From a virus, in IMG/VR virus record IMGVR_UViG_3300045988_049202, positions 1 to 18,921 of that record: a DNA stretch of 18,921 bases. One strand, given 5' to 3'. Below the pieces are notes generated by a model. The model made no database searches. It worked only from the letters and a program-made list of their open reading frames with translations, and had not been told where the DNA came from. How positions within the stretch are numbered: position 1 is the stretch's first letter; each line of letters begins with the position of its first letter. Shown here piece after piece: positions 1 through 18,921 of the stretch. A program made the translations under genes and the position numbers.

Positions 1-279
1 GAGGGGAGGGCCCCTGCCAGTTAGCTTTTTTCCACTACTGTTCTGTTGTGTGTTTCATCTCTGTTCTCTGTTCTGTGTTTTTCATTGCTGTTCTTGTTCT
101 GTCGTTTGTTATCATCTCTGTTGTTTACTATTTTATTCGCCTTCTTTCCGTTGTCAATTTTGCTTGCTGTTTTGTCTCATGATTTTAGTGTGTGTTTTGT
201 TTATAGTTTGAGTGGGCTGTTTTTTGTCGTTTTTTTCTGTTGTTGGGTGTGTCTTGTTTTTTTTTGTGTGGTAGATTGA

Positions 280-430
280 GGGTATCAACAAAAAACTAGA
301 GGATAGGAGAGTGAAGAAATGTAGTTGTGTTGTTAGTGTATTAAGTGCAATGGGTGCAATAAAAGCGTGTATGCCGCATTGTTTTGATGAGTGTGTTGAA
401 GCCCGGTAGGTCGATGGCCTGCCGGGTTTG
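280..430 (+). ncRNA. Candidate ITR-encoded small RNA, left copy (function unknown; pRNA is one possibility)
   Basis: About 150 nt of normal base composition follows the T+G-only tract. Upstream lies a TGn-extended -10-like element (TG 269-270, TAGATT 272-277). The stretch ends in the hairpin 402-410/418-426 plus a T-rich run. It has no credible ORF. It contains the direct repeat GTGCAAT at 345-351 and 354-360. Confidence 0.2.
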
Positions 431-449
431 TTGTTTGTGTTGTGTTTTG
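399..449 (+). terminator. Intrinsic-terminator-like hairpin plus T-rich tail inside left ITR
   Basis: The stem is CCCGGTAGG (402-410) with CCTGCCGGG (418-426), 9 bp including one G-U pair. The loop is TCGATGG. The hairpin is followed by TTTGTTGTTTGTGTTGTGTTTTG (427-449). The opposite strand has no U-tract, so it is directional (inward). Confidence 0.45.
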
Positions 450-463
450 TGGTGTGGTATGAT
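435..463 (+). promoter_or_regulatory. Left-end early promoter (sigma-70 type) at the ITR boundary
   Basis: -35 TTGTGT (435-440), 17-nt spacer, TG (455-456), -10 TATGAT (458-463). It lies about 30 nt upstream of the start of the 493-738 gene. Confidence 0.5.
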
Positions 464-492
464 ATGGGTATCAGTCAGAGGATGAAGGAAGG

Positions 493-738
493 ATGGTGGT
501 TGAGATGTGGCATTATTTTACCGTTGTTGACACGTATACGGGGTTGGATCGTGGTTTTCGGTGGCGTGAGGCGGTTTGCGGTTACTGTGGGGTTGATTAT
601 CAATTTCAATTGTATGATGGGATGTGTGGCCGCTGGATTCCGGTGAGGTCTTTTTTTGACGTGGATGATGGTTTTGAGTATTGTCGTGATTTTGATTTTA
701 AAGAATTTTATAGGACTTATGCGGAACGTTTCGTGTGA
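493..738 (+). CDS. Hypothetical small early protein (81 aa, four Cys including CGYC)
   Basis: This is the only credible plus-strand ORF. SD-like GAGGA/GAAGGAAGG lies upstream of ATG 493. The same SD and first codons MVV(E/D)M recur at the right-end gene 18173-18430. The gene is followed by the hairpin terminator 748-780. Confidence 0.6.
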   Translation: MVVEMWHYFTVVDTYTGLDRGFRWREAVCGYCGVDYQFQLYDGMCGRWIPVRSFFDVDDGFEYCRDFDFKEFYRTYAERFV

Positions 739-747
739 ATAGAAAAA

Positions 748-780
748 GAAGCCCTCTAGGTTATATGCCTAGGGGGCTTC
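748..780. terminator. Hairpin terminator between convergent genes (strong for minus strand)
   Basis: GAAGCCCTCTAGG (748-760) pairs with CCTAGGGGGCTTC (768-780), 13 bp with one mismatch; the loop is TTATATG. On the minus strand it is followed by UUUUUCU (complement of 741-747), ending the long operon after the endolysin. The plus-strand side has only a weak T-tract. Confidence 0.75.
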
Positions 781-789
781 TTGCTAATG

Positions 790-1602
790 TTAGTCGTTGA
801 GTCGTTTGGCGAGTTCTGTGGCTACTTGCTGGCCGAGGCTGGTTTTGAGACTGTCGGCTAGCTTGCCTACCTGTTCGTCGGTCAATCCCTTGCCGCTGTC
901 GGGTTTGAGGCCGTTGACGGCGAGATAGGTGCTTTCGGTGTTGTTCAGGATGGCGGGCAGGTAGTCGAATGGGTATTGTTCTGAGATGGGGCCGAGGCGT
1001 GCGGCGAGGGCGTCGATTCGGTGGGTTAGGTCTTGTAATGCGTACTCGACTGTGACGGTGTTCCCGTACCAGTTGATAGGGTCTGTTTTTACTGGCATGT
1101 CTGCTCCTCGTGTGAGTAGTTGGTTTGCTTTGTTGATGACGTAGTTTACGTCAAGTCCGTTGGGTGCGAGGTCGGGACATCCGGCGTGATTGGTTCCGGG
1201 CACTTCACGGTGTAGCCAGATGTTTCCGTTGAGTCCGTCGTGCCATAGGTGGTTCCATCCGTATCGTCGTGCGATGTCGGCGCAGAGTGCGGCGGAAGCG
1301 TCCATACATGCTTGTGTGCATGGGATTCCGTCCATTCCGCCTTCGTGTTCGATGCTGATGGTGCTGTTGTTGCTGGCGTAGTTGGCGTCTGACCATGATC
1401 CGTTACTTTCGTCAACGTATTGGTGGATAGTGCCGTCTCCTCCTACCCCGTAGTGCGCTGATGCTGTGCTTCCGGGGGATCGGAAAAAGTTGTCTGCGCT
1501 GGTCAAGTAGCCTACCATGATGTGTAGGGTGATGTGGTCTACGTGGTATCCGTCGCGCCCGTTGTAGTGATTGGGGGAACCTATCCATGTGATTCCATCC
1601 AT
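790..1602 (-). CDS. Endolysin, N-acetylmuramoyl-L-alanine amidase (Amidase_2/PGRP-type) with uncharacterised C-terminal domain
   Basis: 270 aa. The N-terminal ~160 aa carry Amidase_2-like strings: HITLHIMVG, SAHYGVGGDGTIHQYV, NSTISIEHEG, HREVPGTNHAGCPD (His/His/Cys zinc pattern of the T7-lysozyme family). SD GGAAGGAAG precedes ATG 1602. The gene is immediately downstream of the holin. Confidence 0.85.
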   Translation of the reverse strand: MDGITWIGSPNHYNGRDGYHVDHITLHIMVGYLTSADNFFRSPGSTASAHYGVGGDGTIHQYVDESNGSWSDANYASNNSTISIEHEGGMDGIPCTQACMDASAALCADIARRYGWNHLWHDGLNGNIWLHREVPGTNHAGCPDLAPNGLDVNYVINKANQLLTRGADMPVKTDPINWYGNTVTVEYALQDLTHRIDALAARLGPISEQYPFDYLPAILNNTESTYLAVNGLKPDSGKGLTDEQVGKLADSLKTSLGQQVATELAKRLND

Positions 1603-1605
1603 TGC

Positions 1606-1971
1606 CTAATCTTCCTTCCCGTTGTTTTCTCTGTTGTTGATGTTGAAAATATTGAGAATATTCGAGCTGGATAGTTCGGGGTTGATTTTCACACAGTTTT
1701 CCATGATTGATGTGATTTCAGTCAGGCAAATACCGGCGCATACGGGGATGAATACGGGTAGTTCGATTCCAAGATTGATGTAATCCGAACCGTATTCTAC
1801 GATTAACGTAACGCAAATCACTGCTAGATATGTGAACTTGTGGCCGAGGCCCTCCCTCATTTTCTCGCTGGATAATTCGCCGTGCATGATTGCGTTAACC
1901 ACGCCGGTTACGTAGTCGATGAGTACCAGTAGAAACACAATGCCGATAACGATTAATTCATGGATTGGCAT
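1606..1971 (-). CDS. Holin (Phage_holin_4_1-like)
   Basis: 121 aa with three hydrophobic segments (ELIVIGIVFLLVLIDYVTGVV, FTYLAVICVTLIV, LPVFIPVCAGICLTEI). The DYVTG...GLGHK pattern is typical of this holin family. SD GAGGA lies 6 nt before ATG 1971. The gene is directly upstream of the endolysin. Confidence 0.8.
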   Translation of the reverse strand: MPIHELIVIGIVFLLVLIDYVTGVVNAIMHGELSSEKMREGLGHKFTYLAVICVTLIVEYGSDYINLGIELPVFIPVCAGICLTEITSIMENCVKINPELSSSNILNIFNINNRENNGKED

Positions 1972-1980
1972 GAATATTCC

Positions 1981-3087
1981 TCACTTTCTTATACCTGATT
2001 GCTGTAGCAAGCCGCCAAGAATCATGCTGAACTCCGCCTTGATTTGCGGTGTTTCAAAACGTAACCGCCCGACGCGATAGGCGTTCAGTATCTTCTGCGT
2101 CATATCGTCGGAACGTTTGAGCATCATGCAATCATTGTCAACCAGTCGGTAATCAAACGTAAAATCACGGGTGATTTTAGGCTGTTTTTTGGTGATTATA
2201 TATAGTACTTCGTCGGTATCGCTTAATTGTTGGTATACGTTGAAAATACCGTATTCTGTCGTTCTCAGCGTGAACGCATATCCGGCGTCGTTAAAATCAC
2301 TGATGAGAGTATTGGCGTTATCCCTAAAATCATTGTTGATTGCATAATTCGCATAATTTTCATCATATTCGCGTAAAAACTGTCCGAACTTCGACGTGGC
2401 AACCTTTGCGCTGAACCCGCCATAATCCGCCAATTCCACCATGATGAACCCGTCGCAATACCGTTGGTATTGCGTGTGATTGTCCAACTGTGGTTTTAGG
2501 TTGATATTGAATGCTGAAAAATACGGGTTGGCGAGGGTTACGGCGTTACTGCACATGATTACGCGCACTCTATCATTCCACCGGTCAACGGTATTATAGA
2601 ATTCCTCAAGCGCCGTGACCTCGCCTCCAAGGTAACGCATGTTGTCGGGGAATATCTCATCGAAAACAATGGTGCGCACCTTGGGGTAGGCAACCGATTT
2701 CACTTGTCCGGCCTGACTGAGGGCGATGAAGTACCCCATGATGTGCCATGTTGGGCGTGTCTTGCCGTGCTTGTCCGTGGTGGCGTCCCTTTCGTCCAGC
2801 CAGTGACATTCGGCCTGATTGCCGGACACGCGAAATTCTAACTCCGGGTATTGCTCCGCGACATCCGCGAACCATGTGCCCTTGTTCTTCTGTTCCTCCG
2901 CCGTCCTGCGTAGATAGATGAATTGCCATCGTTTTTTAATCCAGTCGCCTATGACCAGTTTTTTGGCTCCGTAGGTTTTTCCGAGGCCGCGCGCGCCGAT
3001 TACGAACATCCAGGGCGCGTGATAGGATAACACGCGCCCATAATCGTAATAATCGCCCTCGGCTAACAGTTTCTCCATATGTATCAT
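1981..3087 (-). CDS. DNA encapsidation (packaging) ATPase, phi29 gp16 family
   Basis: Strong similarity along the whole length to the recalled phi29 gp16 sequence. LSYHAPWMFVIGARGLGKTY (Walker A) matches LSYDRILNFVIGARGIGKSY. WQFIYLRR matches EQFIYVRR. YPKVRTIVFDEIF (Walker B) matches YPNVSTIVFDEFI. RVRVIMCSNAVTLANPYFSAFNI matches RVRCICLSNAVSVVNPYFLFFNL. I chose the start at ATG 3087 (MIHMEKL). The 5' extension of the track ORF to 3201 overlaps the upstream gene, which ends at 3110. Confidence 0.93.
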   Translation of the reverse strand: MIHMEKLLAEGDYYDYGRVLSYHAPWMFVIGARGLGKTYGAKKLVIGDWIKKRWQFIYLRRTAEEQKNKGTWFADVAEQYPELEFRVSGNQAECHWLDERDATTDKHGKTRPTWHIMGYFIALSQAGQVKSVAYPKVRTIVFDEIFPDNMRYLGGEVTALEEFYNTVDRWNDRVRVIMCSNAVTLANPYFSAFNINLKPQLDNHTQYQRYCDGFIMVELADYGGFSAKVATSKFGQFLREYDENYANYAINNDFRDNANTLISDFNDAGYAFTLRTTEYGIFNVYQQLSDTDEVLYIITKKQPKITRDFTFDYRLVDNDCMMLKRSDDMTQKILNAYRVGRLRFETPQIKAEFSMILGGLLQQSGIRK

Positions 3088-3109
3088 TATGGCATGACAT
3101 ACGGACTTT

Positions 3110-4327
3110 TTAGAAGTTCGGCGGCGCGCTCTTCCCATCCCAGACTGCCAGTAGATTATATACAGTCCGGTACCGGCTCGGGTATTGCCCGAAAACGGCA
3201 TCGTTGAGCAGATTATCCAATAAACCGCCCAATGAGGTTGCTTTCGGTAGCGCCTCGGCGTATGCCGGGCCTTGATGATATGCAGACACCCATAGTATCT
3301 GCATTTTCGCGTCCGAGTAGGCTTGCGGATAATTGTTGTAATCCGTCTCGAACTGGTTGCGTTGCCCCTGATGTGATTCGGTGCGTTGCGCCCATGTTTT
3401 GAACGCCGCCGATTCCGCAGGCGTTAGGGGGCGTGCAAACGTCCCGCCATTGTCCATGAGTGCCGCTATCTCGGGGCATGTTTTGGCAAACGTCGCGTAG
3501 CCTGTCGGGTCGGCGGTTTTCATTGCGTTCAACACGTCCAACCGCCTGCCAAACGACCATTGCACAATCCCAATGCCCTGCCTGTTGGCTAATTCTACCG
3601 CGTCCCATTGTAATGAGCTTTCCACCGTGCCGATACAGTAGAGTGCGTAACTGCTTTTGCCGTTGCCTGTAGAGGGCGTGGCTTGGCCGTCCGAGTCACT
3701 GGGCGCTTTAAAGCTACCCTTGGCCTTCCATGTTTGGGCTGTGGCTTTGTAGAAGATCATGGTGCCCGCGCCACTGTCGTTGTCGCGGTAATGGTAGATG
3801 AGATTGTCGCCCTGTTGTTGTATCCATACGTCACTGCTGGATATGCTACCCGAGTTGTTGGAGCCGGTAGGGTTCGAGCCGCTGTCATTGTCGCCGCCGT
3901 CCGGTTTTTTGCGCGGGTGCAAATATCCGATATACGCTTTTTGCAATGGGAGTAGTTTATGCACGCTTGGCTCGGGGTTTTGCGTAATCACGTCGATAGA
4001 ATCGCCCTGTATTCCATCAACGACAATGGCCACGTGCGTTGACGGATAATTGGGATAGCAGACCTGCCATATGGCGACATCACCGGGCATGGGGTTCCAT
4101 GTGTTGTCTTTTTTCTCGAAAATCTCCCCGACTCTTGCGCTTACGGGATGGCGTGTGTATAATCCCCCGGCCCAACCTGTCGGGGTGATGCAATCCTGGA
4201 CACTACACCCGTACTCATCCATGCAATATTTCGCCCATAAGTCCCAGCATTGCGGCCCCCAACTGCCGTCCATGTCCCAAAAGTGGTTTTCGGTCTGTTT
4301 CACCCATGTCCTGAAGTCAACTGCCAT
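3110..4327 (-). CDS. Tail-associated peptidoglycan hydrolase: N-terminal CHAP peptidase plus C-terminal lysozyme/transglycosylase-like domain (gp13 analogue)
   Basis: The CHAP-like Cys and His contexts are GSWGPQCWDLWAKYC and YPSTHVAIVVDG. A G/S/N/D linker follows. The C-terminal domain has CIGTVESS...GIGIVQWS (Glu-Ser and GxxQ pattern of lytic transglycosylase/lysozyme-like folds). Its position between the appendage genes and the ATPase matches phi29 gene 13. I chose the start at ATG 4327 (MAVDF) because the upstream gene ends at 4383. Confidence 0.7.
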   Translation of the reverse strand: MAVDFRTWVKQTENHFWDMDGSWGPQCWDLWAKYCMDEYGCSVQDCITPTGWAGGLYTRHPVSARVGEIFEKKDNTWNPMPGDVAIWQVCYPNYPSTHVAIVVDGIQGDSIDVITQNPEPSVHKLLPLQKAYIGYLHPRKKPDGGDNDSGSNPTGSNNSGSISSSDVWIQQQGDNLIYHYRDNDSGAGTMIFYKATAQTWKAKGSFKAPSDSDGQATPSTGNGKSSYALYCIGTVESSLQWDAVELANRQGIGIVQWSFGRRLDVLNAMKTADPTGYATFAKTCPEIAALMDNGGTFARPLTPAESAAFKTWAQRTESHQGQRNQFETDYNNYPQAYSDAKMQILWVSAYHQGPAYAEALPKATSLGGLLDNLLNDAVFGQYPSRYRTVYNLLAVWDGKSAPPNF

Positions 4328-4382
4328 ACATAACAGTATACCCCACGGCACTGGCCGTGGGGTATCGTTGATAATAATCGCG

Positions 4383-5858
4383 TCACCACGCTCGGGTGAG
4401 TTGCGCTCCGGCCAATCCGTTAGGGGTTCCCGAGGGTTTGGTCGTGAACCCCTGCCATCCAAAATGGCCGTCGGTATCAATGTGGAACAGTGTCGTGTTG
4501 TTTGCGCCGTTAGTGATGGCCGCCACCCATGCCTGACCCTGATTCGTCCCGTCCGACGCATTCCACGCCCACATTGGCAGTCCGCTCACGTTCGTGTAGT
4601 TCGCCGGCGTGACGCCTGATGCTACGTTAAGTCCATATGTAATGGTTCCCGCGCTTGCGTCCACGGTGAGAACGAACTCCGCAGGGTTTTGTTGAGGACG
4701 CCATACGAACACTTCATGCCGTCCGTTATATGTGCCGAGCATGTATCGCATGATATAGTTTACGATGACGTTGGTTCCCAGTTCGTTGGGGTGGATATTC
4801 TCGCCATCGAATGCGTTTTCGCGCCCGAGATTCCATGTCCATGCCCACGGAATGGATTCCACGCCGGTTAGGGTTGCCGCCTCATCAATGCTTGCGGCGT
4901 TATAACGCCAATATCCCGACTCCGGTTTTTTATCCCATAACAACGGTATAGCGATGATTCGCGCATTGGGATATTCGTTGCTTACGGACTGAAACAGTTC
5001 TTGCGCGGCTGTTTTGATTGCCCCCGTATATCCGTCGATGCTGTTGCGAGACCCTCCGATAACCACCAAAGACACATCGTCATGGTTATAGGTCTTATCC
5101 GCCTTGGCTGTGTTGAACTCGCTCATATATGTGGTGTTCGGAGCGGTGTATCCCGCTCCGCTCTTTGCGTAATTATGCAAAGTCCACCCCAGTTTTTGAG
5201 CAAGCATATACGCCCAGCTTCTAGTGTTCGTGGTGTCGGCGTAGGAATCACCAAAAGTCACGATGATATTTGAGCCGTGAGACACGAACGGCTGATTTAC
5301 GCTGAGAATGCGAGAGTTGTTCTGGATGGTATTATATAGCATTGTCGCGTTGGAGGTGGAATCGGCGTGAAGCGCGTTCAAATTCGCTTCAACGGCCGTT
5401 ATGTCGGTTGTGTTGGTATGAACCGATGAGGAGAGGCCGTTTAAATTGTTCTCGATTCCCGTGGTCTTGCTCTGCAATGCGGCAATATCCCTATTGGTGT
5501 TGGTTTTGAAACCGCTGAGGTCGGTTTTCACCGCATTCAGTTCGGTGGCCGTGGTGTCAATCTTGGTTTTAAGCTGGCCTGCCGCCGTATTGTCGGTTGC
5601 GCCGAGCGCGTCCAATCGGCCCACGGCGTCATTGGCTGTGGACTGTGCGCCGTTTGCCGTCTCGCTTGCCTTGCTTGCCGAAGCGGTCGCGTTGTTCGCC
5701 GCCGCCGTGGCAGTGGTGATGTTGGTAGCGTTGGCGTACATCTGATTATCGATTTTCGTCATCGCGTCGGAGAAATCACCACGCCACGACGGGCGGTCGT
5801 TCGGATTGTCGCCAAACGTCGGCAGATTATAGTGTCCGGTATGCTGTGTTGTAGACAT
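4383..5858 (-). CDS. Tail fibre/appendage protein with coiled-coil stalk, SGNH (GDSL) esterase domain and C-terminal beta-rich domain
   Basis: 491 aa. The N-terminal motif HTGHYNLPTFGDNPNDRPSWRGDFSDAMTKID is shared with the 5874-6290 product. A T/N/A-rich heptad-like stalk follows. SGNH blocks are FGDSY (I), AKSGAGY (II), IGGSRNS (III) and DGENIHPN (V). SD AAGGAAAG precedes ATG 5858. Confidence 0.75.
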   Translation of the reverse strand: MSTTQHTGHYNLPTFGDNPNDRPSWRGDFSDAMTKIDNQMYANATNITTATAAANNATASASKASETANGAQSTANDAVGRLDALGATDNTAAGQLKTKIDTTATELNAVKTDLSGFKTNTNRDIAALQSKTTGIENNLNGLSSSVHTNTTDITAVEANLNALHADSTSNATMLYNTIQNNSRILSVNQPFVSHGSNIIVTFGDSYADTTNTRSWAYMLAQKLGWTLHNYAKSGAGYTAPNTTYMSEFNTAKADKTYNHDDVSLVVIGGSRNSIDGYTGAIKTAAQELFQSVSNEYPNARIIAIPLLWDKKPESGYWRYNAASIDEAATLTGVESIPWAWTWNLGRENAFDGENIHPNELGTNVIVNYIMRYMLGTYNGRHEVFVWRPQQNPAEFVLTVDASAGTITYGLNVASGVTPANYTNVSGLPMWAWNASDGTNQGQAWVAAITNGANNTTLFHIDTDGHFGWQGFTTKPSGTPNGLAGAQLTRAW

Positions 5859-5873
5859 CGTTACTTTCCTTTG

Positions 5874-6290
5874 CTATTTCTTGGTGCCGACACGGACGAT
5901 GCCGTTCGCGTCCTTATACATCGAATCAAGCTCGGTCGCCGTCAATCCGAGCGTACTGGGCTGTGATCCGGTTTTATCGACCTTGCCCGCAAGTCCCGAG
6001 GTGAGCGCGCCGGTGGTGGCGAAACCGCTTGTATCCGGGATGTCGGTTTTGCGTGCGATGGTGTCCGCCACGCCCAAAGGGGAACCGGATGTGCCGTTAC
6101 CGGTAAGGTCGGCGGTGTGCGCCACCGTCGTAAGCCCACCCTCAGTAGCCGACGCGATATCGTCGGCATTCTGTTTGAGCTGTGCGTCGATTTTCGCCAT
6201 GTCGCCGTTATAGTCACCGAGCCACGTGGGCCGGTCGGAACCAGCGAACTGCGAGAGGTTATAGTTTCCGGTATGGTTGGATGCGGTCAT
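5874..6290 (-). CDS. Short tail fibre/appendage protein sharing the N-terminal adaptor motif
   Basis: 138 aa. The N-terminus HTGNYNLSQFAGSDRPTWLGDYNGDMAKIDAQL is paralogous to the N-terminus of the 4383-5858 product. SD AAAGGA lies upstream of ATG 6290. Confidence 0.6.
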   Translation of the reverse strand: MTASNHTGNYNLSQFAGSDRPTWLGDYNGDMAKIDAQLKQNADDIASATEGGLTTVAHTADLTGNGTSGSPLGVADTIARKTDIPDTSGFATTGALTSGLAGKVDKTGSQPSTLGLTATELDSMYKDANGIVRVGTKK

Positions 6291-6295
6291 GGTGA

Positions 6296-6931
6296 TTATT
6301 CCTTTCTGTCAAAATTGTCAGCGGTCGGGTTACGTTCGACATAACGTGCATCCGCCTCCGTTTGCGTGATAAACGCCATGTCGGCGGGCGGATTCTCGGG
6401 CATGGATTTTCCGTAGGGGAATTGCGAGCGTCCGGGGAAGTCGCCGGGGACGCAATTATCGACGGCAGTTGCTCTCAAGTCGTATTCACGGGCACCAAGG
6501 GTAAGCCCGTCGTATTCCTGCGCGGTCAACTGCATGTTATCGTAGTCGCCACAGAACAGTCCGTGATTGCGCGCATTATCGTACATGCCGCCGAGCACGT
6601 CCCCGAGCGGCTTTATGGTGCCGTACACTGGGGAGGTTGCCACGCCCTGCTGTTCCATTTCGTGAATCAGGGCCAGCAGTTCCGCACGTAAATCGGACAT
6701 GGCCTTGTTGATTTGCGCCACGGTATCCGCAAGAGCCTTGTCCACGGATTCCGCGAGGTCGCTGGTGGTCTCCTCCAGTTTGCTCAAATCGCATTGGAGG
6801 ATATCGAGATTATGACGCAGGCATTCAATCAACTGCAACGTGGTCAGACCATCCCGATACGTGAACGGAACGGACGTGGGCACCCCGTCAAACAATCGTT
6901 GCCGTGGAATCAGCGCGTTGATGGCAGCCAT
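6296..6931 (-). CDS. Tail/appendage-associated structural protein (coiled-coil; function unknown)
   Basis: 211 aa counted from ATG 6931, which has SD GGGAG 6 nt upstream; the track start at 6943 has no usable spacing. It has a central coiled-coil-like segment and an ITQTEADARYV string of the kind common in phage fibre proteins. It lies between the lower collar and the fibres. Confidence 0.5.
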   Translation of the reverse strand: MAAINALIPRQRLFDGVPTSVPFTYRDGLTTLQLIECLRHNLDILQCDLSKLEETTSDLAESVDKALADTVAQINKAMSDLRAELLALIHEMEQQGVATSPVYGTIKPLGDVLGGMYDNARNHGLFCGDYDNMQLTAQEYDGLTLGAREYDLRATAVDNCVPGDFPGRSQFPYGKSMPENPPADMAFITQTEADARYVERNPTADNFDRKE

Positions 6932-6933
6932 GA

Positions 6934-7728
6934 TTACTCCCATTCTCCATAGTTATGGCAGTTACTGAAAATTGTATCATATGACCCCCACACCTGCATG
7001 AAACACGGTTCGAGGCTCCGCACGATTTCCATGTCCACATTGATAATCGCATTGCGATATTCGGTAATGAGGCTCATTGCAGACTGAGACCGGCCCGACG
7101 TGTGGGATGAACTCCTGCCGTCTGTCGCGTCATGTTGCCATTCCGTGCTGGATGTGCTATGCGATTGCGACGTGGTGCCTTGCGTGCTATGGCTACTGCC
7201 GTCCGTATCCGCTTGCGCCTGATTGGCGTGAGTCGCATACCGAGCGAAGTCGCCTTGTACGCCTGTTGCCGGAACCTCAGAATCATATGACTGGGACTTG
7301 GTGCTACTTGAACTAGTGCCGTCCGATATGCTTTTGGTCGAACTATCCTGAGACGCGCTGGTTTTGCCGCTGGACTGGGCTACCGTGTTGGATGTGTTTT
7401 CACTGGTCATTTCCACGGTGTTCAGCGGGTCGTATTTCAATGCTAGCGTCCGATAACGCTCATTAAAATACGGCATGATTTCCGCCATCGTCATCCCCAG
7501 ATAGAAGATGAATTGTTGCGCGGTTTCCTGTCCTATCTCCCTAAGCGCGTAATGGCGAACGATTTTCTCGTTCAACTCGGCACGATGGTTTTCATCATAG
7601 ATCGGGTAATAGTCGGCGCTGAGATGTAGTTTAGTGTCAGTGTCGTAGCCCATGTTAATGAGGTTGCCGAGTGTTTCGGTGTACTCTCCGGGCGTTTCCA
7701 TTGCATAGGCGCTGAAATCCTGTGTCAT
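6934..7728 (-). CDS. Lower collar protein (gp11 analogue) with Ser/Thr-rich insertion
   Basis: 264 aa, immediately downstream of the connector gene with a 1-nt TAATG overlap. The N-terminal third (REIGQETAQQFIFYLGMTMAEIMPYFNERY) resembles lower-collar proteins of small podophages as I recall them. The assignment rests mainly on synteny. Confidence 0.55.
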   Translation of the reverse strand: MTQDFSAYAMETPGEYTETLGNLINMGYDTDTKLHLSADYYPIYDENHRAELNEKIVRHYALREIGQETAQQFIFYLGMTMAEIMPYFNERYRTLALKYDPLNTVEMTSENTSNTVAQSSGKTSASQDSSTKSISDGTSSSSTKSQSYDSEVPATGVQGDFARYATHANQAQADTDGSSHSTQGTTSQSHSTSSTEWQHDATDGRSSSHTSGRSQSAMSLITEYRNAIINVDMEIVRSLEPCFMQVWGSYDTIFSNCHNYGEWE

Positions 7729-8678
7729 TACAGTACACCTCCGATACCCGCGTCATACGAGGCGGGCATATCAATATCAGTCGTGCCCGAAGTGCAGGAA
7801 TCCAGCGCGTTGGGAACACCGGAGCTTTGCGCGTCCGCATACTCAACCCAGACATTGAGCGATGGCCACAGTCGGTTGATTTCCGTCGCCGCCGTCTGCC
7901 GAGCCTTCAGGAAACTCAACCGGAACACGTCCGTTTTCTCATTGGCCTGCGCCACCTCGTCGGAGATAAGACGTTCCTTTTTCTCCGTGCCGGAAGACTG
8001 GATACCGAGATACCCCAACACCTCATTAGTCACCTGCGTTTTCTGTTGGATGAACTTGTCCAACAGATACGGGGTGGTGTTGGGCCACGGCTGGAACATG
8101 CTACCGGGGTCGAGCGAATCATAGCCGATAATATAATCCTGTCCATCCTGCCGTTGCTGTAGCATGTTTTGCACGGTGAGTTTCGTACGTGGGTCGGCGG
8201 TGATAATGGTCGGAAGCTTCAGGCTCTCCAGATTCACGTCATACGCCTTGTCAATGTCCGCCAAGCGTCGAGCGTACTGCCATAGGATATCCTTGAACGA
8301 CATTCTCATGCGATTATCCCAAATCGGGATGCACTCCGTGCCCGCCTTGAGTTGCTTGTAATGATAGTTGACTCCGACCGGCTCAAAACACGTCGGATTA
8401 TTATACACGTTCAACCGGCCTTGATACCCGGCCTGCGTGGCAAGGAACCTGCCGATACGTTTGTCCTCGAAGAACAGTGCGCAACCGTATTCACAGAGAC
8501 ACATTTCCAACCATCGTTCATCCACTGTCGGCGGCAGTCCCCGCCAACTGAACCGGTTCAATGCCAGTTCAGTCAGCAGATGATAGTACATTGCATCAAG
8601 GCCGGCGGCGCGCGCCTTCGCGTAGTTGCCACGCGGATGCAACGCGCCCCCGACCCGATTCCTTTTAGACCTGCTCAT
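7728..8678 (-). CDS. Head-tail connector / portal (upper collar), phi29 gp10 family
   Basis: Two matches to the recalled gp10 sequence: FSWRGLPPTVDERWLEMCLCEYGCALFF vs [28 protein letters not shown], and YLGIQSSGTEKKERLISDEV vs [20 protein letters not shown]. The size (316 aa) and position also fit. Confidence 0.85.
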   Translation of the reverse strand: MSRSKRNRVGGALHPRGNYAKARAAGLDAMYYHLLTELALNRFSWRGLPPTVDERWLEMCLCEYGCALFFEDKRIGRFLATQAGYQGRLNVYNNPTCFEPVGVNYHYKQLKAGTECIPIWDNRMRMSFKDILWQYARRLADIDKAYDVNLESLKLPTIITADPRTKLTVQNMLQQRQDGQDYIIGYDSLDPGSMFQPWPNTTPYLLDKFIQQKTQVTNEVLGYLGIQSSGTEKKERLISDEVAQANEKTDVFRLSFLKARQTAATEINRLWPSLNVWVEYADAQSSGVPNALDSCTSGTTDIDMPASYDAGIGGVL

Positions 8679-8690
8679 ACTACCATCATA

Positions 8691-10943
8691 TCACTCATAA
8701 CTGATGCCCGGCAGTGGATCATTGTCCGCCCAATCGGTCACGCCGATATCATCCGGGTTAGTCCATATAGTAGCCCCAGACTCGAACACGCCCTTGATGG
8801 TCTGCCGATACTGCTCGGGCAAATCACCTCGCACGTAACACTCTTGCATCTGCCAGTAAGTGAATTTTGTCATACATTCCAGCGATTGCGGCGGCGTGAT
8901 GAAACGCTGGACAAAATACCCGTAGCGTAACATGTACTCTCCGACGCTACGCAGAGCTGAGGGTGCGCACGTCTTGAATCGAACCAACACCCCGACAATG
9001 CCGTTTGCAAGATTGAATCCGTCTCCACCGATGGCACCGGACGTGGTAGGGGGCGTCAACTGCATTTGCTGGACTTGCGCATTAATCCCGGCGATAGTGT
9101 TTTGGTAGTCTCCGAACGCGGAACGTTGCGCGTAATCCGCGTTCATATCCGCCATATTTTGGGCCAACTGGTTCGAAAGCGCTGTAGTCTGAGAGCCGTA
9201 TGTGTTGGCCTGACTTGTTGTGGCCGCGTTGGTACTCAGCGAGTTCGCCGTGGAAAGTTGGGCGGCGGTATTGTTGATACTGCGGTTCGCTTCGGTGTTG
9301 ACACCATTCATGACCGCACCGCCTAATGCCGATACCGCGCCCCCGACATTACCTGAAGCGGCGTTACCCGCCACCCCGACCACGCCGTTAACCACGTTAT
9401 TCAGCTGTGCGAGGTCAGCTCGCTGATTGTTGATATACGTCGTGTTGTCCAGCCCGGTGTTAAGAGCTGTCGCTTGAATTGCGTTATTGGCGTTGCGGTT
9501 GCCGATAGCGAGTTTGTTGGCTTGGGTATTGTACTGGTTTTGCATGGCCGTGGCCGCAAGAGACTGACTGATGCCCATCTGCGCTTTTTGGTACGCCCAG
9601 TCAGCTGACTGCTGATTATAGGCGCGAGTGTAGGCACTGTTTGCCATTGCCAACTGGGCACCATTGTTGACTATCACAAATTGAGGGAAATTGCTGATAC
9701 CAAACGCGGCGTCCAACATTTCCCCGCTATCAATGGGCAACCCATTGTTTTCATCAAGAGGAGCAATCTCGCTTGCACCCGCCTTATTGTACCCAACCGG
9801 GTAAAAGTTCAAGCGCGCGCCATTGGGCGCGTAATTATGCACCTCTCTAATAACCAGATTATCGCTTTGGATATTTTCGGGCTTATAGGTGATATTAGTG
9901 CCATTCAAGCAAGTGCATTCAACAGTGGAATAGGGGTAGCATTTGAGTTTTTTAAGGTTTTTATAACGTTTAGGGATATTAAAATTATCACGAAAATCAT
10001 TAATGGTAATAATGTCTTCATACCTGCTGGGCGCATTTGTGGCCGACTGGGGGAAACGGTAGATACGATTATTTAATTCCGAAGGGAGTGTTTTCCCAAA
10101 CAGCTTATCTACGACATAGCCGGATTGCTTGAGAAAGTCATCGTCTAAAGAAGGTATCATATACATGTTTACAATACCCTGTGTTATCCATGAAAAAGTA
10201 GAGCCAACACCCATAAACACTCGGATAGACTGGATGTCCTTAAAGTACAGTATTTCAGCACCATTGGCCATGTTCTCAAACAGAGAGCCGCCCGCAGTAG
10301 TGAGAGACGGTTTTTCCTGACTTCCCGCGTCCGCTGACAAATCTACCGTGCTCACGACTATTACGCCGTAATTCAGATTTTTCCCGTCCATGCTGATAAG
10401 AGACTTGTACTGTTGGCTTACCGTCACCATTTCACTGCCGGTGTCCAGCCCTTCGGGTAGTGCGAGATAACTGCGGCCATAATCGGTCATCTGGTTTTCG
10501 TTGGCAATGCCGATATGACCGCGCACGATATAACATGAACCAAACCTAAGCACATGCTGGAATGACTGCCAAACGTCCAACTGCACGGTGAGCTGAGTAG
10601 TGTACGCATTGATGTAATCCACGTGGTTGATGAAGTAATACCAATATCGCGGCGACTCCAAGTCGGGGTAATCGTTATACACCACGACATAGTTGTAGTT
10701 GGACGCCTCGTTGAATGGCAGTTCGACGCGCACGGGTTGCCCGAACATGTGCATGACTCCATGCACCCTGTCAACACCGGGCTGTCGGTCGAACCATTCC
10801 TGTTGTTTCTGCGGTGACTCGAACCGGGCTAGGTCACGGTAACTGCTATCCCACGGCACGTTACAGAGTTTCAACGACGTGTTTGGCGTCCATTGCGCCC
10901 AGTTAAACGTCGCCTCGACGTTAGGGTTGATATCTCTCAGCAT
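8691..10943 (-). CDS. Tail knob / distal tail tube protein (gp9 analogue)
   Basis: 750 aa, the largest ORF, located between the capsid and connector genes as phi29 gene 9 is. It contains a ~195-aa N/Q/A/G/T-rich low-complexity segment. SD AAAGGGA precedes ATG 10943. I recognised no strong motif, so the call rests on synteny and size. Confidence 0.5.
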   Translation of the reverse strand: MLRDINPNVEATFNWAQWTPNTSLKLCNVPWDSSYRDLARFESPQKQQEWFDRQPGVDRVHGVMHMFGQPVRVELPFNEASNYNYVVVYNDYPDLESPRYWYYFINHVDYINAYTTQLTVQLDVWQSFQHVLRFGSCYIVRGHIGIANENQMTDYGRSYLALPEGLDTGSEMVTVSQQYKSLISMDGKNLNYGVIVVSTVDLSADAGSQEKPSLTTAGGSLFENMANGAEILYFKDIQSIRVFMGVGSTFSWITQGIVNMYMIPSLDDDFLKQSGYVVDKLFGKTLPSELNNRIYRFPQSATNAPSRYEDIITINDFRDNFNIPKRYKNLKKLKCYPYSTVECTCLNGTNITYKPENIQSDNLVIREVHNYAPNGARLNFYPVGYNKAGASEIAPLDENNGLPIDSGEMLDAAFGISNFPQFVIVNNGAQLAMANSAYTRAYNQQSADWAYQKAQMGISQSLAATAMQNQYNTQANKLAIGNRNANNAIQATALNTGLDNTTYINNQRADLAQLNNVVNGVVGVAGNAASGNVGGAVSALGGAVMNGVNTEANRSINNTAAQLSTANSLSTNAATTSQANTYGSQTTALSNQLAQNMADMNADYAQRSAFGDYQNTIAGINAQVQQMQLTPPTTSGAIGGDGFNLANGIVGVLVRFKTCAPSALRSVGEYMLRYGYFVQRFITPPQSLECMTKFTYWQMQECYVRGDLPEQYRQTIKGVFESGATIWTNPDDIGVTDWADNDPLPGISYE

Positions 10944-10956
10944 ATTATCCCTTTCA

Positions 10957-10996
10957 CAAAAAAATAAGGGGAGTGTTTCACGTGAAACACTCCCCT
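10957..10996 (-). terminator. Strong rho-independent terminator after the capsid gene
   Basis: A perfect 32-nt palindrome AAGGGGAGTGTTTCACGTGAAACACTCCCCTT (10965-10996) is followed on the minus strand by AUUUUUUUG (complement of 10956-10964). Confidence 0.85.
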
Positions 10997-11007
10997 TTAT
11001 TGTATCA

Positions 11008-12735
11008 CTAGGATACTGTCACCTGCTTCTTGCCGGATACGCCGAACAGCGTGGCGGTGATATCAGAGGTGCCTGTCTTGACGCCCTTGACCACACCCGA
11101 CTCGGACACCGTGGCGTTGGCCGGGGTGCCTGATGTCCAAGCGGCCTGCATGGTCACGTCGGCGGTTCGCCCGTCAATCATGGTCGCCGTGGCGGTCGCC
11201 TGCACCGATTTACCCACTCCTACATTCGGGACGTTGACGGCAATCGACGCGATAATCGACGGATTGAAGCCGATAACACCCTCGCCAACCACCGGCACGT
11301 CCAGAGCGGCGGATACGGTGCCCGGCACCTCCGGCGTCGCCGGATTCGTATACAAGGCGGTAGCCGTAACCGGGATAGTGGTGTTCGGCTCATCGAGGCC
11401 GACCACCAGTACGCCGGTGGGCGAAATATACGTGTAATCGCTCTTCGGCTTAACGGTGTCTCCGATAGCGTACTCAACCGCGTCCGAACGGAACGTGGCC
11501 GTGCCATCATTGCCGATGGTCGTGTCGGCTGTGACCTGTACCGCGCCGCCACGCGCCACGTTCGACGGGGTGGTCGAGCCACCGCCGTACATGGCGAGTT
11601 TAAGCTGGAAGGTCGGCGTCTTGGCCGTCGTACCGGTAGGAGCCACCACCTTGGCGGTGGAACCCGCGCCCGTCCAGAACATGACGGCGGGGGCGAAACC
11701 AGACACCGAGATAATGTGCTGGACATGCAGATAATGATTGACCGAATTGATATTAACCGGATTGGTCTGCTGGGTCATCTCATTGATAACGGGAATATCG
11801 ATAAGGAATTTATCCGTGGTGAGAATCGCCTGCACGCCATCAATGCCGAACCTGTCCTGCGGGATAACGATGATCCGGTCGATGGTCGGCTCCGCGTCGG
11901 TACGCTGGAACACCGTGGCCAGACCCTGCACGTCAAGCGCCGACTTGACTTCAGGCGAGCAGAACAGTACAAGTTCGTCGGGGCGGGCAAACGTCGGCAT
12001 GTGACGCGCATTATACCGAGTGGACACGAATTTCAGCGTGTCCGCCCAAGCGCGAATCTGGCGCAACATGTCGCGGGCGTCGGTTTCCGTCGAACCCATG
12101 TCGTTAAGGTCGTGCCCCATGTGTACGCGCCAATATCCGCCGAGCTTCGCATACTCGACAAACTGGTGGCACATGGCCTCGAACAAGTCAACCTCGGCGG
12201 CATTGTAGCAGGAGGTGAGAATCTGGGAGGTGAGCGAGGCCAAACCGTTTTCGGAGGTGAAGGCGCGCTGGAGCGTCTTGTCATCCGTGGTCGCCGGGTA
12301 GAAGTGGGCAAAGTCGAGACGATGGTAGAGGCTATCCACGTCGATTTTCCATTTGCGGAAATTGTCCGCGCCCAAGTATTCCGCGTCCGGGTCGTACACC
12401 TGTGCGAGCGGCATACCTACGGCGATTTCCTGCCACGTGTCGCCATACGCCTGAGATGCACGCTGGAACACGCTCAGCGGGTTGTTCCAACGCCACGTGT
12501 TCACGTAGGTTCCGCCGATACGGTTCACCAAGGCCGAATAGAACTCGTTCTTGAGCTGGGTGCTGGACATGAGGGTGGCCATCTGCCTGTCCATGTTCAT
12601 CTGGGTGGCCGAGGGCATACGCCGCTGATATTCGGGGGACGCCTCGTTGCGAATCATGTTGAGGATTTGCGCGTTATTGAATTCGGTGAGCGGGCGAAGC
12701 TGTTGCTTGGGCGTCACCACTGGGGTGGTTGGCAT
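11008..12735 (-). CDS. Major capsid protein with two C-terminal Ig-like (Big_2-type) domains
   Basis: 575 aa counted from ATG 12735, which has SD AGGAAGGA 9 nt upstream. It directly follows the scaffold-like gene and is followed by a strong terminator. The C-terminus ...VQATATATMIDGRTADVTMQAAWTSGTPANATVSESGVVKGVKTGTSDITATLFGVSGKKQVTVS is a typical Big_2 signature; phi29 gp8 also carries an Ig-like domain. Confidence 0.75.
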   Translation of the reverse strand: MPTTPVVTPKQQLRPLTEFNNAQILNMIRNEASPEYQRRMPSATQMNMDRQMATLMSSTQLKNEFYSALVNRIGGTYVNTWRWNNPLSVFQRASQAYGDTWQEIAVGMPLAQVYDPDAEYLGADNFRKWKIDVDSLYHRLDFAHFYPATTDDKTLQRAFTSENGLASLTSQILTSCYNAAEVDLFEAMCHQFVEYAKLGGYWRVHMGHDLNDMGSTETDARDMLRQIRAWADTLKFVSTRYNARHMPTFARPDELVLFCSPEVKSALDVQGLATVFQRTDAEPTIDRIIVIPQDRFGIDGVQAILTTDKFLIDIPVINEMTQQTNPVNINSVNHYLHVQHIISVSGFAPAVMFWTGAGSTAKVVAPTGTTAKTPTFQLKLAMYGGGSTTPSNVARGGAVQVTADTTIGNDGTATFRSDAVEYAIGDTVKPKSDYTYISPTGVLVVGLDEPNTTIPVTATALYTNPATPEVPGTVSAALDVPVVGEGVIGFNPSIIASIAVNVPNVGVGKSVQATATATMIDGRTADVTMQAAWTSGTPANATVSESGVVKGVKTGTSDITATLFGVSGKKQVTVS

Positions 12736-12757
12736 GATAGTTATTCCTTCCTGATTA

Positions 12758-13099
12758 TTAGTCCTCGAATAGGTCATCGAATGTACTGTAAGTACCGTTG
12801 TAGTCATCGTCGGTCATTTCAGCCGATTCCTGCGTCGTATTATCGTCCGGGCCGTCGTTGAGCACGTGGTCGGCGGCGGCGTCGCGCATTGCCTCAATGG
12901 TTTTGGATAGTTCGGCCACGGTCGCTTCCAAGGCGTCCAACCGGTTGGTCATGTCGGCGTCCTTATCGTCGCCCGCGTCCTCCGGTTCGCCATTGTCCTG
13001 CGTTTCAGGCTCCGGGTTCGGCGTATTGTCGCCGGTCGGCTCGGCGTCCGGCTCGGTGTCGGACGTGGTGTCCGGCTCGGTGTTTTCGGTATCGTCCAT
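12758..13099 (-). CDS. Scaffolding protein candidate (highly acidic, short coiled coil)
   Basis: 113 aa counted from ATG 13099, which has SD AAGGGG 5 nt upstream. The protein is very D/E-rich with a central helix-like segment NRLDALEATVAELSKTIEAMRDAAAD. It lies directly upstream of the capsid gene, as phi29 gene 7 does. Confidence 0.55.
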   Translation of the reverse strand: MDDTENTEPDTTSDTEPDAEPTGDNTPNPEPETQDNGEPEDAGDDKDADMTNRLDALEATVAELSKTIEAMRDAAADHVLNDGPDDNTTQESAEMTDDDYNGTYSTFDDLFED

Positions 13100-13112
13100 A
13101 ATCACCCCTTAA

Positions 13113-13283
13113 AGTAAGTGGCATGGCGGCAATCACGCCGTCATGCCGGTTTGCTAGGCTGTGCGGGTTCCCTCGCCGTCGCTGGGCGTTGGCTACGCAC
13201 GTCTACATCCGACCGAATCGCCTTACCGACTTGCCTTACGGTCGGGCCATCGAATCGACTTGGGACGCACACCCCGCTACCGG
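13113..13283 (-). ncRNA. Candidate structured RNA (pRNA-like position) ending in a terminator-like hairpin
   Basis: The gap between the polymerase stop (13287) and the scaffold SD has no ORF. Long-range complementarity links 13266-13283 (CGCACACCCCGCTACCGG) with 13146-13165 (CCGGTTTGCTAGGCTGTGCG). An internal 7-bp inverted repeat pairs 13209-13215 with 13239-13245. An 11-bp hairpin pairs 13120-13130 with 13137-13147 and is followed on the minus strand by ACUUACUUU. Confidence 0.3.
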
Positions 13284-13286
13284 ATA

Positions 13287-14747
13287 TTATAGCATGAAAA
13301 CATGGCCGTCATCATTGAGATGATGTGACCCCGGCAGGAACTCATCATAGGGGATGGGGGCGGCACGGTGTACGCCACTCAGCCGCATGACGGTATCGCC
13401 GCCCGTTTCCACGCCGCAATATTTGCGATTGCCGAGGATGCGGAGCCTCTCATAGGTGTGGTCGTTTTTCCACGCGCCTAGTTTCCGGTCATCCGTTTCG
13501 ATTCCCATAGGCGTATCCGGCCCTTCCAGTATCATGCCGTCGGTATCGGCGTAGATCACGCGTTCGGCGTTATCGGTCATGGCGCGGGATAGTATTCGCC
13601 TTCCGTAGGCGTTGACATATGCGGCGGTCGGCAACCATGCCAGACTGTTGGCCGACTCGGGTTTGTCCACGGTAAAATCCACACCCCCGTCTACGGACGG
13701 TTTCGGATGCAACATGGGACGGTACAGCGAGGCACCGAACTTCCCTACCAGCGAGTTCAGCAACAGTTTTGCCATCTGCCTGCGTTCTCCGGTTTCTGTT
13801 TGTTTCGCGTGAAACCATTTGTCCACGTATGTGTAGTAGAGTCCGTGTGATTTGCGGAATTTCCAGCCGCCCACGTGCTCCCACACGTGGATGTCGTAGT
13901 TTTCGGTCAGCGTTTCCCAATCCACATCCGTGACCGGCATGGTGACAACGCCCAGCGTACTGTCCAGACGTTCACCCTCATACCCCCATACGGGTAGGAT
14001 ATTGGTGAGTGTCGCCGTTTTTCCCGTTTTCAATCGCGCGTCAAACGCAATGACATCGATATGGAGCGGATAGTCATTGTCATGTTGATACTTCCCGTCG
14101 TACCATATTGGTGAGCCTACCGGCATGGGCGCATCGCGCATGATGCTCGGGTAGAGGCTATTCACGTCCCAGCTTCGGCAATCCCGGTATTCTCCCGGCT
14201 TGCTGTATACTATCGCCCCATAGTAGGCGGGGCGCATACGGTGATAATCATCCCTATCCAATGGTGGAAAATGGCGCTTGAATCCGGCGTAATCCCCATC
14301 GATATAGTCGGTCATCGCCATTGAAGCTATGGTCGTGCCCTTGAGGTTCAGGGCGGTGCATTCCTGCGCGATATTCCACGTGGTCTCCAAGTCATCCGCG
14401 CCGCCGAATGTTTCACGTGAAACATTCAAACCATCGTCGCGCGTGATATTGCGCACGTCCAAAAAATCCACGGTGATACCGCCCATACGCACACGAAAAC
14501 TGTAAAAGTGGCCTCGAATGTTGAACGTGCCCCACACGCCGTCCTTGGCTGGATTCGATTGCAATGGGAGTCGTTTCAGCAATTCGGCGGCTATGGGCTT
14601 GATGTCCTGCCATCCGTGGGCGCACCATACGCGCGTGTGATAATCGAGCATGGTGAGACGGATAACGGCGTTTGCCGTCAATGGTTCCATGCCGTCATCC
14701 GTCAATAGTGTTGCGCCGTCTGTTGCCGCCGTTCGACGCTCTTTCAT
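13287..14747 (-). CDS. Protein-primed family-B DNA polymerase (phi29 gp2 family)
   Basis: 486 aa. Motif A is DVNSLYPS, motif B is KLLLNSLVGKFG, motif C is YADTDG, and KxY is RKY. DGKYQHDNDYPLHIDVI matches phi29 EGKYVWDEDYPLHIQHI. Segments corresponding to TPR1 and TPR2 are present. SD AAGGA precedes ATG 14747. Confidence 0.95.
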   Translation of the reverse strand: MKERRTAATDGATLLTDDGMEPLTANAVIRLTMLDYHTRVWCAHGWQDIKPIAAELLKRLPLQSNPAKDGVWGTFNIRGHFYSFRVRMGGITVDFLDVRNITRDDGLNVSRETFGGADDLETTWNIAQECTALNLKGTTIASMAMTDYIDGDYAGFKRHFPPLDRDDYHRMRPAYYGAIVYSKPGEYRDCRSWDVNSLYPSIMRDAPMPVGSPIWYDGKYQHDNDYPLHIDVIAFDARLKTGKTATLTNILPVWGYEGERLDSTLGVVTMPVTDVDWETLTENYDIHVWEHVGGWKFRKSHGLYYTYVDKWFHAKQTETGERRQMAKLLLNSLVGKFGASLYRPMLHPKPSVDGGVDFTVDKPESANSLAWLPTAAYVNAYGRRILSRAMTDNAERVIYADTDGMILEGPDTPMGIETDDRKLGAWKNDHTYERLRILGNRKYCGVETGGDTVMRLSGVHRAAPIPYDEFLPGSHHLNDDGHVFML

Positions 14748-14759
14748 GATTCCATCCTT

Positions 14760-15704
14760 TTAGTGTCGTGCCGCGTTGGCCATCCATTCATCGAGTCGCG
14801 TCTCTACATCACCCGCGTCCGCCTTCGTCTCCCATTTATGTGTCTTATCATTATACCATGCGGCCTCACGTACTACGGTGCTGAAATTCGTGCTGTTTAT
14901 CAACCATCGTTTTTGACGGTTCGATAGGGAGGCGAATTTTCGGGCGACATTGGCGTCGAATGCTTCAAGTTGCTGTTCGACCCTATCAAAATCCGCAACC
15001 CCCTCGTTCTCGGGAATCTTTCCAGTGCCTGCATGTAATGGCGCGCGTCCTACAAGCCCGGCGTATTCGAGTATCTCCCGTTCAAGTTTCCTCCTGCTTC
15101 CCTCTCGTATCATCATACGCGCGTGGCTCATGCCACGCTCCGACCCAAACACGTTCGCACGGTTGCGCGTGAGTTCGTCACGCGCCGAACCGCCGACCGT
15201 ATGAGTGCCCAACACATCAAACGGCGACTCTCCAGCACGTTCCATCTCTCGCATTTCACCCACGGTATAGTTGGCCATGCTCAATGCGTCGAATTGTTGG
15301 GCGCGTTTGATTTTCCGCCGTGCCTCGATACGGCGGCGCTGTTGCTGTCGTAATGTTTTTCGACGTTTTGACGGGGCGGCGGCGATTTCCGCGTCGGTAA
15401 TCAACGGACGCGCCGCCAGTTCCCTGTCAAGTTTCGTAATATGCACATCCGGGACAACCTGATACGGCTCGTTGTCCCGGGCCCTTAAGGCTTGCTGTTG
15501 TTCCCCGAATTCCTGCCCGATACGGCGTGCAACCTGTTCGAGTTGTTGGGCGCTGAGTTTCCCGAGAAACGTTTCGGTGATTTGCTTGGGGAGGTGTCCG
15601 GTGCTGTAATCCCTGACTGCTTGCTCTCGGCGTACCTGTGCCGACCTGATGGCGGCGTTGCGTTTCAGATTGTTGGCGCGTCGGTTGTTTTTACGTTTTG
15701 CCAC
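14760..15704 (-). CDS. Terminal protein candidate (gp3 analogue)
   Basis: 314 aa counted from GTG 15704, which has SD AGAGGAGG just upstream; the track ORF extension to 15782 runs through a terminator hairpin. It lies immediately upstream of the polymerase, as in phi29. The N-terminus is very basic (AKRKNNRRANNLKRNAAIRSAQVRRE) and there are further R/K-rich helices. The assignment is by synteny, size and composition only. Confidence 0.55.
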   Translation of the reverse strand: MAKRKNNRRANNLKRNAAIRSAQVRREQAVRDYSTGHLPKQITETFLGKLSAQQLEQVARRIGQEFGEQQQALRARDNEPYQVVPDVHITKLDRELAARPLITDAEIAAAPSKRRKTLRQQQRRRIEARRKIKRAQQFDALSMANYTVGEMREMERAGESPFDVLGTHTVGGSARDELTRNRANVFGSERGMSHARMMIREGSRRKLEREILEYAGLVGRAPLHAGTGKIPENEGVADFDRVEQQLEAFDANVARKFASLSNRQKRWLINSTNFSTVVREAAWYNDKTHKWETKADAGDVETRLDEWMANAARH

Positions 15705-15723
15705 GGCCCCTCCTCTTATGAGT

Positions 15724-15766
15724 GTAAAACACCCCCCGCCGTAAGGATGGAAAACGACGGGGGGTG
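15724..15766 (-). terminator. GC-rich intrinsic terminator between SSB-like and terminal-protein genes
   Basis: CACCCCCCGCCGT (15730-15742) pairs with ACGACGGGGGGTG (15754-15766): 9 bp, one mismatch, then 3 bp. On the minus strand it is followed by GUUUUAC (complement of 15724-15730). Confidence 0.6.
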
Positions 15767-15828
15767 AGTCTGGCGGCAACATCCCTATAGGGACATTACC
15801 ATGCTATCATATGACGTGGACATTCACG

Positions 15829-16266
15829 TTACTTGCGCTTGTTTTCCGACACTAGTTCGAGGTCGAAGAACTTATAACCACGGCGGCTCTTCTTCTCCAC
15901 CACCTTGAGAGCAAGCGGCGTAGTCCACGTGTCCGGCGTGCCGAAGATGGCGAACAGGTTGCCGAAAGCGTGCGCCAATGTGGGCGAGGCGGCGGAGAAG
16001 TCGCCCTCCTCCGCGTGAATGACAACACGGGTAGAGGAGTTGATTTCACCCGTCTCCTGATTAGCAACCTCGATAGCCTGAGCAAGCACGTTGGTCACAT
16101 GCAGTGGTTCATTAAGGTGTTCATCAACCTTGTCGGCGGTCTGCATGGCGTTATACAACGCCATTTTACCATCCATAGTAGTGGTATCGAAGAAATGAGA
16201 GACGGCGTTAGCACCGTTCGCCGCAAAATTGTTGCCGTTTGCTACGGTCAGTTCGTTGTCAGCCAT
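15829..16266 (-). CDS. Single-stranded DNA-binding protein candidate (phage SSB family seen in Gram-positive phages; gp5 position)
   Basis: 145 aa. The overall pattern resembles small phage SSB-family proteins as I recall them: N-terminal ...FD...G....YNA, a central V....A.EV.....GE......V.I...G..., and a C-terminal ...G.P..W..PL.L.VV....R.G..F..LEL. Position relative to TP and polymerase matches phi29 gene 5. SD AAGGAAGG precedes ATG 16266. Confidence 0.45.
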   Translation of the reverse strand: MADNELTVANGNNFAANGANAVSHFFDTTTMDGKMALYNAMQTADKVDEHLNEPLHVTNVLAQAIEVANQETGEINSSTRVVIHAEEGDFSAASPTLAHAFGNLFAIFGTPDTWTTPLALKVVEKKSRRGYKFFDLELVSENKRK

Positions 16267-16294
16267 TGTGTTGCCTTCCTTATAGGGTTAGTGA

Positions 16295-16606
16295 TTATTC
16301 TTCCTCGGAGATAATATCATCTTCAACCACGTTGCCGTTGACCGACCCCGGATAGTCGATAATGGTATCATCCCCAAACTTACAATTAGCCCAATAGATT
16401 GCCTCATCCATGCGCGTCGCCTGCGCATGATATTCGGCTGACATGGGGAGCATGTCCTTGTTAATCTTACGGGCTTTTTTCATTGCCATGTCAGCCGTGC
16501 GACACGCGCCATCCACGATCACCTCGGCGTCCACAAGTTCACCGTTTTCGCCGCGCGTAACACCGCGCACAATACTATAGTGCTTGGCTCGCTTAATATA
16601 TGCCAT
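16295..16606 (-). CDS. Double-stranded DNA-binding protein candidate (phi29 p6-like)
   Basis: 103 aa counted from ATG 16606 (SD AGGCGG). Size, the acidic C-terminal tail (VEDDIISEEE) and the position upstream of the SSB-like gene mirror phi29 p6 (about 104 aa, acidic tail). Sequence similarity is only loose. Confidence 0.35.
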   Translation of the reverse strand: MAYIKRAKHYSIVRGVTRGENGELVDAEVIVDGACRTADMAMKKARKINKDMLPMSAEYHAQATRMDEAIYWANCKFGDDTIIDYPGSVNGNVVEDDIISEEE

Positions 16607-16623
16607 AATCATACCGCCTTTTT

Positions 16624-17157
16624 TTAATGTTGCTGTTGCTGTGACATTCTTGCAATGTCCTCATCAGTATACCGTGCGTCGGTCAGATTGTCAAAACGGA
16701 GGCACGCAATTTTGATGATAGTCTGAGCGAACTCATCGCCCTCCCAAGTCCTGCACATCTCATAGCAGGTTGCGCCCTTGACGTGGCAGACCGCGCACCA
16801 CGCCACCATTGCCGGACAGTAAATAAGCCCGGACAACATTTCAACGTCCTGCGTTCGTGATAATGCGGCGTACATTGACGAATGAGGCGAAATGCTTAGA
16901 CAAATGTTCGCCGCGTGTTCGATACTGTCAGCAAACATCACCTGACCACCCTGAGGCTTATAAAAATCCTTGAGCAATGCTATAGCACGGCAAAACGTTT
17001 CCCAATCGCCCTCACCACGGTTATACTCCCGCAAGTGCAGATTACGCCGACGGCCACGAATGACACGGCGCACACGGTCATCGTCCAGCACGCCATCGTC
17101 AAACCAATTGGTAGGCGTCTCATTCGTTTTCCTAGAATTCAGGCTGTTCGTTCCCAT
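16624..17157 (-). CDS. Hypothetical early protein (177 aa, Cys-rich C-terminal half)
   Basis: I chose the start at ATG 17157 (SD GAGGGG 8 nt upstream). The longer track ORF to 17274 would overlap the 17132-17371 gene in another frame. I recognised no motifs. Confidence 0.6.
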   Translation of the reverse strand: MGTNSLNSRKTNETPTNWFDDGVLDDDRVRRVIRGRRRNLHLREYNRGEGDWETFCRAIALLKDFYKPQGGQVMFADSIEHAANICLSISPHSSMYAALSRTQDVEMLSGLIYCPAMVAWCAVCHVKGATCYEMCRTWEGDEFAQTIIKIACLRFDNLTDARYTDEDIARMSQQQQH

Positions 17158-17371
17158 ACCTATACCCCTCACGGTATCCACGTTGATAAGCATCCTCATA
17201 CATCCTATGAATATCACAGGGGAGCGTTTCACGTTCGGGCTTGCCCTCAGCGGCGTCCGATGTGCCACGCTCATACCCCTTCACAGCGGCGATATGAGCG
17301 CCCCACTCAGTCCACAGGTCAAACAGTTGTGCGCAAAGTTCCATAATACTGCTAGGCTCGGCCAATCTCAC
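17132..17371 (-). CDS. Hypothetical small early protein with YxxGYxxGY motif (start uncertain: 17371 GTG, 17365 TTG or 17344 ATG)
   Basis: The ORF is in series with its neighbours. The C-terminus carries YEDAYQRGYREGYRYG. AAGGGG lies 5 nt before TTG 17365. Confidence 0.5.
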   Translation of the reverse strand: MRLAEPSSIMELCAQLFDLWTEWGAHIAAVKGYERGTSDAAEGKPERETLPCDIHRMYEDAYQRGYREGYRYGNEQPEF

Positions 17372-17594
17372 CCCTTACCATCACGTCCGCGACATGCAAA
17401 TCAGTCGAACGCTGTTTACGCTCCGCCACACCCTGCATGTAACCCTCACGGAAACAGTCGCAATAACCGTGAGCACACGCCGCATCCTCCAATGGCCGAG
17501 CAACGTGAGCGGGGAGCGTCAAGCCAGCACGAAATCCCTGCTCATAATACGCGGTACACATCGCCGCGTCCCATGTCATCAGCGTAAAACTCAC
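17352..17594 (-). CDS. Hypothetical small early protein with Yxx G[FY]xxG motifs
   Basis: 80 aa counted from GTG 17594 (SD GGAGG 7 nt upstream). Its start overlaps the upstream stop as GTGA. It contains YYEQGFRAG and FREGYMQG. Confidence 0.55.
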   Translation of the reverse strand: MSFTLMTWDAAMCTAYYEQGFRAGLTLPAHVARPLEDAACAHGYCDCFREGYMQGVAERKQRSTDLHVADVMVRGEIGRA

Positions 17595-17830
17595 GCCTGC
17601 ACCTCCATAGTCACAGTAGGGCACCCTTTTGCCAAACACTTTGCATCATACGACACGGCACGCTTAAGCGAATCAACATCACGGTGTTTGGCGAATTCCA
17701 CGTCAATGCCGTAGGGGTCCCCTTCACCCTCCCACTGGAATGGGTCAATATTCAACCTCATACAATCCAGTTCGATAATTCCGTTATGAACGCGAGCCGA
17801 AGCGTGAATAGTGCCATCGATACACTTCAT
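17591..17830 (-). CDS. Hypothetical small early protein (79 aa)
   Basis: ATG 17830 overlaps the upstream stop as ATGA. SD AAGGGG lies 3-4 nt upstream. Confidence 0.6.
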   Translation of the reverse strand: MKCIDGTIHASARVHNGIIELDCMRLNIDPFQWEGEGDPYGIDVEFAKHRDVDSLKRAVSYDAKCLAKGCPTVTMEVQA

Positions 17831-18003
17831 AACCCCTTATGCTTCCTACAAAATCTGACAGTAATGGAGTACTCCGGTTCTCCAACCAAAGAACTCCTTA
17901 CATCAGTGAGACCCGTTCTATAGATAAAATAGTTGTCAGGCAAAAGGCTGTTAAACAGGTCTACGATATTATCGTCGTTAAAATAATCCATCTTCATTAT
18001 CAT
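17827..18003 (-). CDS. Hypothetical small early protein (58 aa), absent from the supplied ORF track
   Basis: Hand translation of the minus strand gives MIMKMDYFNDDNIVDLFNSLLPDNYFIYRTGLTDVRSSLVGEPEYSITVRFCRKHKGL. It fills an otherwise empty 170-nt gap exactly. It is joined to both neighbours by ATGA start/stop overlaps (18003-18000 and 17830-17827). Confidence 0.6.
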   Translation of the reverse strand: MIMKMDYFNDDNIVDLFNSLLPDNYFIYRTGLTDVRSSLVGEPEYSITVRFCRKHKGL

Positions 18004-18176
18004 AATTCCACAACCTTATAACGCAATTCGATACAATAATACACGCCAGCCAAATCAACACCGCCATAATACTCAACGGCCTTTATTGCGCAGTCATGGC
18101 TATTACATTCGGCTACGCATTCATATTTGCCATCACCGTAATAACGTAACACAGCGAACACTTGAACAAGTTTCAT
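18000..18176 (-). CDS. Hypothetical small early protein (58 aa, four Cys)
   Basis: I chose the start at ATG 18176 because it forms an ATGA overlap with the upstream stop (18173-18175), matching the pattern of the following genes. Confidence 0.55.
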   Translation of the reverse strand: MKLVQVFAVLRYYGDGKYECVAECNSHDCAIKAVEYYGGVDLAGVYYCIELRYKVVEL

Positions 18177-18430
18177 GCCCATTTCGCCACCACCATTTCC
18201 TTGCCATAAAAACGCTCAGGATGCTCAGAAACAAACCTCATCAAGCGATAAACAAAACCCACCATATTATCCATAGCCGAACAAACCTCACCAGTACAAG
18301 GGTCATACGTTTCAGTAAAAAACCTTACAACCACAAATCTCTTTAAACGATAACGCAAGACAAGAACCTCTCTCCCGTCCAGCTCACGTGTCTCGAAACG
18401 AACAGAAACACCAGTCATATCAACCACCAT
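18173..18430 (-). CDS. Hypothetical first early protein of the right end (85 aa)
   Basis: It follows the right-end promoter. Its SD and the first codons MVVDM lie within the degenerate ITR extension, conserved with the left-end gene (MVVEM). The exact start is uncertain (ATG 18430 or ATG 18418). Confidence 0.6.
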   Translation of the reverse strand: MVVDMTGVSVRFETRELDGREVLVLRYRLKRFVVVRFFTETYDPCTGEVCSAMDNMVGFVYRLMRFVSEHPERFYGKEMVVAKWA

Positions 18431-18458
18431 CCTTCCTTCATCCTTGGCTGATAACTAC

Positions 18459-18487
18459 ATAATACCACACCACAAAACACAACACAA
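18459..18487 (-). promoter_or_regulatory. Right-end early promoter (sigma-70 type) at the ITR boundary
   Basis: Mirror of the left promoter: -35 TTGTGT (18482-18487), 17-nt spacer, TGn, -10 TATTAT (18459-18464). ITR identity ends inside the -10 hexamer, yet both versions stay close to consensus. It heads the minus-strand early gene string. Confidence 0.5.
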
Positions 18488-18523
18488 ACAACAAACCCGG
18501 CAGGCCATCGACCTACCGGGCTT
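18473..18523 (-). terminator. Mirror copy of the ITR hairpin/T-tract in right ITR
   Basis: Exact reverse complement of 399-449. Confidence 0.45.
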
Positions 18524-18642
18524 CAACACACTCATCAAAACAATGCGGCATACACGCTTTTATTGCACCCATTGCACTTAATACACTAACAACACAACTA
18601 CATTTCTTCACTCTCCTATCCTCTAGTTTTTTGTTGATACCC
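18492..18642 (-). ncRNA. Candidate ITR-encoded small RNA, right copy
   Basis: Exact mirror of 280-430 inside the right ITR, oriented inward on the minus strand. Confidence 0.2.
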
Positions 18643-18921
18643 TCAATCTACCACACAAAAAAAAACAAGACACACCCAACAACAGAAAAAAACGACAAAA
18701 AACAGCCCACTCAAACTATAAACAAAACACACACTAAAATCATGAGACAAAACAGCAAGCAAAATTGACAACGGAAAGAAGGCGAATAAAATAGTAAACA
18801 ACAGAGATGATAACAAACGACAGAACAAGAACAGCAATGAAAAACACAGAACAGAGAACAGAGATGAAACACACAACAGAACAGTAGTGGAAAAAAGCTA
18901 ACTGGCAGGGGCCCTCCCCTC

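What the first reader, a model, noticed from the sequence alone, without database searches (positions are those of the whole stretch)
269..449. Self-contained transcription unit without an ORF inside each ITR: duplicated small RNA candidate
At about 280 the composition switches from T+G-only to normal. Just upstream lies an extended -10-like element (TG 269-270, TAGATT 272-277). About 150 nt downstream lies an inward-directed intrinsic-terminator-like hairpin (402-426) with a long U-rich tail. No ORF with an SD fits between them; there is only a 19-codon ATG ORF at 350-409 and an ATG-TAG pair at 319-324. The interval contains the direct repeat GTGCAAT-GG-GTGCAAT (345-360) and the near-palindrome ATGCCGCAT (371-379). 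Because it lies in the ITR it is present twice per genome. The predicted size is in the range of phi29-family packaging RNAs, and this phage has a close gp16 homologue. In phi29, gp16 assembles on a pRNA ring, and the phi29 pRNA gene is also next to a genome end. Alternatives are a regulatory sRNA, or a terminator that simply insulates the early promoter at 435-463.
Basis: partly seen in the sequence, partly recalled or inferred. Interest (0 to 1): 0.7.

Follow-up and report, generated by a model that had tools for sequence, protein, structure and literature searches.

The report
ORF-less early cassette in phage ITR

Summary
The described features are real. Window 269-277 is an extended -10 (TGgTAGATT) that belongs to the same promoter block as the phage's early promoters. 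Window 399-429 is a strong inward intrinsic-terminator hairpin (-24.5 kcal/mol, z -6.7). The unit lies in the 460-bp exact ITR, so it is present twice.

The packaging-RNA reading fails. Rfam finds no pRNA match. The RNA body folds no better than shuffles (z -0.2) and shows no covariation. About 75 close relatives with a 86-98% identical gp16 lack the unit. Yet it is shared at 80-100% identity with a second phage lineage whose gp16, connector and capsid are only 25-34% identical.

It is a moron-like mosaic cassette. It has an early promoter, an early-gene 5'UTR whose start codon is closed at once by TAG, about 53 nt of unique sequence with a nearly invariant core, and the family's shared terminator block. 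The 19-codon ORF has no SD and only non-synonymous changes.

Best reading: an accessory early small RNA (confidence ~0.45). Rivals: a transcribed fossil cassette, or a micro-peptide gene.

A much better pRNA-like candidate lies elsewhere: a covarying ~160-nt structured RNA at 13114-13279 (-), present in all 80 relatives examined.

The parts
1..460 (.). Left inverted terminal repeat (exact copy; the mirror is 18462-18921). Similarity continues to 477.
246..283 (+). Promoter block P1: T/G-rich upstream part, extended -10 TG (269-270) and TAGATT (272-277). The family 'TATCA' box starts at 283.
   Evidence: The motif TG.TA...T+3-8+TATC[AG] is found only at P1 and P2 at both ends. P1 aligns with the single early promoter of relatives. 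TG-n-TA-n-AT-T is conserved in all carriers.
284..435 (+). Predicted early transcript of about 150 nt. The TSS is inferred ~7 nt after the -10; the 3' end is inferred a few nt after the terminator stem.
   Evidence: Inference. There is no expression data.
299..324 (+). Early-gene 5'UTR remnant: SD-like GAGGATAGGAGA plus ATG (319-321) closed immediately by TAG (322-324).
   Evidence: Predicted SD pairing is -11.6 kcal/mol, second best in the genome. ATGTAG is invariant in 8 variants. The same UTR+ATG heads a real 61-aa ORF in L111.
325..377 (+). Sequence unique to the cassette; no homologue was found outside the carriers.
   Evidence: nhmmer, tblastx and Smith-Waterman tests. There were no hits in 596 Gb of prokaryote genomes or in isolate phages.
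345..385 (+). Nearly invariant core. It includes the GTGCAAT-GG-GTGCAAT repeat and ATGCCGCAT.
   Evidence: 3 of 41 columns are variable against 25 of 74 in the flanking body, Fisher p=0.0013.
350..409 (+). 19-codon ATG ORF (MGAIKACMPHCFDECVEAR); probably not translated.
   Evidence: SD energy is -1.8, weaker than any of the 24 gene starts examined. There are 0 synonymous and at least 7 non-synonymous changes. L092 has a frameshift. In L084/L091 the start codon is overlapped by the -10. Its 3' half is post-stop 3' flank in L143.
378..398 (+). Upstream part of the shared terminator block (ATTGTTT..GATGAA).
   Evidence: The same sequence follows the stop codon of an ordinary ORF in L143.
399..441 (+). 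Intrinsic terminator: 14-bp stem (399-429) plus a U-rich tail.
   Evidence: The variable stem positions stay paired through G-U wobbles that work only on the + strand RNA. The same hairpin follows an 85-aa ORF in L009/L012.
455..463 (+). Early promoter P2 (TGgTATGAT), which drives the 81-aa gene at 493-738.
18487..18676 (-). Mirror copy of P1, the predicted transcript and the terminator in the right ITR. P1 -10 is at 18645-18650 and the terminator stem at 18493-18523.

Best explanation
The interval is an accessory, horizontally exchanged early transcription cassette, a moron-like unit that holds no conventional gene.

Anatomy (shown):
1. A copy of the family's early promoter (extended -10 at 269-277).
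2. The 5'UTR, Shine-Dalgarno and ATG of a canonical early gene, closed at once by TAG (319-324).
3. About 53 nt of cassette-specific sequence with a nearly invariant core (345-385).
4. The family's shared intrinsic-terminator block (378-441), which is followed by the next early promoter.

Because the unit lies in the ITR, both genome ends carry it.

Mechanism (inferred): host RNA polymerase transcribes it as soon as DNA enters the cell. That gives a weakly structured RNA of about 150 nt that ends in a stable terminator hairpin and starts with a strong ribosome-binding start-stop site. Its conserved, single-stranded core acts in trans as a base-pairing or decoy RNA, probably on a host target. 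It would therefore be an optional host-takeover or counter-defence function, not a core phage function. It is not a packaging RNA.
For: Promoter:
- The motif is shared only with the true early promoters.
- It is homologous to the single early promoter of relatives.
- TG and TA..T are kept in all ten variants.

Terminator:
- Stem energy -24.5 kcal/mol, z -6.7.
- Stem changes are wobble-compatible on the + strand only.

Accessory and mobile:
- Absent from ~75 lineage-A relatives and from ~76 of 80 lineage-B genomes.
- It is the only DNA that the window shares with lineage B. One carrier (L086) also shares the neighbouring 81-aa gene. The core proteins of the two lineages are 25-34% identical.
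- It sits next to at least 5 different downstream genes and two different ITR types.
- It lies in both ITR copies in both lineages.

Mosaic build:
- The 5' part is the 5' end of a real ORF cassette in L111.
- The 3' part is the 3' flank of a real ORF in L143, L009 and L012.

Not coding:
- The GTG start is not conserved.
- ORF19 has the worst SD of the 24 starts examined, 0 synonymous against at least 7 non-synonymous changes, and one frameshift variant.
- No protein relatives among 1.84 billion representatives.
- No gene caller ever called it.

Constraint at nucleotide level: 3/41 core columns are variable against 25/74 in the flanks, p=0.0013.
Against: - There are no expression data.
- No target was found. 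The best complementarity to the phage's own transcripts is 9-13 nt at E>1. Duplex energies with the late leader and the early UTRs are not significant. Host genomes could not be searched for short seeds.
- There is no covariation and no excess structure, so nothing marks it as a functional RNA except the core's conservation.
- That conservation rests on only ~9 closely related variants. Part of it could reflect recent spread, plus the fact that the flanking blocks can recombine with diverged alleles while the unique core cannot.
- Natural deletion variants exist that lose either the 5' half (L084/L091) or the core plus terminator (L160). The cassette is rare, about 4% of related genomes.
Confidence: 0.45

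Rival explanations
1. Fossil cassette. An early protein-coding cassette lost almost all of its ORF. What remains is promoter, 5'UTR, ATG, a stop, scraps of sequence and the 3' terminator block. It is still transcribed, but the RNA has no function and the unit persists only because it hitch-hikes between recombining promoter blocks.
For: - The 5' part equals the 5' end of a real ORF cassette (L111). The 3' part equals the 3' flank of real ORFs (L143, L009, L012).
- The start codon is followed directly by a stop.
- Further deletion variants, L084/L091 and L160, share an AT|GGGTG junction.
- The cassette is rare in both lineages.
- The RNA shows no structure, no covariation and no target.
Against: - The 345-385 core is significantly less variable than the rest of the body.
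- The unit kept its integrity while its neighbours on both sides were exchanged several times and while it crossed between two distant lineages.
- No donor ORF could be found for the unique ~53 nt: nhmmer, tblastx and Smith-Waterman gave p 0.1-0.9, and phmmer against 1.84 billion proteins found nothing.
Confidence: 0.3
2. Micro-protein gene. The unit encodes a 19-20-aa Cys/His-rich peptide, MGAIKAC[M/I]PHC[F/L][D/N/S]EC.. (32 aa from GTG in this genome). Translation would perhaps occur by re-initiation after the upstream start-stop site.
For: - ATG and stop are kept in 8 of 9 variants.
- C7, P9, H10, C11, E14 and C15 are invariant.
- M/I and F/L changes are conservative.
- The 3-nt insertion in L068 keeps the reading frame.
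- A strong ribosome-binding site lies 25 nt upstream.
Against: - The ORF has no SD (-1.8 kcal/mol, the weakest of the 24 starts examined).
- All substitutions are non-synonymous, while codons 1-11 are invariant even at third positions.
- L092 has a 1-nt deletion.
- In L084/L091 the -10 overlaps the ATG, so the promoter's own transcript cannot contain it.
- The C-terminal half is untranslated 3' flank in L143, where Cys15 reads Tyr.
- The 3-nt insertion also lengthens the terminator stem.
- No homologues exist.
Confidence: 0.12
3. DNA-level element. The repeated GTGCAAT and the ATGCCGCAT palindrome are binding sites for a phage or host protein that controls the neighbouring early promoters or terminal replication.
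For: Conservation is at the nucleotide level and independent of reading frame. The region contains a direct repeat and a palindrome.
Against: - Relatives run the same promoters and the same type of ITR without it.
- The L084 variant keeps only one GTGCAAT copy.
- No other copy of the motifs lies near other promoters in the genome.
- The element always travels with its own promoter and terminator.
Confidence: 0.05
4. Packaging RNA (pRNA). The transcript assembles on the connector and docks the gp16 ATPase, as in phi29.
For: The size is about 150 nt, the position is near a genome end, and gp16 and connector family proteins are present.
Against: - No Rfam pRNA match.
- Body fold z is -0.2 and +0.1, with different MFE structures in different variants.
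- No compensatory pairs.
- Absent from most phages with a near-identical motor, yet shared with phages whose motor proteins are 25-34% identical.
- Natural variants delete half of it.
- A universal, covarying structured RNA exists elsewhere in the genome.
Confidence: 0.02

Closest known systems
phi29 prohead/packaging RNA (pRNA, Rfam Phage_pRNA)
   Same: A small phage RNA gene without an ORF, near a genome end, in a phage with a phi29-type connector and gp16 ATPase. Its size is similar: 174 nt, encoded at 147-320 bp in phi29 (PMC5066667).
   Different: - pRNA is highly structured: a three-way junction, an A helix and interlocking CE/D loops.
- pRNA is essential, is universal in its clade, and is reported only in phi29 and related Bacillus phages (PMC11476376).
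- The unit here is unstructured apart from its terminator, optional, horizontally mobile and not matched by the model.
- It points inward, whereas the phi29 pRNA gene is transcribed towards the end (my own knowledge).
Phage morons (Juhala/Hendrix; 'The moron comes of age', PMC3594210)
   Same: An autonomous unit with its own promoter and terminator. It is present in some genomes and absent at the same place in close relatives, and it is spread by horizontal exchange.
   Different: Morons normally carry a protein gene and are mostly described in temperate phages, where they benefit the lysogen. This unit has no credible ORF and sits in the ITR of a small protein-primed, apparently lytic podophage.
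Prophage-encoded anti-sRNAs at moron sites (AsxR/AgvB, PMC4104026)
   Same: Short non-coding RNAs carried at accessory insertion sites of phages, with a conserved part and a variable part, acting in trans on host RNAs.
   Different: Those are 51-60 nt, Hfq-dependent and found in lambdoid prophages of E. coli, with demonstrated targets. Here no target is known, and to my knowledge the presumed Bifidobacterium host lacks Hfq.
Candidate ncRNAs and single-feature transcription units of virulent phages found by ONT-cappable-seq (PMC10914365)
   Same: Promoter-to-terminator units in lytic phages that contain no annotated feature. About 25% of transcription units in that study were of this kind.
   Different: Those were detected as transcripts. 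This unit is predicted from sequence and comparative genomics only.
Start-stop mini-ORFs (ATG directly followed by a stop behind a strong SD)
   Same: SD plus ATG-TAG is invariant in all variants that keep the 5' half.
   Different: Known examples, which I recall rather than tested here, are regulatory elements in bacterial 5'UTRs. Here the element is demonstrably the start of a canonical early-gene cassette (L111) that has lost its ORF.

Membership tests
phi29-type pRNA | Match to the Rfam pRNA covariance model | tested here: not met
   No pRNA hit in the whole window at E<=10, nor in 1-520 searched alone with laxer filters.
phi29-type pRNA | Stable conserved fold (A helix closed by the 5' and 3' ends, three-way junction) supported by covariation | tested here: not met
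   Body 284-398 has z -0.20. The L085 body has z +0.10 with a different MFE fold. RNAalifold finds 0 compensatory pairs, and the shuffles equal the observed values.
phi29-type pRNA | Present in every phage that uses the same connector/gp16 motor | tested here: not met
   Absent from ~75 of 80 lineage-A loci with gp16 86-98% identical, including at least 24 with complete termini.
phi29-type pRNA | Diverges together with the connector and ATPase it binds | tested here: not met
   80-84% identity overall, with a nearly invariant core, between lineages whose gp16, connector and capsid proteins are 33%, 25% and 30% identical.
phi29-type pRNA | Bound to proheads and required for DNA packaging | not testable with these tools
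   Needs RNA extraction from proheads and RNase-sensitive in vitro packaging.
Phage moron | Own promoter | tested here: met
   Extended -10 homologous to the family's early promoters. Support is by sequence only; no TSS has been mapped.
Phage moron | Own terminator | tested here: met
Phage moron | Present or absent at the same site among close relatives, with evidence of horizontal transfer | tested here: met
Phage moron | Carries a protein-coding gene | tested here: not met
   No conserved ORF with an SD. No homologues.
Trans-acting base-pairing sRNA | Discrete stable transcript | not testable with these tools
   No transcriptome is available.
Trans-acting base-pairing sRNA | Conserved single-stranded seed region | tested here: inconclusive
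   The core 345-385 is conserved, but there are few, closely related variants and its pairing state is not fixed.
Trans-acting base-pairing sRNA | Complementary target | tested here: inconclusive
   None in the phage genome. Exact 20-23-nt probes found nothing in 596 Gb of genomes. Short seeds in host genomes could not be searched.
Small-protein gene | Conserved ORF with a ribosome-binding site and purifying selection | tested here: not met
   ORF19 has no SD and 0 synonymous changes against at least 7 non-synonymous. There are frameshift and promoter-overlap variants.

The most novel reading that the evidence does not exclude
The cassette is a 'non-coding moron': a mobile, promoter-and-terminator-bounded early RNA gene. 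Distantly related phi29-like Bifidobacterium phages trade it through recombination at their conserved early-promoter blocks. Its invariant core acts on a host factor, for example as an RNA decoy or anti-defence RNA, immediately after DNA entry, and it is expressed from both genome ends.
Probability: 0.3. Interest if true: 0.65.

Novelty: new variant of a known kind. Interest (0 to 1): 0.4.

Why it matters
If the RNA is functional, it would be the first accessory regulatory RNA described in the phi29-like, protein-primed podophages, where the only known RNA gene is pRNA. It would also show that moron-type exchange operates on non-coding early units inside terminal repeats of gut Bifidobacterium phages.

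The work also removes a false pRNA candidate. It points to a far better one: a universal, covarying ~160-nt RNA between the polymerase gene and the late genes. That bears on an open question, namely whether packaging RNAs exist outside Bacillus phages.

Tried and rejected
- **Rfam**, whole window and 1-520 at E<=10: only chance hits, driven by terminators.
- **RNAalifold and pair counting** on 7 full-length variants: a plausible fold, but 0 compensatory pairs and shuffles as good as observed.
- **Antisense targets in the phage genome** by blastn-short: best 9-13 nt, E>1. A genome-wide RNAduplex scan timed out. Duplexes with the late leader and early UTRs were not significant.
- **Search for more or diverged copies**: three pattern scans of IMG/VR, one of metagenomes and two of GTDB genomes; nhmmer over 176 related loci; distant blastn against isolate phages. 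Only ~10 closely similar carriers turned up, and nothing in bacterial genomes.
- **Idea that the body is a decayed copy of the L111/L100 early ORF** (a resemblance seen by eye): Smith-Waterman against shuffles gave p 0.1-0.9, so rejected. tblastx against all loci found nothing at E<1.
- **Idea of recoded TAG codons** in the ATG319 frame: rejected, because a 1-nt indel in half of the variants breaks that frame.
- **Protein searches**: the 32-aa ORF was too short for the search for homologous proteins. phmmer against 1.84 billion representatives gave 0 hits. The exact product is on record nowhere.
- **Leader-peptide attenuator idea** (stop codon inside the terminator stem): set aside, because the same terminator follows ordinary genes and the ORF is not robust.
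- **Covariance model of the late-leader RNA** searched in BD811P2 and lineage B: no hit. Lineage-B intergenic regions showed no obvious analogue.

Full report
**What the window is.** The 18,921-bp window is a complete linear genome of a phi29-like podophage.
- It has terminal inverted repeats, exact for 460 nt and 99% identical over 477 nt.
- It encodes a protein-primed type-B DNA polymerase, a phi29-type capsid protein, connector and tail knob, and a gp16-family packaging ATPase.
- The only isolate with nucleotide similarity is Bifidobacterium phage BD811P2.
- More than 100 related uncultivated genomes exist in IMG/VR and in gut metagenomes.
- Nearly all genes are read from the right end on the - strand. 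The left end drives one small gene (493-738) that converges on a terminator at 749-780.

**Checking the observation.**
- The -10-like site is better than a chance match. TGgTAGATT, followed 6 nt later by TATCA, shares its composite motif with only one other element in the genome: the early promoter at 455-473 and its mirror.
- In alignments of terminal repeats from relatives, this site is homologous to their single early promoter.
- The hairpin at 399-429 is a 14-bp stem of -24.5 kcal/mol (z -6.7).
- Its variable positions stay paired through G-U wobbles that exist only in the + strand RNA.
- Two points need correcting. The upstream composition is T-rich with 14% C and 8% A rather than 'T+G only'. 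In addition, a GTG ORF of 32 codons (311-409) with GAGGA 7 nt upstream does exist in this genome.

**Comparative picture.** I fetched 80 loci through the gp16 ATPase, which is 86-98% identical.
- Only three of these loci carry the interval.
- In the rest, including at least 24 that reach the physical terminus, the T-rich repeat runs straight into the early promoter and the first early gene.
- Pattern scans of IMG/VR and of metagenome assemblies brought the total to about ten distinct carriers.
- Half of the carriers belong to a second lineage of ~16-kb phi29-like phages. These share no other alignable DNA with the window. The one exception is L086, which also shares the neighbouring 81-aa gene.
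- In that second lineage gp16, capsid and connector are only 33%, 30% and 25% identical to the window's.
- The interval is rare in the second lineage too: 2 of 80 near-complete genomes, plus two further carriers outside that set.
- In both lineages it sits in both terminal repeats.
- It is followed by at least five different early genes.
- It is absent from 596 Gb of bacterial and archaeal genomes and from isolate phages at the stringency available.
- The interval is therefore a discrete, optional, horizontally exchanged unit.

**How the unit is built.** Relatives show that it is a mosaic.
- In L111 the same promoter, 5'UTR, Shine-Dalgarno and ATG (…CTAGAGAATAGGAAAAAATAAAATG) start an ordinary 61-codon early gene. 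In the unit that ATG is followed directly by TAG.
- In L143 the sequence ATTGTTTAAATGAGTATGATGAAGCCCGG plus the hairpin lies after the stop codon of an ordinary gene. In L009 and L012 the hairpin and the next promoter follow an 85-codon gene.
- Only ~53 nt (325-377) are specific to the unit. No donor for them was found by nhmmer, tblastx, Smith-Waterman against shuffles, or phmmer against 1.84 billion proteins.
- Two natural deletion forms exist. L084/L091 lack the 5' half, so the -10 is fused to the core. L160 lacks the core and terminator. Both have junctions at AT|GGGTG.

**Coding or not.**
- The 32-codon GTG ORF is specific to the window: the start reads GCG in L008, no start exists in L013, and there is a frameshift in L068 and others.
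- The 19-codon ATG ORF is intact in 8 of 9 variants and keeps its Cys and His residues.
- Against translation of that ORF: it has the weakest predicted SD pairing of the 24 starts examined (-1.8 against a median of -7.4 kcal/mol).
- All seven or more substitutions are non-synonymous, while the first eleven codons are invariant at all three positions.
- L092 has a 1-nt deletion.
- In L084/L091 the -10 hexamer overlaps the start codon.
- Half of the ORF is untranslated flank in L143.
- By contrast, ATG319-TAG has the second-strongest SD pairing in the genome (-11.6) and is invariant.
- I therefore regard a micro-peptide as possible but unlikely (0.12).

**RNA properties.**
- Outside the terminator, the predicted ~150-nt RNA folds no better than shuffled sequence (z -0.20; L085 z +0.10 with a different fold).
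- The z of -3.7 for the whole transcript comes entirely from the terminator.
- RNAalifold proposes a fold in which four variable positions stay paired by wobble. There are no compensatory pairs, and shuffled controls do equally well.
- The one positive signal is nucleotide-level conservation of the core 345-385: 3 of 41 columns are variable against 25 of 74 in the rest of the body, p = 0.0013.
- That signal comes with a caveat. The flanking blocks can recombine with diverged alleles from other cassettes, whereas the unique core cannot.
- No extended complementarity to the phage's own transcripts was found.

**Verdict on the packaging-RNA idea.** Every testable defining feature fails.
- There is no model match.
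- There is no stable or covarying fold.
- The unit is not universal among phages with a near-identical motor.
- It is nearly identical between phages whose motor proteins are very different.
- According to a 2024 review, pRNA is known only from phi29 and related Bacillus phages (PMC11476376).

**Best explanation.** The unit is a moron-like early cassette without a gene. It should be transcribed from both ends immediately after DNA entry, giving an RNA with a 5' ribosome-binding start-stop site, a conserved unstructured core and a terminator hairpin.
- I commit to a trans-acting accessory RNA (decoy or base-pairing, probably with a host target) at 0.45.
- The main rival is that it is a transcribed fossil of an early gene that lost its ORF (0.30).
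- The anatomy (promoter, terminator, mosaic origin, mobility, not a pRNA) is shown. Transcription and any function are inferred.

**Side finding.** While asking where a pRNA could be, I found that the 190-nt gap between the polymerase stop and the first late ORF holds a consensus extended -10, TGCTATAAT (13294-13286, - strand), followed by a GC-rich RNA at 13279-13114.
- It is present in all 80 relatives fetched through the polymerase (86-99% identity).
- On 72 distinct sequences, 99.6% of cells are paired.
- There are 7 pairs with compensatory changes. The alignment has 116 double-change cells against 46.6 ± 6.7 in shuffles (0 of 500 shuffles reach the observed value).
- The covariation score is 0.118, against at most 0.064 for slid structures.
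- The fold is a long helix closed by the 5' and 3' parts, a three-way junction with two hairpins, a short linker and a separate 12-bp hairpin with loop UGAU. This layout recalls domains I and II of phi29 pRNA (PMC5066667).
- In BD811P2 the same position holds TGCTATAAT, a Y-shaped RNA and a hairpin with the same GUGAUU loop followed by a U-tract. A second promoter then drives the late genes, so there the RNA is a free-standing gene.
- In BD811P2 a 7-nt internal loop (ACCACCA) is complementary to the loop of the second hairpin (GUGGU). In the window's lineage the corresponding loops keep GGC and GCC invariant while their neighbours vary.
- This was read by eye and is post hoc, but it is the kind of loop-loop match that defines pRNA self-association.
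- Rfam does not match the RNA. A covariance model built from it finds nothing in BD811P2 or in lineage B.
- It deserves its own study.

Noticed in passing
window 13114-13294 (- strand): A consensus extended -10 (TGCTATAAT) overlaps the polymerase stop codon. It is followed by a ~160-nt GC-rich structured RNA upstream of the first late ORF. The RNA is present in all 80 lineage-A relatives fetched and shows significant covariation: 7 compensatory pairs, and 116 double-change cells against 47 in shuffles. Its fold is a closing helix, a three-way junction with two hairpins, a linker and a 12-bp hairpin. This recalls the pRNA domain I/II layout. Rfam gives no match.
   Followed up: partly
L001 (BD811P2) 4715-4945: The same position in BD811P2 holds TGCTATAAT, a Y-shaped RNA, and a terminator hairpin GGCCCUCC-GUGAUU-GGAGGGCC plus GUUUUAUUU. 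The loop is the same as in the window's hairpin although the stems are unrelated. A second promoter (TGATATAAT) then drives the late genes, so this is a free-standing small RNA gene. The internal loop ACCACCA is complementary to the hairpin loop GUGGU. In the window's lineage the equivalent loops keep GGC/GCC invariant.
   Followed up: partly
window 1-5 and 18917-18921: Several relatives begin AAAAGGAGGGG..., whereas the window begins GAGGGGAGGG. The assembly probably lacks about 5 terminal nucleotides at each end, namely the A-run expected for protein-primed sliding-back.
   Followed up: no
window 130-157 (- strand; mirror in the right ITR): An outward-pointing sigma-70-like promoter, TTGACA-16-TAAAAT (11 of 12 matches), lies inside the T-rich repeat. 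It would give a ~125-nt A/C-rich run-off transcript towards the genome end. Both hexamers are only partly conserved in relatives.
   Followed up: partly
window 21-280: The outer ITR is strongly strand-asymmetric (T 57%, A 8% on the 5'-ending strand) and is built of CTGTTCT/TGTTGT-like words. The pattern is conserved across lineage A, whereas lineage B has a short, unrelated terminal sequence.
   Followed up: no
L009/L012 (revcomp 180-600), L143, L111, L160: The early regions of these phages are built from interchangeable cassettes (promoter block, 5'UTR, small ORF, shared terminator block). Recombination appears to occur in the conserved promoter and terminator blocks.
   Followed up: partly
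L084/L091 and L160: Two independent deletion variants of the cassette both have junctions of the form AT|GGGTG. GGGTG also precedes the -10 of the lineage-B early promoters. This may be a recombination hot spot or microhomology.
   Followed up: no
window 493-738 and L086: The 81-aa early protein (with a CxxC motif and no Pfam family on record) is shared at 82% amino-acid identity between the two otherwise unalignable lineages. It is therefore another mobile early cassette.
   Followed up: no
window 749-780: A terminator hairpin sits between the convergent genes 493-738 (+) and 790-1602 (-). It is the sole cause of the weak Rfam hits to His_leader, trpB and sau-5971.
   Followed up: no
L099 900-973: Lineage-B phages carry a tRNA-Ile (anticodon TAT) in their early region. 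The window has no tRNA.
   Followed up: partly

Follow-up and report, generated by a model that had tools for sequence, protein, structure and literature searches.

A conserved structured RNA between the polymerase and scaffold genes of phi29-like phages is a candidate packaging RNA

The window analysed here, the whole stretch of 18,921 bp, is a complete linear phi29-like phage genome in which every gene lies on the minus strand. We show that the largest internal intergenic stretch of this genome, directly downstream of the polymerase gene, is with near certainty a small RNA gene specifying a functional RNA, and no mere spacer. From its architecture, its synteny and the phage family that carries it, we propose that the RNA is a pRNA-type packaging RNA, the counterpart of the phi29 prohead RNA (pRNA), a reading to which we give a probability of about 0.55. 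To our knowledge, no RNA other than pRNA is known as an essential component of the motor that packages viral DNA; pRNA (Rfam RF00044) is known from the Bacillus phages phi29, PZA, Nf/M2, B103, SF5, GA-1 and their relatives, and is widely used in RNA nanotechnology.

Results

The genome is bounded by unusually long inverted terminal repeats (ITRs) of 477-507 bp (window 1-507 and 18416-18921; 477 nt at 99%, plus 29 nt). Read on the minus strand, small early genes are followed by the SSB gene (15829-16266), a 340-aa ORF and the type-B protein-primed DNA polymerase gene (13287-14747, minus strand), and then by the gap, a 115-aa scaffold-like gene, the gene for a phi29-type major capsid protein (11008-12807), the tail knob, the connector and more structural and lysis genes. 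Profile matches in the window identify the connector (PF05352, E 2e-43), the capsid protein (PF25622) and a gp16-type packaging ATPase (1981-3201; PF05894, E 3e-43, profile positions 6-319 of 331). The phage thus carries the phi29 packaging set of connector, full-length gp16 ATPase, phi29-type capsid, protein-primed polymerase and ITRs, which counts for a pRNA. The ATPase ORF measures 406 aa from its first ATG, its relatives 352-356 aa, and the Pfam match begins only at residue 51. Translation probably starts at an internal ATG, with which the apparent overlap with the upstream gene would vanish. The nearest cultured relatives are the Bifidobacterium phages BadAztec, BadAargau, BD811P1 and BP1, at ~37-43% capsid identity, and at least 80 close relatives in IMG/VR, with 88-97% polymerase identity, provided the comparative sample for the clade of the window.

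The gap after the polymerase gene had been described in the initial annotation as 181 bp of non-coding DNA (13106-13286). The gap is real and this interval holds no conserved ORF, but it spans 187 nt, since the gene that follows has its conserved start at the ATG 13099-13097 and not at the GTG 13105; the next largest intergenic stretches measure 64 nt (10944-11007) and 46 nt. The conserved ATG sits 7 nt after AAGGGG, and at least one relative lacks the GTG; ATG 13099 is a likelier start of the scaffold-like gene than GTG 13105, the choice of the ORF finder. In the alignment of 80 relatives, the Shine-Dalgarno sequence AAGGGG and this ATG occupy 13097-13110 (minus strand), and the same alignment reveals no promoter between the 3' hairpin described below and the scaffold-like gene in the window clade. 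A protein-coding reading of the gap is out: no frame is open across all relatives, lengths differ by non-multiples of three, variable sites lack codon periodicity, and the start codons of antisense ORFs coincide with covarying hairpin positions. A scan of the window found no tRNA or tmRNA.

Transcription of the gap would be driven by an extended -10 promoter, TGCTATAAT (13286-13294, minus strand), that overlaps the end of the polymerase gene, namely its final two codons and its stop (ATG CTA TAA). This box is one of only two perfect matches to TGNTATAAT genome-wide, both on the coding strand; at up to one mismatch, 27 matches are observed against 12.9 +/- 3.8 expected, about double. It is kept over the polymerase stop in the 80 relatives and stands at the same site as TGCTATRRT in BadAztec1, BadAargau2, BD811P1 and BP1. 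Between the box and the inferred start lies a spacer (13285-13279, minus strand) that contains the most variable bases of the region (column identity 0.70, no invariant column), and the invariant block AGCGGGG starts immediately afterward. We infer that transcription starts at A13278 or G13277, 8 bases past the -10 box; the closing helix of the RNA starts 8 nt after the -10 box in three groups of phages. An outermost helix, CCGGU/ACCGG, had been proposed for this RNA, yet of its five pairs two become A-C mismatches in 12 of 80 relatives, and another is unpaired in 51 of 80; we regard it as wrong, because its bases, lying between the -10 box and the start, vary freely and are probably untranscribed. 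The other perfect TGNTATAAT match, TGGTATAAT (14850-14858, minus strand), falls within the 340-aa ORF, where, ~100 nt before the start codon of the polymerase gene, it may serve that gene as an internal promoter.

The fold of the RNA was derived from the RNAalifold consensus and explicit pair counts over the 80 relatives, with RNA position 1 set at 13286. On the minus strand, a 126-nt three-way-junction domain (domain I, 13278-13153) is followed by a 5-nt linker and a 28-nt hairpin (13147-13120), giving a total of ~165 nt. Domain I is closed by a bulged helix of ~24 bp (13277-13247 with 13185-13153, RNA positions 10-40/102-134), which passes through a one-base junction into arm 1 (13245-13209, minus strand). 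Arm 1 consists of a 7-bp stem (13245-13239/13215-13209), an 8-nt bulge loop on its 5' side, UAAGGCAA (13238-13231), and an inner hairpin of 4 bp with the 6-nt loop GUAAGG (13230-13217). A strand of ~10 nt joins arm 1 to arm 2 (13198-13186, minus strand), a 4-bp hairpin with the 5-nt loop AGCCA, from which the return strand of the closing helix follows with no base between. The linker AAACC (13152-13148, minus strand) is unpaired in the consensus and varies in sequence and length, and the domain II-like 3' hairpin (13147-13120, minus strand) has a 12-bp stem and a conserved loop, GUGAUUG.

Several elements of this fold had been recognised in the single sequence. The rod pairs UGUGCG/CGCACA and GG/CC and the 7-bp helix of arm 1 are all part of the RNAalifold consensus, as is the 3' hairpin at 13147-13120, in which five pairs have changed in a compensatory manner. 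The proposed extension of the rod by UCCC/GGGA also recurs in the consensus, with its GGGA shifted by one base, to 13172-13169. The repeats CGAUUCG, GUAAGG and GUGCGU exist in the window but are not conserved as repeats, since relatives differ in the first copy of GUAAGG and in parts of the others.

How strong is the case for a selected RNA? Across the 80 relatives, 99.5% of cells are paired in the consensus, and the covariation score of 0.114 lies above that of shuffles (0.075; 0/500) and above all slid controls. Most of the double changes seen fall in the five compensated pairs of the 3' hairpin, and there are few in the core because the core is too conserved to vary much. Within it, pair 36-106 alternates between G-C, A-U and G-U, the closing pair of arm 2 (92-98) is U-A, C-G or U-G in 43, 19 and 18 sequences, respectively, and changes in arm 1 are limited to G-C to G-U or A-U to G-U. 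Many G-U pairs are conserved, and the opposite strand would have an A-C mismatch in place of each, so the transcribed minus strand is what folds. Domain I (13153-13278) is the best conserved stretch of the region: over ~78 relatives, its columns average 0.958 identity, and 69% of them are invariant. The corresponding values are 0.887 and 35% for the final 300 nt of the polymerase gene, whose third codon positions score 0.768, and 0.892 and 28% for the scaffold gene. The single-sequence fold beats chance modestly (MFE -73.8 kcal/mol, z = -2.15, 6/200 shuffles); the case for the RNA is carried by conservation and covariation, not by the single-sequence fold. When the genomes of 185,579 bacterial species were scanned for the invariant 5' block, 17 matches came back; none was similar outside the pattern itself, and we read them as chance.

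The 3' hairpin is flagged by a terminator scan. Its tail, ACUUACUUU (13111-13119, minus strand), is a poor U-tract with 5 U in 9 bases, short of U compared with the U7 of the terminator at 10966-10997, and the hairpin stem of the window itself holds one A-C mismatch. The loop segment CGUGAUUG (13128-13138) is identical in the window clade and in the BD811P1 group described below, whereas the stems differ and covary; the loop itself thus seems to be under selection, something that a plain terminator would not need. As no second promoter is present in the window clade, the hairpin must be read through for expression of the scaffold and capsid genes. The initial annotation had offered an early/late boundary as an alternative, and its promoter at the 5' edge of the gap and its need for read-through are borne out, but no attenuator with alternative pairings was found. 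The window does contain a GACGGCG repeat that could pair with the hairpin, but this possible attenuator partner is lost when the hairpin arms change.

Covariation in relatives is not confined to the window clade and recurs in two groups of unrelated sequence. In the first, the BD811P1-like group of Bifidobacterium phages (75 distinct sequences), the polymerase stop is again overlapped by an extended -10 box. The core that follows measures ~135 nt, and the hairpin after it has the GUGAUUG loop and runs into the U-tract CAUUUUAUUU. Another extended -10 box, TGATATAAT, which is invariant, comes next, separated from the scaffold gene by a short leader. With its own U-tract terminator and then a second promoter, the RNA is a separate transcription unit in this group. 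Double changes occur at 15-16 pairs of the fold (0/500 shuffles). The second group comprises Arthrobacter, Curtobacterium and 'Rhizobium' phages; immediately before their scaffold gene stands a structured RNA, followed by the linker UCCGAA and a long hairpin. Here, 31 of 39 pairs show double changes in the Arthrobacter/Curtobacterium alignment, and the covariation score is 0.566 against 0.185 (0/500). RNAalifold independently reproduced the topology of the window RNA in both sister groups.

We built covariance model R1 from the BD811P1 group and R2 from 12 Mendel-like sequences. A search with R2 picks up RHph_N3_8 (E 2e-9); once filters are off, it also reaches Prophecy, Reje and Thatch, each where the RNA was expected. 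R2 thereby unites the Arthrobacter, RHph_N3_8 and Curtobacterium RNAs; neither R1 nor R2 finds the window RNA, even with filters off. Because the group models miss one another, we take the RNAs of the three groups to be versions of a single architecture, unrelated in sequence and placed at the same genomic position.

The second group has features of its own. A small ribbon-helix-helix (RHH) gene separates the polymerase gene from the RNA in the Arthrobacter/Curtobacterium phages (seen around Mendel 4555-4675), and a terminator hairpin and a promoter-like site, TTGTCA-N17-TACGCT, precede this gene in Mendel. No own promoter is evident for the RNA in the Arthrobacter group, and the RNA of the Arthrobacter/Curtobacterium phages may be the 3' part of the RHH mRNA, as the closing helix starts at the RHH stop codon. 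Among the deposited Actinobacteria-phage records that we examined, none annotates the RNA. Gene 11 of Arthrobacter phage Tillums (935-1138) and the long version of the scaffold gene of Curtobacterium phage Reje (1021-1473) are annotated across or right against the 3' hairpin of the RNA, and both annotations may have arisen as artefacts because the RNA element went unrecognised.

In the window RNA, GGC in the arm 1 bulge (13235-13233) is complementary to GCC in the arm 2 loop (13193-13191). These triplets are the only invariant bases in their loops, their neighbours being variable, and they are invariant in 80 of 80 window-clade sequences, leaving no variation to show co-change. The corresponding loop sequences are UGCCA/UGGCG in the BD811P1 group, where two members have A-U for G-C, and GCU/AGC in the Mendel group, with compensatory switches to GUU/AAC in RHph_N3_8 and to GCA/UGC in Prophecy; in Mendel and Anjali the loop pairing extends to 5 bp. 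Across the sister groups, the pairing is thus kept through double changes in four lineages. A rival pairing in the BD811P1 group, a 3-bp extension of the arm 2 hairpin, fits equally well (99.8% of cells paired versus 98.1% for the loop-loop pairing), and in the minimum-energy fold of the BadAztec RNA, for which there are few sequences, the would-be loop sequences pair as an ordinary nested helix. Taken together, the comparison is suggestive of a maintained loop-loop pairing, with few independent events and a 3-bp match that is not rare by chance. For pRNA, two intermolecular G-C pairs are reported to suffice for the loop contact (PMC5066667), and as little as one CC:GG pairing is reportedly needed (PMC12670572).

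Other elements of the genome may be regulatory. The terminator between the capsid and tail-knob genes (10966-10997) is a perfect 16+16 palindromic hairpin followed by U7 (z = -5.25). Just upstream of it, an extended -10-like box, TGATACAAT (10999-11007), overlaps the capsid stop codon; a transcript from this box would begin inside the terminator hairpin, and the site could thus be an overlapping terminator and promoter. The core of the palindrome, GTTTCACGTGAAAC (10971-10992), recurs with 91% identity in the polymerase gene (GAATGTTTCACGTGAAACATTC, 14406-14427), with a weaker copy at 13798-13819, and could be a regulator binding site instead of a coincidence. Each ITR holds a non-coding row of hairpins (18485-18660, minus strand) that ends in a 14-bp terminator-like stem (z = -3.47, 0/200 shuffles), with an extended -10-like box, TGGTATTAT (18467-18459), sitting just inside. 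The hairpin row is possibly another small transcript, without the pRNA shape; we considered it as a pRNA site and rejected it, as it folds well but forms a hairpin row with no closing helix.

Discussion

How would a packaging RNA made from this gap work? Host sigma-A RNA polymerase would start at ~13278, from a promoter that would fire constitutively. Some transcripts would end at the hairpin or be trimmed back to it, yielding a stable RNA of ~165 nt, and the remaining ones would pass the weak terminator and become the scaffold-capsid mRNA, ending at the terminator at 10966-10997. The RNA and the shell proteins would then be made together, and in the window clade the RNA would also be the leader of the scaffold-capsid mRNA. 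Copies of the RNA may bind the connector vertex of the empty prohead, where neighbouring RNAs could be linked into a ring by pairs between GGC of arm 1 and GCC of arm 2, and the end helices of the RNA may dock the gp16-type packaging ATPase. Against a pRNA speak the empty RF00044 scan, the RHH gene between polymerase and RNA in the Arthrobacter group, where no own promoter is evident, and the placement of the RNA directly before the late genes with no promoter between, in the window clade and in the Arthrobacter/Curtobacterium phages, which suits a cis-acting leader too.

Such a leader for late transcription, acting on the polymerase that transcribed it or recruiting a phage factor so as to carry transcription past the hairpin and later terminators, comparable to the HK022 put RNA or the lambda PR'-6S-tR' unit, or else functioning as a riboswitch or attenuator, is in our estimation unlikely. 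It would account for the order of promoter, structured RNA, hairpin, Shine-Dalgarno sequence and scaffold gene with no second promoter in the window clade, for the strong terminator further along the late operon, and for the seat just before the scaffold gene, which is the best-kept synteny across the Actinobacteria-infecting relatives. In the BD811P1 group, however, the U-tract terminator and the invariant second promoter split the RNA from the late genes. There is also no conserved alternative pairing between core and hairpin, the arms of the hairpin covarying and the core being invariant, and the RNA matches no Rfam riboswitch or leader, with its pattern absent from bacterial genomes beyond chance. 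Moreover, a 126-nt junction with conserved loop triplets far exceeds known put and nut elements in complexity.

A less probable alternative is that the RNA is a trans-acting phage sRNA outside packaging, for instance a regulator of mRNAs, a decoy for host defence or a binder of a host protein. The promoter and terminator that it owns in one group, its strong conservation and its stable fold would all fit such a role. The RNA is, however, tied to the head-gene module in every relative examined and matches no known sRNA family, and a role of this kind leaves unexplained both the feature-by-feature likeness to phi29 pRNA and the retention of plan and loop complementarity in three sequence-unrelated versions. 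A bare transcriptional boundary, that is, a late promoter and an early-operon terminator with functionless sequence between, is highly improbable and already contradicted: a promoter-like box and a terminator-like hairpin are both there, but the intervening 126 nt have 69% invariant columns next to a promoter-to-start spacer that is free to vary, and helices stay paired through substitutions in three independent groups.

If the RNA is indeed a pRNA, what would follow? Besides the old Cp-1 proposal, our literature search found pRNA described only for Bacillus and Cytobacillus phages, and reviews to 2024-2025 confine it to phi29 and related Bacillus/Cytobacillus phages (PMC11476376, PMC12670572). 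We tentatively suggest, at slightly below even odds, that pRNAs are no peculiarity of Bacillus phages and form an ancestral part of the phi29-type motor, that Actinobacteria relatives carry at least three sequence-unrelated families of the same fold, and that here the RNA is also the leader of the scaffold-capsid mRNA. The carriers would then include Bifidobacterium, Arthrobacter and Curtobacterium phages and many human-associated metagenomic genomes; the pRNA and the shell proteins that it assembles with would share one promoter; and covariance searches seeded on Bacillus pRNAs would miss most of the family. The question why the pRNA-bearing phages use an RNA, and that of its ancestry, would become testable, with culturable relatives in BD811P1, BP1, BadAztec, Mendel and Prophecy, and new G+C-rich three-way-junction scaffolds would become available. 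For annotation, a function would be given to a gap that is blank in every deposited genome of the group.

The other systems with which the RNA can be compared are few. The unit of constitutive promoter, short transcript and terminator right before the late genes resembles lambda PR'-6S RNA-tR' and HK022 put. The lambda 6S RNA is not conserved or structured, and put RNAs are two-hairpin elements of ~70 nt; the window RNA, in contrast, has a strongly selected 126-nt three-way junction and is insulated from the late genes in the BD811P1 group. Identity with 6S RNA is out, as there is no Rfam match and the consensus is a three-way junction and not a rod. More generally, Rfam scans of the window and of the gap gave nothing relevant, that is, no riboswitch, leader, 6S RNA or known sRNA family.

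A parallel in setting is the Streptococcus phage Cp-1, like the window a non-Bacillus, co-linear phi29-like genome with a proposed pRNA (Martin et al, 1996, as cited in PMC6266182). According to PMC6266182, this putative pRNA is likewise missed by pRNA covariance models, and the Cp-1 sequence record has no pRNA feature annotated.

The likeness to phi29 pRNA itself is one of architecture. The covariance-model scan for pRNA suggested in the initial annotation came back empty, with no match to RF00044 at E <= 10 for the whole window or for a 206-nt interval around the gap alone (the model scores 145 bits on phi29), and the window RNA has no sequence or covariance-model similarity to phi29 pRNA; known pRNAs share only ~12% sequence similarity among themselves (PMC5066667). 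Of the pRNA-like architecture claimed at the outset, the end-closing helix, the branched centre and the separate 3' hairpin stand; the outermost helix does not, and the empty Rfam scan also goes against the claim. The hosts differ, with Actinobacteria for the window group (its nearest cultured relatives grow on Bifidobacterium) and Bacillus for the phages with phi29 pRNA, and so does the location, since the window RNA lies mid-genome, immediately upstream of the scaffold and capsid genes, and in its clade would be co-transcribed with them, and phi29 pRNA lies at a genome end. Both phages, however, have a gp10-type connector and a gp16-type ATPase, and both RNAs have their own promoter and are encoded after the early genes that include the polymerase. 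The N-terminus of the window connector is basic (MSRSKRNR), comparable to MARKR in phi29, where the N-terminal MARKR of the connector binds pRNA.

Set against the structure line of Rfam RF00044, the window consensus is similar in length (~165 nt versus 174 nt for phi29 pRNA) and in the bulged helix formed by the 5' and 3' ends (~24 bp versus ~22 bp in phi29). In both, 1 nt lies between the end helix and arm 1 and none between arm 2 and the returning end helix, and the inner hairpin of arm 1 has 4 bp and a 6-nt loop. The arm 1 stem has 7 bp in the window and 9 bp in phi29, with 5' bulge loops of 8 and 9 nt, respectively, and arm 2 has 4 bp in the window and 6 bp in phi29, each with a 5-nt loop. 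In both, the bulge loop and the arm 2 loop are complementary through G-C pairs, which in the window RNA would allow the loop pairing that is the hallmark of pRNA. In both RNAs a linker leads to a 3' hairpin (domain II); the linker measures 5 nt in the window and 13 nt in phi29 (PMC5066667), and the junction between the arms ~10 nt and 3 nt (UUU), respectively. Apart from the lengths of this middle junction and of the linker, the predicted fold of the window RNA matches every item of phi29 pRNA.

Follow-up and report, generated by a model that had tools for sequence, protein, structure and literature searches.

The DNA polymerase encoded in the 18,921-nucleotide stretch analysed here (the window) has an N-terminal exonuclease domain that is reduced in size and lacks the canonical active site, so that proofreading has probably been lost. 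We think it likely that the domain has been kept as a structural scaffold after the loss of that activity. The analysis shows the fold of the domain, its deletions and substitutions, their distribution across a clade of related polymerases and the purifying selection acting on it; from these we infer that activity has been lost and that the domain acts as a scaffold. The enzyme would be the protein-primed replicase of a phi29-like Bifidobacterium podophage, with an intact polymerisation half (palm motifs, fingers, TPR1 and TPR2) and an exonuclease domain cut from about 190 residues to about 135, which keeps the RNase-H-like fold around an incomplete catalytic set. The most likely outcome would be a polymerase without useful proofreading activity, whose remaining N-terminal domain would form one side of the tunnel for the downstream template, which strand displacement requires, and would offer the terminal protein (TP) a surface for contact. 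Weak or altered exonuclease activity may persist, since Asp has been retained at three of the four carboxylate sites in this phage and its subclade and D10-G11 is invariant.

Genome context and the polymerisation half

The window is a complete phi29-like phage genome of 18.9 kb, and the host is probably Bifidobacterium. It has terminal inverted repeats, and it probably resembles phi29 in its linear form and in its gene order, SSB–TP–pol, with a candidate TP gene. A repeat search pairs positions 1–507 with 18416–18921 (477 nt at 99% and 29 nt at 97%), giving repeats of about 507 bp at both genome ends, compared with 6 bp in phi29. The polymerase gene occupies positions 13287–14747 on the minus strand and encodes a family-B enzyme of the protein-primed type, of 486 residues, the open reading frame list and the translation agreeing with the initial annotation on this point. 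Its ATG lies at 14747, preceded by AAGGATGG, and the upstream gene is 12 nt away. A longer reading frame, or an upstream exon carrying ExoI, was considered and rejected: there is an in-frame stop immediately upstream, the ATG follows a Shine–Dalgarno sequence, and the homologues have an N-terminus in common, which is the same in 82 homologue clusters at 87–95% identity.

Directly upstream of the polymerase gene is a 340-residue open reading frame (14760–15782, minus strand) that gave nothing significant in Pfam or PHROGs. It is a candidate TP gene by virtue of its position, the synteny SSB–TP–pol matching that of phi29, Av-1, Evcara and Prophecy. The gene for a phi29-type single-stranded DNA-binding protein follows at 15829–16266 on the minus strand (Pfam PF17427, 2.2e-15; phrog_6243). 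Several early open reading frames, at 16295–16612, at 16624–17274 and between 17352 and 18430, have no family match in Pfam or PHROGs. Early genes of this kind, for which no function is detectable, could supply proofreading in trans. Bacteria have trans-acting proofreading subunits such as DnaQ, and this precedent lends some weight to the idea that a host exonuclease or an uncharacterised early phage protein corrects errors, the polymerase's own domain being dispensable for fidelity. Scanning the early genes with Pfam and PHROGs revealed no helicase and no separate exonuclease, however, and phi29-type polymerases are processive and enclose the DNA, leaving the primer end poorly accessible. We regard proofreading in trans as very unlikely; it is in any case compatible with our preferred explanation, a scaffold domain without proofreading, rather than opposed to it. 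A single polymerase was detected in the phage genome.

The polymerase matches Pfam PF03175 with E = 5e-35 and a score of 121.7 bits (cut-off 25.8), the match covering residues 133–341 only. A phmmer search of the PDB aligned residues 155–443 with residues 206–500 of phi29 DNA polymerase (E = 1.7e-42), and Foldseek superposed the polymerase model on phi29 DNA polymerase (2PYJ/1XHX) with a TM-score of 0.85. The overall fold is thus that of the phi29 enzyme (gp2; PDB 1XHX, 2PYJ and 2PY5), and the near colinearity of the two polymerisation halves, which had been recognised earlier, is borne out: 249 residues separate motif A from the KxY motif here, compared with 251 in phi29. Motif A (D194-VNSLYP; 14148–14168), motif B (K327-LLLNSLVGKFG; 13734–13769) and motif C (Y399-ADTDG, with D401 and D403; 13536–13553), all on the minus strand, fall in invariant alignment columns, the invariant residues being K327, N331 and G335 in motif B and Y399, T402 and D403 in motif C. 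The three motifs, with the consensus DxxSLYP for A, Kx3NSxYG for B and YxDTDS for C, are thus all present together with their catalytic aspartates. TPR1 and TPR2 are also present, colinear with phi29 residues 206–500, and in AF2 models the TPR strands (208–217/228–239 and 345–350/356–361) match those of the canonical homologue P0100. Two features of this half had been overlooked: the 'KxY' motif reads R-K-Y, and the C-terminal thumb region that follows R-K-Y443 (13290–13418, minus strand) is 32 residues shorter than in phi29, at 43 residues versus 75. Its strands are short in the AF2 model (452–456, 475–477 and 483–485) compared with 538–548 and 551–560 in P0100. In total the window polymerase is 89 residues shorter than phi29 DNA polymerase, 55 of them missing from the exonuclease domain, 32 from the thumb and 2 in between.

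Fold and motif map of the N-terminal domain

The reduced exonuclease-like domain spans residues 1–135 (14343–14747, minus strand), as defined by AF2 and hhalign. The alignment confirms that 55 residues are missing upstream of motif A, the motif-A Asp being D194 here and D249 in phi29. The AF2 models have pLDDT values of 91 for the window polymerase (81–95 in blocks of the N-terminal domain) and 92 for P0100. The first part of the domain comprises β1 (4–9), β2 (13–16), β3 (19–22), αA (25–31), β4 (37–42) and αB (46–59); the second comprises a hairpin (70–75/81–88), β5 (91–97) and helices at 99–102, 107–114 and 119–132. The RNase-H-like order β1-β2-β3-αA-β4-αB...αC is identical to that in the model of P0100, and local hhalign matches the domain to a phi29-like N-domain profile with 96.4% probability. 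A Pfam search with the domain alone nevertheless found nothing with a threshold as loose as E ≤ 10. The N-terminal domain of phi29 matches PF03175 at 1e-27, so that in this respect also the two enzymes differ.

Three other resemblances were set aside. The only match of the N-domain family profile in the PDB, to CheY (E = 0.71), was judged to be due to chance. The likeness of residues 72–121 to the β-trefoil ThreeFoil (3PG0, E = 0.016) and to the LVIVD-repeat proteins P0132 and P0136 reflects chance similarity of β-hairpins, AF2 showing neither a trefoil nor a propeller.

The ratio dN/dS is 0.05–0.18 for the N-terminal domain and 0.055–0.076 for the polymerase domain, in pairs drawn only from relatives at 87–90% identity and leaving out L011 (P0083), in which an indel offsets the codons. 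Such strong purifying selection indicates that the N-terminal domain is functional and not decaying.

Two metals are bound by D12, E14, D66 and D169 in phi29 DNA polymerase, with Y165 positioning the attacking water and K143 in an assisting role (PMC4974454). Their counterparts were sought from MAFFT alignments, local hhalign and the order of secondary structure elements in the AF2 models; for ExoI and ExoIII the register depends on MAFFT and secondary structure order. Local hhalign left residues 1–23 unaligned and sets the ExoIII helix one turn off. The likely equivalents are D10 for D12, A12 for E14, H44 for N62, D48 for D66 and D119 for D169, while the counterparts of K143 and Y165 have been deleted. 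Of the four carboxylate positions, three thus carry Asp and the fourth, that of the ExoI Glu, carries Ala, and none of the canonical motifs (ExoI DxE, ExoII Nx3D, ExoIII Yx3D) is present in the window polymerase.

The ExoI remnant, T9-D10-G11-A12 (14712–14723, minus strand), places D10 directly after β1 in a tight turn. The D10 column is invariant and common to short and canonical polymerases; D10-G11 is found in 91 of 91 close homologues, with A, V, T, S or R at position 12. The ExoII remnant is H44-G-W-Q-D48 (14604–14618, minus strand), in which MAFFT and local hhalign both align D48 with phi29 D66. In the AF2 models D48 is positioned six residues beyond the end of β4, as is D71, the ExoII Asp in P0100. 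The phi29 N62 position is occupied by H44 or G45, H44 aligning with N62 or with H61 depending on the placement of one gap. Further along, the end of β5 and the segment D97-V-R-N100-I-T-R103 (14439–14459, minus strand) correspond to phi29 D121-S122-L123-K124. The (S/T)L pair, which in phi29 is S122 and L123 and binds ssDNA, is replaced by V-R in the window polymerase; N100 is invariant and D97 nearly invariant in the short family. In the ExoIII remnant (F114 to A132; 14352–14408, minus strand), a four-residue loop, G115–D118, stands in place of a loop of about 23 residues bearing the Kx2h Lys, a residue peculiar to family B (K143 in phi29). A gap of 27–29 columns relative to all canonical polymerases removes this Lys together with the ExoIII Tyr, the position of which is missing, or is G115 by ungapped alignment; the canonical YxxxD had likewise been reported absent. 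D119 aligns with phi29 D169, and the helix that it begins has 14 residues (119–132), compared with 163–185 in P0100.

This map bears on the proposal, made in the initial annotation for the interval 14373–14747 (residues 1–125), that two of the four metal-binding carboxylates have become histidines, with H37 and H80 replacing the ExoI Glu and the ExoII Asp in a His-based metal site. The strings on which it was built, D35-Y-H37-T, N76-I-R-G-H80 and F114-G-G-A-D118, do occur at these residues, and D-Y-H-T-RVW and F-N-I-R-G-H resemble D-F-E-T...RVW and F-H-N-L-K-F-D. The anchor RVW(A/C)xG(Y/W) is nevertheless a chance match: T38-RVWCAHGWQD-I49 aligns with phi29 A56-DLYFHNLKFD-G67 in MAFFT and local hhalign, and these methods and AF2 concur in identifying 'TRVWCAHGWQD' with the ExoII strand and the start of the helix, not with the strand after ExoI. 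In local mode hhalign gives the ExoII register 96.4% and the earlier register 0.2%. The RVW anchor is chosen by hhalign in forced global mode, a solution that we rejected because it deletes ExoII, places ExoI after helix αA, clashes with the AF2 model and receives 0.2% in local mode. Structurally, D35-Y-H37-T (14634–14645, minus strand) lies upstream of ExoII, with D35 in the loop before β4 and H37 as the first residue of that strand. N76-I-R-G-H80 (14508–14522, minus strand) forms the turn of the hairpin between strands 70–75 and 81–88, equivalent to phi29 residues ~93–98; FNIRGHFYSFRVRMG is aligned with the phi29 hairpin IISRMGQWYMIDICLG, and G79-H-F-Y-S-F matches the G-x-F-Y-S-I hairpin, the pattern G-x-[FW]-Y-x-[ILMF] being common to all canonical polymerases. 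Nor is either histidine a fixed feature of the wider family: position 37 is H, N, I, R, V or M and position 80 is H, N, V, I or K. Given the aligned equivalents D10, A12, H44, D48 and D119, H37 and H80 are not ligand positions, and a His-based site is extremely improbable. Of the alternatives put forward, loss of proofreading or a site rebuilt around histidines, the first is therefore upheld as probable. Matching short strings such as 'RVW' by eye had misassigned the residues, and profile and structure-based alignment corrected this, which is a caution for similar work.

Distribution across the short polymerases

The short polymerases form one clade in a neighbour-joining tree built from the polymerase domain only (bootstrap 100), and this monophyly indicates that the reduction happened once. 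The clade is narrow, consisting of Bifidobacterium phage polymerases including those of the cultured phages BD811P, BP1 and BadAztec. The cultured phages BD811P1-3, BP1, BadAztec and BadAargau share the reduced N-terminal domain, which is thus compatible with viability. Canonical relatives, among them the enzymes of Av-1, LE1-1, Evcara and Prophecy, which are other actinobacterial phages, all retain DFET, HNLxFD, K..DY and Yx3D. Among 19 representatives of the short clade, in contrast, the catalytic columns form a mosaic, and none has the full DEDD-Y set: members with ExoI D-x-E/D have no ExoII or ExoIII Asp, and vice versa. Position 118 is T, D, N or S even among relatives at 87–95% identity. 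At the level of sequence, this variability and the mosaic together are the pattern that would be expected after inactivation. No account of a lost exonuclease in the polymerases of these phages turned up in the literature searched.

The conserved aspartates of the window's own subclade could be read differently, as a minimal or rewired exonuclease that is still active, in which D10, D48 and D119 bind metal, H44 takes on the general-base role of the missing Tyr, in the manner of the His of DEDDh nucleases, and another group or water takes over from the ExoI Glu. The three aspartates align with phi29 D12, D66 and D169 and are kept in the subclade down to ~46–55% identity, D48 in all members and D119 in all but two (E and P); H44 is kept in 87 of 91, and the whole domain is under strong purifying selection. 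H44 is, however, the sole His near a canonical position and is not conserved beyond the subclade, and sister subclades with the same reduced architecture, including viable cultured phages, do not conserve D48, D119 or H44; the D48 column in other subclades is S/T/I/P/L/V and the D119 column elsewhere in the family is D/E/P/V/K/A/N. The ExoI Glu position, at which single substitutions in phi29 lower exonuclease activity by orders of magnitude, is A, V, T, S or R, with no conserved acidic residue nearby, and the enzyme has neither the Kx2h Lys nor the ExoIII Tyr nor the residues that bind ssDNA. The retained aspartates also fit structural roles: in P0095 and P0096 the residue at the D48 position is Ser or Thr, and D119 is the first residue of a helix, both of which suit helix N-caps, and D10-G11 fits a β-turn. 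A rewired, active site is accordingly unlikely, though less so than proofreading in trans.

Related systems and significance

Reduction of the exonuclease domain has parallels. In the protein-primed family-B polymerases of mavirus-like virophages (pPolB) and polinton-like viruses (pPolB-S1H), the exonuclease domain either persists as a remnant or has been lost (PMC11161782). These are enzymes of eukaryotic viruses that have lost most of the domain and gained a helicase, whereas the window polymerase keeps the fold and has no detected helicase. Pol alpha, Pol zeta, archaeal PolB2 and phage divPolA1 keep the exonuclease fold with catalytic residues or motifs altered or missing (PMC7544198, PMC11348598). 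These enzymes are RNA/DNA-primed or belong to family A, and for the most part they do not serve as the only replicase of a genome, in contrast to the only polymerase detected in the window. Relative to phi29 DNA polymerase itself, the differences include the ExoI D-G-A, the ExoII H-G-W-Q-D, V-R in place of S122/L123 and the deletion of K143/Y165.

Polymerases of the phi29 type are the textbook example of a single-subunit replicase, one enzyme uniting proofreading with priming, processivity and strand displacement. A naturally occurring clade that lacks the proofreading chemistry and keeps the domain would reveal which of its parts are needed for the other functions. More tentatively, and with the odds against it, this lineage of tailed Bifidobacterium phages from human and bee guts may have a naturally proofreading-free, compact (464–496 residues), strand-displacing protein-primed polymerase and a per-genome mutation rate nearer to those of ssDNA and RNA viruses; if so, this rate would account for the marked microdiversity seen in metagenomes, with 82 clusters at 87–95% identity. 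In a more exotic version of this idea, the retained D10/D48/D119/H44 site may carry out another metal-dependent reaction. Were proofreading absent, phages of a key infant-gut bacterium might mutate unusually fast, which would bear on phage–host arms races and on the reading of metagenomic diversity. Exonuclease-deficient phi29 polymerases are made by engineering for use in nanopore sequencing and in sequencing by synthesis (PMC10661337), and a compact natural exonuclease-deficient polymerase could be a useful enzyme.

The closest cultured comparators are the polymerases of BD811P1-3, BP1, BadAztec1/2/4 and BadAargau2, which fall in the same clade with 34–36% identity to that of the window and lengths of 469–483 residues; the gene order of the cultured Bifidobacterium podophages is the same as in the window. 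The papers that we searched contain no comment on the exonuclease domain of these polymerases, and the database records label the proteins only as 'DNA polymerase' or 'hypothetical protein'. The BFVD model of the BadAztec1 enzyme superposes on the window polymerase with a TM-score of 0.87 and an rmsd of 2.1. The cultured-phage polymerases are more degenerate: neither ExoII nor ExoIII has an Asp in register, BD811P and BP1 have lost more of the ExoIII segment, and BadAztec has shorter N-terminal strands.

Mapping of the reduced exonuclease domain

The window polymerase (13287–14747, minus strand; 486 residues) is 89 residues shorter than the DNA polymerase of phi29, mostly at its two ends: 55 of the missing residues precede motif A, 32 follow the KxY motif and 2 lie between. 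The initial annotation was right in noting a shortening of ~55 residues before motif A, whose aspartate is D194 here and D249 in phi29, and the sequence strings that it quoted occur in the translation at the residues it gave. Motif A and the KxY tyrosine lie 249 residues apart, compared with 251 in phi29, and phmmer aligns residues 155–443 with phi29 206–500 (E=1.7e-42). The AlphaFold2 model (pLDDT 91, pTM 0.88) gives TM scores of 0.81–0.85 against phi29 DNA polymerase structures. For the amino-terminal 135 residues (the N-domain), Pfam gives no hit even with a cut-off of E≤10, whereas the phi29 N-domain matches PF03175 at 1e-27.

A shortened, non-canonical exonuclease domain is confirmed, but the proposal that H37 and H80 replace the ExoI Glu and the ExoII Asp, based on a register anchored on 'RVW(A/C)xG(Y/W)' and 'F(H/-)N', is not. 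MAFFT alignments with 21–34 homologues place T38-RVWCAHGWQD-I49 opposite phi29 A56-DLYFHNLKFD-G67, and 'FNIRGHFYSFRVRMG' opposite the conserved hairpin 'IISRMGQWYMIDICLG'. Local profile–profile alignment of the N-domains of the short family, Bifidobacterium-phage polymerases with the reduced domain, and of canonical polymerases returns the same register with 96.4% probability; the earlier register scores 0.2% and is chosen only in forced global mode, with deletion of ExoII. Moreover, the order of elements (b1, b2, b3, aA, b4, aB, hairpin, b5, helix, ExoIII helix) is identical in the AlphaFold2 models of the window protein and of P0100 (pLDDT 92), a canonical homologue. On these three grounds, the earlier register is rejected. 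In the window model, strands b1, b2 and b3 span residues 4–9, 13–16 and 19–22, followed by aA (25–31), b4 (37–42), aB (46–59), the hairpin (70–75/81–88), b5 (91–97), a helix (107–114) and the ExoIII helix (119–132), so that D35 falls in the loop leading into b4, which begins with H37, and N76–H80 form the hairpin turn. Both histidines vary among relatives, and we consider a site built on them highly improbable.

The most probable equivalents of phi29 D12, E14, N62, D66, S122/L123 and D169 are D10, A12, H44 (or G45), D48, V98/R99 and D119, respectively, with K143 and Y165 deleted. D48 and the ExoII Asp of P0100 (D71) both lie six residues past the end of b4, and when sequences are aligned without gaps backward from the invariant T139/T189, D119 falls on D169 and G115 on Y165. 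The register of ExoII is more certain than those of ExoI and ExoIII. The local hhalign alignment omits residues 1–23 and places the ExoIII helix about one turn away. At D118, put forward earlier for ExoIII, the residue is T, D, N or S even among relatives of 87–95% identity.

The clade of short polymerases

In a search of 1.84 billion proteins, a profile of the reduced N-domain matched just 20 cluster representatives, and full-length members of the family have 464–496 residues. The closest named protein, 'DNA polymerase [Bifidobacterium breve]', comes from a MAG and is 92% identical; the nearest cultured phages, BD811P1-3, BP1, BadAztec and BadAargau, share 34–36% identity and all infect Bifidobacterium. 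In contrast, the polymerases of other actinobacterial phages (Actinomyces Av-1, Eggerthella LE1-1, Microbacterium Evcara and Curtobacterium Prophecy) have 562–583 residues and retain DFET, HNLxFD, K..DY and Yx3D. In a neighbour-joining tree of the polymerase domain alone, 19 of 19 short representatives form one clade beside these enzymes (bootstrap 100), so that the reduction is a single derived event.

The catalytic columns of the clade form a mosaic. In the window subclade, D10, D48 and D119 are present and the Glu position holds A, V, T, S or R; the representatives P0128, P0129, P0130 and P0133 have D-x-D/E at ExoI and no in-register Asp at ExoII or ExoIII; and the BD811P and BP1 polymerases lack the whole ExoIII segment. 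The full DEDD-Y set is found in no member of the short clade. D10-G11, in a tight beta-turn of the AlphaFold2 model, is the sole invariant pair. The replacement of D48 by Ser or Thr in two further representatives, P0095 and P0096, fits a helix N-cap role at this position. D97-x-x-N100-[IL]-x-R103 (14439–14459, residues 97–103) stands where canonical polymerases have D-S-x-K-K-L. N100 is invariant and D97 nearly invariant across the whole clade, and the motif could mark a surface with a function particular to the clade, perhaps one that touches the terminal protein or a different subdomain.

Proofreading and the retained domain

In phi29, D12, E14, D66 and D169 are the ligands of two metals, the water that attacks is oriented by Y165, and K143 has an auxiliary role (PMC4974454). 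With the Glu, Tyr, Lys and ssDNA ligands missing, the window enzyme most likely lacks useful proofreading, and the N-domain, several of its catalytic residues lost and its fold kept, would serve a structural role. The catalytic mosaic, together with the presence of viable cultured phages in the clade, speaks for relaxed constraint on catalysis. Strong purifying selection supports the structural role: among relatives at 87–90% identity, dN/dS is 0.05–0.18 for residues 1–135 compared with 0.055–0.076 for the polymerase domain, so that the N-domain is not decaying. Among more distant relatives it diverges faster than the polymerase domain (32% versus 47% identity), and AlphaFold2 confidence is high throughout. 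The phi29 exonuclease domain is also part of the tunnel underlying strand displacement. The main rival, a residual or rewired exonuclease using D10, D48 and D119 together with H44, could draw on carboxylates that the window subclade keeps, but given the ligands missing we regard it as unlikely; proofreading in trans is a possible but improbable alternative, for which Pfam and PHROGs matches give no support. Overall, the comparisons point to a monophyletic clade of phi29-type replicases whose exonuclease domain is degenerate, conserved and probably inactive.

The 32-residue shortening of the thumb (13290–13418, residues 444–486) relative to phi29 is accompanied in the AlphaFold2 models by beta-hairpin strands of 3–5 residues, against 10–11 in a canonical homologue. 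In phi29, the thumb takes part in transferring the primer terminus between the sites of polymerisation and exonuclease activity (PMC1475753); speculatively, the shortening in the window polymerase may be linked with loss of proofreading. The exonuclease module has been lost or inactivated in Pol alpha, Pol zeta and archaeal PolB2 (PMC7544198), in a divergent phage PolA (PMC11348598) and, among protein-primed PolBs, in mavirus and polinton-like viruses, alongside helicase gain (PMC11161782). A literature search returned, within the journals that it covered, no description of such loss in phi29-like tailed phages or Bifidobacterium phage polymerases.

Genome, diversity and a palindrome within the polymerase gene

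Inverted repeats of ~507 bp at both ends (1–507 and 18416–18921; 1–477 matches 18445–18921 at 99%) identify the window as a complete linear phage genome of 18,921 bp; those of phi29 are far shorter, at 6 bp. Nearly all genes are encoded on the minus strand, with a phi29-like order: a phi29-type SSB gene (15829–16266, minus; PF17427, phrog_6243), a 340-residue ORF presumed from its position to encode the terminal protein (14760–15782, minus), the polymerase gene and the late genes, which in a close relative match Phi29_MCP, phi29_gp9_C and Phage_connector. Pfam yields no family for the presumed terminal protein, and PHROGs only phrog_28145 (unknown function), at a non-significant E of 0.0096. 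Since gene callers give this protein 302–318 residues in relatives, its translation probably starts further downstream than the first ATG. Other long ORFs, including 11716–12861 (plus), 11220–11726 (minus) and 16970–17587 (plus), overlap capsid or early genes, antisense or in another frame of the same strand, and are most likely artefacts of base composition.

Microdiversity is very high, with 82 separate 90%-identity clusters, each 87–95% identical to the window polymerase; some have hundreds to thousands of members (2144 in P0007, 936 in P0002) on near-complete 17–19 kb contigs. Together with a dS of 0.5–1.4 among relatives at ~87–90% identity, this is compatible with a fast-evolving, abundant phage population, without being evidence that the mutation rate is high.

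A perfect 22-bp palindrome, GAATGTTTCACGTGAAACATTC, lies within the polymerase gene at 14406–14427, where it encodes N109-VSRETF115, with copies at 10971–10992 and 13801–13816; three matches with ≤3 mismatches are observed and 0.13 expected. In the relative L013 its counterpart, GAACGTCTCACGTGAGACGTTC, differs by four synonymous changes, which form two mirrored pairs and leave the palindrome perfect; this points to selection on the nucleic acid itself. A textbook intrinsic terminator that follows the capsid gene (AAAGGGGAGTGTTTCACGTGAAACACTCCCCTTATTTTTTT, minus strand) has the same core as its stem. In L011, another relative, the core is present in the polymerase gene and in a small gene downstream of it, and absent after the capsid gene. 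The palindrome may act as an operator, as a site of processing or, in the displaced strand, as a hairpin.
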